NCBI GenBank assembly: GCA_963663035.1
Contig: OY760074.1
Span: forward strand, 32,001-96,000
Direction of reading: 5' to 3'
Source: Acidobacteriota bacterium
GTDB lineage: Bacteria; Acidobacteriota; UBA6911; RPQK01; JADFOI01
DNA length: 64,000 bases
The notes under the pieces are model-generated. The model searched no databases. It saw only the letters and a list, made by a program, of their open reading frames with translations, and was not told where the DNA came from. The translations under genes were made by a program, and so were the position numbers. How positions within the stretch are numbered: the first letter of the stretch is position 1; the number at the start of each line of letters is the position of its first letter. Positions 1-64,000 of this stretch are shown here, piece by piece.

Positions 1-327
1 GCTCATATCAATCAAAAAGGCCAGTCTTAGTGGTCCCATCTCGCCGCTTGCGTTGCGGGGAGGTTCAAAAAAGGCAATTTCCTGAGGAACTCCGTCCTCC
101 CAGACTCGAAAGTGGTTTCTGTTCAAGTTGTTGATGAGTTGTCCCTGGGCCTCTCTCACCGTGAATTTCAAGGTGGCCAGGTTCACATCCACGCGAATGT
201 TCTGTTCCGAGATTTGGCTGGATGATTGAGCTGGTATGGAGGAGGTGATACAGGAAAAAGTCAGCACCCAGAAGGTCAAGGCCCGAAGATCGAAGGCCAC
301 ACGAATGATTTGCCTCAATCCTGTCAT
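1..327 (-). CDS. VWA domain protein, acidobacterial VWFA type (runs off window start)
   Basis: Manual translation from ATG at 327 (overlaps folE stop): MTGLRQ...signal-like region...NIRVDVNLATLKFTVREAQGQLINNLNRNHFRVWEDGVPQEIAFF...LAFLIDMS (start of MIDAS DxS motif). Confidence 0.8.
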   Translation of the reverse strand, partial: MTGLRQIIRVAFDLRALTFWVLTFSCITSSIPAQSSSQISEQNIRVDVNLATLKFTVREAQGQLINNLNRNHFRVWEDGVPQEIAFFEPPRNASGEMGPLRLAFLIDMS

Positions 328-875
328 CAGCTGTTGATTCTCACCAGATTCAAAAACTCCATCCGAGATCGCTGATCCTGGCGGAATTTACCCAGCAGGG
401 CAGAGGTGGTGATTTTGGCGTTCTGCTTTTCGACACCGCGCATCATCATGCACAGATGCTGTGCTTCGATAATCACACCAACTCCCTGAGGATTTGCCTG
501 TTCGTTGATGGTATTGGCGATCTGTTGAGTGAGCCGCTCCTGGACCTGGAGTCGACGTGCAAACATATCCACAAGCCGAGGGATTTTGCTCAAGCCGATC
601 ACCTTATTGGAAGGCAGATAGCCCACATGACATTTCCCGAAAAAGGGCAGGAGATGGTGCTCGCACAGGCTGTAGACCTCAATATTTCTGATAACCACCA
701 TCTCATCATACTGGACATCAAAGAGGGCCCCTTTGAGAATCCCCTTAACATTCTCGTCGTAGCCTTTGGTGAGGTAGCGGAGCGTCTCAACCACGCGAGC
801 CGGCGTGTCTATGAGGCCTTCACGCTTTGGGTCTTCACCCAGTCCCTTCAAGATGCCCTCAACCAATTCTTTCAA
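327..875 (-). CDS. folE: GTP cyclohydrolase I
   Basis: Motifs [52 protein letters not shown]. Confidence 0.97.
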
Positions 876-884
876 TGCTTTCCC

Positions 885-1226
885 TTATCCTGGCGGCCAA
901 TCGAAGACCCGCCCACCCAACAGATGCAGGTGAATATGAAACACGCTTTGCCCCGCTTCCACGCCGTTGTTAAGCACTACCCGAAAGCCGGAGTCGAGCT
1001 TTTCGTCACTGGCGATTTGACGGGCCATCAAAAGAAGATGACCCAGCAGGTCGCCCTCTTGTTCGGAAGCTTCAGCCAGTGTCGGGATGTGCTTTTTGGG
1101 GATGATGAGAATGTGGGTTGGCGCTTGTGAGTTGATATCCCGAAATGCCACCGCCTGATCGTCTTCTCGAAGAATTTCAGACTTTAATTCTCCCCGAGCA
1201 ATTTTGCAAAAGATGCAATCTGACAC
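885..1226 (-). CDS. Histidine triad nucleotide-binding protein (HINT)
   Basis: DCIFCKI...APTHILIIPKKH...GQSVFHIHLHLLGGR; GTG start at 1226 after AAGGAG RBS (track ORF over-extended to 1370). Confidence 0.93.
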   Translation of the reverse strand: MSDCIFCKIARGELKSEILREDDQAVAFRDINSQAPTHILIIPKKHIPTLAEASEQEGDLLGHLLLMARQIASDEKLDSGFRVVLNNGVEAGQSVFHIHLHLLGGRVFDWPPG

Positions 1227-1300
1227 AAGGTTCTCCTTAGTGGGCGCGGCACTCAGTTGAGTATGACGCCCCAACCATATCAAAAAAGCAACAAGGGTTC

Positions 1301-2164
1301 TTATCCCTGCTGAAAGATCGCGCACCGATCCCTGCCTGCCAGGTCTTTTTTTGAGTCGTTTAAGACCCACCCATTCTCTCGAGCCAGGGTCGAGACACTT
1401 TCCCTCCCATCGCAGCCCAGTTCAACAACCAATTTCCCCTGGGGTCGCAGAACGCTTTGGGCTTCGCAAAAGAGTTGCCGGTAGACCTCCTGGCCTGATT
1501 CTCCGGCAAAGACAGCTTCACTTGGCTCATATTTGTCTACCGAGATGTCGACGCTTTCTTTCTCTAGGTGGCTAACATAAGGGGGATTGGAGACAATGAG
1601 GTGATAATAACAATCATGACCTTTTAAGGGCTCCAGTGTCTGGCCTGCTCGGAACTCAATTCGGTCAAGGCAGTGGTGCTTTTCAGCATTGCGACGGGCG
1701 ACTCGTAAGGCTCCGTCAGAGATATCTGTGGCCGTAACGACGACGCGAGGTTCCTCACATGCAAGTGTTATGGCAATGCAGCCAGACCCGGTTCCGATAT
1801 CAGCTGCAAACAGTTCTTGGTCCTCGCTTTTCCGCAAAAGAGCCAAAGCGGTCTCCAGTACCAGCTCTGTTTCGGGTCGGGGGATGAACACTCCAGGGCG
1901 GACCCGGAATTGGCGGCCATAGAACTCTTGCGCTCCGCGAAGATATTGCAGTGGATAGTGCTCTCCGCGTTTGGCCAGCCATTGGTGAAACAGTTGCTTC
2001 TGCGAGGGAGAAAGCGGCCGTTCTGGATAGGTGTACAGGAAAGTACGATCCTGCTGAAGAATAGAGGCAACCAGAAGTTCTGCGTCTTGGCGAGGGGCTC
2101 GGAGGTGACGTTCGCCAAGATATTCGGCGGCAGATTGGATCGCCTCTTTAACTGTCACTGCCAA
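1301..2164 (-). CDS. prmC: Release factor glutamine methyltransferase
   Basis: PLQYL, FIPRPETE, DIGTGSGCIA, SNPPY; directly downstream of prfA. Confidence 0.96.
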   Translation of the reverse strand: MAVTVKEAIQSAAEYLGERHLRAPRQDAELLVASILQQDRTFLYTYPERPLSPSQKQLFHQWLAKRGEHYPLQYLRGAQEFYGRQFRVRPGVFIPRPETELVLETALALLRKSEDQELFAADIGTGSGCIAITLACEEPRVVVTATDISDGALRVARRNAEKHHCLDRIEFRAGQTLEPLKGHDCYYHLIVSNPPYVSHLEKESVDISVDKYEPSEAVFAGESGQEVYRQLFCEAQSVLRPQGKLVVELGCDGRESVSTLARENGWVLNDSKKDLAGRDRCAIFQQG

Positions 2165-2185
2165 GCGCTCCCATATTCCCTGCTG

Positions 2186-3259
2186 CTAGGCGATCGTTTG
2201 GTTTTTTAAGGCCTCTGCCCGCTCAGTGGTGATTAAGGCGTCAACGATAGTGTCAAGGTCGCCTTCCATAATCGTATTGAGCTGGTGCAAGCTCAGACCA
2301 AGACGATGGTCAGTTACCCGATTTTGTGGGAAGTTGTAAGTTCGGATTTTCTCGCTGCGGTCTCCGCTTCCAACCATGGCTCGCCGCTTCTGGGCAATGT
2401 CGTTTTGCTGTTCCTGTAGTGCCTTTTCGTAAAGGCGGGAGCGGAGAACTTTCATTGCCTTGCCTCTGTTCTTGATCTGAGATTTTTCATCCTGACAAGT
2501 CACCACTTCCCCGCTTGGGATGTGGGTAATACGAACTGCAGAGTAAGTAGTATTGACAGATTGACCACCTGGTCCCGAGGAGCAGTAAGTATCGATTCTC
2601 AGTTCCTTCGGATCGATGTGGATGTCCACCTCGTCGACCTCCGGCAGCACCGCCACAGTAACTGCAGAGGTGTGCAGCCGCCCCTGTGTTTCGGTTTCGG
2701 GAACCCGCTGCACGCGGTGAACACCGCTTTCGTACTTGAACCGGCTGTAGACATTTCCCCCTTGGATCATCGCAATAATCTCTTTGACTCCGTCTACCGA
2801 TGAGTGGTGAACCGAGAGCACTTCGACTTTCCAGCCATGGCCTTCGGCGAATTTGGAATACATCCGAAATATAGCCTGCGCGAAAAGAGTGGCCTCGTCT
2901 CCCCCAGTGCCGGCACGGATTTCCAGGATGGCGTTTTTGGCATCATTGGGATCCTTGGGAACGAGAAGAAGTTTGAGGTCCTCTTCACAACGAGCCTTCT
3001 TCTCTTCCAGCTGCTGAAACTCCTCACGGGCCATCTCAAGCAGCTCCTCCTCCTGTTCCTCTTCCAGGAGTCTTTTCGTGCCAGCGATCTCTTGCGAGAT
3101 CACCTTGTACTCTCGGAATTTTTCGATAATCTCCTTCAGTTCTGCATGGGCTTGCGCGGTCTGACGATACTTTTCCGGAACCGCAATCAACTCCGCATCT
3201 CCCAGCTTGAGTGAGAGTGCTTCGTATTTTTCTTCCAATGCTTGAAGTTTCTGGAACAT
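2186..3259 (-). CDS. prfA: Peptide chain release factor 1
   Basis: EIRAGTGGDEA, HRVQRVPETE, GPGGQSVN (GGQ), RSEKIRTYNFPQ. Confidence 0.98.
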   Translation of the reverse strand: MFQKLQALEEKYEALSLKLGDAELIAVPEKYRQTAQAHAELKEIIEKFREYKVISQEIAGTKRLLEEEQEEELLEMAREEFQQLEEKKARCEEDLKLLLVPKDPNDAKNAILEIRAGTGGDEATLFAQAIFRMYSKFAEGHGWKVEVLSVHHSSVDGVKEIIAMIQGGNVYSRFKYESGVHRVQRVPETETQGRLHTSAVTVAVLPEVDEVDIHIDPKELRIDTYCSSGPGGQSVNTTYSAVRITHIPSGEVVTCQDEKSQIKNRGKAMKVLRSRLYEKALQEQQNDIAQKRRAMVGSGDRSEKIRTYNFPQNRVTDHRLGLSLHQLNTIMEGDLDTIVDALITTERAEALKNQTIA

Positions 3260-3280
3260 GTCGAGAGCAGATTAGCCCGA

Positions 3281-3496
3281 CTAAGTCTTGGGCTTGTTTT
3301 TTTCGTATTTCCTGCGGAACCGCTCGACCCTTCCTGCAGTGTCGATCAGTTTCTGTTTGCCGGTGAAAAACGGATGGCATTCAGAACATATGTCCAGGCG
3401 GATCTCTCCAGTTGTGGTGGAGCGCGTTTCCCACTGATTTCCACAGGCGCAACTGACCTTTACTGCCTGATACTGGGGATGGATACCACTTTTCAT
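3281..3496 (-). CDS. rpmE: 50S ribosomal protein L31
   Basis: [33 protein letters not shown]. Confidence 0.98.
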
Positions 3497-3685
3497 ATCA
3501 TAGCCTCCCTAATCCGAAGCACCACTGAGTACTGTTGTAGGTTCTTGTAGCTGGGCACGCTGCGCAGCATCCGAAAGCTCACCTTGTCTAGGAGTGGCAC
3601 CGTGAGGAAAGCAGTGTATCAAAAGCGACCACCGTAGTCGACTTGCCCTAACAGCACGATCCTTTGGTCTCATCGGTCTTGTAGC

Positions 3686-3715
3686 TTGACAACATTCCCG
3701 TTAGCGGGGTATAAC
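3686..3715 (+). promoter_or_regulatory. Putative sigma70 promoter of rpsA
   Basis: TTGACA (3686-3691), 18 nt, TATAAC (3710-3715). Confidence 0.6.
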
Positions 3716-3912
3716 TTGCAACTCAAATTTCTATCGGTGAGGGGATGCTAAACGTTGTCTGATCCAGCACTCAGCAAAGGCGGTGAAAAGACGTCGTGCG
3801 TCCCGTCCTTCCAACTGGCCAATTGGTTGACAAACTCTGAATCTGTGGAGCCTTGGGTGGCAGGCTGCTGCATTGAGACAGCATCTCACCAGGGCTGCTT
3901 GAGGAAATCTGA

Positions 3913-5748
3913 ATGTCTGTAGAGGAGGAAAAGTTGGAGGAGGTACAAGACGCCGCTGAGGAGGAACCTCGCCCGAAAGAGGAGGAGGAACCTCGCCCAA
4001 AAGAGACTGTAGCCAAACCCCCTGTGATTGAGAGCCCAGAGGACCTCAACCACGAGGAGATGCTGGAGGCTTACAACGAAAGCTTCAAGGGCCTCGTTGA
4101 GGGGGCAGTTGTGCCGGGAACGGTACTGAAGATTTCTGAATCACACGTGGTTGTGGATGTCGGATTCAAATCGGAAGGGCGGATCGCTTTGAGCGAGTTC
4201 CGTGACGAAGAGGGCAAACTGGAAGTGGAGCCGGGAGACAAGGTGGATGTGCTTCTGGAGCGCACAGAAGATAGGCATGGTTATGTTGTCGTGTCTCGCC
4301 AGAAGGCAGAACGAATGAAGATCTGGGATGCACTGGATAAGAACTATCAGGATCAGTCAATCATCACAGGCCGCGTTATCGAGCGGGTCAAAGGTGGATT
4401 GGCCGTAGATGTTGGCGTGAGGGCGTTTTTGCCTGGCTCGCAGGTGGATGTCCAGCCGACCAGGAATTTAGATAGCTGGTGTGGCCGGGAGCTGCGGATG
4501 CGAGTGATCAAGGTGAATAGACGACGAGGGAACATTGTCCTCTCCCGGAAGGCGGTTTTAGAGGAAGAAAATTTTAAATTGAAGGAAACAACCCTCAGAG
4601 ATCTGGAGCAGGGAAAAGTTGTCGCCGGAATAGTCAAGAACATCACCGACTACGGAGCATTTGTGGATCTGGGTGGCATTGACGGACTGCTGCATATCAC
4701 GGATATGTCCTGGGGACGGGTCAATCATCCTGCTGATTTATTCAAGGTTGCAGATGAGATTCAGGTCAAGATCCTGAAGTTCGAACGCCTCGAAGAGAAA
4801 GTTTCCCTGGGATACAAGCAGCTGACCGAGGATCCCTGGCTGACTGCGATGGAGCGCTACGTGAAAGACTCCCGCGTGAAGGCGAAAGTGGTGAGCTTGA
4901 CGGATTACGGAGCATTTGTAGAGCTTGAGGAAGGTATCGAGGGATTAATTCATATCTCTGAGATGACCTGGAACCGGCGCATCAAACATCCGTCCAAGCT
5001 TTTGTCCGTTGGAGATGAGGTAGAGTCGGTGGTTCTAGACATCGATGCCACAGCCCGTCGAATCTCCTTGGGCATGAAACAGACCGAGCCCAACCCTTGG
5101 GACACAATCGAAGAAAAGTACGCCATCAACTCAATCGTTACAGGTCAGGTTCGGAACTTGACCGACTTTGGAGCCTTTATCGAGGTGGAGGAGGGAATTG
5201 AGGGATTGGTACATATTTCGGATCTCAGTTGGACCAAGAAAATACAACACCCCTCGGAAGTGGTGCAGAAGGGTGACGAGGTCGATGCTGTGGTCCTCAA
5301 CGTTGATGCGGAAAACCAGCGGTTGTCTCTCGGGATCAAGCAGCTTGAACCCGACAAGTGGGAGGAGTTTTTCTCTCAACATCAGATTGGGGATGTGGCC
5401 CATGGAAAGATCGTCCGGTTGACTAGCTTTGGGGTTTTCGTGGAGCTGAGCGAGGGGATTGAGGGGCTTTGCCACGTATCGGAGCTTGCTGATAGCCACA
5501 TCGACAATCCGGAGGATCACTTTGAAGTCGGCCAGGAGCTGGATGTGAAGATCATCAAATTGACCCTGTTGGAACGCAGGATTGGCCTGTCTGTGAAAGC
5601 GCTGACAGATGATGCTGAAGGGGAGGAGGGCTGGGCCTATAAGCCCGACGTAGCCACCGCCTCCATTGGGGATATCGCGGGGGATGAGTTGGGTCAATTG
5701 AAGACGAAGGTCGAGGAGGCAACGGAGGACGGCAATGACGAAAGCTGA
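3913..5748 (+). CDS. rpsA: 30S ribosomal protein S1
   Basis: Six S1 repeats (ITDYGAFVDLGGIDGLLHITDMSW, LTDYGAFVELEEGIEGLIHISEM, etc.). Confidence 0.98.
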   Translation: MSVEEEKLEEVQDAAEEEPRPKEEEEPRPKETVAKPPVIESPEDLNHEEMLEAYNESFKGLVEGAVVPGTVLKISESHVVVDVGFKSEGRIALSEFRDEEGKLEVEPGDKVDVLLERTEDRHGYVVVSRQKAERMKIWDALDKNYQDQSIITGRVIERVKGGLAVDVGVRAFLPGSQVDVQPTRNLDSWCGRELRMRVIKVNRRRGNIVLSRKAVLEEENFKLKETTLRDLEQGKVVAGIVKNITDYGAFVDLGGIDGLLHITDMSWGRVNHPADLFKVADEIQVKILKFERLEEKVSLGYKQLTEDPWLTAMERYVKDSRVKAKVVSLTDYGAFVELEEGIEGLIHISEMTWNRRIKHPSKLLSVGDEVESVVLDIDATARRISLGMKQTEPNPWDTIEEKYAINSIVTGQVRNLTDFGAFIEVEEGIEGLVHISDLSWTKKIQHPSEVVQKGDEVDAVVLNVDAENQRLSLGIKQLEPDKWEEFFSQHQIGDVAHGKIVRLTSFGVFVELSEGIEGLCHVSELADSHIDNPEDHFEVGQELDVKIIKLTLLERRIGLSVKALTDDAEGEEGWAYKPDVATASIGDIAGDELGQLKTKVEEATEDGNDES

Positions 5749-6010
5749 CCTGATCGATGAAGTCGCCAAGAATTCAGTTTTGAGCAAGAAAGATGCAGAA
5801 GCAATCGTTCAGGCGGTCCTAGATAGCATCGTCGAGTCCCTGAAGGGCGGAGGAAAAGTCGAACTCCGGGGCTTTGGGAGTTTTCGGCTTCGGGAAAGGT
5901 CCTCTAGAGAGGGCCGTAACCCGAAGACTGGCGAGAAGGTTTTCGTCCCTGCCAAGAAAGTGCCCTACTTTAAACCGGGTAAGGACTTGCGAGAATTGAT
6001 CAACTCGTAG
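5735..6010 (+). CDS. ihfB: Integration host factor beta / HU family
   Basis: MTKADLI...VELRGFGSF...GRNPKTG...VPYFKPGKDLRE; follows rpsA. Confidence 0.9.
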   Translation: MTKADLIDEVAKNSVLSKKDAEAIVQAVLDSIVESLKGGGKVELRGFGSFRLRERSSREGRNPKTGEKVFVPAKKVPYFKPGKDLRELINS

Positions 6011-6493
6011 ATGGATCACCTCTGGACTCCCTGGCGTTTCCACTACATCTCTTCGAGCCGCCGGAAAACGGCCTGCATTTTTTGCCGACTTGCTTCCCAG
6101 ACCGAGAATCGGGAAAGCTTCATTCTGCTTTCTCAAGAGCACACCTTCCTTTGCCTGAATACCTTTCCCTATACAACAGGCCATTTGCTGATCGTCAGCC
6201 GCAGGCATGTTGCCACACTCGTGGATCTTTCCCCGGCCGAGCTGAATGAGATGATAGCGCTGGCCCGCGAGTGCGAGCGCGTTTTACAAGAGGTGTATCA
6301 GCCCGATGGCTTCAACGTTGGATTCAATCTCGGGAAAAGTGCTGGAGCCGGGGTAGCGGGTCACGTGCATCTTCATGTTGTTCCGCGCTGGGAAGGAGAT
6401 GCCAACTTTGTTTCGGTGATCGGGCAGACACGAGTCGTCCCCGAGGACCTGGAAGCCACTTTCGACAAACTCGCCCCTCACTTTTCTTCTTAG
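6011..6493 (+). CDS. HIT domain protein (Ap4A hydrolase/FHIT-like)
   Basis: LWTPWR, CIFC, NTFPYTTGHLL, GFNVGFNLG...AGHVHLHVVPRW. Confidence 0.92.
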   Translation: MDHLWTPWRFHYISSSRRKTACIFCRLASQTENRESFILLSQEHTFLCLNTFPYTTGHLLIVSRRHVATLVDLSPAELNEMIALARECERVLQEVYQPDGFNVGFNLGKSAGAGVAGHVHLHVVPRWEGDANFVSVIGQTRVVPEDLEATFDKLAPHFSS

Positions 6494-6494
6494 C

Positions 6495-6642
6495 GCGGGT
6501 GTCCAGGAAGGCCAAGCTCTTCGTTCTCCGCGCCCTTAGATCCTCGACGTAGGCTTACTACGCCTGCGGTCGAAGTCCTTGTGCGGCCTCGATCTTGACC
6601 TGCCTGAACACCCGCAACCAGAACCCCGGAATGAAGCCTTCA
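6495..6642 (+). repeat. Structured REP/MITE-like repeat family B, copy 1
   Basis: About 120-bp imperfect palindrome gcgggtgtccaggaaggccaag...cttgacctgcctgaacacccgc plus tail gaatgaagccttca; homologous to 12395-12515 (inverted) and 16274-16426. Confidence 0.85.
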
Positions 6643-7007
6643 AGTAAAACTTGTCTCATCTGTAAAGACGTTGCCCCAACAAGGCATCAGAGTGAGGTGT
6701 GACAAACACCCAAAACGGTAAAAATATCAAAAGGCACATGGGGGAAAATGATGACTTTTGTCCCCCAGGAGAGGATCTTCTCTGCAAGTTGGCTTGGCGA
6801 AAGGAAATATGCTGAACCTTCACAACTTCTCAAGGAGATTCTAAAGAAAAAAACTTCAACATTCGAGGAAAGGCTCTATAGGCAAGGAGGAGGCGAGGTG
6901 AGGGATTTTTATTTCCGTCTTTTGCCAAGAAAGTCATTGAAGGCCATTCTACCTCGTGGTAACTTCATACCTTCCTGGGCACACTCTCACCGAGGGGAAC
7001 TGAGGGG

Positions 7008-7039
7008 TTTTCCACACCTGTGGAAATTGTTGTGGAAAT
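7008..7039. promoter_or_regulatory. Cluster of three DnaA-box-like sites (oriC candidate or dnaA autoregulation)
   Basis: TTTTCCACA (7008-7016), TGTGGAAAT (7019-7027) and TGTGGAAAT (7031-7039) upstream of dnaA; 1-2 mismatches to TTATCCACA. Confidence 0.6.
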
Positions 7040-7111
7040 CGGCGGGGCTCCAATTCAGCGTCAAAAGGACCCGATTCATACCGAGTTTGCATTGGGTTTG
7101 CGAGTAAGGGG

Positions 7112-8446
7112 ATGGTTATGGAGCTCTGGGATGATGTGCTTTCCCGTATTGAGAAGCGAATTTCCTATCAGAACTTTGAAATATGGTTCAAGCCAACCTT
7201 TCTTCAAAAACAGGATCTCGGTCAAAAGCAGTTGTTCGTTCGGGTCCCGAACAAACACTTCAAGTATTGGCTCGCCGAGAACTATGCCGAAGTGATCCAG
7301 GCGGCGTTGTCTGAATTGAAACTGGATGATTTTCAGGTTTCCTTTGTGGCCGCCGACGATTCCCGCGAGAATGCATCGAGTGAAAAACAGCTAGCCCAAG
7401 CCCTGAAGGAGCCTTGTCAGGATGCTGCACTTTGCCATCTCAATGGCAGGTACACCTTCAGTCGTTTTGTGGTGGGATTTTGCAATCAGTTCGCTCACGC
7501 TGCAGCAGTTGACGTAGCGGAGCAGCCTGCCAGGGCCTATAACCCCTTCTTCATTTATGGGGGGGTGGGGCTTGGAAAGACCCACCTGATGCATGCCATG
7601 GGGCACTGCATCAAGACTCAAGCTCCGCAAACGCGGCTCCTGTCCATGACCTCTGAGCAGTTTATGAACGAGCTGATCAACTCCATCCGCTATGACAAAA
7701 CAGTCCAGTTCAGAGAGAAATATCGCACAATCGATGTGCTTTTGGTGGACGATGTTCAATTTCTGGCTGGTAAAGAACGCACCCAGGAGGAGTTTTTTCA
7801 TACCTTCAACGCCCTGTATGATTCCCAGAAGCAGATTGTCATGACCAGCGATTGTCCGGCCCGAGAGATCCCCACTTTAGAGGAGCGACTGCACAGTCGT
7901 TTTGAATGGGGTTTAATGGCAGAAATGAAACCTCCGGATGTGGAGACCAAGGTTGCTATTCTCCGAAAGAAGGCGGAATTTGAGAACGTCAGCCTGCCTG
8001 ATGATGTGGCTCTTTTCATTGCTACCAATGTGAAGTCAAACGTTCGAGAACTGGAGGGTTCCCTGGTGCGACTGGCTGCATTCAGCAGCTTGACTGGAGA
8101 GAGGATTACGCTCTCGCTGGCCCAAGAGGTTCTGAAGAGTCTCACGGAAAAGAATGATCGCGTTATTACCATAGAGGGTATCCAGCAGGTGGTTGCCCAG
8201 CATTACTCTTTGAAAGTCGCAGAGCTCAAAGCGCAAAATAATTCGCAGAGGGTGGCTGAGCCCCGTCAAATTGCCATGTTTTTGTGCCGGGAAGCGACTG
8301 GGAGCTCACTGCCTCAAATCGGAAAGAAGTTCGGGGGAAAACACCATACAACGGTACTTCACTCGATCCGGAAGATTGAGGACTTGCGCAACAAGGATCC
8401 CCAGCTCCAGAGCACGTTAAGCAAGCTCGTGCAGGCCATTCAGTGA
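7112..8446 (+). CDS. dnaA: Chromosomal replication initiator
   Basis: YNPFFIYGGVGLGKTHL, LLVDDVQF, QEEFFHTFN, NVRELEG, HHTTVLHS. Confidence 0.98.
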   Translation: MVMELWDDVLSRIEKRISYQNFEIWFKPTFLQKQDLGQKQLFVRVPNKHFKYWLAENYAEVIQAALSELKLDDFQVSFVAADDSRENASSEKQLAQALKEPCQDAALCHLNGRYTFSRFVVGFCNQFAHAAAVDVAEQPARAYNPFFIYGGVGLGKTHLMHAMGHCIKTQAPQTRLLSMTSEQFMNELINSIRYDKTVQFREKYRTIDVLLVDDVQFLAGKERTQEEFFHTFNALYDSQKQIVMTSDCPAREIPTLEERLHSRFEWGLMAEMKPPDVETKVAILRKKAEFENVSLPDDVALFIATNVKSNVRELEGSLVRLAAFSSLTGERITLSLAQEVLKSLTEKNDRVITIEGIQQVVAQHYSLKVAELKAQNNSQRVAEPRQIAMFLCREATGSSLPQIGKKFGGKHHTTVLHSIRKIEDLRNKDPQLQSTLSKLVQAIQ

Positions 8447-8498
8447 TTGATCTCTTTCGTGACAGGAGCAGGGAATGATTTCAGAAAGGGAGTGAATC

Positions 8499-9605
8499 GT
8501 GGATCTTGTGGTGAAGAAAGGGGAGCTGCTAAAAGAACTTCAGTATGTCCAGGGGGGCGTGGAAAGAAAGACGACCGTGCCTATTCTTTCCAATCTCTTG
8601 TTAGAGACCACGGCCAATACCCTGGTCGTAACCGCAACTGATTTGGATATCACAGTCCAGGGCATTTGTTCCTCCAGTATAAAGGTGGCTGGGACGGCAA
8701 CCGTGTCCGCGCGCAAACTCTTTGACATCGTTCGGTTTCTTCCCGAGGCAGATATTCATTTCAAGAGCGACGGAGAGCAGTGGATTCAGGTGACCTGTGA
8801 GAGGTCCAAATTTAAAATCGCAAGCTTGTCCAAGGAAAATTTCCCGGAAGTTCCTTCCGTGGACACCAAATCAGTTACTCTCCCGGCTGGACCACTCCAC
8901 TATATGAGCGCAAGTTGTCTTTTTGCCATCACCCAGGAAGAATCCCGCTACACCCTGAATGGGGCCTTGATGATCGTTAAGCCGGGGAGTATCACCCTGG
9001 TGTCGACTGACGGACATCGGCTGGTTTTCATCTCCCGCAATGTGGAGCTTGCAGGCCTGGAAGAAGAGAAAAAGGTCCTGGTTCCTAAAAAGGCGCTCAC
9101 GGAGTTGAGTAAGTTGACGGCAGATGATGCTTTCGACATCGAGTTTGGGAGCAATGAAAACCACCTGTTCTTCAGAGCTGGCGACAGATTGCTTGTCTCG
9201 CGCGTCTTGACGGGACAGTTTCCAAACTATGACATGGTTATCCCCCAAGAGAATGATAAGCAAGTCGTGTTGAACGCCGTAGAGTTTTCTGATGCTCTGA
9301 GGCGTGTTTCGATTATGGCCGATGAGGAATCCCATGCAGTCCGGCTCTCAGTTAAAGAAAACCAGGTTGACATTCATTCCAGTGGCACCGAAGTCGGAGA
9401 AGCGCAGGAAAGCTTACCCGCGAAATACAAGGGAGAACCGCTTTGGATCGGGTTTAATGCCCAATACTTACTCGAGTTTCTGGCGGGACTGGAGAGTGAA
9501 GAAATCGAGCTGTACCTCCGCGATGAGGAAACCCAAGGCCTCCTGAAGCCTCAACCGCAAGGGGATTATCTCCATCAGTATGTGCTCATGCCCATGAAGT
9601 TGTAG
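8499..9605 (+). CDS. dnaN: DNA polymerase III beta clamp
   Basis: TVPILSN, ATDLD, STDGHRL, GQFPNY, IGFNAQYL, VLMPMKL. Confidence 0.97.
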   Translation: MDLVVKKGELLKELQYVQGGVERKTTVPILSNLLLETTANTLVVTATDLDITVQGICSSSIKVAGTATVSARKLFDIVRFLPEADIHFKSDGEQWIQVTCERSKFKIASLSKENFPEVPSVDTKSVTLPAGPLHYMSASCLFAITQEESRYTLNGALMIVKPGSITLVSTDGHRLVFISRNVELAGLEEEKKVLVPKKALTELSKLTADDAFDIEFGSNENHLFFRAGDRLLVSRVLTGQFPNYDMVIPQENDKQVVLNAVEFSDALRRVSIMADEESHAVRLSVKENQVDIHSSGTEVGEAQESLPAKYKGEPLWIGFNAQYLLEFLAGLESEEIELYLRDEETQGLLKPQPQGDYLHQYVLMPMKL

Positions 9606-9750
9606 CCGGGATTATGCATAGATTATCTACTACAGTGCCGCAATCATCCACGCTGACTGCGTTGTGCGACCCGCAAGCGGGTACCCCTCGCACGCCTTGT
9701 CATCGCGGCGCCTGCGGCACTTCGTCACGAAAACCTATGCATAATCCCGG
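9606..9750 (+). mobile_element. 145-bp MITE-like element family A (IS1380-like ends), copy 1
   Basis: Terminal IR ccgggattatgcatag...ctatgcataatcccgg directly after the dnaN TAG; second 145-bp copy at 15814-15958. Confidence 0.8.
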
Positions 9751-9841
9751 CTTTTAGACCCGTTCTCATGCCTCGCCCGGGCGGCCTTCTACTGACTTCC
9801 GGGTGGGTTGCTTCTCCCCTGTGCGAAGAAAGAGCCAATTA

Positions 9842-9888
9842 CCACAATATATAGCGTTCACACAGTTTCCACGCACAATATATTCTAT
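9842..9888. promoter_or_regulatory. Tandem NrdR-box-like sites upstream of gyrB
   Basis: ccaCaAtATaTaGcgt (9842-9857) and gcaCaAtATaTtctat (9873-9888), 31 bp apart; consensus acaCwAtATaTwGtgt. Confidence 0.65.
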
Positions 9889-9915
9889 AAAAGCCAGTCT
9901 TCAACAGAGGGTATA

Positions 9916-9924
9916 TGTTATAAT
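9916..9924 (+). promoter_or_regulatory. Extended -10 promoter of gyrB
   Basis: TG-t-TATAAT, 38 nt upstream of the gyrB ATG. Confidence 0.6.
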
Positions 9925-9947
9925 AACAGCAGTCCAAAAGAGCGTAA

Positions 9948-12394
<2,447 letters not shown>

Positions 12395-12395
<1 letters not shown>

Positions 12396-12515
12396 CGGGT
12401 GTACAGGAAGGTCAAGATTGAGGCCGCACAAGCCCTTCGACACAGGCGTAGCCAAAGCTACGTCGAGGATTGGAGGGCGCGGAGAACGAAGAGCTTGGCC
12501 TTCCCGGACAGCCGC
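12395..12515 (-). repeat. Structured REP/MITE-like repeat family B, copy 2 (inverted)
   Basis: Reverse complement of the 6495-6615 core, between gyrB and gyrA. Confidence 0.85.
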
Positions 12516-12563
12516 GCTGGTGTCCAGCCTCACTTAACCCACAGAAGTTAGCAGGAGAAGAAA

Positions 12564-15017
12564 ATGCGGGAATATGGCGGACGGGAAATCCCTGTCAACA
12601 TTGAAGAGGAGATGAAGGCGTCCTATTTGGACTACGCCATGTCCGTGATCATCGGGCGGGCGCTTCCGGACGTTCGAGACGGATTGAAGCCAGTTCATCG
12701 GCGAGTCCTCTTTGCCATGCACGAGCTGAAAAACACACATGACAAGCCCTATAAGAAATCGGCCCGGGTAGTGGGCGATGTTATTGGAAAATATCATCCC
12801 CATAGTGACACCGCCGCTTACGACACGATCGTGCGGATGGCTCAGGATTTCTCCATGCGGGAGCCCTTGGTAGATGGACAGGGGAACTTTGGATCCGTCG
12901 ATGGTGATTCCCCGGCAGCCATGCGCTACACGGAAATCCGCATGTCGCGAATTGCCGAAGAGATGCTGGCGGATATAGATCGGGAGACGGTCGAGTTTCA
13001 AGCCAATTATGACGAATCATTGACCGAGCCGCTGGTTTTACCCGCCAGGGTCCCCAATCTCATTGTGAACGGGACCTCGGGAATTGCCGTTGGCATGGCC
13101 ACTAATATCCCCCCCCACAACCTGACTGAGATCATCAATGCTTCCCTTCTGCTCATAGATCGTCCCGACGCTTCGGTCGCCGAACTCATGGAACTGGTCC
13201 CGGGACCAGACTTTCCTACCGGGGCATCTATCTACGGACGAGACGGCATCCGTCAGGCGTACAACACAGGGCGGGGGATCATACAGCTTCGAGCTCACGC
13301 CTCTTTTGAAGAGGTCAATGAAAACCGTGAGGCAATCATCATCACCGAAATCCCATACCAAGTGAATAAGGCCAAGCTGGTGGAGAAAATTGCCCATCTG
13401 GTCCATGCCAAGAGACTTGATGGCATCAGTGACCTCCGCGATGAATCAGATCGTGAAGGAATGCGTGTGGTGATTGAGCTCAAGAGAGGGGAGCAACCTC
13501 AGATTGTTCTGAACAACCTGTATAAGTTGACTCAAATGCAGACTTCATTCGGCATCATCTTGTTAGCCCTGGTGGAAGGGCAACCACAAGTACTGGCTTT
13601 GCCGGCAATCATTAACCTGTTTCTGGAACACCGCAAGCAGGTCGTCCGAAGCCGGACTGCCTTTGACCTGAGAAAAGCGGAAAAACGTGCTCATATTCTG
13701 GAGGGTCTGAAGAAGGCTCTAGATCAGCTGGATGCAGTCATTTCCTTGATTCGGAAAGCTGAATCCCCGGCTCAGGCAAAGGAGCAACTCTCTGCCCAAT
13801 TCGAATTCACCGAAACTCAGGCCCAGGCCATTTTGGACATGAAGCTGCAACGCCTGACGGGTCTGGAGCAAGCCAAAATAGTCGAGGAGTATGAGGAGAT
13901 ACTCAAGACCATCGCCCGGCTGGAAATAATTCTGGGTAGCGAGAAAGTCCTGAAGCAAGTGATCAAGAAAGAGTTGCTTGAGATTCAGAAGAACTTCCAG
14001 AATCCGCGCAGAACAGTGATTGTTGACCAGGAGATTGAGCTGACGATCGAGGATTTGATTCTTGAGGAGCCCGCCGTGATTACAGCGACTCACAACGGCT
14101 ACATCAAGAGGACAGCCTTACACATCTACAAAAGTCAACGAAGGGGAGGTAAGGGTCGCATTGGCATGTCCACCCGGACTGAAGAGGATCTCATCGATTA
14201 CCTCTTCGTTGCTTCCACTCATAGCTATATCCTGTTCTTTACCGACAGGGGGAAAGTGTATTGGCTCAAGGTGTACGAGATTCCGGATGTGGGATCGGCT
14301 GGGAAGGGAAAACCGGTTGTGAACCTCATCGGTCTTGAACGGGGAGAAAAGATTGCTTATATGATCGCCGTCAAGGATTTCTCAGAACCGGGCTTTATAG
14401 CCATGGCTTCCCGGCAGGGTTACATAAAGAAAACCAGCTTAAGTGCCTTTTCCAGGCCTCGCGCGAATGGAATTATTGCTTGTGCAGTGGCAGAAGGAGA
14501 CGAGTTGCTGGCTGTTGGACGAACAGATGGGGACAACGATATCCACCTCTGTTCCCGCAGTGGAAAGGCGATTCGCTTTTCAGAAAAGGGAGTTCGAGCT
14601 ATGGGGCGCACGGCTCGAGGGGTTAAAGGGATGGTCTTAAAGAAAGGAGACGCCCTGGTGAGCATGGATATTCTTCGCGACAACTCGGAGGACATCCTTG
14701 CTGTAACACAGAATGGTTTCGGAAAGCGTACCCCGGTCAGCGCATACCGGTGCCAGGGGCGGGGAGGCCTGGGAGTCATTAACATCAAGACGACAAAGCG
14801 GAATGGCCCAGTGGTTTCCGCCTTTGCCGTGAAAGGTGACACCGAGGTAATTATCATTACTGCAAAGGGGAAAATCATTCGACTGGAGGCCGCTCGCATT
14901 CGCAAGACCATCTCTCGTGGGGCTCAGGGGGTCAAGCTCATAGACCTTGGGGACGAGGATGAGGTTGCTGCCATGACGCGGGTTCCAGAGGAGAAAGAAA
15001 AAGAGCTCAATGAATAA
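12564..15017 (+). CDS. gyrA: DNA gyrase subunit A
   Basis: [27 protein letters not shown], GyrA box QRRGGKG. Confidence 0.98.
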
Positions 15018-15813
15018 TGGACTCCGATGGGTTCTCCCGATTCCCTTTCTGCTCTTTGCAGGAGCCGTCTGGCTCTTTGTGGAGATGGAAAACGAAACAC
15101 GGGTACAAGTGCTGCGCGCCCAAAAGCAATGGCGTGAAGAGCACTACATGGAGGCCATCGAGCTCTACGAATCCGTCTATGAAAATTATCCCAAGAGCCA
15201 GTATGCAGACGATGCTCTCTGGGAGATTGGCACTATCTACTATGTCAACTTTTATAATGTCGATCGCGCCCTTCTTTTCTACCGGCAACTGGTGAGCCAA
15301 TACCCCGACAGTTCGTTAGCTGCTGACGCCTATCTGAGGCTCGCGGAGATTTATGAAGTGGAGTTGACCGATTTGCCTCAGGCCATTGCTTACTGGAGCC
15401 AGATCCTGATCCGGGAAGTCCCACGGGAGATGCGCCGACAAGTAAACTTTAAGATGGGCAACGCTTACTTTAAATTGAACCAGTTCGAGGAGGCCGCTGA
15501 AAAGTTCCAGCTGCTGATGGAGGACGGAAGTAACGATCAGCTGGCGGAGCGAGCACGTGCCCGGGCCGGGACTATCTTGCAGATCCAAAGCCAATTTGAA
15601 AAGTCAGTGGATTACTTCAAGAAGGTCTTAGAGGGGCCCGAGTGTGCCGATTGCCGGCGGACAGCTCGGCTTGGACTGATTGAAAGTTATGAGTTTTTGG
15701 GTGAGTTGGCAAAGGCCATCGAAGTAGCCAAAACAATGCCGACCTCGGATTACCCCACCAAAGACAAGGAAGATCTGCTCAAACGTCTGGAGAACAAGGC
15801 CAGATACTATTAG
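15010..15813 (+). CDS. Tetratricopeptide repeat protein, N-terminally anchored
   Basis: N-terminal TM segment; [11 protein letters not shown] and [14 protein letters not shown]-like repeats. Confidence 0.85.
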
Positions 15814-15958
15814 CCGGGGTTATGCAGAAATTTTCTACTGCAGTGCCGCAATCACCCACGCTGACTGCGTTGTGCGACCCGCAAGCGGGTACCCCGCGCA
15901 CGCCTTGTCATCGTGGCGCCTGCGGCACTTCGTCACGAAAACCTATGCATAGCCCCGG
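15814..15958 (+). mobile_element. 145-bp MITE-like element family A, copy 2
   Basis: Homologous to 9606-9750; also directly after a TAG stop. Confidence 0.8.
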
Positions 15959-15983
15959 CTTGCCCGCTGCGGTTGAACCCTCC

Positions 15984-16013
15984 TTGACAGCCTAAGAAGG
16001 TATCTTCTATAGT
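15984..16013 (+). promoter_or_regulatory. Putative sigma70 promoter of rpsU
   Basis: TTGACA, 18 nt, TATAGT. Confidence 0.6.
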
Positions 16014-16062
16014 TCCAGTTGGTTTTTGAGCACAAGATTCCAGGTAAGGAGCGTCAAAGCAG

Positions 16063-16269
16063 ATGGCTGAAGTTTTTGTCCAGGATGGCGAGTCACTCGA
16101 GAGCGCGCTGCGCAGGTTTAAGAGAAAGGTGCAGCAGGAGGACATCATTCGGGATGCCAAGAAGCACTCTTTTAACCTGAAACCTGGAGAAAAGAAGCGA
16201 TTGAAACAGGCGCTCGCCAGAAAACGTGCTAAGAAGAAGCGCCGGTCGTTTCCCAGGCCAATCACCTAA
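16063..16269 (+). CDS. rpsU: 30S ribosomal protein S21
   Basis: ESLESALRRFKRKV...KPGEKKRLK. Confidence 0.96.
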   Translation: MAEVFVQDGESLESALRRFKRKVQQEDIIRDAKKHSFNLKPGEKKRLKQALARKRAKKKRRSFPRPIT

Positions 16270-16273
16270 ACTT

Positions 16274-16426
16274 GGGGTGGCTGTCCAGGATGGCCAAGCT
16301 CTTCGTTCTCCGCGCCCTTCGATCCTCGACGTAGCTTTGCTACGCCTGCGGTCGAAGAGCTTGTGCGGCCTCGATCTTGACCACCCTTGACCACCCCGCC
16401 AGCAGAACCCCTGAATGAAGCCTTCA
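16274..16426 (+). repeat. Structured REP/MITE-like repeat family B, copy 3
   Basis: Homologous to 6495-6642, including the tail. Confidence 0.85.
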
Positions 16427-16433
16427 GACGGAG

Positions 16434-16479
16434 CCGTGGGCTTTAGCCCACGGGCCAGCTGTCAGGGTCTTAACCCCTG
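16434..16479. repeat. IS200/IS605-type (REP-like) hairpins
   Basis: Perfect hairpin ccgtgggct-tt-agcccacgg plus a degenerate second hairpin cagggtcttaacccctg. Confidence 0.5.
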
Positions 16480-16514
16480 CTTCCCCCTCGATGCGGTGTG
16501 AGTCTTTCCAGATG

Positions 16515-17165
16515 CTAGCCTGGGTTGATGCATCTGACGGCCTTAAAGTGACCCAGGAAACCAATCTTCTCAATGCTGTCCACTTTCAGACCGGTTTGGG
16601 CCAGTAACTCTTGAAGATCCAGGCCGGTGTAAAGGCCCAGTCGGTAAAACAAAGGGGAGAAGAGATTCTCCAGAAAGGCGATGGCGGGCATTTCACACTG
16701 AAAGTGATTGAGGAAGACCAATTTACCTTGCGGGCGGCAGACTCGTTTCATTTCCAGAATGACCTTGACTGGGTCAGGTACCGTGGAGATGAAGTAGGAA
16801 GCCAGGATTCGGTCGAAGCTGTTATCCGGGAATTCCAGATGCATGGCATCCATTTTAAAGAGCTGGACGTTATTAATGTCCAGGGAGTCAAGCCGCTTAC
16901 GGGTTTGGTTGAGCATTCTCTGGGAAACATCGATGGCGGTGATTTCGATGTTCCTGGGTAGCAGAGGAACGGAAAGACCCGTTCCCACCCCCGCTTCTAA
17001 AAGCTGCGCTCCAGGAAAGAGATCCAGAACCTCGTGAGCCAGCTCCCTCCCATTATCGAAAACTTTGAGGCCATATATCAGGTCATAAAAAGAAGAAAAG
17101 CGATTATAGAGCTTCTCGACATATTCAACGCTCACGGAGGCCCCCTCCTGCGGATTGAAAGGCAT
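16515..17165 (-). CDS. Class I SAM-dependent methyltransferase (PmtA-like)
   Basis: LLEAGVGTG, AIDVSQRML, MDAMHLEFPDNSFD, VPDP...EMKRVCRP; start uncertain. Confidence 0.85.
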   Translation of the reverse strand: MPFNPQEGASVSVEYVEKLYNRFSSFYDLIYGLKVFDNGRELAHEVLDLFPGAQLLEAGVGTGLSVPLLPRNIEITAIDVSQRMLNQTRKRLDSLDINNVQLFKMDAMHLEFPDNSFDRILASYFISTVPDPVKVILEMKRVCRPQGKLVFLNHFQCEMPAIAFLENLFSPLFYRLGLYTGLDLQELLAQTGLKVDSIEKIGFLGHFKAVRCINPG

Positions 17166-17295
17166 GATTTTAACACCTTTGTCCCATGCCCCCAAGCGAT
17201 GAATAGAAAATGAAACGGGGTGACAGTCTGGGCGTATAGTAAGGGGTATATTGACCTGTTTAGGGAGATCCTTCAAGAAACGGGCCGAGGTGTCT

Positions 17296-18822
17296 ATGCA
17301 ATGTCAACGAATCGTGTTGCTGCCAGGCGTACTGTTGTTAGCCGTTTTCGTGTCCTGTTCAAGCAGTGAGGTTGCTCCCGGCGGGGGTAATCCGGGCGGC
17401 CGAGGTGGAGAAAGGCGAGGCCCTGGGGGTGGATCAGCGGAGACACAGGCAGTCAGTATCAGAGCTTACCTCGCAAAAAAGGAGCCCATTTCCACCTATA
17501 TCGTCTCGAACACAACGCTGGAAGCGATTCGGAAGGTTACAGTTCATGCCAGACTCAATGCCATTGTTGAAGAGATCCTGGTGGAGGAGGGAACCGCTGT
17601 TCGTGAAGGGGACACCCTCATTCGTCTGGAGGATCGGGAGGTCAGAAACGAGTATGAGCAGTCGAATATAGCTGTCGATCAGGCCAGCCTGGGGCTTCAG
17701 CAGGCGGAGGTTAAAGCGCAGCTCTCCGTTGCCAACTACGAAAGAACACAAAACCTTTTTCAACAGGAATTAATCAGCAAGCAGGATTTTGATCAGGTCT
17801 CTCTGACGAATCGCACCGACGAGCTGGCCTTGGAGGCGGCCAGGGAACAATTTGAGGGTGCTCAAGCTCGACTGAGGGCGTCTATGATCCAGCTGGAGTA
17901 CACCGAGATTCACTCACCCATCACTGGTGTTATTACACAACGGTTCATTGAGGTGGGCGACCGGGTCAACAGCAATCAGGAGGTGTTTAGTGTGGAGGAG
18001 TTTCCTCCCCTGTGGGCAAGAATTTTTGTACCCGAAAGAGATTGGCCTCAGCTGAAAGTGGCGCAGAAGGCTCAAGTCAGGTTAGAGACCTTCCCCGAGC
18101 AGGACTTTGAGGCAGCTATCAAGATGATCAACCCGACCATTGATGCGACATCTGGGACAGTCAAAGTCACACTTGAGATGGGACAGACCGACCGGCTTCG
18201 ACCGGGCATGTTTGGAACGGTTTACATCGCTACCGAGACGCGTCCCGACGCCATTGTGATTCCCAAAAAGGCGATTTTACGAGAGCGTGACCAAGACCGT
18301 GCCTTTGTGGTGACCGACGATGGTTCAGTCGAAAAACGTGATGTTGTCATCGGTTTCAGTGAGGAAGACAGGGTCGAAATCCTGGAAGGGATCCAGGAGG
18401 GGGATGCTGTTGTTACGGTCGGCTATGAGGGCTTGTCCGACGGCTATGCCGTGAAAATCATGTCCTGGGAGGGAGCACCGCCCGAGGAGGATCCCTCTGT
18501 TTCTGCTGCTCCAGAGCGCACCTCTTCTCCCACCAGAAGGGACGGCCCTGATGGAACCCCAAGTGCCCAGACTAGAGACCGTCCTCCCAGGCAGCAGATG
18601 GGTGGAGGACCGCCGGCTGGCGGTGGCCCAGGCGGGCAGCGAGGAATGCCTCCGGAAATGGTCGAAAGAATGATGGATCAGTTAATGAGAAACCCTGAGA
18701 TGAAAGAGGAATACGAAGCGCGGTTAGCCAGGGACCCCGAACTCGCCACCGACTTTGAAAAGCAAAGGGCCTTTGCTCAGGAAATGATGCAGCAATTTCG
18801 TGGCGGCCGTGGGCGGCCATGA
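17296..18822 (+). CDS. RND efflux periplasmic adaptor (lipoprotein-like)
   Basis: Signal ending FVSC, IHSPITG, LRPGMF, IVIPKKAI; Gly/Arg-rich extensions. Confidence 0.92.
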   Translation: MQCQRIVLLPGVLLLAVFVSCSSSEVAPGGGNPGGRGGERRGPGGGSAETQAVSIRAYLAKKEPISTYIVSNTTLEAIRKVTVHARLNAIVEEILVEEGTAVREGDTLIRLEDREVRNEYEQSNIAVDQASLGLQQAEVKAQLSVANYERTQNLFQQELISKQDFDQVSLTNRTDELALEAAREQFEGAQARLRASMIQLEYTEIHSPITGVITQRFIEVGDRVNSNQEVFSVEEFPPLWARIFVPERDWPQLKVAQKAQVRLETFPEQDFEAAIKMINPTIDATSGTVKVTLEMGQTDRLRPGMFGTVYIATETRPDAIVIPKKAILRERDQDRAFVVTDDGSVEKRDVVIGFSEEDRVEILEGIQEGDAVVTVGYEGLSDGYAVKIMSWEGAPPEEDPSVSAAPERTSSPTRRDGPDGTPSAQTRDRPPRQQMGGGPPAGGGPGGQRGMPPEMVERMMDQLMRNPEMKEEYEARLARDPELATDFEKQRAFAQEMMQQFRGGRGRP

Positions 18823-21800
18823 AGATTGTCGGGTTTTCTATTCGTCGACCGGTTACGGTGACGATGCTCTTTGTGGCCATCGCCGTTTTCGGCGGCGTTT
18901 CTTATGGCAGGTTGGCCCTCAATCTCTTACCCGATATCTCCTATCCCACCCTCACCATTCGCACCCAGTATGAAGGTGCTGCTCCAGCGGAAGTCGAGAG
19001 CCTGATCACCGAGACAGTCGAGAACGCTGTCAGCGTGGTGACCGATGTCGTTCGCGTCAGTTCAGTCTCAAAGCCAGAGGTTTCTGACGTCATTCTCGAA
19101 TTCAGCTGGAGAACCAATATGGATTTTGCCGCGCTGGATGTCCGGGAAAAACTGGATGTCTTGCGGCTGCCTGTGGACGCCGATAAACCCCTTCTTCTGC
19201 GTTACGATCCTTCAACTGACCCGATTATGAGGGTCAGCGTGGCGGGTTCATCTGACCTGGCAGCGATTCGATATCTTTCTGAGGAATTTGTGAAGTCCGA
19301 TTTGGAAAGCATTGACGGTGTGGCCGCTGTCCGAGTTTCAGGGGGACTCGAAGAGGAGATCCAGGTCGAGCTGGACGAGCAGCGCCTCGCTTCACTTGGA
19401 ATTTCCATCCGGGATGTCACTTCTCGGCTAGCCCAAGAAAACATCAACCTGACGGGAGGAACACTCCAGGAGGGTGAGAGCAAGTATCTGGTTCGAACTC
19501 TCAACGAGTTTCAAGGGGTCGATGAAATCAACGAAGTGATTGTGGCGCAAAGAAACGGTGTCCCGGTCCGTCTTGAGGACATCGGCTCTGTTTACCCGGG
19601 CTTTAAGGAACGCAAGGTGATCACTCGCATTAACGGAGAGGAAAGCGTTGAAATTGCCGTCTTCAAGGCGGCCGATGCCAACACGGTGACAACCGCAGCT
19701 CTGGTTCGAAGTCGGTTGGAAACTCTCGAAGAGGAATACAGAGGGAAGAAGGATCCACTGGATTTCGAAGTGGTGTTTGACCAATCACGATTTATCGAAA
19801 GCTCCATTGATGAAGTTCTAAATACTGCTGTCCTTGGCGGTATTCTGGCAATTATTGTGCTGTTTCTTTTCCTGCGAAGCCTGAAGAGCACCCTGATCAT
19901 CGCCATGGCGATACCTCTTTCGATTGTGGCCACCTTCTTTCTGATGTACGGGGCCAACATTTCCCTCAATATCATGTCGCTGAGCGGACTGGCACTGGGT
20001 ATCGGGATGCTGGTGGACAACTCCATTGTTGTGCTCGAGTCAATCTATCGTTATCGGGCAAAGGGGTACGGTCCCCGCGAAGCAGCTGAGCTTGGAGCCA
20101 GTGAGGTCGGCCACCCAGTGGTGGCCAGCACCATGACCACCATCTGTGTTTTTGCACCGATCGTATTTGTTGAGGGAATCGCCGGGCAGTTGTTTGCCGA
20201 CCAGGCATTGACGGTGACATTCTCCATGGTGGCCTCTCTTGTCGTTGCCATGATGCTCATTCCTATGCTGGCCAGCCGGGGCCAGAGTGGTGAAGAAGGG
20301 ACCCTGGCGGCAAAGCCGGAGAAAAAAACGAGGCAGTTTTTTCTGGTTCGCCCCTATTTCTGGTTCCTGGAGCTGGCTCTGCGGCACCGGTTGGTTTCCT
20401 TAGGCCTTGCCCTGGGGTTGTTTGCTGGGTCGCTCAGTCTGATGACGGGGAGGGGATCAGAACTCATCCCTGAAGTCAGCCAGGGCGAATTCTTCCTGGA
20501 TCTCCAACTCCCTCCCGGCCTTCCGGTTGAACAGACGGCCCGACGCTTCGAGGAAGTGGAGACGATCATCCAGGATCAGCCGGGAGTTCAGAGGTATTAC
20601 ACGATCGTAGGATCGGGCAATCAAACGGGGGCTTCGGCAGTAGAGGAGAGGGAGCACATCGGGCAGATTCTGGTGACGCTGGATCCTGAGATTCTTCGTG
20701 AAAGAGAGGACGAGGTTGTGGAACGGTTGAGGGAGAAGCTTCAAGAGCTCCCGGCCGTGGACTACAAGTTTTCCCGGCCTGCTCTCTTTAGCTTCAAAAC
20801 ACCCATAGAGGTGGTAATACAGGGATACAATCTGCAGGTCTTAAAAGTGAATGCCGAGCGAATCAAAGAGCTGTTGGAAGGGGTCCCGGGGTTGAGAGAC
20901 CTGAAGGCCAGCACGGCCGGCGGAAATCCTGAGGTCCAGATCCATTTTGACCGTCGAAGACTGGCCAACTTTGGACTGACGATCAACCAGGCCGCTGACC
21001 TCATTCGCAACAAGGTTCAGGGTGATGTCCCCACGGAGTTGAACGAGCGTGACCGAAAAATCGATATACGAGTCCGGGTTATGGAGGAGGACCGCAGGTC
21101 CCTGTTTGATTTATCGAATCTTGTTTTGGACGTACCCAACGGCAGTGGGGTTCGTTTGTCCTCTGTCGCCGATGTCACATTGGAAGAGGGACCCACAGAG
21201 ATTCGACACATTGGACCACAACGCGTTGCTGTGATCTCTGCCAACATTGTCGAGAGGGATCTGCAGAGCGTCGTCACGGAAATTGAGATGGCCCTTGAAG
21301 CATTCGATCTGCCGCCCGATCTTTCAGTCTATGTGGGGGGGCAAAGTGAAGAGCGTATGGTGGCCTTTGAAAGCATGCAGTTTGCCATCTTGCTGGCTGT
21401 CTTCCTGGTCTATCTTGTAATGGCCTCACAATTTGAATCTCTGGCTCAACCCTTCATCATCATGTTTGCCATTCCCTTTGCGCTCATCGGTGTGGCCTTG
21501 GCTTTGTATATCACTGACCTGGTGGTGAGCGTGGTAGTCCTCATCGGAGGTGTGATCCTGGCGGGAATTGTTGTGAATAACTCCATTGTTTTGATAGACT
21601 TCACTAACCAACTGAGAAATCAGGGAAAAGATAAATTTCAGGCCATCAAGGAGGCTTGTGGAGTGCGCCTGCGACCCATTTTGATGACCACCAGCACCAC
21701 CGTTCTCGGTCTTCTTCCCATGGCTCTCAGTGGGGGGCAAGGCTCTGAACTGCGAGTTCCCCTGGCAGTGACAGTCATTGGGGGCCTGATTACCGCGACC

Positions 21801-21863
21801 CTGCTGACACTTGTCTTTGTTCCGGTTCTTTACACGATAGTGACTCGGGAGAAAAAAGTATGA
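18819..21863 (+). CDS. RND efflux permease (AcrB family)
   Basis: SIRRPV, GMLVDNSIVVLE, GIVVNNSIVL, RLRPILMT. Confidence 0.95.
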   Translation: MKIVGFSIRRPVTVTMLFVAIAVFGGVSYGRLALNLLPDISYPTLTIRTQYEGAAPAEVESLITETVENAVSVVTDVVRVSSVSKPEVSDVILEFSWRTNMDFAALDVREKLDVLRLPVDADKPLLLRYDPSTDPIMRVSVAGSSDLAAIRYLSEEFVKSDLESIDGVAAVRVSGGLEEEIQVELDEQRLASLGISIRDVTSRLAQENINLTGGTLQEGESKYLVRTLNEFQGVDEINEVIVAQRNGVPVRLEDIGSVYPGFKERKVITRINGEESVEIAVFKAADANTVTTAALVRSRLETLEEEYRGKKDPLDFEVVFDQSRFIESSIDEVLNTAVLGGILAIIVLFLFLRSLKSTLIIAMAIPLSIVATFFLMYGANISLNIMSLSGLALGIGMLVDNSIVVLESIYRYRAKGYGPREAAELGASEVGHPVVASTMTTICVFAPIVFVEGIAGQLFADQALTVTFSMVASLVVAMMLIPMLASRGQSGEEGTLAAKPEKKTRQFFLVRPYFWFLELALRHRLVSLGLALGLFAGSLSLMTGRGSELIPEVSQGEFFLDLQLPPGLPVEQTARRFEEVETIIQDQPGVQRYYTIVGSGNQTGASAVEEREHIGQILVTLDPEILREREDEVVERLREKLQELPAVDYKFSRPALFSFKTPIEVVIQGYNLQVLKVNAERIKELLEGVPGLRDLKASTAGGNPEVQIHFDRRRLANFGLTINQAADLIRNKVQGDVPTELNERDRKIDIRVRVMEEDRRSLFDLSNLVLDVPNGSGVRLSSVADVTLEEGPTEIRHIGPQRVAVISANIVERDLQSVVTEIEMALEAFDLPPDLSVYVGGQSEERMVAFESMQFAILLAVFLVYLVMASQFESLAQPFIIMFAIPFALIGVALALYITDLVVSVVVLIGGVILAGIVVNNSIVLIDFTNQLRNQGKDKFQAIKEACGVRLRPILMTTSTTVLGLLPMALSGGQGSELRVPLAVTVIGGLITATLLTLVFVPVLYTIVTREKKV

Positions 21864-24800
21864 ATCTATCGAAATTTTCAGTCCTTCGGCCCGTAACGAT
21901 CCTGATGGTGACGCTTTCCGTTCTTGTTTTGGGTTTTTTGTCGCTGCAGCGCCTGCCTCTGAAGCAGATGCCGGAGTTCTCTTCCGCAGTCCTGTCCGTG
22001 AACGCCAGTTACCCCTCCTCTTCGCCGGACGAAGTGGAACGCAATATCACCCGGCCTTTGGAAGAGGCTCTGAGCACCCTGGAGAACCTGGAAGGCATGA
22101 GCTCCACTTCCTCTAACAGCAGTGCGAATGTGCGCCTCGAGTTCAAGCAGGGTACCGATATGGATCTGACCTTCCTGGCGATCCGGGACCGAATTGATCA
22201 GGTGAGTAATCGATTGCCCTCTGATGTGGAGCAAATTGCAATCAGGCAATGGCATGCCAGCGATCAGCCGGTGCTGCGTTTTTCCGTTGCCTGGGATGGA
22301 GAACGTGAAGAGCTGTACCAGGTCGTGGATGACATTCTGCTTCGCCGCTTGGAGAGGCTTGATGGTGTGGCCAACGTTGAAATCAGGGGCATGGGCACCA
22401 AGCAGATCATAATCGACCTCGATCAGAATTTGTTACAAGCTTATGGCATCGATATCTCTCGCTTGAACCAGTCGCTACGCGATAACAACATCAACGTGGC
22501 TGGGGGCTACATCATGGATGGAGGGAAGAAATACAGCCTCCGGGCCGTCGGTCAATTCGAGGACCCGGACGAGATTGCCAATCTTCCCCTTCAAGGTGGC
22601 CGCTTGACCCTGTCCGATGTCGGCCAGGTACGTTTCGACTTTCCCGAAAAGACTTCCTTTTCCCGGCTGGATAGCATTGATGCCGTCAACATTGATGTGT
22701 ACAAAGCCTCCACAGCGAATATTGTCAGCGTTTCCCAAACGGCGAAAGAAGAACTGCAGGCGATCCAGCAGCTTCCGCAGCTGGAGGGGCGTTTGTCGGT
22801 GAAGATCTTTCGAGATCAGTCCGATGACATTCTCAAGAGTTTGAACGACCTCAAGAATGCTGGAATCTACGGTGGGGTCTTGGCGATGGGCGTGCTGTTT
22901 CTCTTCTTGATGAAGTTTCGCAGTACCATCATCATTTCTATTGCCATTCCGGTGTCCATCGTTTTCACCTTCGCTTTCATGTATCTGCTGCGGGTTTTTG
23001 CCGGCTCGGACATCAGCTTGAACGTCGTTTCCCTGATGGGATTGATGGTTGCAATCGGGATGCTGGTGGACAGCAGCGTCGTGGTGCTGGAGAATATTTT
23101 TCGCCATAAGCAAGACAAGGGTCTGGGAGCGCGCGAGGCTGCCATATCAGGCAGCCTCGAAGTGGGTTTAGCCGTACTGGCCTCCACGGCCACCACCATC
23201 GTGGTGTTCGTCAGTTTCATCTTTGCTCCCAGCACGCAGATGGGTCGGTTCACACGGGACTTTGGTTTGGCTATCGGCGTGGCTCTCATTGCCGCCTTGA
23301 TTGTGGCCCTCACCTTGATTCCCATGCTGTCGAGTCGTCTATTTACCGGCAAGGAAAAGCCGAGACAAAGGGCGCTGGTGTGGATGACCGAGACTTACGG
23401 AGCTCTCATGGGTTGGCTGCTGCGCTGGCGCTTTGTGAGTCTCATCGTGCTGGCAATGCTGGCCTTCGCTTCTTACCAGCTACTCACTTCAATTGATCGG
23501 GAAAATCTTCCCCGCGTGGCCCAGCGGAATCTTCGGGTGAATGTGACCATGGAGCGCTCCTTTTCCGCTGAAGAGATGATTGAGCTGTTCGGGGGTGTGG
23601 AAAAGACGTTTCTGGATCGAAAGGACGAATTAGGCATTGCCACCATCGCCAGTAATTTTAGTAACCGGACCACGAGCCGAGGGCAATATCGGGGGAATAT
23701 GACGATCTACTTGAAAGAGGAGGGGGACCTCAAACCGGTGGCGGTTGCCCAGGAGGAGATACGAGCCCTCTTTCCGGAGATTCCCGGCGTCGAGTTCTCC
23801 TTCGGGCGAATGATGCACATGGGAGGCGGCGAGATGGGTGTGAGCATCGAGCTCACGGGAGATGAGTCGGCCGTCCTGGCGGTGTATGCAGAGGAAGTGA
23901 AGGCGATCCTTTCCACGATTCCGGAACTCACAGACATTGAAACCTCCCTTGAAACGGGAGATGAGGAGATCCATCTGACGGTGGACCGGAAGAAGACGGA
24001 GATGTTTGGCATTTCAGCCCAACTGGTGGCCAGAACCGTTGCTTCCGCCCTGAGCAGTCGCGCCGTCACTCGATACCAGAGCGATGCTGGTGAAATCGAT
24101 GTGGTGGTGCAGCTTGAAGGTGGAAATGAGCTGAGTCTCCAGGAACTCGAAAATATACAATTTGAAAATCGCGATGGGGAGATGATCCCCTTGTATGCCG
24201 TTGTTGATTATCAATATGAGGAAGGCCCGCTGGCGATCCGGCGGGATGACCGCAGGTCGGTGCTCCAGGTGACAGCCAATGCGGAGCGCGGCGGTGGAAT
24301 GTTCCTCAATAACATGATTCAAGGTCGGTTGGAGAGCGAGCTCCAGCTTCCGGCTGGATATTCCTTTAGTTTTGGTGACCAGTGGATGCGCTTTCGACAA
24401 GGTGAACAGCAGAGCTTCTTTTCCATCATTCTGGCCGTGGTCCTCATGTACATCATCATGGCGGCGCTCTTCGAGAGTTTTATCCATCCACTGACGATTC
24501 TTTTCTGTGTTCCTTTTTCGATCATTGGGGTGGCTGGCATCTTTTATCTAACCGGGACGACGCTCAACTCAATGGCCTATCTTGGCATCCTGGTTCTCTT
24601 TGGGTTGGTCGTAAACAACGGGATCATTTTGGTGGATCACATCAATATCTTAAGACGCGAAGGAATGCCGCGGAGTGAGGCCATTCGCCAGGGCGGAATG
24701 GATCGCCTTCGCCCCATTCTCATGACAGCAATAACCTCTATTTTAGGTATTTTACCCTTAACGCTGCCAGCTCTTCTCCCAGAATACTTTCCGGAGGCTG

Positions 24801-25009
24801 AGGGACGTGCTCGGATGTGGACTCCAGTCAGCCTGGCGGTACTGGGAGGTCTCACAACCTCGACCTTCCTGACCCTCATCATCCTTCCCACGGTGTACTC
24901 CTATATGGATGATGTCAGTCTGGGGTTTCAGTGGCTGGGCCGGACCATCTCCAATCTGGGGTCTGGCACTAACTTCACCCGCGTCAGGGCGGAGGTTCAC
25001 AAAGGCTAG
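21860..25009 (+). CDS. RND efflux permease (AcrB family), second subunit
   Basis: SVLRPV, GMLVDSSVVVLE, GLVVNNGII, RLRPILMT. Confidence 0.95.
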   Translation: MNLSKFSVLRPVTILMVTLSVLVLGFLSLQRLPLKQMPEFSSAVLSVNASYPSSSPDEVERNITRPLEEALSTLENLEGMSSTSSNSSANVRLEFKQGTDMDLTFLAIRDRIDQVSNRLPSDVEQIAIRQWHASDQPVLRFSVAWDGEREELYQVVDDILLRRLERLDGVANVEIRGMGTKQIIIDLDQNLLQAYGIDISRLNQSLRDNNINVAGGYIMDGGKKYSLRAVGQFEDPDEIANLPLQGGRLTLSDVGQVRFDFPEKTSFSRLDSIDAVNIDVYKASTANIVSVSQTAKEELQAIQQLPQLEGRLSVKIFRDQSDDILKSLNDLKNAGIYGGVLAMGVLFLFLMKFRSTIIISIAIPVSIVFTFAFMYLLRVFAGSDISLNVVSLMGLMVAIGMLVDSSVVVLENIFRHKQDKGLGAREAAISGSLEVGLAVLASTATTIVVFVSFIFAPSTQMGRFTRDFGLAIGVALIAALIVALTLIPMLSSRLFTGKEKPRQRALVWMTETYGALMGWLLRWRFVSLIVLAMLAFASYQLLTSIDRENLPRVAQRNLRVNVTMERSFSAEEMIELFGGVEKTFLDRKDELGIATIASNFSNRTTSRGQYRGNMTIYLKEEGDLKPVAVAQEEIRALFPEIPGVEFSFGRMMHMGGGEMGVSIELTGDESAVLAVYAEEVKAILSTIPELTDIETSLETGDEEIHLTVDRKKTEMFGISAQLVARTVASALSSRAVTRYQSDAGEIDVVVQLEGGNELSLQELENIQFENRDGEMIPLYAVVDYQYEEGPLAIRRDDRRSVLQVTANAERGGGMFLNNMIQGRLESELQLPAGYSFSFGDQWMRFRQGEQQSFFSIILAVVLMYIIMAALFESFIHPLTILFCVPFSIIGVAGIFYLTGTTLNSMAYLGILVLFGLVVNNGIILVDHINILRREGMPRSEAIRQGGMDRLRPILMTAITSILGILPLTLPALLPEYFPEAEGRARMWTPVSLAVLGGLTTSTFLTLIILPTVYSYMDDVSLGFQWLGRTISNLGSGTNFTRVRAEVHKG

Positions 25010-26648
25010 CCGCAATTATTCATAAGTTTGGGGTGAGTGTCGATTTTCTGCGGAAGTTCAGGGCTGAGAGTGTGTTCAGGTGCGATTACAAGGCGTCCAA
25101 GCTTGTTGAGCCGAATAGAGATGAAGCGAGAGCCCCTTCCGGAAACAGCTCGGCCCGCAGGGGGCTGTATATCTGTGTTGGCGCAGGGAGTCAGGGGACC
25201 GTCAGGTGGGACACAGACGGTGCATCAGTAATGCGAAGAGCTTTTGTTCGGGATAAGACGATGCCAGGTGCACCCAGATGCGACGAGAAGTTTCCCGAAC
25301 CCGGGCACCGATTTTGAACAGGCGGCGGCGGAGCGTCTCAATCTCCAGGTTGTGCCAGGGAGTCCCGCACAGGTAATCCCGCAGGCGCAGGATTAAGACA
25401 TAGGCCAGGGCGTGGATGAAGAGTCGGAACTGGTTGGCCAGGAAACGGTGGCAGCTCAAGCGATCCATGGCCAGATCTTTTTTGAAAGCTTTCACGAAGT
25501 TCTCGCACTGGCCCCGTCCGATGTAGTGGTCATACAGCTGCCCGGCCGTGAGATCCTGGCGGTTGGTGACCACAAAGCGACGGTTGAACCCGCGCTCGCT
25601 CACTTCCACCTTGGCCACCATGCGCCGCTCCCGGTCCCAACTGTCGGCCTGATAGACGAGCTCGGTGAACTGGCGTTGCTTTTCTCCTGAGTCGTCATAG
25701 TCTGCTTGCACCTGCTCAACCAAGGGCTCGACGGTGGCCGCCAGCCGGGAGTTGCGGGCAAAGCCCACCACATACTGCAGTTTTTCCTCCTCACAGAACT
25801 CGTACAGTGCCGGCGTCGCAAAGCCACTGTCGGCTCGCACTTCGATCGGAACATCGGATCCCAGAACCTGGCGCATCCGGGCCACCACCCGTTTGAGAAC
25901 CGCCACCGCGTGGGCGGCCGCCCCCTGGTTGCCGGGCCGCAGTAGCGCACATACCAGATCGCCCGTCTCGCCATCGAATAGCAGCAGCGGATGATACATG
26001 TGCTCGCGATAATAGCCGTGGTAAAAGCTGAACTCCTGCTGCCCATGCGTGACGTCATCCGTGCTGTCGATGTCCAGGATGATCTTCTCGGGCCGGCTCT
26101 TCTTGCGGTGCTTCAAGTAGGTCTCCAGCAGCCACTGTCCCAGGCGAGTGAGATCCTTCGAGTCCACCGAGTTCTCCAGTCGCGACAGCGTGGGTTGAGA
26201 AGCCAGATCCGGATCGCTTTCCGGCAGCCGATCACACACGGTCTTGAAGATGGGATCCGAGCGCAAGCTGTCGGCATCGTTGCAGTCCTCATAGCCGGCC
26301 ACGATCTGAAAGCTGCGCTGGGTGAGCAGTTCGCGAATCTGGTGGCGGACGTAGCGGCTATCTCGAGCGTCCTTCAGGCAGGAGGCAAAGCCAGCCGTCA
26401 GTCCGTGCTGTTGATCCAGGGCGTACAGACACAGCAGCCCGGCATCGGAGGAGAGCCGGCCTCCATCGAATCGAGCCACCACTTTTCTGTCAGGGTGAGA
26501 TGGCAAGTTGATCTGGCAGACTGATGCATCGCTGGGCCGTACCTTTTTGGTTTGGAGTTGTTTCATAACCCCTTTTATATCAAAGAGGTACGGCATCTTT
26601 TTGTGCCCTCGATCAGACCCCTTCTTCAGAATTTATGAATAATCCGGG
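25010..26648 (-). mobile_element. IS1380-family element, copy 1 (1639 bp)
   Basis: Ends ccgcaattattcataa...ttatgaataatccggg; matches 44788-46426; flanks CTAG/CTTA, so no duplication. Confidence 0.95.
25202..26596 (-). CDS. IS1380-family transposase
   Basis: FDGGRLSSDAG, GYEDCNDAD, SQPTLSRLEN, LDIDST, RADSGF, YIGRGQCEN. Confidence 0.95.
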   Translation of the reverse strand: MPYLFDIKGVMKQLQTKKVRPSDASVCQINLPSHPDRKVVARFDGGRLSSDAGLLCLYALDQQHGLTAGFASCLKDARDSRYVRHQIRELLTQRSFQIVAGYEDCNDADSLRSDPIFKTVCDRLPESDPDLASQPTLSRLENSVDSKDLTRLGQWLLETYLKHRKKSRPEKIILDIDSTDDVTHGQQEFSFYHGYYREHMYHPLLLFDGETGDLVCALLRPGNQGAAAHAVAVLKRVVARMRQVLGSDVPIEVRADSGFATPALYEFCEEEKLQYVVGFARNSRLAATVEPLVEQVQADYDDSGEKQRQFTELVYQADSWDRERRMVAKVEVSERGFNRRFVVTNRQDLTAGQLYDHYIGRGQCENFVKAFKKDLAMDRLSCHRFLANQFRLFIHALAYVLILRLRDYLCGTPWHNLEIETLRRRLFKIGARVRETSRRIWVHLASSYPEQKLFALLMHRLCPT

Positions 26649-26691
26649 CTTAGCATTGACCACAACTGCATTGCGGGAGAGGGGGAGTTTC

Positions 26692-29415
26692 GTGCTAGGC
26701 AAGACCATCAGCCATTACAAGGTTCTTGAGAAAATCGGCCAAGGCGGTATGGGTGAGGTCTACCGCGCCACCGATACCAAGCTGAACCGGGACGTGGCGC
26801 TCAAGATCCTGCCCGAGCAGTTTGCCTCTGATTCACAGCGAATGGGCCGGTTTCAGCGGGAAGCGGAAGTCCTGGCCTCCCTGGATCATCCCAACATCGG
26901 GCAGATTTACGGGATTGAAGACGCAGGCCAGACCAAGGCCCTGGTTCTCCAGCTCATCGAAGGCCCCACCCTAGCGGAAAGAATTGCCCAGGGACCAATT
27001 CCTGTTGAGGATGCCCTCAAGATTGCGCTGCAGATGGCGGAAGGACTGGAGGCAGCCCACGAGAAGGGGGTGATCCACAGGGATCTCAAGCCTGCCAATA
27101 TCAAGATTACCCCTGAAGGACAGGTCAAGATTCTGGACTTTGGATTAGCTAAGGCTCTGGAGGGGGAGACACCATCAGCCTCAGAGCTCTCACAATCGCC
27201 AACACTCACCGCCGCTGCCACCCAGGCTGGAGTTATTTTGGGTACTGCTGCCTACATGAGTCCGGAACAGGCTAAAGGCAACCAGACCGATACCCGAGCT
27301 GACACATGGGGATTTGGAGCAGTTGTTTACGAGATGCTCACCGGGAAGCGGGCCTTTGACGGGGAGGATGTATCGGACACGCTGGCAGCGGTTTTGCGAG
27401 CTGAAATCGACTGGTCAAAACTTCCGTCTGAAACACCCGCGCCACTTCGGAGGCTTCTGGAACGCTGTCTTAATCGGGATTTGAGACGCCGGTTGGCTGA
27501 CATTCGAGAGGCTCGGATTGCCATAGAAGATTACCTGGCCGATCCCAGCGGGGTGTTGGTGCAGCCAACCGGCGATGTTGTTCAGGCACCTCCGCGACGA
27601 ATACTTCCGTGGGTGGCAGCCCTAATGTTAGCTCTGATCACTGGCGTAGCAGCCTGGAACCTGAAGCCAACAGAACCACAGCCCCTAGCTCCAGCTACTC
27701 GCTTCTACCATGAACTGCCCGACGGCCAGGCATTTACAAGAGGAGGGCGCCCGCTTGTGGCGGTATCACCCGATGGCAGCCAGATTGTTTACGTTGCCAA
27801 TAGCCAACTTTATCTGAGAAACCTGAACGAGATGGTAGCGCGTCCGATTCAAGGAACGGATGAAGACCCTAACAACCCGTTCTTTTCACCCGGCGGCGAA
27901 TGGGTCGGATACTATTCAACTTCTGATAGTCAGCTAAAGAAGATCTCCACCATCGGAGGTGCACCGGTGACCTTGTGCGATGCAGCGTTTCCCTTTGGTG
28001 CGAGTTGGGGTTCAGACGACACCATTGTGTACGGCCAGCCTGAGGGGATCATGCGCGTGTCCGCCAATGGCGGGACTCCAGAGTTGGTCATTTCAACGGA
28101 AGCACCAGAACAGGTGCATGGCCCCCAAATGTTGCCGGGTGGTGAGTGGGTACTGTTCACGTTGACTAGGTTGACTAGCGTGAGTGGTATAACCCGCTGG
28201 GATGAGGCACAGATTGTCGTGCAGTCGCTTGAATCAGGAGAACGAAAGATTCTGTGGGAGGGCGGCAGCGATGCTCGTTACGTTCCTACCGGGCATCTCG
28301 TCTATGCGTTAGAGGACGTGCTGTTTGCGCTTCCCTTTGACCTGGCCAGCCTGGAGGCTTCAGGCGGACCAGTTCCGATGGTTGAGGGAGTTCGGCGGGC
28401 TCCTCCACAGTTCACGGCGAGCGCACACTATGGATTCTCAGACCGTGGGACACTGATTTATATACCAGGCACGGCAGCAATGGCTCAGATGCGTGTTCTT
28501 GCGCTGGTGGACCGGGATGGCCTGGTGGAACGCCTCAACGCGCCGCCCAAAGAATATCTGAGTCCGCGCCTATCGCCAGACGGACAGACCCTGCTCGTTC
28601 AGAGTGTCGAAGAGAACGGTAACGTCATTTGGCTGTATGACCTCACCGGAGACACGGCGATCCAGCAACTGACGTTTGAGGGCAACAACCAGCGTCCCGT
28701 CTGGACTCCGGACGGCCAACGCATCGCGTTCTCATCGGACCGGGATGGGACGATGAGTCTCTACTGGATGCCAGCCGATGGAAGCGGTGTCGCCGAGCGT
28801 CTCACGACAGCCGAAGAGGGAACAAGCCACTGGATGGGGTCCTGGTCGCCGGACGGCGAACTCCTGGTGTTCAATGTAGAAAGGGCCCTCGCGACCGATT
28901 GGGACATTTGGACGTTGTCCGTGGATGATCGAGAGACGCAAAGCCTCTATGACACGCCTGAAACCATATATATGGGTGCAGAGCTCTCTCCCAATGCTGA
29001 GTGGTTGGCTTACGGAGCCGGTCCGATTGCTGGGGAAGCCGACATCTACGTCGAGCCGTTCCCGCCGACAGGAGCTAGGCGCAGGATTTCACAAGACGGA
29101 GGTTATTGGCCTTTGTGGTCACCTGAAGGGAGTGAGCTCTTCTACCGACCCGTTTCCACCTCTGCAGGAATAACACTGAGGTCGGTCGATATTGTCACTC
29201 AACCGGCCTTTGCGTTCAGCAACGAACAGACGCTTCCAGTTGAAGGGTTCAACGTGGTTGGCTACTACAGGGACTACGACATCAGTCCCGACGGCAAACG
29301 ACTGCTCATGGTGTTCCCAGCGGACCAGTCCGATTCCGGCGAACCCGCCCGTCCCCAGATCAATATCGTCCTCAACTGGTTCGAGGAATTGAAGGAACGG
29401 GTGCCTGTGCCATGA
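26692..29415 (+). CDS. Ser/Thr protein kinase with TM segment and C-terminal PD40/TolB-like beta-propeller
   Basis: GQGGMGEVY, VALK, HRDLKPAN, DFG, GTAAYMSPE; SPDG repeats; ends [18 protein letters not shown]; GTG start after GGGGGAG. Confidence 0.93.
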   Translation: MLGKTISHYKVLEKIGQGGMGEVYRATDTKLNRDVALKILPEQFASDSQRMGRFQREAEVLASLDHPNIGQIYGIEDAGQTKALVLQLIEGPTLAERIAQGPIPVEDALKIALQMAEGLEAAHEKGVIHRDLKPANIKITPEGQVKILDFGLAKALEGETPSASELSQSPTLTAAATQAGVILGTAAYMSPEQAKGNQTDTRADTWGFGAVVYEMLTGKRAFDGEDVSDTLAAVLRAEIDWSKLPSETPAPLRRLLERCLNRDLRRRLADIREARIAIEDYLADPSGVLVQPTGDVVQAPPRRILPWVAALMLALITGVAAWNLKPTEPQPLAPATRFYHELPDGQAFTRGGRPLVAVSPDGSQIVYVANSQLYLRNLNEMVARPIQGTDEDPNNPFFSPGGEWVGYYSTSDSQLKKISTIGGAPVTLCDAAFPFGASWGSDDTIVYGQPEGIMRVSANGGTPELVISTEAPEQVHGPQMLPGGEWVLFTLTRLTSVSGITRWDEAQIVVQSLESGERKILWEGGSDARYVPTGHLVYALEDVLFALPFDLASLEASGGPVPMVEGVRRAPPQFTASAHYGFSDRGTLIYIPGTAAMAQMRVLALVDRDGLVERLNAPPKEYLSPRLSPDGQTLLVQSVEENGNVIWLYDLTGDTAIQQLTFEGNNQRPVWTPDGQRIAFSSDRDGTMSLYWMPADGSGVAERLTTAEEGTSHWMGSWSPDGELLVFNVERALATDWDIWTLSVDDRETQSLYDTPETIYMGAELSPNAEWLAYGAGPIAGEADIYVEPFPPTGARRRISQDGGYWPLWSPEGSELFYRPVSTSAGITLRSVDIVTQPAFAFSNEQTLPVEGFNVVGYYRDYDISPDGKRLLMVFPADQSDSGEPARPQINIVLNWFEELKERVPVP

Positions 29416-32081
29416 TCGGTCAGACACTTTCCCATTACAAGATCATCTCCAAGCTAGGCGCTGGCGGGTTTGGGGAAGTCTACCTGGCAGAAGACAGCCG
29501 CCTGGACCGAAAAGTCGCCCTCAAAATCCTGCCCCAGCATCTCTCAGAGAGAGCCGACCTGCGGGAAAGGTTTGAGCGCGAGGCCCGGGCCGTCTCCAGC
29601 CTCAACCATCCTCACATCTGCACCCTCTATGACATCGGGGAGCAGGACGGCATCCACTACCTGGTCATGGAGCACCTGGAGGGGGAGACGCTGGCTGCTC
29701 GGCTGGAGAAGGGAGCACTACCGCTGGAACAGACCCTGCAATACGCCATCCAGATTGCCGATGCCCTGGATAAGGCCCACCGGCAGGGGGTGGTGCACAG
29801 GGACTTGAAGCCTGGCAACATCATGCTGGTCAAGAGTGGGGCCAAGCTGCTGGATTTTGGCTTGGCGAAGCAGCAGGCAACGGAGACACCCACCAACCTC
29901 TCGGCCCTGCCCACGGAGCAAGCCAGCCTCACCGCTGAGGGGACCATCCTGGGCACGTTGCAGTACATGGCCCCTGAGCAGTTGGAAGGCAAGGAGGCTG
30001 ACAGAAGAACAGACATCTTCGCCTTTGGTGCGGTGGTCTATGAGATGGCCACAGGCAAGAAGGCGTTTGAGGGCAACAGCCAGGCCAGTTTGATTGCCAA
30101 AATCCTGGAAGTGGACCCGCAACCGATGTCGGAGTTGCAGCCGCTGACACCCACGGCGCTCGACCGGGTCGTGAAGACCTGCTTGGCTAAGGACCCGGAT
30201 GACCGCTGGCAGTCGGCACGGGACCTGTATCGTGAACTGAAGTGGATCGCGGAAGGTACAACGGACGCAAGCCTGCCCACAACTGCTGCTGGAATCCCCG
30301 CAGGTTCAGGCTGGAGTCAGCTGCTCTTGCCAGTCGTGGCTTCCGTGGTAGTAGCAGCAAGCATAGCAAGCGTCGCCGTCTGGAATCTCAAGCCTGCTCC
30401 CGCCCGACCCGTTACACGTACGGTGGTGGCCCTGCAAGCCGACGAAACAATTCAGTCTAGCGCCATCGTTCCCTTGGCTTTTTCACCGGACGGTTCCCAA
30501 ATGGTCTACTCAGCGCAAAAGGGAGATGATCCACCGCGCCTCTACCTTCGTCCCATGAATAGCCTGGAAGACCAGCCTCTCTCGGGTACTGAAGGGGCTA
30601 ACCACCCATTTTTTTCGCCCGACGGACAGTGGGTTGGCTTCTTTGCGGAAGGAGAATTGAAGAAAGGTCCGATCACCGGCGGTACAGTTCTGACGATCTG
30701 CACTACGAGTGGTCGGACTCAAGGGGCAAGCTGGGGAACCGATGACAGAATTATCTTTAGTACAATCGGGGCATTGCGACTGTTGCAGGTTTCGGCAGAC
30801 GGCGGGACGCCTGAAGTCCTTACGTCGCTGGAAGGTGGCCCACTGGAATCCTTCCTTTCCTGGCCGGAGATTCTGCCGGGGGGAAAAGCGGTGCTCTTCG
30901 CGACCGGTGATGGGACGATTGTGGTGCAACGGCTCGATACGGGCGAACGCAAGGTCCTGCTGCAGGGTGGCACCTTCCCGCATTACGTTTCGACTGGGCA
31001 TCTGGTCTATTCCCGGGAAGGAACCCTGATGGCCGTTCTATTTGATCCCGATCAGCTGGAAATCTCTGGTTCTCCGGTACCCGTCATAGAAGGTATTCGT
31101 TCTCCCGTTAGAGCTTTTGGCGGCGCACAGTTGACCATCTCTAAAACGGGGGCACTGGCTTATGTTGTTGGTTCAGCGGACGAATCGGAGGGCACGCTGG
31201 TTTGGGTGGACCGCCAGGGAATATCTGAGCCCTTGGCTGCTCCCCTTCGGGATTACGAGTACCCCCGGGTCTCGCCCGACGGTCAGCGTATAGCCGTTGG
31301 AATTCGAGAGCGAGAGAATGAGGTCTATATTGGGGTTTATGACGTTTCCCGAAGCACCCTTACCCGACTGACGTTTGAGTCTGGATTTAACACCGTTCCT
31401 GCCTGGTCGCCCGATGGGAAGCGGCTGGCGTTCACCTCAGACCGAGAAGGCCGGCTGGGCATTTTCTGGCAAATGGCCGATGGCAGCGGTGGTGTGGAAC
31501 GGTTAACCACGAGCGATTATCAAACTGTCCCGGCTTCATTTTCCCCGGACGGGCAACTGCTGGCATTTATCGAAGACAATCCGACGACCGGCCGCGCAAT
31601 CCGGGTGCTGAATTTAGAAGATCGCGAGGCGGAGCCGTTCCTGCAAAACCCCTATGAAGAAACTGCACCGAAGTTTTCCCCTGACGGCGAATGGATGGCC
31701 TATTCCTCGACCGAGTCGGGACGCAGAGAAGTTTACGTGCAGCCGTATCCCGGCCCTGGCGGGAAGTGGCAGATTTCGACCGACGGAGGCCAGGAGCCGG
31801 TCTGGAACCCGCAAGGAGGTGAGTTGTTTTTCCGCATTGGGGACAGGATGATGGCGGTGGAGCTGGATACGAGGTCCGGCTTTGCGTCGGGAACGCCTCA
31901 GATGCTCTTTGAAGGACTGTACCTGCCAACCGCCTTTAGCTATCCATTTTACGATGTCAGTCCCGACGGCCAGCGTTTCCTGATGCTGCAGCCCGTCGAG
32001 TCGCAGACCGGCGGTGCGACCCAGATCAACGTCGTCCTCAACTGGTTTGAAGAACTCAAACGCCTGGTGCCTACCCCATGA
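29412..32081 (+). CDS. Ser/Thr protein kinase with TM segment and PD40 beta-propeller
   Basis: [29 protein letters not shown]; SPDG repeats; ends [18 protein letters not shown]; ATGA overlap with previous gene. Confidence 0.95.
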
Positions 32082-32221
32082 TCGGCCAAACCATCTCCCA
32101 CTACAAAATCATCGAGAAGATCGGCCAGGGCGGCATGGGAACCGTCTACCGTGCCGAGGACACCAACCTGAGCCGTGAAGTGGCATCAACGTTGGACACC
32201 CACTTCGAAAAACCTGGCTGA
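32078..32221 (+). pseudogene. Truncated Ser/Thr kinase N-terminus
   Basis: [36 protein letters not shown], then unrelated sequence and a stop; ATGA overlap with previous kinase. Confidence 0.9.
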
Positions 32222-32859
32222 CGATTAAACAACCGATGCAAGGAGTAGATAGTAATGTGTGAACTAATCCGAAAGCAATTGGAGGGCAAGTTCAATCATA
32301 AGTTTGATGAAGAACTTAAGAAAGCCAACTTATCTCTTGTAGATATCCATACAGTACTAAATAGGATGGGCGCGCCAGAGGCAAATGGGACTGTAGGAAC
32401 TACCGTGGGTCAAAGGTTGAGATGGCTGATTGCCCAAGAAGTCAATCGTGAGGAGGAGCGCCTTCAGCTTGGATGTAATTTTCACAAAGTCCCTCGATGG
32501 AAGTTTCTTGCAGCAATCCCTTTAATTTACATTCCGATACTGGTAGGAGCCCTACCAGTGATTGTGAGTGCTCTTTTGGTTCGAACCCATCTTACGATGG
32601 TGGGCGGCCGTGCGCTGAAGTCCTATTGGAATGATTTTGTTCCAAGCTGGGTGAGTCACCGTTACACTCGTGATACCCAAATTGTCACCGATAAGTTATT
32701 GGACAAGTACGGGGCTCTAACTTACATAACCAAATCTAAGCTGTTTTGGATTTTCAATTGTAAGCTTTACTGCCCATTGGCGGTTGCGCTCCTTGCCTAC
32801 ACGCTCTACCTGGTAAAAATTGTGGAGTAGTGGTGGTGTCCTTTCGGCCACGATAAAAA

Positions 32860-34239
32860 GAGGTTCCGTCAATAAGTGTGTAAATAGACATCAGGCGGCT
32901 TTCTCCTGGGTGACTGGGTTGACTGGAACTCCATTGACATATTGGGCTCCTTGGTAGACATCCTTCATCAAGTGGGGAGCCTTCAAACGGCGAAATCTCT
33001 TCTCAGCGACCAGCAGCATCTTCCAGATGACAGCCCGTGCGTTGGCCACTTTCTTGAACCTTCGAGCAGCATCGGTTCGCAGTCGCAGAGCAGAGAAGGG
33101 AGACTCCACTGGGTTGGTAGTCCGCAGATGTTGCCACTGCTGTTTGGGATAGTTGTAAAACGTCACCATCCGCTCCCAGTCCTGGTCGATCAGATCAGCC
33201 GCTGCCTCCAGGCCTCTCTTGCTACACCAATGTTGGAATCGTCCTTTGACTCGCTCGGCTTCCTGCCGTGTTTCTGCATAAGGGATCTGCCGCAACATCA
33301 ACAAGGCCGCTTTGTGCCGACTCTTGGGGATCTTGGCCAGCAAGTTGACGATGCGATGATTCCAGCATCTCTGCTCGTCGGCTTCTGGGAACACGTTGCG
33401 CAACGCTCCCCAGATCCCCAGATGCCCGTCAGCGATCACCAGACGGGGTGGGTTCATCCCCCGCTCTTTGAGATCCCGCAGCACTTCGGACCAGCTCTGG
33501 GTCGATTCTCGATAACCACTACTGACGGACACCACCACTTTAGTGCCATCACTTAAAGCGGCGATCACTACCAGAATCACGGCCTTCTCCTTCTCCAGCC
33601 CTGCTTTGATGTACACGCCGTCCGCCCACAAATACACGACTTCCAGATCATCCAGCCGACGGCTCTGCCAGGCCTCCATTTCTCCCTGCCACTTCTGTTT
33701 CAACCGGGCTACGGTGCTGGGGGACAGCGGCGCTTCTTCCCCTAAAAGCCCTCTCAAGGCCAGATCGAAATCCCCCTCGGCCAGACCATGTAAATAGAGT
33801 TCTGGAATCAAGTCTCGTACCTCTCGCGTTCGCTTGGCAAACAGCGGCAAGACCCGGCTCTCAAAACGCTCTTCCAGATCCCGCACTCGGGGACGCCGCA
33901 GCTTGATCGTTCCGCAACTCATCGTCAGTCGCCGCTCCTTGCCGTAGCCGTTGCGATAGCCACCGGAGGCGTCCACTTCTCGGCGACGCTCATTCTTTCT
34001 TCGTCCCAGCAGCTGTGTCACTTCATCCTCCAGCAGTTCCTGTACGTAAAACTGGATCTGCTCTCGCACCCACTCTTCCAGCTGTTCAAAGCAGACTCTT
34101 GACTCCACACTGTGATCAATGTTCTTCTTGCTCATGGCGGTGTGACTCCTTCCTTTCGGGCTCTTCCGCCCGGGTTTTTATTTTCACCCGGAAGGATAAT
34201 CACCGCCTGTGCTATTTACACACCTTTTGAGGGTAGCTC
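32860..34239 (-). mobile_element. IS256-family element (1380 bp)
   Basis: IRs gaggttccgtcaataagtgtgtaaatag / ctatttacacaccttttgagggtagctc; 9-bp TSD cgataaaaa (32851-32859, 34240-34248). Confidence 0.95.
32891..34135 (-). CDS. IS256-family transposase
   Basis: GYRNGY, YLWADG, LVIADG, QRCWNH, LRTTNPVES. Confidence 0.95.
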   Translation of the reverse strand: MSKKNIDHSVESRVCFEQLEEWVREQIQFYVQELLEDEVTQLLGRRKNERRREVDASGGYRNGYGKERRLTMSCGTIKLRRPRVRDLEERFESRVLPLFAKRTREVRDLIPELYLHGLAEGDFDLALRGLLGEEAPLSPSTVARLKQKWQGEMEAWQSRRLDDLEVVYLWADGVYIKAGLEKEKAVILVVIAALSDGTKVVVSVSSGYRESTQSWSEVLRDLKERGMNPPRLVIADGHLGIWGALRNVFPEADEQRCWNHRIVNLLAKIPKSRHKAALLMLRQIPYAETRQEAERVKGRFQHWCSKRGLEAAADLIDQDWERMVTFYNYPKQQWQHLRTTNPVESPFSALRLRTDAARRFKKVANARAVIWKMLLVAEKRFRRLKAPHLMKDVYQGAQYVNGVPVNPVTQEKAA

Positions 34240-34446
34240 CGATAAAAAACATACATATGCTAATATACCAATCGATAAGTCATTCTGGCACGCTGTCGGC
34301 GACGAGGTTCTACTACATCCAGATGACAGAGAAAATCCAAGCTGGAACCAAGACGCACTTTGAACTGCCCGGTGGCCCCGGCCGCACACGGGTGCAACGT
34401 CACCGCGACGACCCTCGCTTCCACGACCTGCTTCCATGAGAAGGCC

Positions 34447-34760
34447 CTTTCTTGTCAAGACCGACTTGGCGGTCAAAAGTCCGGGACCGGGTGATTAAGC
34501 CAGCTGATGGGAGTTCGCTTAATCGATCCAGTGATGCTGATTTTGTTTGCCTTGCTTCCATCCGCACTCTTTTTCAGCCCTTGATTTGGACTGGGTGCAT
34601 GTAAGGGTTCGTCAAACTGGGCGCTGCAATCTGCGGCTCGTTCTCTTCCGAAGGAAGGAACAGCAGGTCGTTCGCAGTCACCCGAACTGGGCATTTGGAT
34701 CATTGAGGTTAACTCCATGGGCGGGTCACGTTCACCGGAATCCCTTCTGGGTTCAATCTC
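34447..34760 (-). ncRNA. Putative bridge/seek RNA in the non-coding end of IS1111 copy 1
   Basis: Two stem-loop-stem modules: target guides at 34661-34670 and 34631-34636, donor guides at 34602-34606 and 34555-34561; RNA ends approximate. Confidence 0.8.
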
Positions 34761-35849
34761 TTAGGCAGCCCCTTCCAGGTACTCTTGATTGTTGTACAGC
34801 GGTTCATAGGTCTCTCCTGTGACCCACAGATGGTGCAGCAGGACCGAGAGTTTACGAGCCACCGCCACCACGGCTCGCTTCTTGGCGCTTTTTCCTCCTC
34901 TGGAAGCAATCCTCTCCCCATAGCGTCGCAAGTCACAATCCGAGCCAAAAGGTCCCAGGATGTACTGGGAACTACCGACCAGTAGTTTGCGAACGAATCG
35001 GTCGCCGGCTTTGGTAATCCTCAACTGAGGATCCCGATTCCCGGATTGGTCTTGTCTGGGAGTGAGCCCCAGATACGCTCCCACCTGGCGACTTCTTCCA
35101 AACCGATGGGCATCCTCGAGGGTCAAAACAAAGGCCAGAGCTGTGATCGGTCCTACTCCTCGAACTTGCTGAAGGTTCTCGGTGTCCGGATACTTCTGCT
35201 GGCACAGTTGCTGAATCTGCCGATCGTATTGGCGGATCTGTGCGGTGAGCTGTTGGATCATCTCCAGCAGGGGCTCCAAAGCCATCTTCAGGCAACCCGG
35301 AATGTGGAGTTTGACCCGATGGGGAAAAGCCTCTGTGGAACAACTGGGCAGACGCTCCCCGAAGGCTTTCACAGATCCTCGGATAGGATTGACCAGCCGG
35401 GTTCGGGCTCTCACCAGCTCATCTCTAGCTTTAACCACCGCCAGGTCCGCTTGAGCGGCTTCGCCCCGATGCTGAATCGGATACAACAGCTCGGGATCCA
35501 CTCTTCCTAAACGTCCCAGAAGCTCTCCATCCTTGCGGTCCGATTTCTTTCGGTTCTGGCTGATGAGTCGAACCTGTCGGGGATTGGCCACGATTTCTTC
35601 GTGTCCTTGCTCCTTGGCTATCGCTTGCACCCACCGAGAGTGGGTTCCCGTTTCCAACACCACCCGCATTTTTGGCTGAGACTTGAAGAACCTTTCCATG
35701 GCTCGTCGTTGAGTCTTCACCCTACCTTCTTCCACTTTCTGTCCTGACTTGTCGATGATGCAGTAGTAGGAAAATTTGTCTCCCAGGTCCAAACCCATCG
35801 TCAGTTCCGGAATCTGTGTGATCTCTTTGATAGAATCTTTCATGGCCAA
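34761..35849 (-). CDS. IS110-family DEDD transposase/recombinase
   Basis: GLDLG, VVLETG, KSDRKD, GVGPITA, YLGLTPRQDQSG, AVARKL. Confidence 0.96.
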   Translation of the reverse strand: MAMKDSIKEITQIPELTMGLDLGDKFSYYCIIDKSGQKVEEGRVKTQRRAMERFFKSQPKMRVVLETGTHSRWVQAIAKEQGHEEIVANPRQVRLISQNRKKSDRKDGELLGRLGRVDPELLYPIQHRGEAAQADLAVVKARDELVRARTRLVNPIRGSVKAFGERLPSCSTEAFPHRVKLHIPGCLKMALEPLLEMIQQLTAQIRQYDRQIQQLCQQKYPDTENLQQVRGVGPITALAFVLTLEDAHRFGRSRQVGAYLGLTPRQDQSGNRDPQLRITKAGDRFVRKLLVGSSQYILGPFGSDCDLRRYGERIASRGGKSAKKRAVVAVARKLSVLLHHLWVTGETYEPLYNNQEYLEGAA

Positions 35850-36045
35850 GCTCCTTTGCTAAAGAGTTAATATTTTGCAGCCCAAGCTTTGGGACTGCGT
35901 TCCTCTTACTGCAGCTCATTTTAGAGACTGCCTCTGAGGAGTTTGGCCTTCTCATCCTTATCTGCTGCGGATGAACCTGGCGCCGTAGATGAAGCTGATC
36001 TTTCAGGTCGCGTTTCAACTGATAGAATAGTGCCTGAGGTGTTTA

Positions 36046-36327
36046 ATGAGAGCCATTTGGAAGAACATCACTCTTGCTGAAAGTGATCGAACTATTGTCG
36101 TGGAAAGGAATCATTACTTTCCCCCTGATTCCATCAACAGAACCTATTTTGAAGACAGCGAAACTTACACCCACTGTTCCTGGAAGGGGCAGGCCAGTTA
36201 CTACGACATCGTGGTGGGCGGAGAACGGAATGGAGATGCCGCCTGGTACTATTCAGAACCCAAGGAAAAGGCGGCACAAATCAAGAATCATATCGCCTTT
36301 TGGAAGGGCGTTGAAGTCGTTCCATAA
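36046..36327 (+). CDS. DUF427 domain protein
   Basis: AESDRTIVVERNHYFP, THCSWKGQASYY, AAWYYSEP, HIAFWKGV. Confidence 0.92.
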   Translation: MRAIWKNITLAESDRTIVVERNHYFPPDSINRTYFEDSETYTHCSWKGQASYYDIVVGGERNGDAAWYYSEPKEKAAQIKNHIAFWKGVEVVP

Positions 36328-36340
36328 GGCCTCTTTTTGC

Positions 36341-36391
36341 GACGACCCTCGCTTCACTGACCTGCTGCTGCGGATGAATTTGGAGCCTTGA
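36341..36391 (+). repeat. Kinase/TPR tail repeat R2 (DDPRFTDLLLRMNLEP*), an unoccupied IS1111 target
   Basis: gacgaccctcgcttcactgacctgctgctgcggatgaatttggagccttga. Confidence 0.85.
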
Positions 36392-36603
36392 GCTTTCATC
36401 TGGCAGACCTAGCGATTCCACCCTCTATCATTGCTTCAGTAGCCGTAGCATCTGAACTGGTCCAGGCCTACACTGGCTGGTCATTGCTCATCTCAGTTGT
36501 CGTGGCAATAGTTCCTGGTGTGATCGTAGGCTTTTATCTGGGAGCTTTCTTGTCACTGGGTATTGGCGCAATTTTTTTCTATTTCAATGAGGATGACAAT
36601 TGA
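36388..36603 (+). CDS. Small hypothetical membrane protein, possibly 5'-truncated
   Basis: Two hydrophobic segments; start uncertain. Confidence 0.4.
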   Translation: MSFHLADLAIPPSIIASVAVASELVQAYTGWSLLISVVVAIVPGVIVGFYLGAFLSLGIGAIFFYFNEDDN

Positions 36604-36746
36604 CCCGAACTGTTCGGGGGAGGGGGTGTCCCAATGTGTACGGGAGGGGTGGGTATAGTTTTAAAAAATTAAACCTATACCTGTCTATACCCCTGGGGCG
36701 AACAGATCGGGACAATCGGCAAGCCAGCAGCGCTTTTGAGAGCAGG

Positions 36747-37472
36747 TTATTCCGGCATGGGTAGAAGGGGTTCTCGATCGGAGGCCAGTTGCATGTTGAC
36801 AGCTTTCAACGTCAGGGACGTTCTCACGTAGTTTCCGATCAGGAATGTCAGAGTGACCAGTTGGTCCTCACCAAATTCTTTGACAGCCTGGCTGTAGGTC
36901 TCCGAGCTGAGTTCCGTTTCCCTCAACAGCTCGCGTGTGTAGCGGATCAGCACAGTGTCCTGTTCCTTGAGACCCTCGGGTTTTTTATTGTATTTCACCA
37001 CCTCAATGACCTCGGGCTCCAACCCCACTTCCAGTGCTGTGGGTTCATGGGAGGTCCATTGATATTGACCGTTCATCTCCCGGACGGTGAGCAAGATTGC
37101 CAATTCCCGGGTTCGAGCATCCAGGCCGCTCTCGAATCGCAAATATTCATTGGCCAGGGCTAGATGCCGGCCAGCCCTAGTACTGTAAAGATAGAAGCCT
37201 CTGGGACCCATCACACCTTCAGTTCGGGAGGCTGGGTTGACAAAGAAATCGTAAAGGTCCTGGCCATCCGCATCCAGATCCTCCCGGTGCTTCAGTGGAA
37301 GACGCGACCTGGACTCCGGATCGATGTCAGGTGGCATGCCTTGCTGGGAGGGAATCCTGAAGGTTGGGACCGGGCTTGAGGAAGCCTCTTCGGAGCCGGG
37401 GCTTGGACTGCATCCAAGGAAAATGGCACCGCTTAAAAGAACAATCAGCACTGAAAAGACTTTTTGCTTCAT
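36747..37472 (-). CDS. Carboxymuconolactone decarboxylase family lipoprotein
   Basis: Lipobox FLGC; RELAILLTVRE...YQWTSHEP; ATG at 37472 (track ORF over-extended). Confidence 0.85.
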   Translation of the reverse strand: MKQKVFSVLIVLLSGAIFLGCSPSPGSEEASSSPVPTFRIPSQQGMPPDIDPESRSRLPLKHREDLDADGQDLYDFFVNPASRTEGVMGPRGFYLYSTRAGRHLALANEYLRFESGLDARTRELAILLTVREMNGQYQWTSHEPTALEVGLEPEVIEVVKYNKKPEGLKEQDTVLIRYTRELLRETELSSETYSQAVKEFGEDQLVTLTFLIGNYVRTSLTLKAVNMQLASDREPLLPMPE

Positions 37473-37642
37473 TTCTGAGATCCTCCCCCCACTTTCTCCG
37501 CTTTTCCGATGTCCTTTCGCCACTGGCCCAAGCGTGAAAGAACACGGCAGCAGATGTTTGCCACTGTCTCTTTGGACTTTTTCAAGCTCCAGAAGAGCCT
37601 GACGCAAGTCTAACAAAGTTGACTTCCTTCGTTCTTCTCTTC

Positions 37643-37696
37643 CGCGACGACCCTCGCTTCCAGGACCTGATGCGGCGCATGAACTTAGAGCCGTGA
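37643..37696 (+). repeat. Kinase/TPR tail repeat R3 (RDDPRFQDLMRRMNLEP*)
   Basis: cgcgacgaccctcgcttccaggacctgatgcggcgcatgaacttagagccgtga. Confidence 0.85.
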
Positions 37697-37706
37697 TTGA
37701 TTCAAC

Positions 37707-37891
37707 TGTAACCATTTTGTAACCGCGACAACCCAAAACCACCCCATTCCACACCACTCCAGCCAAGATAGACAACACGTAACTACTTGGTAAATCTAGT
37801 GGTTTCAGTTGGTTAGGATTTACCCGTTGAGGACTTAAAATCCTGTGAGGGTTTCCCTCGTGAGGGTTCGAGTCCCTCCCCGGGCACGCTT
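37707..37891 (+). other. att-like site: 123-bp arm plus 3' fragment of tRNA-Leu(TAA)
   Basis: aggacttaaaatcctgtgagggtttccctcgtgagggttcgagtccctccccgggcac (anticodon loop, variable arm, T arm, acceptor strand; no 5' half); identical copy at 42044-42105. Confidence 0.85.
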
Positions 37892-37949
37892 CTGACGCGG
37901 GTTTCAGCCAAATTGAGTCTCCCCGACTCACCCTCCAAACCCCCAAATT

Positions 37950-37998
37950 GTGCCTGAAGTGTGCCCGCGCCAAACTCACTCCAACTCACTCCAGCCAA
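37950..37998 (+). repeat. Orphan arm-type repeat tgtgcctgaagtgtgcccgcg + (aactcactcc)n
   Basis: Related copies at 41921-41985, 42103-42123 and 61279-61317. Confidence 0.8.
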
Positions 37999-38019
37999 AA
38001 TAGAGGGGAATTTTGTGGT

Positions 38020-38044
38020 GGTTCGAGACCCGCTCGGGGAGCCA
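38020..38044 (+). other. 3' tRNA fragment (tRNA-Asn-like), att remnant
   Basis: ggttcgagacccgc-tcgggga-g-cca: T-loop, acceptor strand, discriminator G and CCA. Confidence 0.55.
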
Positions 38045-38167
38045 ACTGTTCCTCTTCGTTACACTCAGAGGAAGGTGGCCGTCGAGAGCAGGCGAAAGCG
38101 CCGGCTTTCACACCTTGCAACGGATAGAGCGATGTCCTACCAGCGACACGGACCCGGCAGGACTTGT

Positions 38168-39160
38168 CTATGGGTTCGGATTGGGTGCCTGCATGGGACA
38201 CCCGCGGGACGCCGATGTAGGCTCCTCCTCGACATACTGGTCTTCGGTGGATCTGGCGCGCCCCATGCCGCAGCAGGGCATCATCATGTTTCCGCCCATC
38301 ATGCGGCAACCGTTCATCGGTCCCATGGGCGACGGGGCTACCGGATCGACTTCGAATGCCATGACATAGTCCGCCAGGGCCCAGATCTCGTCCTTTTTCA
38401 GAGAGTAAAGAAAGGAAGGCATGGGTGTCCCGTCGTTGCCAGTCGCGATCGTCAGTGCTACATTCTGGCGGGTCCTGCCTCGTTTGAACTCTCCTGCCTG
38501 GAGAAAATTACGAGGTCGGATGGGAAAGCCAAAGGAGTCCTCCATGTTCTCCGCGGACTGCCCGTCGCCGTATCCGTCGGGGCCGTGGCACGAGACACAT
38601 CCCGCCCGGACATAGAGTTCGCGACCACGTTCTGTCTGGACGTTCACGGCTGGCGTTTCGGCTCCCAGTTCAACAGGTGGGCCCGGGGGTTCCTCACTGA
38701 AGTAGTCGGAAATTGTCTTCAGGTCGTGCACCAGGGACCAGCGCTGGCTCTTCGAAAGGGTGTAGCGCCCAGTCGGCATGTCGCTACCCTGTACGCCGAC
38801 CGAAATGGTTCGGAAGAGGTCCGAATCTCGGGGCAAGCTCCCGCTCTGGGTGGTCTTGAACCGGAAGATGCCTCGGGTGAAGTCCCTCGGCTTGGGATAC
38901 AGGTGCCGTGACATCATGCCTCGGCCATCACCGTTCGGCCCGTGGCACCCTGAACAGTTCCTCCTGAAGATCTCCTTGCCCCGCGTAAGGTCATGGGAAC
39001 CCAAGGGGACCGGCTCGGGAGGGAGGAATTCGGTCCAGGAAAAAGGTCGGTCAGAGTCGGCCGGCCCACTCCGATGCCCGACCCCCTAGGCATGCGTGTT
39101 GTCGGCTGAAAACAGGAAGAGGAGTAGACACCACATGGCGAGGCGTTTCGCCAGCAGCAC
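38168..39160 (-). pseudogene. Di-haem cytochrome c with nonsense TAG after the signal peptide
   Basis: CSGCH and CVSCH; GTG start at 39160 after AAGGAG; signal peptide ending THA, then in-frame TAG (39086-39088). Confidence 0.8.
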
Positions 39161-39438
39161 CGTTGATCTCCTTTGGACTTTACAAGATGTCACAAACATG
39201 GAATAGCCCCCTTTCATCCTGGCTGAAGCTCATAAAGTCAACAAGCACGCTGAGTGCCAGAAAAACCCGATAAGTAGATTTCCAGGAAGGACCGGTGGGC
39301 GATGGATCTCTCTCTGCTCTTCCATCTCAAGACGGCATGAGGGCACCGCCGTGTAGGGGGACTCATGAACTCGGGGATGGGCCAAATGGCACTCGCTTGA
39401 CGTCATTTAGCCCGGTACGGGCGAGCCTGCCTAACGCC

Positions 39439-39627
39439 TCAGAAGGTTGGTCGCGCCTCAATGCTCGGTTCGCCTTCATGATTGACGGAAACAGCAAGGG
39501 TTATAGGATTGCAACAAACGTGGCAGTCCTCCACGTATTCCTGGAACCCAATGGAACAGTCCACGACTACCTCAACGCGTTCACCGCAAAAGGGGCATAT
39601 GAATTGAACTGTTTCCAATAGGCTCAT
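39439..39627 (-). CDS. CPXCG-motif cysteine-rich small protein
   Basis: CPFCGE...QEYVEDCHVCCNPI. Confidence 0.85.
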   Translation of the reverse strand: MSLLETVQFICPFCGERVEVVVDCSIGFQEYVEDCHVCCNPITLAVSVNHEGEPSIEARPTF

Positions 39628-39793
39628 GGGTCCTCCATGAAACCTATTATGAGGTACAAAGATACATCTAGAAAGAAAACCCGCAGCGAGCTGAAAGCCT
39701 TGCCGATTCCACTTGGCCCGCATGATGCCGACCCTAGAGTGGGAATAAAAGGGGATACAACAAAGGGGCCGGAGCGCCTATAATGCGTGGGCT

Positions 39794-40954
39794 ATGTGTG
39801 CCTCTTTGTTACCACCTCCTATTATTGTCGCTGACGAAGACAGCCTCGGTCGGCTCGTCCGCGCTCTCGCCTCTTATCCGGTCGTAGCCATCGATACTGA
39901 ATCCAACAGCCTCCACGCCTATCGCGAGTGCGTGTGCCTCCTGCAGTTCTCCACCCCCGCCGCTGACTACATCGTCGATCCGATCAGGCTGCCTGGTCTG
40001 AATCCGCTCGCGCCCTTCTTCGCCAATCCGAGCCAGCAGAAGGTCTTCCACGCTGCCGAGTACGACCTCATCTGCCTCAGGCGCGACTACCACTTCGAGT
40101 TTGCGAATATCTTCGACACGATGAGCGCCGCGCGCACACTCGGCTGGCCGCAGGTCGGCCTCGCCGCCATTCTCGACTCCCACTTTGGCGTGAAGCTGAA
40201 CAAAAAGTATCAGCGTGCCGATTGGAAACGCCGTCCCCTGAAGCCGGAACAGTTGGAGTACGCACGGCTCGATACGCACTATCTCCTGGCATTGCGCGAC
40301 CGACAGCTCCAGGAGTTGAGTGAGTCCGGCTACTGGCCGGAGGCGCACGAGGACTTTGCACGCCTGGAGCGACAGCGTGTCGACTCCGACCACGCGGGCT
40401 CAGACCCGACGGCATTCTGGCTCGTCAAGGGCGCGCGCGACCTCACGCCGGCACAGGCCGCTGTCCTCCAATCCCTCTTCACGTACCGCGAAGAACAGGC
40501 CGCGCGCATGGACCGGCCCCCCTTTAAAGTCATGGGAGCGGCGACGCTGATGGAGCTCGTCCTCCGCGCCCCGACCCACACCGAAGAACTGCAGCGTCTG
40601 TCCGTGATGACGCCGAAGCAAATCCACCGCCACGCGCACGGCGTATTGCACGCTATCCAAGAGGGACTCCACGCCCCTCCCCAGCGGGCGCCTCAGGCCG
40701 ATCGCGAGTCTGACGACGTGTGCGATCGGTACGACCGCCTGCACACATGGCGCAAGAACAGGGCGATGGCGCGCGGCGTTGAGTCGGATGTCATCCTTCC
40801 GCGCAAGGCGCTCTGGGATCTTGCTCGCCGCCCCCCGCTCACCCACGGCGAAATGGCGCACATCACAGACTTCGGCCCCTGGCGGCGGGAAACGTACGGG
40901 GAAGAGATTCTGGCGCTGCTGTCTCGCGCCACGCCCTCGCCGGGTCGCATCTGA
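39794..40954 (+). CDS. rnd: Ribonuclease D-like 3'-5' exonuclease with HRDC domains
   Basis: AIDTE, KVFHAAEYD, FDT, QRADWKRRPL...YARLDTHYL. Confidence 0.9.
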   Translation: MCASLLPPPIIVADEDSLGRLVRALASYPVVAIDTESNSLHAYRECVCLLQFSTPAADYIVDPIRLPGLNPLAPFFANPSQQKVFHAAEYDLICLRRDYHFEFANIFDTMSAARTLGWPQVGLAAILDSHFGVKLNKKYQRADWKRRPLKPEQLEYARLDTHYLLALRDRQLQELSESGYWPEAHEDFARLERQRVDSDHAGSDPTAFWLVKGARDLTPAQAAVLQSLFTYREEQAARMDRPPFKVMGAATLMELVLRAPTHTEELQRLSVMTPKQIHRHAHGVLHAIQEGLHAPPQRAPQADRESDDVCDRYDRLHTWRKNRAMARGVESDVILPRKALWDLARRPPLTHGEMAHITDFGPWRRETYGEEILALLSRATPSPGRI

Positions 40955-41176
40955 CGCACATTTCGGAAATTGGCGCTGAGGAGCTTTTGGACGCTTCTTT
41001 GATAGGCGAAGGTTATGCTCGGTCGTTATCGATACTGGGAGGTGGTGGAGTGGCATTGGTTGCCCTTGGAACTGTTATATTTTCTATGGTGGTGCTATTG
41101 TCCGAGGCAAAGCGATCTAGCAAAGCGCAGCGGAACGGCGGTAACTGAACTGTGCAAACTAGACGTATATAACGCA

Positions 41177-41392
41177 ATGAACAGGGCAAATAGACTACGA
41201 GGTGTTGGCACAGCATTCGCTATTTGTTTTATTACTGCACCCATCGCAATTGTCGTAACAATCACCTTACTTCCGTTATGGTCTTGGGTCGCATTGATGT
41301 TCGAAATTGAGTCCATTGGTCACTCGGGCCCAGCTGAGTGGTGCTATTTGGCGAGCTATGTAATGATCTTGATCTGCGCTACTTTTCTTTGA
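41177..41392 (+). CDS. Small hypothetical membrane protein
   Basis: MNRANRL...two TM segments, ESIGHSGPAEWCY. Confidence 0.5.
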   Translation: MNRANRLRGVGTAFAICFITAPIAIVVTITLLPLWSWVALMFEIESIGHSGPAEWCYLASYVMILICATFL

Positions 41393-41488
41393 TTGGCTCT
41401 TCGGCGCCGGGCCCGTATATAAGCAGCGAAAGGAACGATAAGTCCTCTTATGGGACATTGAGCCCCTTGCGGCCGCTGGAAAACGCCC

Positions 41489-41752
41489 ATGGACATCACC
41501 AACAAGACTCGAAAACCTCTGAGCCTTCCTTTACCCGGCGGGAAAAGACTCTTTCTCGGACCGGGAAAGACCGGGCAGGTGTCGCCAAAAGCTCTCGAAC
41601 ACCCACCGCTGGTAAAACTTCTCGAAGCCGGCGACATCGAAACAGGCGCTGGGGGACCCAAACGTAAGGAAGGGGGCGGCGGCAATGCCGGAACGTCTCC
41701 TGGGTCCCGACAAAGCGGAACCAGTGCTAAGCGCCAATCCGGTGACCGTTGA
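41489..41752 (+). CDS. Small hypothetical protein
   Basis: MDITNKTRKPLSLPLPGGKRLFLGPGKTGQV...; protein-like composition, Gly-rich tail. Confidence 0.6.
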   Translation: MDITNKTRKPLSLPLPGGKRLFLGPGKTGQVSPKALEHPPLVKLLEAGDIETGAGGPKRKEGGGGNAGTSPGSRQSGTSAKRQSGDR

Positions 41753-41792
41753 AGGTCTCCTCCGATGCGCAAGGTCGCTCCAGTAGTACTAG

Positions 41793-41845
41793 GAGCCCTA
41801 GAGCAGTCGAGGAGACATTTCACGAAAGTATCTTCCTTGCCTCTC
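41793..41845 (+). repeat. Kinase-tail remnant (EP*) plus conserved 3' hairpin
   Basis: gagccctag-agcagtcgaggagacatttcacgaaagtatcttccttgcctctcc resembles 48809-48862. Confidence 0.7.
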
Positions 41846-41920
41846 CTTGGCCTCGAAGACTTTCATGAGTATTCTGATAGGTATTCCATGAAGGAACAAA
41901 TGCGGAAGGCTTCGGGGGGT

Positions 41921-42105
41921 TGTACCTGAAGTGTGCCCGCGAGGATCCAACTCCAACTCACTCCAGCTCACTCCAACCAAGATAGCGATTTAAGAGCGAC
42001 GGGATTTCTCCCGATTTGAAAGGTACTTAGAAATCCCACTTCCAGGACTTAAAATCCTGTGAGGGTTTCCCTCGTGAGGGTTCGAGTCCCTCCCCGGGCA
42101 CGCTT
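41921..42105 (+). other. att-like site: 123-bp arm plus 3' fragment of tRNA-Leu(TAA), copy 2
   Basis: tRNA fragment identical to 37830-37891; same 123-bp arm-to-anticodon spacing. Confidence 0.85.
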
Positions 42106-42154
42106 ACTCCAGCTCACTCCAACTTTCTCAAACCAATTTAGAGGGCCAATTTTG

Positions 42155-42184
42155 ATTGCTTTCAGGACACCTCAAGACTTAGCA
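42155..42184 (+). repeat. 30-bp kinase leader remnant
   Basis: attgctttcaggacacctcaagacttagca, identical to 62766-62795 upstream of the kinase at 62832. Confidence 0.85.
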
Positions 42185-42201
42185 AACGCCTCAATCAGTC
42201 A

Positions 42202-42462
42202 GTGTTGCGGTTGTCGATCAGTTTCCGGAAAGGGCGTTATCCGTCCAAGTGGGCAGAAAGCGGCGGCCAATGTTTGGTTTTTCCAGAGTGGCTAAGGACC
42301 TGTAGGAGCGCGGCGGGACTTTCGCAAAAGAGACTAGCCAAAGCGTTAGAGATGGATCAGAGTCCTGTCGCCCGCTGGGAGCAGGGAAGGCACAGGCCGA
42401 AGAAAGAGTCTCTGAGGAAGGTACAAGCCCTTTTTATAGAGGTGCCACCCGCCAGATTTTGA
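42202..42462 (+). CDS. XRE-family HTH protein, likely a remnant
   Basis: LRTCRSAAGLSQKRLAKALEMDQSPVARWEQGRHRP; start uncertain. Confidence 0.6.
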   Translation: MLRLSISFRKGRYPSKWAESGGQCLVFPEWLRTCRSAAGLSQKRLAKALEMDQSPVARWEQGRHRPKKESLRKVQALFIEVPPARF

Positions 42463-42741
42463 GTCTTGGAAAGCACCAAGTGAAAAGTTACGAAAAGCTA
42501 ACAAAACCTTGGGGATTCGCGGGTTTTCACCAGACCAAATGAGTGATTCATTGAGTCATATTGAGTCAACTAGGTGGACGAAAAGTGGACGGAGATTTCT
42601 TAAGTTCGTGCAGGAAGAATGGATGGATCAAAATCTGGAGCCTCGGTTCTCGAAGCGGAAAGGACTCCTCACAGGGTTCTGGACCCTCTGAGAGGGTACG
42701 CCACAACTCGAAATCCAGGCTCGACACAGCCGATCGCAGCC

Positions 42742-42770
42742 TTGACAACAATTGAGCAGAAGTCGATAAT
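42742..42770 (+). promoter_or_regulatory. Putative sigma70 promoter of the metal-uptake operon
   Basis: TTGACA, 17 nt, GATAAT. Confidence 0.55.
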
Positions 42771-42787
42771 TGAATCGTACTAGATCT

Positions 42788-43135
42788 ATGGATAGAGAAT
42801 ACCTGCGCCGCGGTGGAATTTTCTTACTTACCTCGGTGCTTTTCTTTTACCTGGCGGCGGCCCCTGAGTTTCAGTTCTTCCTGGATCTCTCGGAGACCAT
42901 CGAGCATCTTTTCACTGAAGCCCACGGTGAGTCTCACGATCTGACTCCCGTCACCGACCCCAACCACAATTGCCACAGCTGTCTCGCGTCTCACCCTAAT
43001 GCTTCCGTCAGCTCGCCGGTATGCAGTTTGCTGCCATTGGGTCTGGCACAAAGCAGCCGGGGTCACATCTTCAAGACGGTCTTTACCCTTTCAGAACCTC
43101 TGAAGGACACCAAGACCCGCGCACCTCCTGCCTGA
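42788..43135 (+). CDS. DUF2946/CruR-like leader protein with CxxC and C-terminal RAPP
   Basis: N-terminal TM segment, His-rich stretch, HNCHSC, ends TRAPPA*. Confidence 0.7.
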   Translation: MDREYLRRGGIFLLTSVLFFYLAAAPEFQFFLDLSETIEHLFTEAHGESHDLTPVTDPNHNCHSCLASHPNASVSSPVCSLLPLGLAQSSRGHIFKTVFTLSEPLKDTKTRAPPA

Positions 43136-43186
43136 GCCGAGCCCGCTCGATCATCCAACAGAAGTTTTTGTTGCCAGGAGGTGACT

Positions 43187-44422
43187 ATGTTGAGGCGTTT
43201 CGCCTTTCTTCCGTCTGTTTTTCTATGGGCTGCAGTTTCACTGGCAGCCCAAACACCACAGCCCACTGTCGAGGATTTAAGCCTGGCTCTTCAGGAACTT
43301 CAGGACCAGCTTGCCCAGCTGAAATCGGACCATGCAAGGAGACTGGCTGAGCTGGAACAGCGCATTCTGCAGCTCTCAGCTGCCACTCCACAGCTCATCT
43401 CCGAGGCAGCAGCTCCTCCCCAGGATGTCAGTTCCACAGGAGGTCAAAGAACGCTGCAGGCTTTGAATCCAGAGATCAGCGTGACCGGAGACGTGACAGC
43501 CCGTTTCAGTGACAACAAGCAGGACCCCGACTTCGATCGTTTGAACTTTGACGGTTTCGAAGTCGCTTTTCAGCACCCGCTGGACCCTTACAGCCTGGCC
43601 AAATTCTTTGTGGCTTTCGAGGAAGGAGAATTTGAGTTGGAGGAAGGGTACCTGACCTGGGAATCGCTGCCTGGAAATTTGGGTTTAAAAGTGGGTCGAT
43701 TCCATGCCAATTTTGGCAAACTGAATCGTTCCCACAAACACGCTCTTCCCTGGGCCAATCGCGATCTCCCCACCCAGACTCTTTTTGGCGATGAGGGACT
43801 CATTGGTGAGGGACTTTCCCTGAGTTGGCTGCCGCCCCGGCTTCCCTGGGCACAGACCAACGAACTCTCCTTTGAGGTGATGAACAATTCCAACGACCTG
43901 GCCTTTTCGGGAAGGGGTTTCGGGGATCCCCTCTTCACGGGACGACTTTTGAACTACTACGATGTTACCGACAACGCCTATCTGGAATGGGGTCTCTCGG
44001 CAGCCACTTCTCACTGGGACATCGACAAGCAGAATCGCTCAACTGTCGTGGGATTGGACTGGACCTACCGCTGGGAGCCCCTGCAGCGTGCTCTCTATCG
44101 CTCCCTGGAGCTGCGCAGCGAATTTTTTTACAACGCCCGTGACCACTGGCCGGGTGGTGACATTCTCGGAATGTACGCCTCCGGCGAGTACCAACTCAGC
44201 CGACGCTGGTATGGCGGACTCCGATATCAGTTCTCCCAGCTTCTTGAAAATCAGGACGACAGCGAGTGGGCGCTCTCCCCATTTTTGACCTTATGGCAAA
44301 GCGAATGGGTCAGGCTGCGGGCCCAATACGATTTTTTGAATCGAGACTTCGACGAAAATGAAAATCGATTCTTTGTTCAATTCACCTGGTCGCTGGGTCC
44401 CCATAAGCATCAGACCTACTAA
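43187..44422 (+). CDS. Outer-membrane beta-barrel protein of a metal-uptake operon
   Basis: Signal peptide, coiled coil, LNPEISV, FGKLNRSHKH, ends SLGPHKHQTY. Confidence 0.8.
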   Translation: MLRRFAFLPSVFLWAAVSLAAQTPQPTVEDLSLALQELQDQLAQLKSDHARRLAELEQRILQLSAATPQLISEAAAPPQDVSSTGGQRTLQALNPEISVTGDVTARFSDNKQDPDFDRLNFDGFEVAFQHPLDPYSLAKFFVAFEEGEFELEEGYLTWESLPGNLGLKVGRFHANFGKLNRSHKHALPWANRDLPTQTLFGDEGLIGEGLSLSWLPPRLPWAQTNELSFEVMNNSNDLAFSGRGFGDPLFTGRLLNYYDVTDNAYLEWGLSAATSHWDIDKQNRSTVVGLDWTYRWEPLQRALYRSLELRSEFFYNARDHWPGGDILGMYASGEYQLSRRWYGGLRYQFSQLLENQDDSEWALSPFLTLWQSEWVRLRAQYDFLNRDFDENENRFFVQFTWSLGPHKHQTY

Positions 44423-44787
44423 GAAGGAGAAAGAAATGACACGAAAGATTTGTAGATTCTTCTGGGTCTTGTCCTTCTTTGTGGTTCTCGATGAGACCAA
44501 CGGCCAGGTTAAGATCGTTTCCTCACTCCCCGATTATGCTTCGATCGCCGAATCTATTGGGGGAGAAAAAGTAGAAGTCACGAGCATCGCCAAGGGTTAT
44601 CAGGATGCACATTTTGTGAAGGCCAAACCCAGTTTTGCCCGCCAAATGTCCGAGGCAGACCTCTTTCTCACCACCGGGATGGACCTGGAGCTTTGGGTTC
44701 CCACCCTGATTGACAAATCTCGTAATCGCGACATACGTGAAGGGGAATCGGGTTATGTGAACGTCTCACAGGGAATGACTTTTCTAG

Positions 44788-46426
44788 CCGCAATTATTCA
44801 TAAGTTTGGGGTGAGTGTCGATTTTCTGCGGAAGTTCAGGGCTGAGAGTGTGTTCAGGTGCGATTACAAGGCGTCCAAGCTTGTTGAGCCGAATAGAGAT
44901 GAAGCGAGAGCCCCTTCCGGAAACAGCTCGGCCCGCAGGGGGCTGTATATCTGTGTTGGCGCAGGGAGTCAGGGGACCGTCAGGTGGGACACAGACGGTG
45001 CATCAGTAATGCGAAGAGCTTTTGTTCGGGATAAGACGATGCCAGGTGCACCCAGATGCGACGAGAAGTTTCCCGAACCCGGGCACCGATTTTGAACAGG
45101 CGGCGGCGGAGCGTCTCAATCTCCAGGTTGTGCCAGGGAGTCCCGCACAGGTAATCCCGCAGGCGCAGGATTAAGACATAGGCCAGGGCGTGGATGAAGA
45201 GTCGGAACTGGTTGGCCAGGAAACGGTGGCAGCTCAAGCGATCCATGGCCAGATCTTTTTTGAAAGCTTTCACGAAGTTCTCGCACTGGCCCCGTCCGAT
45301 GTAGTGGTCATACAGCTGCCCGGCCGTGAGATCCTGGCGGTTGGTGACCACAAAGCGACGGTTGAACCCGCGCTCGCTCACTTCCACCTTGGCCACCATG
45401 CGCCGCTCCCGGTCCCAACTGTCGGCCTGATAGACGAGCTCGGTGAACTGGCGTTGCTTTTCTCCTGAGTCGTCATAGTCTGCTTGCACCTGCTCAACCA
45501 AGGGCTCGACGGTGGCCGCCAGCCGGGAGTTGCGGGCAAAGCCCACCACATACTGCAGTTTTTCCTCCTCACAGAACTCGTACAGTGCCGGCGTCGCAAA
45601 GCCACTGTCGGCTCGCACTTCGATCGGAACATCGGATCCCAGAACCTGGCGCATCCGGGCCACCACCCGTTTGAGAACCGCCACCGCGTGGGCGGCCGCC
45701 CCCTGGTTGCCGGGCCGCAGTAGCGCACATACCAGATCGCCCGTCTCGCCATCGAATAGCAGCAGCGGATGATACATGTGCTCGCGATAATAGCCGTGGT
45801 AAAAGCTGAACTCCTGCTGCCCATGCGTGACGTCATCCGTGCTGTCGATGTCCAGGATGATCTTCTCGGGCCGGCTCTTCTTGCGGTGCTTCAAGTAGGT
45901 CTCCAGCAGCCACTGTCCCAGGCGAGTGAGATCCTTCGAGTCCACCGAGTTCTCCAGTCGCGACAGCGTGGGTTGAGAAGCCAGATCCGGATCGCTTTCC
46001 GGCAGCCGATCACACACGGTCTTGAAGATGGGATCCGAGCGCAAGCTGTCGGCATCGTTGCAGTCCTCATAGCCGGCCACGATCTGAAAGCTGCGCTGGG
46101 TGAGCAGTTCGCGAATCTGGTGGCGGACGTAGCGGCTATCTCGAGCGTCCTTCAGGCAGGAGGCAAAGCCAGCCGTCAGTCCGTGCTGTTGATCCAGGGC
46201 GTACAGACACAGCAGCCCGGCATCGGAGGAGAGCCGGCCTCCATCGAATCGAGCCACCACTTTTCTGTCAGGGTGAGATGGCAAGTTGATCTGGCAGACT
46301 GATGCATCGCTGGGCCGTACCTTTTTGGTTTGGAGTTGTTTCATAACCCCTTTTATATCAAAGAGGTACGGCATCTTTTTGTGCCCTCGATCAGACCCCT
46401 TCTTCAGAATTTATGAATAATCCGGG
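44788..46426 (-). mobile_element. IS1380-family element, copy 2 (1639 bp)
   Basis: 4-bp TSD CTAG (44784-44787, 46427-46430); transposase at 44980-46374 identical to copy 1. Confidence 0.96.
44980..46374 (-). CDS. IS1380-family transposase
   Basis: Translation identical to 25202-26596. Confidence 0.95.
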   Translation of the reverse strand: MPYLFDIKGVMKQLQTKKVRPSDASVCQINLPSHPDRKVVARFDGGRLSSDAGLLCLYALDQQHGLTAGFASCLKDARDSRYVRHQIRELLTQRSFQIVAGYEDCNDADSLRSDPIFKTVCDRLPESDPDLASQPTLSRLENSVDSKDLTRLGQWLLETYLKHRKKSRPEKIILDIDSTDDVTHGQQEFSFYHGYYREHMYHPLLLFDGETGDLVCALLRPGNQGAAAHAVAVLKRVVARMRQVLGSDVPIEVRADSGFATPALYEFCEEEKLQYVVGFARNSRLAATVEPLVEQVQADYDDSGEKQRQFTELVYQADSWDRERRMVAKVEVSERGFNRRFVVTNRQDLTAGQLYDHYIGRGQCENFVKAFKKDLAMDRLSCHRFLANQFRLFIHALAYVLILRLRDYLCGTPWHNLEIETLRRRLFKIGARVRETSRRIWVHLASSYPEQKLFALLMHRLCPT

Positions 46427-47131
46427 CTAGAGGTTCCCGCGAGTGCCAACAGAACCGCGGGGGACACCCACATTTATGGCAATCCGCATATCACCACCGA
46501 CCCTCTCCGAGGGATCCAAATCGCGGAAAATATCCTGGCCGGGCTCAAGAGGGTTGACCCTTCCAACAGCGCCTACTATGAAAAGAATTTCCAAGACTTC
46601 AGGTCGGAGATCTACCGGCGGCTTTACGGTGGGGAACTGGTCCAGCTGGTGGGTGGTGAGCAGTTGGCCCAGCTCACCCGAACCCAGCGACTCAATACCT
46701 TCCTGGATGCCAATCAGTTTGGAGGCAAGCCTTTGAAAGACTATTTGGAGGGCTGGTTCAAGACAGCCGAGTGTCTCCAGGGAAAACAGATCATCGCCTA
46801 TCACAAAAACTGGATCTACTTCACCGATCGCTTCGGGCTGGAGATTGTGGACTACGTGGAGCACAAGCCTGGAATTCCTCCCAGTGCACGTCACCAGGTT
46901 GAGTTGATTGAGAAGATTCAGAGTCTCGACATTCAAGCCGTTCTTACGGCCAACTATTTTGATGAGAAAGCGCCTCGAATGCTTGAAGAAAGAACCGGAG
47001 CCAAGGCACTGATCGTGCCCCTTTCCGTCGGCGGGACTCCCGAGGCACGAACTTATTTGGATCTCTTCGATATTTGGATTCAGGCACTGGTATCGGTGTT
47101 TCCCGATTGCCAGTAAGGTGAGCGACTAGTC

Positions 47132-48568
47132 ATGGAACAACTCATCCAGATCATGCTTCCTCCCCTGGCAGCCTGCCTCATCTTGACCGGGATCTATACC
47201 TACCTCGGGCTTCACGTCGTTTCCCGAGGCGTTATCTTCGTGGACCTGGCCCTGGCTCAGATTGCCGTACTGGGATCGACCTTTGCTTTTTTGCTGGGCT
47301 TCGAGCCTGATTCCTATAGCGGGTACTTCTATTCCCTCGGTTTTACCTTCTTAGGAGCCGCCATTTTTTCCATCAGTCGCCTCAAGGACCAGCGGGTTCC
47401 CCAAGAGGCTCTCATTGGAATCGTCTTTGCCGTCTCCTCTTCGGCGGCAATTTTGCTCGCTGATCTTTCTCCCCAAGGTGCCGAGCACGTTCAAGAGATG
47501 CTGACTGGTGCCATCCTCTGGGTGAGTTGGTCCACCATCTGGAAAACCCTACTCATCTGCCTGGCCGTCGGAGCCTTCCATTTCGCCTTTCGCCACAGAT
47601 TTCTATTGATTTCCATGGACCACGAGGAGGCTGAACGACAAGGCCTGGCAGTGCACTGGTGGGATTTCCTTTTTTATATTTCCTTCGGATTCGTCATTAC
47701 CTCCTCAGTGGCCATTGCTGGAGTGTTATTGGTGTTTTGTTTTCTCATCATCCCTTCTGTCATTGGGATGCTTTACTCCAAAGAAATCGGCACTCGATTG
47801 ATCATTGGCTGGATATCGGGAACCATCGTTAGCTGCGTGGGACTTCTGCTCTCCTATCAATTCGACTTCCCAAGCGGGCCTTCGATTGTCTGCAGCTTCG
47901 GGGTCTTTTTGATCCTCTCCGCTGTCATTCAATACGTGATCCGAGCTGACCGAAAGGACCTGGCTCTGGCTCGCGTCGGGGCGGGAACTCTCATCTTTGC
48001 CCTGGCAATGGGACTTGCCCTGAGCTTTCGACCCTCGCTGTCAGAGTTGGGGCATCTTGAGCAAACCGGAGTCGAAAGAGTGCTCCAGTCCTTGGAGGGA
48101 TTGAAGCTGGAGGAGGGGCCGGCAAGGAATGCTCTGATTCTTCTTGAGGAGGACCAGGAGATCCTGAAACAAGGCTTAAGGGAAGGGGCTATCGAAATCG
48201 ATCAGGAGGCGCTTCAGCGGTTGGGGGAACTGGGATTTTCTGAAGCCATCCCCCTCCTGAGACTCATTTGCGAGAACGTTGAAGATCCCTGGGTCCGTTA
48301 TTATGGCTCTTCTTCGTTACTCCGCCTAGGAGATAAGGAGGGGATTCATCGTTTGATTCAGATTTTGAAAGATCCGGGACCTCCTTTTCTCAAAGTCCAG
48401 GTGGAAGACTTGCTTGTCGAGGTTTCCGGTGAGGATTTCGGCTACGATCCCATGGGCCACGGCCAAGAGAATGAAAGGCCCATTGACCGCTGGGAGGTCT
48501 GGTGGCACGAAAGCGCTGAGCAGGTGGTCTGGGACACAGAACAGCGCCGGTTTCGTATCCAGGAGTAA
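47132..48568 (+). CDS. Metal ABC permease (ZnuB-like) with C-terminal HEAT-like extension
   Basis: YLGLHVVSRGVIFVDLALAQ, AGVLLVFCFLIIP, DFPSGPSIV; about 170-aa soluble tail. Confidence 0.88.
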   Translation: MEQLIQIMLPPLAACLILTGIYTYLGLHVVSRGVIFVDLALAQIAVLGSTFAFLLGFEPDSYSGYFYSLGFTFLGAAIFSISRLKDQRVPQEALIGIVFAVSSSAAILLADLSPQGAEHVQEMLTGAILWVSWSTIWKTLLICLAVGAFHFAFRHRFLLISMDHEEAERQGLAVHWWDFLFYISFGFVITSSVAIAGVLLVFCFLIIPSVIGMLYSKEIGTRLIIGWISGTIVSCVGLLLSYQFDFPSGPSIVCSFGVFLILSAVIQYVIRADRKDLALARVGAGTLIFALAMGLALSFRPSLSELGHLEQTGVERVLQSLEGLKLEEGPARNALILLEEDQEILKQGLREGAIEIDQEALQRLGELGFSEAIPLLRLICENVEDPWVRYYGSSSLLRLGDKEGIHRLIQILKDPGPPFLKVQVEDLLVEVSGEDFGYDPMGHGQENERPIDRWEVWWHESAEQVVWDTEQRRFRIQE

Positions 48569-48775
48569 CTTCTTTGTCTCAATATAAAATGATGCACTAG
48601 ATCTCCTGTCTGGTGTGGATGGACATGGTTGTGAAGCCATGCCAGGCAAGCGAATCCCATCCAGCCTCCCCACCATAAATCTCAGTTACCTGCTGCATAA
48701 AAATAACTTCCGCTTCTCTTACCGGCCTGAATACTGTCACATGGACGTATAGTCGGCTTATCGGAAAGTCGTTGT

Positions 48776-48862
48776 CGCTTCACTGACCTGCTGCGGCGGA
48801 TGAATCTAGAGCCGTAGACCAGCCAAGGAGATACATCACGAAGGTATTTCCCTTGCCTCTCC
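48776..48862 (+). repeat. Kinase/TPR tail repeat R4 (RFTDLLRRMNLEP*) plus 3' hairpin
   Basis: cgcttcactgacctgctgcggcggatgaatctagagccgtag, then ggagatac...gtatttcc. Confidence 0.85.
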
Positions 48863-48895
48863 GGGGATGGTGGCCGCCAGGAATCTGGCGACGGG

Positions 48896-49615
48896 TCAGT
48901 GGGCCCGAATCGGAAAGGTTACGGCGGTCCGGTCCCAGCGAATTTGCAGATCCACGCCGCCCTCGGCCGGCAGGAACTCGATGACGAAGGCCAGCGCAGG
49001 CTCCTCCAGGACGGTTGGCATGCCATCCACGGCCACCACGTCGAGTTCCGGGTCATACTCGCTGGCCAGGTGTAGGCCGAGCGCTTCATTAATATGGAGT
49101 GTCCAGCGGTCGTGACGCGGGGTCGTGAAGAGACTGTACACGCCGGGGTCGAGGTGCTGCCCGGCGATCATCACGGGCACGGTCACCACCAGTTCCGTCG
49201 ACAGGTGGGCACCGGTGACCCAGACCTTGTCGTACTTGACCACCTCCCCGAAAATCTCCCGCGCCCGCTTATACGGCTTGCCGTAGACCACGTGCAGGTA
49301 GCCGCCTCCCGGGAGACTGGCCCCCGCGCGCCCCACGGCGCTGCCTCCCGGTGGAAACTCCGGATCGACGCGCAGGCCCTCGACCAGGAAGATCTCCGTT
49401 TCTCCTATCTGCTGGATCCCATGATCGTGCTGCTGCTCCCCGGACTCGGCCGATTCGTCCGCATGATCGGCAGCCTGCTCGTGGTCCTGGGTTCCGGTAG
49501 GCGCCGTTTGATTGCCTTCATGCTCGTGTTGTTGGGCGACCGCCACGGTGCCCGAAAACATCAGGACCATGGTGGGAAGAATCGCCCGCCAGGTACTCCA
49601 TTGTGTGAATCGCAT
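48896..49615 (-). CDS. DUF2911 domain protein with His-rich N-terminus
   Basis: YGKPYKRAREIFGEVVKYDKVWVTGA, GVYSLFTTP; signal peptide. Confidence 0.85.
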   Translation of the reverse strand: MRFTQWSTWRAILPTMVLMFSGTVAVAQQHEHEGNQTAPTGTQDHEQAADHADESAESGEQQHDHGIQQIGETEIFLVEGLRVDPEFPPGGSAVGRAGASLPGGGYLHVVYGKPYKRAREIFGEVVKYDKVWVTGAHLSTELVVTVPVMIAGQHLDPGVYSLFTTPRHDRWTLHINEALGLHLASEYDPELDVVAVDGMPTVLEEPALAFVIEFLPAEGGVDLQIRWDRTAVTFPIRAH

Positions 49616-49785
49616 GTCGAAGATCTCCTTTCGCCGCCGCGGCCCCTCACAGGATGCAGACAGCTCCTCGTAATCGCCAAAGTATATTAGCTCGCCGCAT
49701 TCGCAGTCTATACGGTAGAGGGTGGGAGGTAAATCGACAAGTATGAAAACCACACAGAAATTCCTTGTGTACCGCTAAACCCTAG

Positions 49786-50448
49786 AATCCTGCTGTGGAC
49801 TCCCGATGGTACCCGACTCGTTTTCCAGTCGGAGCAACCGCAGTACGACCTGCATTGGCGAGCCGCGAACGGCAGCGCTGCTGAAGAAGTTCTTTTCGCC
49901 AGTAGTTACGACAAAGATCCGAACTCGTTTTCGCCCGATGGCTCCCTACTGCTCTTTGAGGAAGTTTCACCTGAAACGCTGAGGGACCTTTGGATTCTTT
50001 CAGTTAACGATTCTCGGGCTGAGGTCTTTTTGCAGACAGAGTTCAGGGAGGCCGAAGGACGTGTGTCCCCCAATGGGACGTTGATCGCTTACGTGTCGAA
50101 CCACACGGGACAGAACGAGATCTATATACGAACTTTCCCCGAAGGAGACAGCCAACAGACGGTTTCCGAGCAGGGTGGCTCCCAGCCCCGTTGGTCTCGG
50201 GACGGAAAACTCTCTTCTATCGTTCGCCGGAGGAGAGGATGATGGCTGTGGACATTGGCCCCGGCCCACCAGCACGCATAGGCGAACTCAGACAGTTGTT
50301 CATTGACGAGTATGACCGCGGAGATTATGATGCCTCCCCGGATGGGCGGTTCCTTATGGTTAAGACGCCGCCAGAGTCAGTGCCTCGTCAAATCAACGTC
50401 GTCCTCAACTGGTTTGAAGAACTCAAACGCCTGGTGCCAACCAATTAG
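49786..50448 (+). pseudogene. 3' fragment of a kinase/PD40 gene, frameshifted
   Basis: WTPDGTRLVF, FSPDG, VSPNG, YDASPDGRFLMV...[18 protein letters not shown]. Confidence 0.88.
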
Positions 50449-50456
50449 GAGGAAAC

Positions 50457-50825
50457 ATGAGTGCCAAAGATGATCTAGGCAGGTACGCCGATGGGTGGAC
50501 GAAAGGTGACCCAGAAATCATCCTCAGTTCGGTCAGCAGCGATTACGTACTCGACGACCCCAATGAAGGCCAAATCACTGAAGAGCAATTTCCCACCTAT
50601 TTGGGCCAGCTAAAGGAGATTGTCTCTTCACTCAGGGGTACGGACTCGGAGACTCAATTCATGGAGCTTTCCGAGGTCGTAACCCAGGAGGAGGGAGATG
50701 AGCTGACGGCCTGGTGCTGGTGGGAGATTCCTGGCACTGAAATTAAGGGCAGCGGTCTGATCAAGGTGGGTCCGGAAGGAGTGCGGTCTGAGCGCCTTAC
50801 CTATTACACCAAGTTAGGCAGCTGA
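50457..50825 (+). CDS. SnoaL/NTF2-like hypothetical protein
   Basis: Strong RBS AGGAGG; GWTKGD...DYVLDDP pattern. Confidence 0.7.
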
Positions 50826-50826
50826 A

Positions 50827-50919
50827 ATAATCGGCCAAACCATCTCCCACTATAAAATCACAGAGAAACTGGGCGGCGGTGGGATGGGTGTGGTGTACTT
50901 GGCCGAAGAGACAAAGCTC
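50827..50919 (+). pseudogene. Kinase N-terminal remnant (start codon mutated to ATA)
   Basis: [31 protein letters not shown]. Confidence 0.88.
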
Positions 50920-50959
50920 TCATTAGAGACGAATCGGGAGTGGTCCCTCCGTTCTCTCC

Positions 50960-51002
50960 AAAAATAAAGAGGGCCCCAATCCGTTATGAGGACCGGGGCC
51001 CT
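50960..51002 (-). terminator. Rho-independent terminator
   Basis: Hairpin agggccccggtcc/ggattggggccct followed by ctttattttt on the minus strand. Confidence 0.75.
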
Positions 51003-51073
51003 ATACGGTTTGCGTCAGGGGCGTTGGGTTTCCCCGCAACGGGGTCTCCCGGCGCATGAAGCACTGAGGGTCG

Positions 51074-51118
51074 CTACGAGAACGCCACCTCGGCATAACC
51101 TCTACTAGAATCTTCCAC
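51074..51118 (-). CDS. Putative 14-aa peptide MEDSSRGYAEVAFS in a small structured transcript
   Basis: SD GGGAGGTGAT just upstream of GTG; TTGACA at 51260-51265; terminator downstream. Confidence 0.55.
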   Translation of the reverse strand: MEDSSRGYAEVAFS

Positions 51119-51316
51119 TAAATCACCTCCCTTTTTTCGGGCGTACCATCCACGGCGGGTCCCAACCCGCCCGGCTTCCGGGGCCGCCCCCAACCCCTTC
51201 GAAAGCCGCCGCGCCAAGCACGGAGCGTCTATGGGCATCCTTGGTCATTCGGTGGGTATTGTCAACTCTCCGGACTCTACCCCCTGGCAGGTTCGGCGAG
51301 GGCTATTGGGCGATTT

Positions 51317-52165
51317 TCAGTGCGTCAAGGCGTAGATGACGTAGTTGATGCCAAATTGATACGCCAACGCGCTCATCCCAATCGGATAGGGGCGATCGCC
51401 AGCATGTTCCCAGCCATCGCCCATGTCGATGTTGAAGTTGATGATGACCATCAGATTGCCGTGATCGTCGTAGATGCCCCGCAAACTCGGCGGACCTTGC
51501 ATCTGGGCCACCGTTTGTCCGTTGGAACCGCGTCGCAAGTGCCGCTGACCAGGAATCTGCGTGAACCTGTCGAGCAGGAAAAAGTCGTTCATCAGTGGAT
51601 CGTCCTCCGGAATATCAACAATCGGACGGTCTGGAAAAACGCGCCGCATACCGGATTCAAGAACACTCCAATCGTACTCACCGTGAAGATCGTCGACCAC
51701 CAGGAACCCGCCGCGCAGCAAATACTCCCGCATGCGTTCAGCCTCCTGAGCGGTGGGGTTCCAGTTCCCGTTCCCGGGCTGCTGCATGAACAGAAAAGGA
51801 TACTGAAAGATCCGGTCGTCCGTTATCTCCAGATGTCGGCTGTCATCCGCAACGTCAAGAGTGGTCGTCTCGCGGAGTGCCGGAAGGAAGTTTTTCTCAG
51901 CCAGGGGATAGTCAATCGCCCAATAGGGCCGACCCCAAAAAAGGAATCCGGCCCTTCCATAATCCCCGTGGACCAAGCGCACCATGTGGAACTCAGCCTC
52001 GGGAGCGTCGCCGCTCTCGTTTTGACTACTGGCGACTCCAGCCAGCAGCCAGCCCCCCATTGCTGCGAGGACCACGAAAGTCATCCGTGCCCAGCGTCGG
52101 CTTCGGCCAAAGGCACGGATCGGAGCCGCCAAACGGTTGGGTACTTGAAACCTTCCGAGACTCAT
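51317..52165 (-). CDS. DUF4159 domain protein
   Basis: WAIDYP, YPFLFM, REYLLRGGFLVVDD, NIDMGDGWE, GINYVIYALTH. Confidence 0.9.
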   Translation of the reverse strand: MSLGRFQVPNRLAAPIRAFGRSRRWARMTFVVLAAMGGWLLAGVASSQNESGDAPEAEFHMVRLVHGDYGRAGFLFWGRPYWAIDYPLAEKNFLPALRETTTLDVADDSRHLEITDDRIFQYPFLFMQQPGNGNWNPTAQEAERMREYLLRGGFLVVDDLHGEYDWSVLESGMRRVFPDRPIVDIPEDDPLMNDFFLLDRFTQIPGQRHLRRGSNGQTVAQMQGPPSLRGIYDDHGNLMVIINFNIDMGDGWEHAGDRPYPIGMSALAYQFGINYVIYALTH

Positions 52166-52525
52166 ACGATTCGGTCTCCATCCTAGCAGAAGGCGCCGGT
52201 CAGATTCTGGCCGGAGGAGAAAATCAGAGACTATAGATTCAGGATCAAGATGTCAAAAGCCCACGCGAAGGAGCGATGACCGGATCCATGTAAGGCTTCA
52301 GAGGAAAGGTCCCTTGCTTTTAGACGAGAAGGAGGGTACCGTTTCGGTAACGGAGATCCAAGTTGGAGACTCCGAAGAGTGTCATTTCACAACAGTGAGG
52401 ACTTTTGTGGCACCGCTCGGCCAGTAATCCACAAGCCCTATTGGATCATCCAGTACGGGTATCGGTTCTGGGTAACGGATCGGAACTCAGAGAGTATTTA
52501 TCATTTCAGACTAAGGAGAAAGATC

Positions 52526-54531
52526 ATGTTGGATTATTTAAAGGGCTTGAACTTCGTGACGGCTAGCCTGGCAACAGCGATCCTGCTTGTTTCCGTGGGC
52601 ACTGTCCAGCCGCAGGATCTGCAGGATCTGCAGGAGCTGGTCAAAAGACAAGGCTATGCCGACGCCATCTTTGTCAACGGCAAGATCGTGAGCATGGACG
52701 ACACGTCCATCTCCTCTGAGCCCGGAAGCGTTTACCAGGCCCTTGCGGTCAAGGGTGACTCCATCATGAAGCTGGGCACCAACGCGGAGGTCAGGTCCCT
52801 GGCCACTGACTTCACCATCGTCTACGACTTGAACGGTCGAACCATAATCCCGGGTATCGTTGAAACTCACTCGCACATCTACGGTGGGGTGCTCAGGTAC
52901 CTGGATCGCTTCGGTATCGAGTATCCTCCCAATGAGGTCATCATCACTCCCCAGGCGGCGAACAACCTGGAGGAAACGCAGGGGGTACTGAGAGACTCCA
53001 TCCAGGAGGCGGTGAAGACCATGGCCCCGGGGGTGTGGTTGAGGGTCAACATGCGCCCCCACCCCGATGATCGTCTGCAGCTGGATGTGTGGGGGGACAC
53101 TCGGCGACTGACCACCCGGAGAACGATCGACCAGTGGGCTCCCAACAATCCGGTCGTGGTGCGTCCGGGAAACCGGGGTACCATCAACTCCGCAGCTCTC
53201 GATGTCCTGAACGAGTTCCTGCCCGGCTATTCGGACTCCATTCGAGATTCCATGCACATGGATGAGATCGGAGTGGACCCCGCCGAGATCGGCTGGGTGG
53301 GTAGTGTGGAGATGGGCGTCATCGGGTGGGAACTCCAAGCGGAACAAGTACCTCTCAATATCCTGGCTCAGACCCTGAAGCTTCGATCCGAGGCCTTTGC
53401 CGCCTCTCGCGCCGTCACCACTTTTTCCAGCCGCATTGAGAGTTTCCCAAAATTATGAGCGGGTACGCCGCTCTGGCCGAGCTGGGCCAGATGCCCATCC
53501 GTTTCTCCGTTCACTACGAGGTTCACCGAAGGCCCTCCAATCCCATCGAGACCCGCCAGCTCTACCGCAAGACCGGGGTGCTCCAGGGCATCGGGGACGA
53601 CTATTTGTGGTTCGACGGCGTGGGTTCCGAGCGCTGGGATTCGCATATCCCGGAAGCCTGTCTGGGGGATGACATCAAGGCGCCGTCCCACATCAAGGTG
53701 CGGGAGACCTGCCCCAAGTTGGGTGATCTCCACTGGGATACCCTGAAAAACGCTCTCAGGGCCGGTTGGCGGCTCAAGGGCGTCCATTCCGTAGGCGTCG
53801 AAAGCACGCGACGCTTCACCCAGATGATCGACGAAGCTATAGAGGGCACTGACATTACGATGACGGATATCCGAAACGGTATGTTCACGATCGAACACTG
53901 TGATCAGATCGGCAAGGGATCGGACATCCTCGAATTGATCAAGGAATACAACATCATGATCAGCTGCGACCCCAATTACATGTCGACCTTCGAAGCCCTG
54001 GTCCGGGATTACGGGGAGTACAACGAACCCGAGCATCTTCGGAAGTTCATGCTGCCTTTCAAGACGTGGATCGAGTCGGGTCTCAACGTGGTGGGCCAGA
54101 ACACCGGTGGACCTGCTCCCTTCCATTCGGAATGGCTGATGATGACAAGAGCGTATCGAGGGTACATCTGGGCTCCTGAGGAAAGCATCGATCGCGTTCG
54201 GGCACTCAAGTTGTACACTTCATGGGCGGGCCGCTACGTGACGAAGGCCGACCAACTGGGAACCCTGGAGGAAGGGAAGTGGGCGGATCTGGTGATTTTG
54301 AACAACGACTACTTCACCGTCCCGGTAAACGATATTCTCAAGATCCAGTCCCTTATGACCATGGTGGGAGGTCGGGTGATCTCCCTCAACGATCGCCTGG
54401 CCGAAGAGTGGAACATTCCACCAGTGGGCGAGCAATTCAACATCAACATGGAACGGGTGGAGGCTACCATCGCAGCGGCGGAGCAGGCCGTGCCCTGGGT
54501 CAGCGGGCCTGTTGGTGGGGGAGGAAATTAA
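52526..54531 (+). pseudogene. Amidohydrolase family 3 (YtcJ-like), split by a frameshift
   Basis: DLNGRTIIPGIVETHSH in the 5' ORF; TIEHC and GTLEEGKWADLVIL in the 3' ORF; removing 2 bp from gagag (53438-53442) gives a continuous IEFPKIMSGY. Confidence 0.8.
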
Positions 54532-54572
54532 GCCAATCCCGGAAATACAGAGTCGAAGTCCCCGTTGGCGTG

Positions 54573-54606
54573 GACATTCTGTGGCGGATGAATCTTGGAA
54601 CCGTGA
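54573..54606 (+). repeat. Degenerate kinase/TPR tail repeat R5
   Basis: gacattctgtggcggatgaatcttggaaccgtga (DILWRMNL...EP*). Confidence 0.6.
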
Positions 54607-54630
54607 GACCAAAGGCCTTGAACTGTAATT

Positions 54631-55782
54631 TCACACAGATGTAAGGAATCTATTGCGTGAAGGGTCGGCGGGTTTGCGAAGCGAACTGACTAGATGGAGA
54701 AGGAAAAAGACGATACTCATTGCGTTCAGTAGGCCGCCCCATTCTTGCCCTTGTAGCCAACCTCCCGAAATGCTTTCTCCCAAGTGTCGCTCAGCCCACC
54801 AACCTCCTATGTCGCATCCTACTCGCAGAAGCAGGGAGAGGTGAAAAAGTATAAACGGCAAATACACCGTCTGATGGAGGGCCATGGGGCGTTGTCATAA
54901 TACTGGAAACACTATCGGTGCATGTCCGAAGATCATAGCGAACGCAAAGCCCAAAAAAGCAGTGTGTAGAACAGCATCATAGCGAGGTCCGGTTGCGACT
55001 CCGCCAGAAAGAACCCATAGAAGTCCACTTATCCCAAGCCAGACAAAACCCACGAGTAGACAAACAGAAGTGAAGCGACTCTTGCCGTGCTGACGAATCC
55101 CGTGGCGTGCTAAGTCGTGGCGTAAGAGCCAAAGAGAGACAATGACCATACCAACTCCAATCAGATGGAACCCCGCCTCCATGTGGAGTGTAGACAGAAT
55201 CAGTCCTAAGATTAGGCATCCAAGTCCTGCCCAGAAGCTCCAACGTCTGGCCCCCGGAGGGAAAGTAAATCGGCTCAGTTCCAATCGCTCGCCTAAAACA
55301 GTGAGAACAACAAAGCCCAACCACAACGCAACGAGACAATGGATAGGCCATCCCAAAAGCCATAGGCTGTTTCCAGCGAGCCAGGCTAAAGCTCCTAATC
55401 CAATGAGGACCACGGGCCAATTCCGTTGAAGACGAAGGACCATCAAGGATGTGATTACCAGCCCAACACTCCCCAAGGTCATTAATAGGGGACCCGCTCG
55501 ATCTGGTATGCCCGCTACAAAGCTCACTGTCCCAATCCCTGTCAGAAGTGGTCCTACAAATGCCCAACCCCAACCCAGCGCTATAGCTCGCTCAAGACTG
55601 ATGAGTATCCCCAGGAAGCCTGAAATCATTAGAGGGCCATGCTGAAGAGGTAATGCTGAAGTCACAGGAAGCTCCCAGCCAATTCGTGCTAGTCCTCCCC
55701 AAAGAGCCAACACTAAGGTGAGAACGCCCACCGCAAGCACAGGAAACCGGAGGAGGGTTCGTATTTGAAGCTTTTCCTTCAT
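54631..55782 (-). pseudogene. NnrS-like multi-TM protein with in-frame TGA
   Basis: HGPLMISGFLGILISLERA, ERLELSR, YDAVLH, IFGHAP; frame continues PVL*QRPMALH past TGA at 54895-54897. Confidence 0.75.
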
Positions 55783-55858
55783 GAAACGAGGGCCCACATC
55801 CCAACTATACACACTAAAGCCGCACAAGCTTCCCTCAACCTGCTTCTATGAGAAGGCC

Positions 55859-56172
55859 CTTTCTTGTCAAGACCGACTTGGCGGTCAAAAGTCCGGGACC
55901 GGGTGATTAAGCCAGCTGATGGGAGTTCGCTTAATCGATCCAGTGATGCTGATTTTGTTTGCCTTGCTTCCATCCGCACTCTTTTTCAGCCCTTGATTTG
56001 GACTGGGTGCATGTAAGGGTTCGTCAAACTGGGCGCTGCAATCTGCGGCTCGTTCTCTTCCGAAGGAAGGAACAGCAGGTCGTTCGCAGTCACCCGAACT
56101 GGGCATTTGGATCATTGAGGTTAACTCCATGGGCGGGTCACGTTCACCGGAATCCCTTCTGGGTTCAATCTC
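55859..56172 (-). ncRNA. Putative bridge/seek RNA, copy 2
   Basis: Same sequence as 34447-34760. Confidence 0.78.
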
Positions 56173-57261
56173 TTAGGCAGCCCCTTCCAGGTACTCTTGA
56201 TTGTTGTACAGCGGTTCATAGGTCTCTCCTGTGACCCACAGATGGTGCAGCAGGACCGAGAGTTTACGAGCCACCGCCACCACGGCTCGCTTCTTGGCGC
56301 TTTTTCCTCCTCTGGAAGCAATCCTCTCCCCATAGCGTCGCAAGTCACAATCCGAGCCAAAAGGTCCCAGGATGTACTGGGAACTACCGACCAGTAGTTT
56401 GCGAACGAATCGGTCGCCGGCTTTGGTAATCCTCAACTGAGGATCCCGATTCCCGGATTGGTCTTGTCTGGGAGTGAGCCCCAGATACGCTCCCACCTGG
56501 CGACTTCTTCCAAACCGATGGGCATCCTCGAGGGTCAAAACAAAGGCCAGAGCTGTGATCGGTCCTACTCCTCGAACTTGCTGAAGGTTCTCGGTGTCCG
56601 GATACTTCTGCTGGCACAGTTGCTGAATCTGCCGATCGTATTGGCGGATCTGTGCGGTGAGCTGTTGGATCATCTCCAGCAGGGGCTCCAAAGCCATCTT
56701 CAGGCAACCCGGAATGTGGAGTTTGACCCGATGGGGAAAAGCCTCTGTGGAACAACTGGGCAGACGCTCCCCGAAGGCTTTCACAGATCCTCGGATAGGA
56801 TTGACCAGCCGGGTTCGGGCTCTCACCAGCTCATCTCTAGCTTTAACCACCGCCAGGTCCGCTTGAGCGGCTTCGCCCCGATGCTGAATCGGATACAACA
56901 GCTCGGGATCCACTCTTCCTAAACGTCCCAGAAGCTCTCCATCCTTGCGGTCCGATTTCTTTCGGTTCTGGCTGATGAGTCGAACCTGTCGGGGATTGGC
57001 CACGATTTCTTCGTGTCCTTGCTCCTTGGCTATCGCTTGCACCCACCGAGAGTGGGTTCCCGTTTCCAACACCACCCGCATTTTTGGCTGAGACTTGAAG
57101 AACCTTTCCATGGCTCGTCGTTGAGTCTTCACCCTACCTTCTTCCACTTTCTGTCCTGACTTGTCGATGATGCAGTAGTAGGAAAATTTGTCTCCCAGGT
57201 CCAAACCCATCGTCAGTTCCGGAATCTGTGTGATCTCTTTGATAGAATCTTTCATGGCCAA
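56173..57261 (-). CDS. IS110-family transposase/recombinase
   Basis: Translation identical to 34761-35849. Confidence 0.96.
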   Translation of the reverse strand: MAMKDSIKEITQIPELTMGLDLGDKFSYYCIIDKSGQKVEEGRVKTQRRAMERFFKSQPKMRVVLETGTHSRWVQAIAKEQGHEEIVANPRQVRLISQNRKKSDRKDGELLGRLGRVDPELLYPIQHRGEAAQADLAVVKARDELVRARTRLVNPIRGSVKAFGERLPSCSTEAFPHRVKLHIPGCLKMALEPLLEMIQQLTAQIRQYDRQIQQLCQQKYPDTENLQQVRGVGPITALAFVLTLEDAHRFGRSRQVGAYLGLTPRQDQSGNRDPQLRITKAGDRFVRKLLVGSSQYILGPFGSDCDLRRYGERIASRGGKSAKKRAVVAVARKLSVLLHHLWVTGETYEPLYNNQEYLEGAA

Positions 57262-57483
57262 GCTCCTTTGCTAAAGAGTTAATATTTTGCAGCCCAAGCT
57301 TTGGGACTGCGTTCCTCTTACTGCAGCTCATTTTAGAGACTGCCTCTGAGGAGTTTGGCCTTCTCATCCTTATCTGCTGCGGAGGTGGTTTAGGTATTGG
57401 TGTGTTCTAAGCGTAATTCCATTCTTAACCTGACAGAGGTGTCCGATAGCATTTCTCACCGAATCGTGCAGGGAGATTCTGAG

Positions 57484-58572
57484 ATGAGAAAGACCGATGC
57501 ACTGACGGGAGAGTTGCGGAGTATTTGGAACAGGAAGCTCTATCTTTGGTGGCGGAATTATAACGAGGAATATCTACTCGGAGCGCCCAAGTTGCCCCTG
57601 ATTCGAGTAGGAGATGGAAAGCACCTGCTCGGGTACTGGGATGGTGCAAGGCGGACGCTCACCATTTCCGAGGCCCATATCATACAGGATCCCTGGCTTT
57701 CAGTGATGGACACTTTGTGCCATGAGATGGCCCACCAGTATGTGGAGGAAATCCTAGAAGTGGTGGATGAAAGCCCCCACGGACCGGCCTTTAAACAGGC
57801 GTGTAAGCGACTGCGGTGTATCCCTCGGGCAAAGATCAGAGGGGACGAGTTGAGGAGTACTCAGGGGGGTGTAGCGAGAGACGAGAAGATCTTACGACGG
57901 CTGCAGAAGATACTCTCACTTTCCACCAGCCCCAATGAGCACGAGGCTCAAGTTGCTGTTCAGAAGGCGCGGTATTTGCTGCTCAAGTACAGTATCGATC
58001 TTAAGGAGTTAGACGAGGAGCGCCAGTTTGATAAGCGTAGTCTCGAAAAAGTCAAGGGAAGGCGGATGCCCTACGAGCTCTGGTTGGGGTCGATTTTGAA
58101 CGAGTTTTTCTTTGTGGAGGTGCTCTGGGTACAGAGTTATGACGCTTTGCGGGATCGGAAGGGATCGGTACTACAGATATTTGGGACGTCTGCCAACCTG
58201 GACATGGCCGAATACGCCTACCACTACCTCCAGCAGCTACTCGGGTGTTTGTGGGGCAAGTACAAAGCAGCCATCGGGATACGCGCCAATAGGGAGCGGC
58301 AGCGATATTTCGCGGGTGTGTTGGAGGGGTTTTACCAGAAGCTTGATGAGCAGGAGAGCACACTCCAGGAGTCGTATGCACTGGTGTGGAAGGGGGATCC
58401 CAAGTTGCAGGCGTTTTACCGGTATCTGAATCCCAGTGTGCGGACTCGATACTGGGGTGGGGTTTGCCAAACGCAGGTCTATCGCGACGGGCTCAGGGAG
58501 GGAAGACGGGTGACTATCCATCAACCGATTGCCGAGCCCACAACCAACTTCGGGGTTTATCTGACGGAGTGA
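57484..58572 (+). CDS. SprT-like metalloprotease with DUF2786 domain
   Basis: TLCHEMAHQ, HGPAFKQAC, KILSLSTSPNEHEA. Confidence 0.85.
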   Translation: MRKTDALTGELRSIWNRKLYLWWRNYNEEYLLGAPKLPLIRVGDGKHLLGYWDGARRTLTISEAHIIQDPWLSVMDTLCHEMAHQYVEEILEVVDESPHGPAFKQACKRLRCIPRAKIRGDELRSTQGGVARDEKILRRLQKILSLSTSPNEHEAQVAVQKARYLLLKYSIDLKELDEERQFDKRSLEKVKGRRMPYELWLGSILNEFFFVEVLWVQSYDALRDRKGSVLQIFGTSANLDMAEYAYHYLQQLLGCLWGKYKAAIGIRANRERQRYFAGVLEGFYQKLDEQESTLQESYALVWKGDPKLQAFYRYLNPSVRTRYWGGVCQTQVYRDGLREGRRVTIHQPIAEPTTNFGVYLTE

Positions 58573-58702
58573 GAAAAGTCCCCTTCGTGGCATTGCCTCT
58601 GAGTCAATACCCTAACTGATCAATTCAAGAGGGCTGCCTGAAGTCCGTGCGCGTACAGGGGCCTCGTGGGGGCAGGTCAGTTGGGAGCGTCAGGAGTATC
58701 AC

Positions 58703-59965
58703 ATGATCAGGACAATAAAAAAGAAGAATCTGCTGTCGATCATCGGCCCGGGAATCCTGGTCGCTGCCACAGGAATCGGGGCAGGTGATCTGGCCACAGC
58801 CGCCTTTTCTGGGACAAACTTAGGCGTAGCGATTCTGTGGGCAGTAGTTTTGGGAGCATTTTTTAAATTTGTGCTGAATGAAGGACTGACCCGTTGGCAA
58901 TTGGCGACCGGGGACACCTTACTTGAAGGAGCCATGAGCCACCTGGGGCGTCCAGCCCAATACAGTTTTCTAGCCTATTTTCTGGTCTGGAGCTTTATGG
59001 TCGCGGCAGCGCTGATGAGTGCCTGTGGTGTTGCTGTCCAGGCGATATTTCCCATCCACCCTGATCCATCGACCGGGAAGATCATCTACGGGATTGCTCT
59101 GAGTTTATTGGGTCTGGTATTGGTTCGTTTGGGCGGGTATCGGTTGTTTGAAAAAGTAATGAGTGTCTGTATTGCTGTCATGTTTGTCACCGTTGTCGTC
59201 ACTGCTGTTCTCTTGATGGAGAGTTGGGGAGAAGTCTTGGCCGGGCTCCTGTTGCCAACCATTCCGCAATTTCATGGGGAGGGATTGACCTGGACAATCG
59301 CGCTCATGGGCGGTGTAGGCGGCACGGTAACGGTCCTGTGTTACGGGTACTGGATTCGCGAGGAAGGACGATGCAGCATGGATGATTTACGAGATTGTCG
59401 TATTGATCTGGCGGTCGCCTATGGAATGACAGCTCTGTTCGGTTTGGCGATGGTTGTGATCGGCAGCACGATTCAGGTTGAAGGTGGAGGAGCGACCCTG
59501 GTAATCCAACTGGCTGAGAGGTTGGTGGAAGAACTGGGACTGATTGGCAAGTGGGCGTTCTTGCTGGGAGCGTGGGGTGCCGTCTTCAGCAGCCTGCTGG
59601 GGGTGTGGCAGAGTGCTCCTTACCTCTTTGCGGATCTCTGGGACATGATGGGGGGTGGTCAACCATCGGGAGAACGCTCCATTGACACACAGACAACCGC
59701 TTATCGTTGGTATCTATACGGCATTGCGACAGTTCCGATGATTGGATTGTGGATTGGATTCGCCAACATGCAGAAGTTTTACGCTGTTGTGGGAGCCCTC
59801 TTCATTCCCATGTTGGCGTTGGTGCTCTTGCTGCTGAATGGCCGAGCGAAGTGGGTCGGCGAAGCGAACCGAAATCGTCCGCTCACGTCGGCCATTCTAA
59901 TGGTTATCGTGCTTTTCTTCCTGATGGCAGGCTGGCTGACGATTCGTAACGCACTCGGGTCGTAA
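58703..59965 (+). CDS. Nramp-family divalent metal transporter
   Basis: IGPGILVAATGIGAGDL, LNEGLTRWQLATG; many TM segments. Confidence 0.88.
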   Translation: MIRTIKKKNLLSIIGPGILVAATGIGAGDLATAAFSGTNLGVAILWAVVLGAFFKFVLNEGLTRWQLATGDTLLEGAMSHLGRPAQYSFLAYFLVWSFMVAAALMSACGVAVQAIFPIHPDPSTGKIIYGIALSLLGLVLVRLGGYRLFEKVMSVCIAVMFVTVVVTAVLLMESWGEVLAGLLLPTIPQFHGEGLTWTIALMGGVGGTVTVLCYGYWIREEGRCSMDDLRDCRIDLAVAYGMTALFGLAMVVIGSTIQVEGGGATLVIQLAERLVEELGLIGKWAFLLGAWGAVFSSLLGVWQSAPYLFADLWDMMGGGQPSGERSIDTQTTAYRWYLYGIATVPMIGLWIGFANMQKFYAVVGALFIPMLALVLLLLNGRAKWVGEANRNRPLTSAILMVIVLFFLMAGWLTIRNALGS

Positions 59966-60022
59966 GGCAAATCTCAATATCCTGTAGCCTACCCGGGAAT
60001 TCCTAAGCCACCGTCCCCAATT

Positions 60023-60277
60023 CACCCCAACATTGCCTCCATCTATGGCTTTGAGAAATCCAGTGGCGTGCACGCCTTGGTTATGGAGTTGGTTGAAGGA
60101 CCAACCTCCCACTACAAGATCACAGAGAAGCTGGGCGGCGGTGGGATGGGTGTGGTGTACAAGCCTGAGGAGACCCGCCTGGGTGGTAATGTGGCCCTGA
60201 AGTTCCTGCCTGAGAAGTTGGTCCAGAATCGCCAGGCACCGGAGCGATTCCAGCGGGAGGCCAGAGCAGCATCGGCA
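60023..60277 (+). pseudogene. Chimeric kinase fragments
   Basis: [28 protein letters not shown] fused in frame to [19 protein letters not shown]...[10 protein letters not shown]. Confidence 0.85.
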
Positions 60278-60531
60278 CCAACAAATTGCAGCTACTTCTC
60301 GTCCTGGTCCTGTTTTGGCCCGTCCAGTTGCACACCAGCTTCAGGCGCATTCCCGGATAGGGCACACTGCGCTAGATATCCGTAATCAGTACACCAGAAT
60401 TCAAGCACGCCTGGCTTCACCCTTGGTCCGGCTATATTTTTATGACCGCAATCGGAAACGATCTGGGCCCATTATTGCTCTTCCTTTTTCTCTCGCATCA
60501 TCCTTCCTCTTGACTCACATTCCGCGCCATC

Positions 60532-61257
60532 TCACCGCGCTTCGGCAGCGAAACAATAGAACAGACCATTACCGCCGGTCGATATCAGGTTTTCCTGCGA
60601 ACAGCCTCGGCTTGGGTGCACCGAGTTCCATGAAATGCTTGTGCTGCTTGAGTTGCGGTCGAAGTGTCCCACCTGTGCGCTGCCGTCCGGCTGGCTGCTC
60701 GTCCAATTACTGCAGGTGTGATCGAGTCTGTCGGTGTAGGCCCGTCCATCGGTCTGTGACCCGGTCAGGACATCGTGATAGTTGGGTCTCTCGCCTTCGC
60801 CCGGCAGCAATTCACCTTTCTCGGAGAGAGCGGACGACTTGCTGATCAGGTTTCCCTTGCGTGCCAACTCCACCGTGTCGCCGTGCAAGTCGGCGAGATT
60901 CGCGGCGATTCGAGATCCTTTGGTACTGAACCATGGCCCGTTGCCGATGCGGTCGCGCGCATTGATGGCCGGTGTTCCATTGGCGGCCTGCGTGCTCAGA
61001 TAGGCGCGCCACGTATGCGCACCCATGCCTGCGGCTGTGGCAAGGTCTTGGCAATGCTGGTCAGCGCCGTCCAGTCCGCCGAGATCCGCACCCTTGCCGA
61101 GTCCGACGCTGGTGAGGAAAAAGGTTGGCGTTCCCCTCGGTGCCGTGACGATCGGCGGAACTTCGGGGGATGGCTGAGTCTGGGCGAGCGCCGGAAGGCT
61201 GCTCAGAAAAATGCAAATAGCGACAGACAGGGCGGTTTTCATAGTTGCGTTCCTCAT
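60532..61257 (-). CDS. Secreted lectin/endostatin (collagenase NC10)-like protein
   Basis: FFLTSVG...GADLGGLDGADQHCQDLA, WRAYLS, ARDRIGNGPW, HDVLTGS, GLFYCFAA. Confidence 0.85.
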   Translation of the reverse strand: MRNATMKTALSVAICIFLSSLPALAQTQPSPEVPPIVTAPRGTPTFFLTSVGLGKGADLGGLDGADQHCQDLATAAGMGAHTWRAYLSTQAANGTPAINARDRIGNGPWFSTKGSRIAANLADLHGDTVELARKGNLISKSSALSEKGELLPGEGERPNYHDVLTGSQTDGRAYTDRLDHTCSNWTSSQPDGSAQVGHFDRNSSSTSISWNSVHPSRGCSQENLISTGGNGLFYCFAAEAR

Positions 61258-61278
61258 ATTGCCATCTCGTGGCCGAGA

Positions 61279-61317
61279 TGTGCCCGCGGCGAACTCACTC
61301 CAACTCACTCCAGCCAA
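61279..61317 (+). repeat. Orphan arm-type repeat
   Basis: tgtgcccgcg-gcg-aactcactccaactcactccagccaa, similar to 37960-37998. Confidence 0.85.
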
Positions 61318-61329
61318 TCTGCAGTCAGT

Positions 61330-62556
61330 CTAGTCCTGGATTTTCACCAAGCCCACGCGGTTGGAGCTGGTCTGGTGAATCAGCAAATTGCCATCCTTGG
61401 TCACCCAGAAATTCCGGACGATGCCGACGCCGGAGGGAATGACCCAGCTCTGGAACTGTTCCGTCTTCGGGTCGAAGCGCACGAGTGCGTCTGGCCTCAT
61501 GCCCGACTCGTTGTACCAGATCACGTCATCCACGACGGCGAAGGCATAGGGATGAGCATCTGGCCCACTGGGTGAAGGCCACTCCCGGATCTCACCCGTC
61601 TCCGGGTTGAGCCTTCCGATGCGGCCTTGAGTGGAGTTCCCGTACCAGACCATGCCGTCGCTGGTGAGCCCAAGCCGGCGAATGCGTGATTCTTCGTTCG
61701 GCACTTCGTAGTAGCGGACGTTCATTGTTTTGGAATCCAGGGCCCCGATCTTGTTGGTGCCGTTGTAGGCGACCCAGATCGTACCGTCGGGGGCCACCTG
61801 GATGCCGTACGGCCTCGGCTCCGTCTGAACCTCAGTGAGTTCACCGGTCCTGGGGCTCAGGCGCCCGAGCATACCGGCCTGCTGGGCGGTAAAGTAGAGA
61901 TTGCCGTTTGGATGGAAGACCGCCGAGTGAGGGTCGCGGGCATCGGTCGGGTATTCGGTGATGATGCCAGTCCTGGGATCAAGCTTGCCAATAGTGGAAT
62001 TGCCGTTTCCGGTGTACCAAATGTTTCCGTTCGTGTCGGGAATCATGCTGTGGGGCCGCGCGGTGGGCGGCAGGTGAAATTCCTCCATCTGGCCCGTCTC
62101 GGGATCGAGCCGTCCTGCGAGACTGGCCCACATCCCCGTCCACCAGATCGAGCCGTCCGGTGCCTCGATCGGGTCGCGCGATCGCTGGCCGAGGGTTGGG
62201 ACCAGCCACTCAGTGATCTCGATTGCTTTGTCACCCGGAACCAGAGTGGGACGCCGCCCCGGCCGCTCGGGGAAATGCTCGGTCAGGTAGGTGGAAATGG
62301 TGTTGGCCTGGGCATCCGCTAGCGACATCATCGTGTCTATCAGCGCACGCCAGCCGGGCCGGTCGTAACCCGGCGAGCGAACGATCTGGTTGAGACCGTG
62401 GCACTGGGTGCACAGGTTCTGGACCAAGTGCTGGCCCGCTCCCGCCGGCAACTGGATCTCCTGGCCACCTTGCCTTCGCTGTGCTTTGGCCGGCGCAGCT
62501 ACAGCCAGACACACTAGCCCGGTGACGGTCAGGATAGAAAGCGCTCTGCTTTGCAT
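61330..62556 (-). CDS. Cytochrome c / Vgb (virginiamycin B lyase-like) beta-propeller protein
   Basis: CTQCH near the N-terminus; repeats DGSIWWT, NGNIWYT, DGTIWVA, IGRLNP. Confidence 0.85.
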   Translation of the reverse strand: MQSRALSILTVTGLVCLAVAAPAKAQRRQGGQEIQLPAGAGQHLVQNLCTQCHGLNQIVRSPGYDRPGWRALIDTMMSLADAQANTISTYLTEHFPERPGRRPTLVPGDKAIEITEWLVPTLGQRSRDPIEAPDGSIWWTGMWASLAGRLDPETGQMEEFHLPPTARPHSMIPDTNGNIWYTGNGNSTIGKLDPRTGIITEYPTDARDPHSAVFHPNGNLYFTAQQAGMLGRLSPRTGELTEVQTEPRPYGIQVAPDGTIWVAYNGTNKIGALDSKTMNVRYYEVPNEESRIRRLGLTSDGMVWYGNSTQGRIGRLNPETGEIREWPSPSGPDAHPYAFAVVDDVIWYNESGMRPDALVRFDPKTEQFQSWVIPSGVGIVRNFWVTKDGNLLIHQTSSNRVGLVKIQD

Positions 62557-62831
62557 AGGTTATTCAAGCGTTGAATGCTTTGCGTTGGGTGCGCATGCTT
62601 GTGTCTTTGCGGCTATTCCCCAGAACACACACGAAACAACGGGCACCAGCAGTACAGGCCGATAGACCTGGAATTACCGACTCGGATTTCGTGACGAACA
62701 GAGTACTCCCCATCCCGCCTTGGGAGCAAGAAGAATTCTCCTGTGTGATATAGATCGCTATTTTCATTGCTTTCAGGACACCTCAAGACTTAGCATTGGA
62801 GGGCAACTGCATTGCAGTGAGGGGGAGTTTC

Positions 62832-64000
62832 GTGCTCGGCAAGACCATCAGCCATTACAAAGTCACTGAGAAAATAGGCCAAGGGGGTATGGGTGAGGTC
62901 TACCGGGCCACCGACACCAAGCTGAACCGCGACGTGGCGCTGAAGATCCTGCCGGAGCAGTTTGCCTCCGATTCCCAGAGGATGGGCCGATTCCAGCGGG
63001 AAGCAGAGGTCCTGGCCTCCCTGGATCATCCCAACATTGGGCAGATTTACGGCATCGAAGACGCAGGCCAGACCAAGGCCCTGGTGCTTCAGCTCATCGA
63101 AGGTCCCACCCTGGCGGAAAGAATTGCCCAGGGACCGATCCCGGTGGAAGAGGCCCTCAAGATCGCCCTGCAGATGGCGGAGGGTCTGGAAGCTGCCCAC
63201 GAGAAGGGTGTAATCCACAGAGACCTCAAGCCTGCCAACATCAAGATTACGCCGGAGGGCCAGGTCAAGATCCTGGACTTTGGTTTGGCGAAGGCTCTGG
63301 AAGGGGAGACTCCAGCCTCAAGCCTCTCCCAATCCCCGACGCTGACCAATGCGGCAACACAGGCGGGGGTCATCCTGGGAACGGCTGCCTATATGTCCCC
63401 GGAGCAAGCCCGAGGCGAGAACGCCGACCAGAGAGCAGATGTATGGGCTTTCGGCGTTGTGCTGTTTGAAATGCTCACTGGGCGCAGAAGCTTTGAAGGG
63501 CGCACAGTTTCGGATGTTCTAGCTGCCGTCCTTGCAAAAGAGCCGCAATGGAACAGCCTCCCGGACAACCTCCATCCGAGACTCCGACAACTCCTCGAAC
63601 GTTGTTTGGCGAAAGAGTTAAGAGACCGATACACAGGCGTTGGGGATGCACGAGTGGATATTCAGACTGTCCTGGCCGATCCGGGTGGTGTGCTTGTGCA
63701 GCCCGTTGCTGAGGTCATTCAGGCAGCATCGCGATCGAAGCTACCGTGGGTCGTGGCCGTACTCGGAATCATGATCGCTGGAGTGGCTGGCTGGGTTCTT
63801 CGAGTACCGGACCCTGGGCTAGTCAGCCGTTTTAATTTCATCCTGCCCGAGGGCCAGGGCTTTACGAGCCTCGGCGAACATGTTGTTGCGGTTTCTCCCG
63901 ATGGGTCAGCATTTTTGTACGTCGCAGATCGACAAATATACATAAGACGGATGGACTCGCTCGGATCAACTCCGATACCGGGAACAGCAGTCAATGCTAG
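62832..64000 (+). CDS. Ser/Thr kinase with TM segment and beta-propeller (runs off window end)
   Basis: GTG start; [43 protein letters not shown]; close paralog of 26692-29415. Confidence 0.92.
   Translation, partial: MLGKTISHYKVTEKIGQGGMGEVYRATDTKLNRDVALKILPEQFASDSQRMGRFQREAEVLASLDHPNIGQIYGIEDAGQTKALVLQLIEGPTLAERIAQGPIPVEEALKIALQMAEGLEAAHEKGVIHRDLKPANIKITPEGQVKILDFGLAKALEGETPASSLSQSPTLTNAATQAGVILGTAAYMSPEQARGENADQRADVWAFGVVLFEMLTGRRSFEGRTVSDVLAAVLAKEPQWNSLPDNLHPRLRQLLERCLAKELRDRYTGVGDARVDIQTVLADPGGVLVQPVAEVIQAASRSKLPWVVAVLGIMIAGVAGWVLRVPDPGLVSRFNFILPEGQGFTSLGEHVVAVSPDGSAFLYVADRQIYIRRMDSLGSTPIPGTAVNA

What the first reader, a model, noticed from the sequence alone, without database searches (positions are those of the whole stretch)
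34404..35988. IS1111 bridge RNA apparently programmed against the host's repeated kinase-tail sequence
Seen: both IS copies sit in the same target with a CT core, cgacctg-CT-gctgcgg (copy 1) and caacctg-CT-gctgcgg (copy 2). Read on the transposase strand, the non-coding end has an internal loop with 5'-CGACCUGCUG (34670-34661), an inner hairpin, then CCGCAG (34636-34631, the reverse complement of ctgcgg). Together these tile the 16-bp target cgacctgctg|ctgcgg. A second loop carries CCUUA (34606-34602) and AUGGAAG (34561-34555), matching the predicted circle junction ccttat-CT-tccat. Established: IS110/IS1111 recombinases use bridge/seek RNAs with separate target- and donor-binding loops. Inference: the target is the 'DLLLR' coding sequence of a multi-copy kinase/TPR gene tail rather than a REP or attC site, so the element seems to use a gene-family expansion as a landing pad. 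R2 (36359-36373) is an empty 15/16 match.
Basis: partly seen in the sequence, partly recalled or inferred. Interest (0 to 1): 0.88.

Follow-up and report, generated by a model that had tools for sequence, protein, structure and literature searches.

The report
RNA-guided IS1111 element targeting kinase-tail repeats
This is an ordinary-type but well-preserved RNA-guided jumping gene (IS1111 family) whose own guide RNA matches a short sequence repeated at the 3' ends of a family of host kinase genes, which explains why all its copies sit in the same sequence.

Summary
Window 34431-35963 is a 1.53-kb IS1111-type insertion sequence: an IS110-family RNA-guided transposase on the minus strand, 11-bp subterminal inverted repeats, and a 328-nt non-coding end 3' of the transposase gene. 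The genome has 4 copies, all in ...ACCTG-CT-GCTGCGG.

The 11-nt ACGACCUGCUG match to the target is unlikely by chance (reached by 11 of 2000 shuffles). The donor matches are not significant on their own.

Seventeen distinct elements (this one plus 16 relatives at 46-56% amino-acid identity) share the RNA architecture. The stems covary, and all four guide segments change together with each element's own flanks and ends, so both loops are real.

Two corrections:
- The 3' target guide is GCCGC-AG-AU. Its AG is the core, so the guides overlap at the core and do not tile the target.
- The target is the conserved 3' coding tail of a roughly 800-aa Ser/Thr-kinase/TPR paralog family. However, none of the 4 insertions lies in an intact gene: three are in orphan tail remnants and one is in a non-tail look-alike site.

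Verdict: a new member of a known kind, with an unusual class of target. Interest is moderate.

The parts
34431..35963 (-). IS copy 1, including the CT (AG in transposase orientation) core dinucleotide at both junctions; body 34433-35961
   Evidence: a 1532-1533-bp unit present 4 times in the genome. Boundaries are fixed by comparison with empty sites.
34761..35843 (-). Transposase gene (360 aa), DEDD/RuvC-like N-terminal domain plus the IS110 C-terminal domain
   Evidence: PF01548 4.4e-17, PF02371 7.5e-19. NF033542 'IS110 family RNA-guided transposase', 224 bits (cut-off 140). The GLTPRQDQSG motif is read directly from the translation.
35945..35955 (.). Left-end subterminal inverted repeat (ATGAGAAGGCC in transposase orientation), followed by the terminal extension ccttat (35956-35961)
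   Evidence: perfect 11-bp inverted repeat. The same repeat is conserved in relatives.
34436..34446 (.). Right-end subterminal inverted repeat, with the 3-nt terminal extension (tcc, 34433-34435)
34545..34683 (-). Bridge/seek RNA core: closing stem P1, target-binding loop, inner hairpin, donor-binding loop
   Evidence: alignment of 17 sequences, 96.4% of cells paired, 11 of 18 pairs with compensatory changes, 0 of 500 shuffles as good.
34661..34671 (-). 5' target guide ACGACCUG-CU-G, complementary to core AG plus the 8 nt to its right in transposase orientation (equal to + strand acgacctgCTg)
   Evidence: 11-nt exact match; 11/2000 shuffles; same position covaries with flanks in relatives; C to A change in near-identical copies matches their flank.
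34629..34637 (-). 3' target guide GCCGC-AG-AU (left target + core + first bases of the left end).
   Evidence: register fixed by the relatives. Perfect for gccgcAGat sites in L007 and L009. One mismatch for this genome's gcagcAGat sites.
34602..34606 (-). 5' donor guide CCUUA, complementary to the left-end extension ATAAGG
   Evidence: not significant alone. Of 7 distinct elements with a non-consensus left-end extension, 5 (this one, L013, L032, L027, L035) carry the matching change in the same alignment columns. L021 and L034 do not.
34555..34561 (-). 3' donor guide AUGGA-AG, identical to the right-end extension plus core
   Evidence: the G/A at the first extension base agrees with the guide in 19 of 19 rows (17 distinct elements). 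L030, with core AA, has AGAAA.
34453..34458 (-). TTGACA hexamer 20 nt inside the right end, conserved in relatives; candidate -35 box of a circle-junction promoter
   Evidence: read directly from the sequences (CTTGAC in the listed relatives). Function is inferred from the literature; not tested.
34404..34432 (+). Left half of the interrupted orphan kinase tail (…RDDPRFHDLL) up to the core CT
   Evidence: only 75 in-frame codons to the previous stop, and no kinase body upstream.
35962..35990 (+). Core CT plus the right half of the interrupted tail (…LRMNLAP stop)
36340..36390 (+). R2: empty orphan tail with an intact target (tgacctgCTgctgcgg, 36358-36373), 13 nt after a 93-aa ORF
37649..37696 (+). 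Third orphan tail (DDPRFQDLMRRMNLEP stop), not a guide match
55843..57375 (-). IS copy 2, in an intergenic caacctgCT|gctgcgg site that is not recognisably a kinase tail. Differs from copy 1 by one base in the right-end extension (55847).

Best explanation
Window 34431-35963, and its twin at 55843-57375, is an active-looking IS1111-family insertion sequence. Its DEDD transposase is guided by a bridge/seek RNA encoded in the 328-nt non-coding end downstream of the transposase gene.

The RNA has a closing stem (GGGUGACUGC/GCAGCGCCC) around an internal loop:
- The 5' side, ACGACCUG-CU-G, pairs with one strand of the target.
- The 3' side, GCCGC-AG-AU, pairs with the other strand.
- Both sides include the core dinucleotide.

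A second loop (CCUUA ... AUGGA-AG) pairs with the two element ends as they would be joined in the circle. The preferred target, ACGACCTG-CT-GC(G/T)GC, is the coding sequence for ...(H/Q)DLL(R/L)R in the conserved C-terminal tail of a multi-copy Ser/Thr-kinase/TPR family. This gives the element a dozen or so near-identical sites per genome.

Shown here: element anatomy, copy number, the shared target and orientation, RNA stem covariation, and guide-versus-flank covariation across relatives.

Inferred, not shown: transcription and processing of the RNA, circle formation, and that base pairing is what selects the site.
For: - Family: PF01548 and PF02371. NCBIfam 'IS110 family RNA-guided transposase', 224 bits against a cut-off of 140. 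Perfect 11-bp subterminal inverted repeats, and the long non-coding end lies 3' of the gene.
- Copies: 4 of 4 genomic copies are in ACCTG-CT-GCTGCGG in one orientation.
- Target guide in this element: an 11-nt exact guide-target match, reached by 11 of 2000 shuffles.
- Structure: 17 aligned RNAs give 96.4% paired cells. 11 of 18 pairs have compensatory changes, 0 of 500 shuffles do as well, and slid controls give at most 3 such pairs.
- 5' target guide against each element's own right flank: an exact match of 6 nt or more in 10 of 17 cognate pairs, against 1.1% of 272 non-cognate pairs.
- 3' target guide against each element's own left flank, in register: at least 5 of 6 matches in 7 of 16 cognate pairs, against 1.2% of 256 non-cognate pairs.
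- Donor 3' guide: agrees with the right-end extension in 19 of 19 rows. The one element with core AA (L030) carries AA/UU in three guide segments.
- Near-identical copies (94-96%) in other Acidobacteriota assemblies sit in the same tail family. Their single guide change (C to A) matches the flank base in 3 of 4 sites.
- Guide order: the complement of the top strand lies 5' of the bottom-strand match, as published for IS1111-type seekRNAs (PMC11187229, abstract and sections read).
Against: - No direct evidence of transcription. Contigs from RNA libraries cover the non-coding end, but DNA carry-over cannot be excluded.
- The minimum-free-energy fold of the whole non-coding end is no better than shuffles (z = -1.23).
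- No Rfam family matches.
- The donor matches in this element alone are at chance level.
- In the homologous register, this genome's four sites each have one mismatch to the 3' guide. Two perfectly matching LLRR sites (GACCTGCTGCGGC) and seven LLLR sites are unoccupied.
- Several relatives show only partial guide-flank matches (L021, L033, L034, L035).
- The relatives are related to one another, so the counts overstate independence.
Confidence: 0.85

Rival explanations
1. One reading: the 3' segment CCGCAG pairs with ccgcag at positions -7 to -2 left of the core, so the two guides tile the 16-bp LLLR target without overlapping at the core.
For: In this genome the shifted register gives 6 of 6 matches, and all four insertions are in ctgctgctgcgg (LLLR) sites rather than the LLRR sites that fit the homologous register. 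The ctg trinucleotide repeat allows a 3-nt slip.
Against: In all aligned relatives the AG lies 3-4 nt before the closing stem and is followed by AU(G), which equals the first bases of the left end. The bases 5' of it match each element's own left flank. The element with core AA has AA there. The 94-96% identical copies have an identical guide and sit in gccgcAG sites, where only the core register matches. For IS621 the core is included in all four pairings (PMC11208160, passage seen).
Confidence: 0.1
2. The flanking 'target' bases travel with the element. The mobile unit would then be longer than 34433-35961, so the guide-flank match is internal to the element and says nothing about site choice.
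For: Copy 2 lies in an otherwise unrelated intergenic region, yet has about 17 of 18 target-like bases around it. Only about 0.08 such look-alike sites are expected by chance (my own arithmetic: about 49 sixteen-mers within one mismatch, over 7.2 million positions on both strands, divided by 4^16).
Against: Seven uninterrupted GACCTGCTGCTGC sites without any IS exist in paralogous tails. The flanks of copies 1, 3 and 4 continue into 25-60 nt of tail homology on both sides, and that homology differs between copies. Relatives show different flanks matching different guides.
Confidence: 0.04
3. The element is an immobile relic, and the shared target reflects duplication of IS-containing tail segments by host recombination rather than repeated RNA-guided insertion.
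For: Copies 1 and 3 share an identical 28-nt left flank (read directly). All copies lie in decayed tails. Copy 4 is itself interrupted by another IS.
Against: Copies differ by 0-4 bases over 1.53 kb, and three transposase ORFs are intact. Flanks diverge within 30-60 nt on both sides. Copy 2 is in a non-tail context. Near-identical copies occur in different tail loci of other assemblies.
Confidence: 0.08

Closest known systems
IS1111-family elements with a seekRNA (ISEc11, ISPa11, ISKpn4, ISPst6; Siddiquee et al. 2024, PMC11187229; abstract and sections 4, 6, 9, 10, 13, 14 read)
   Same: DEDD transposase with the PF02371 C-terminal domain and the GL-P----SG motif. 11-bp subterminal inverted repeats with asymmetric terminal extensions. 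Long non-coding region downstream of the transposase gene. Two short RNA segments matching the two target strands, overlapping at the insertion point, with the top-strand complement first. Site- and orientation-specific insertion without duplication.
   Different: The published targets are a short linear site, REP sequences and attC sites, whereas here the target is the coding 3' tail of a paralogous kinase/TPR family. The left extension is 8 nt counting the core (published 7 or 6). The transposase is 360 aa (published spread 330-350). Sequence identity to those elements was not measured here.
IS621 bridge RNA (IS110 group; Durrant et al. 2024, PMC11208160; passages read)
   Same: Two internal loops, one for the target and one for the donor. 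Each loop has a 5' and a 3' guide that pair with opposite strands and include the core dinucleotide. Viewed on the strand where the core reads CT, the 5' guide equals left target + CT and the 3' guide is the reverse complement of CT + right target, exactly as for LTG and RTG.
   Different: The RNA lies in the end downstream of the transposase gene and is transcribed towards the element end. In transposase orientation the core reads AG and the guide order is reversed. Long subterminal inverted repeats are present. No Rfam model exists for comparison. The covariance models of that paper are in supplements, which I could not see.
The 16 relatives at 46-56% amino-acid identity compared here, from Acidobacteriota genomes (G handles) plus L010 (Acidobacteriota MAG) and L013 (Longimicrobiaceae MAG)
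   Same: The same inverted repeat (ATGAGAAGGCC), the same end extensions, the same RNA architecture and the same conserved stems.
   Different: Their guides and flanks are different. Read directly, several flanks are palindromic, REP-like repeats (L010, L013, L027, L029). None is a kinase tail.

Membership tests
IS1111 family (within IS110 sensu ISfinder) | DEDD/RuvC-like N-terminal domain plus the IS110-type C-terminal domain with a conserved S/T-G | tested here: met
   (PF01548, PF02371). (NF033542, 224 bits against a 140 cut-off). GLTPRQDQSG read in the translation.
IS1111 family (within IS110 sensu ISfinder) | Subterminal inverted repeats of about 11-13 bp with short asymmetric terminal extensions | tested here: met
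   perfect 11-bp ATGAGAAGGCC. Extensions are AG+ATAAGG on the left (8 nt against the published 7 or 6) and GGA on the right (3 nt).
IS1111 family (within IS110 sensu ISfinder) | Long non-coding region downstream of the transposase gene | tested here: met
   328 nt 3' of the stop codon, against 118 nt 5' of the start.
IS1111 family (within IS110 sensu ISfinder) | Insertion in one specific sequence and one orientation, with no target duplication beyond the shared core | tested here: met
   4 of 4 copies. Empty sites show a single CT.
IS1111 family (within IS110 sensu ISfinder) | Circular intermediate with abutted ends creating a promoter | not testable with these tools
   Only a conserved TTGACA near the right end was seen. 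Contig data cannot show circles.
Bridge/seek RNA | Structured RNA with an internal loop whose two sides match opposite strands of the target around the core | tested here: met
Bridge/seek RNA | Second loop matching the element ends (donor) | tested here: met
   (19 of 19 rows for the 3' donor guide; 5 of 7 distinct elements with a variant left-end extension, this one included, for the 5' donor guide). In this element alone the matches are at chance level.
Bridge/seek RNA | The RNA is transcribed, binds the transposase and is required for transposition | not testable with these tools
   RNA-library contigs cover 34438-34719, but this does not prove transcription.
Bridge/seek RNA | Match to a curated covariance model | tested here: not met
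   No Rfam 15 family at gathering score over the window, and no relevant family up to E = 10 on 34400-34800. No match means nothing reached the threshold. Whether Rfam holds a bridge-RNA family at all was not established.

The most novel reading that the evidence does not exclude
This IS lineage has moved from the palindromic, REP-like repeats used by its relatives to a protein-coding motif. Selection on a paralogous kinase family keeps that motif constant, so the host cannot easily mutate the site away. The many orphan tail fragments may be products of the element's own activity, for example half-match recombination or IS-mediated deletion that erodes kinase genes. These fragments are the only places where copies are found, both here and in the related assembly. 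On this reading the IS would be remodelling a signalling-gene family.
Probability: 0.2. Interest if true: 0.6.

Novelty: new member of a known kind. Interest (0 to 1): 0.4.

Why it matters
This is a clean natural example of RNA-guided target choice in the less-studied IS1111 branch. Seventeen distinct elements (this one plus 16 relatives) show all four guide segments and the core changing together with their DNA partners. That fixes the pairing register for this sub-family (7-8 nt + core on one side; 4-8 nt + core + 2-3 nt of the left end on the other), which could help design reprogrammed IS1111-type recombinases.

It also shows that the natural target need not be an extragenic repeat: a short, selectively constrained coding motif of a gene family can serve. 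None of this changes the known mechanism.

Tried and rejected
- Rfam scans of the window and of the non-coding end at E up to 10 found no relevant family.
- The single-sequence MFE fold of the whole non-coding end was no better than shuffles (z = -1.23). It was not used as evidence.
- The plasmid collection has no near-identical DNA. tblastn there gave only hits below 36% identity annotated as 'IS110 family transposase', which was not informative.
- Sequencing runs: all four laid runs are contigs.
  - Contigs from two metatranscriptome libraries cover the non-coding end and the transposase gene at 90-99% identity. This does not prove transcription.
  - The joints 34430>35962 (sides of 23-27 nt) are simply uninterrupted tails of paralogs or other organisms. 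They are not excision products.
  - No circle junction could be sought this way.
- Avoidance of intact genes: with 0 of about 3 intact-gene sites and 4 of 8 other sites occupied among the 11 sites within one mismatch, the hypergeometric chance is about 0.21 (my arithmetic). This is not significant and is not claimed.
- DNA-level homogenisation of the tail: identical codons given identical residues are 222 of 372 (0.60) in the last 18 codons, against 2455 of 5410 (0.45) in the rest. That is only a modest excess, so the tail is conserved mainly at the protein level.
- An 81-aa ORF (34473-34718, minus strand) inside the non-coding end was considered and rejected. The relatives differ there by indels that are not multiples of three and by variable hairpins.
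- Rows dropped before the counts:
  - L026 (unpublished genome G152; not used for any claim).
  - L045 and L046 (second copies of the same IS as L021 and L024; dropped, kept as rows).
  - L011 (short non-coding end; no target loop found).
  - L035 (left out of alignment A2 because my extraction was too long; kept).
  - L023, L025, L028, L047 and L037-L043 (contig ends, truncated, or only 32-36% identical; no inverted repeat found).
  - L032 (lacks a left flank, so it is absent from the 3' guide count).
  - L029's 3' guide was mis-parsed by my regular expression and counts as a low value.
  - In one search the 5' donor region was mis-located for L010, L030, L033 and L034.
- Literature searches for this IS or target class ('IS1111'+'Acidobacteri'; 'bridge RNA'/'IS110'/'natural target'/'coding sequence') listed nothing on a kinase-tail target. 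I saw only the listings and two preprint abstracts. Supplements, including target tables and covariance models, are closed and may bear on novelty.
Full report
**What is there**

Window 34431-35963 is a 1.53-kb insertion sequence.
- On the minus strand it carries a 360-aa ORF (35843-34761) with the two Pfam domains of IS110-family recombinases: PF01548 at 4.4e-17 and PF02371 at 7.5e-19.
- The ORF scores 224 bits against NCBIfam NF033542, 'IS110 family RNA-guided transposase', whose cut-off is 140.
- In transposase orientation the element reads AG-ATAAGG-ATGAGAAGGCC ... GGCCTTCTCAT-GGA-AG. This is a perfect 11-bp subterminal inverted repeat with short asymmetric terminal extensions.
- The long non-coding end (328 nt, 34433-34760) lies downstream of the transposase gene.

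These are the features that separate IS1111-type from IS110-type elements in Siddiquee et al. 2024 (PMC11187229; sections read).

**Copies and target**

The genome is one 3.59-Mb contig and holds four copies.
- Two are in the window (34431-35963 and 55843-57375).
- One is at G000:C1:842157.
- One is at 1204093-1206898. This copy is itself interrupted by a 1260-bp IS3-like element.

All four lie in ...ACCTG-CT|GCTGCGG in the same orientation, with the CT present at both junctions. Seven uninterrupted GACCTGCTGCTGC sites and two GACCTGCTGCGGC sites remain empty. R2 (36358-36373) is one of the seven.

**Is the guide match more than chance?**

The non-coding end contains ACGACCUGCUG (34671-34661). 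This is an 11-nt exact complement of core AG plus the 8 bases to its right in transposase orientation, plus one base to the left.
- Only 11 of 2000 shuffles of the non-coding end reach 11 nt against the 42-bp reconstructed target.
- The 7-nt AUGGAAG match to the circle junction is reached by 1135 of 2000 shuffles. Taken alone, the donor loop would not be credible.
- The single-sequence fold is also unremarkable (z = -1.23).
- Rfam has no matching family.

**Comparative test**

Sources of related sequence:
- A scan of species-representative genomes found near-identical copies (94-96% DNA identity) in other Acidobacteriota assemblies, plus 51-52% relatives.
- A search of 401 genomes of the phylum found matches at E <= 1e-40 in 26, the window's own genome included.
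- For 19 relative loci I could define both ends from the conserved inverted repeat.
- The unpublished G152 locus was excluded throughout.

The non-coding ends share one architecture:

GGGYGACUGCG - [5' target guide] - variable hairpin - [3' target guide ending AG-AU(G)] - GCAGCRCC - linker with [5' donor guide] - (C)AUGCACC - hairpin - AGAGUGCG - [3' donor guide RAU(G/A)GAAG]

Structure, on 17 aligned sequences:
- The three conserved helices are 96.4% paired.
- 11 of 18 pairs show compensatory changes.
- No shuffle out of 500 does as well, and slid controls give at most 3 such pairs.

Guides against flanks and ends:
- 5' target guide: each element's guide matches the reverse complement of its own right flank by 6 nt or more exactly in 10 of 17 cases. 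This holds for 1.1% of 272 non-cognate pairings.
- 3' target guide: the six bases before the AG match the element's own left flank at 5 or 6 positions in 7 of 16 cases. This holds for 1.2% of 256 non-cognate pairings.
- 3' donor guide: it agrees with the first base of the right-end extension (G or A) in 19 of 19 rows, which are 17 distinct elements.
- 5' donor guide: of 7 distinct elements with a non-consensus left-end extension, 5 (this one, L013, L032, L027, L035) carry the matching change. L021 and L034 do not.
- L030 has the core AA instead of AG and carries that change in three guide segments.

The relatives are kin, so these counts overstate independence. Even so, the pattern is what an RNA-guided mechanism predicts and what chance or protein-only recognition does not.

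**Register**

The relatives fix the register of the 3' target guide. Its AG lies 3-4 nt before the closing stem and is the core. It is followed by AU(G), which equals the first bases of the left end.
- In this element the guide is therefore GCCGC-AG-AU (34637-34629). The two target guides overlap at the core.
It is not the homologous register.
- In the homologous register this genome's sites (gcagc-AG) have one mismatch.
- The near-identical copies carry the same 3' guide. They sit in gccgc-AG (L007, L009; perfect) or gccac-AG (L008; one mismatch) sites.
- Those copies differ in the 5' guide by one base (AAGACC instead of ACGACC). That change matches the flank (caggtcTt) in 3 of their 4 sites. 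This genome's ACGACC matches caggtcGt in copies 1 and 3.

Viewed on the strand where the core reads CT, the geometry is that of IS621. The 5' guide equals left target + CT, and the 3' guide is the reverse complement of CT + right target. In transposase orientation the order is reversed, as reported for IS1111-type seekRNAs. This last point is my inference from the sequences and those texts.

**What the target is**

- The sequence encodes ...DDPRF(H/Q/T)DLL(L/R)RMNLEP-stop.
- A motif search finds 15 unoccupied copies. Eight of them end long ORFs, with 487-796 codons between the previous stop and the motif.
- One such protein has a protein-kinase domain (PF00069, 6.3e-51) and C-terminal TPR repeats.
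- The last 18 codons are 80% identical among eight paralogs, against 21-60% in 20-codon windows over the preceding roughly 300 alignment columns. Synonymous conservation is only modestly raised: 0.60 against 0.45 identical codons given identical residues.

But the four occupied sites are not in intact genes.
- The in-frame distance to the previous stop is 75, 40, 42 and 32 codons.
- tblastn with seven full-length paralogs finds no gene body upstream. It finds only short N-terminal fragments 1.4-2.4 kb away for copies 1 and 4.
- Copy 2 lies between two unrelated divergent genes, in a site that resembles the tail over only about 18 bp.
- Of the near-identical copies in other assemblies, L012 has only about 50 codons of tail homology beside the insertion. 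For L008 the only tail match lies about 2 kb from the element. No match at all was returned for L007 or L009.
- The difference from intact genes is not statistically significant with these numbers (about 0.21 by my arithmetic), so I report it as a pattern, not a finding.
- An insertion in an intact gene would replace only the last 7 residues (…DLLP-stop).

**Relatives' targets**

Read directly, several relatives sit in palindromic, REP-like repeats (for example L010, L013, L027, L029). None sits in a kinase tail. This matches the known habit of the family (REP, attC and transposon ends). The coding-tail target is the one unusual feature here.

**Expression**

Contigs from two metatranscriptome libraries cover 34438-34719 and the transposase gene at 90-99% identity. 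Contigs cannot show strand, ends or level, and DNA may be present in those libraries. I give this no weight.

**Verdict**

- It needs two corrections: the guide register, and the fact that insertions lie in orphan tail remnants and one look-alike site rather than in intact genes.
- It is a new member of a known kind with an unusual target class.
- The most novel reading still open is that the element helps to erode or remodel the kinase family, with the orphan tails as its scars. Two 2026 preprints describe half-match recombination and expanded IS110 loci (abstracts seen). They make that reading conceivable. I found no direct evidence for it.

Noticed in passing
window 32891-34135 (minus strand): A 414-aa IS256-family transposase gene (NF033543, 287 bits). 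It lies between a roughly 45-aa N-terminal fragment of a tail-family kinase (about 32051-32185) and the orphan tail that carries IS copy 1. The kinase gene body seems to have been replaced by other DNA.
   Followed up: partly
G000:C1:1205107-1206366 (outside the window): IS copy 4 is interrupted by a 1260-bp element with two overlapping ORFs (101 aa and 373 aa). By eye it looks like an IS3-family OrfA/OrfB pair. Not checked against Pfam.
   Followed up: partly
window 55847: Copy 2 differs from copy 1 by a single base. In transposase orientation its right-end extension reads AGA instead of GGA. This is exactly the position that covaries with the 3' donor guide in relatives, so copy 2's end mismatches its own guide (AUGGAAG).
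   Followed up: partly
window 34628: The base after the core in the 3' target guide is U here (AGAUU). It is G (AGAUG) in genomic copy 3, in the 94-96% identical copies of other assemblies, and in contigs of all four laid runs.
   Followed up: partly
window 26635-29415 and 29412-32081 (plus strand): Two tandem, overlapping ORFs of 926 aa and 889 aa have kinase-like N-termini (HRDLKP motif read by eye). Their C-terminal halves and tail (…NWFEELK…VP) differ from the targeted family. A third, decayed kinase start follows directly.
   Followed up: no
G000:C1:3492-3538 and 3572709-3572755: Two orphan tails with identical 86-nt context lie about 25 kb apart across the contig ends. This suggests a large repeat, or overlapping ends of the circular assembly.
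   Followed up: no
G000:C1 around 2137260-2137340: An internally deleted family member: about 65-70 N-terminal kinase residues are followed directly by the last roughly 20 residues of the tail (tblastn).
   Followed up: no
L011:3511-3668: A 51%-identical relative, in a MAG whose record title reads 'uncultured delta proteobacterium', has only a roughly 150-nt non-coding end. It has no recognisable target-binding loop but retains an AAUGGAAGC segment and the TTGACA box. It may be degenerate, or it may depend on an RNA supplied in trans.
   Followed up: no
L030 (G209:C34): A relative whose core dinucleotide is AA instead of AG at both ends. Three guide segments carry the corresponding change, making it a natural core variant.
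   Followed up: partly
window 36046-36327: A 93-aa ORF with no NCBIfam match ends 13 nt before the empty orphan tail R2. Together with the copy 1 site and the orphan tail at 37649, that makes three orphan tails in the same orientation within 3.3 kb.
   Followed up: partly
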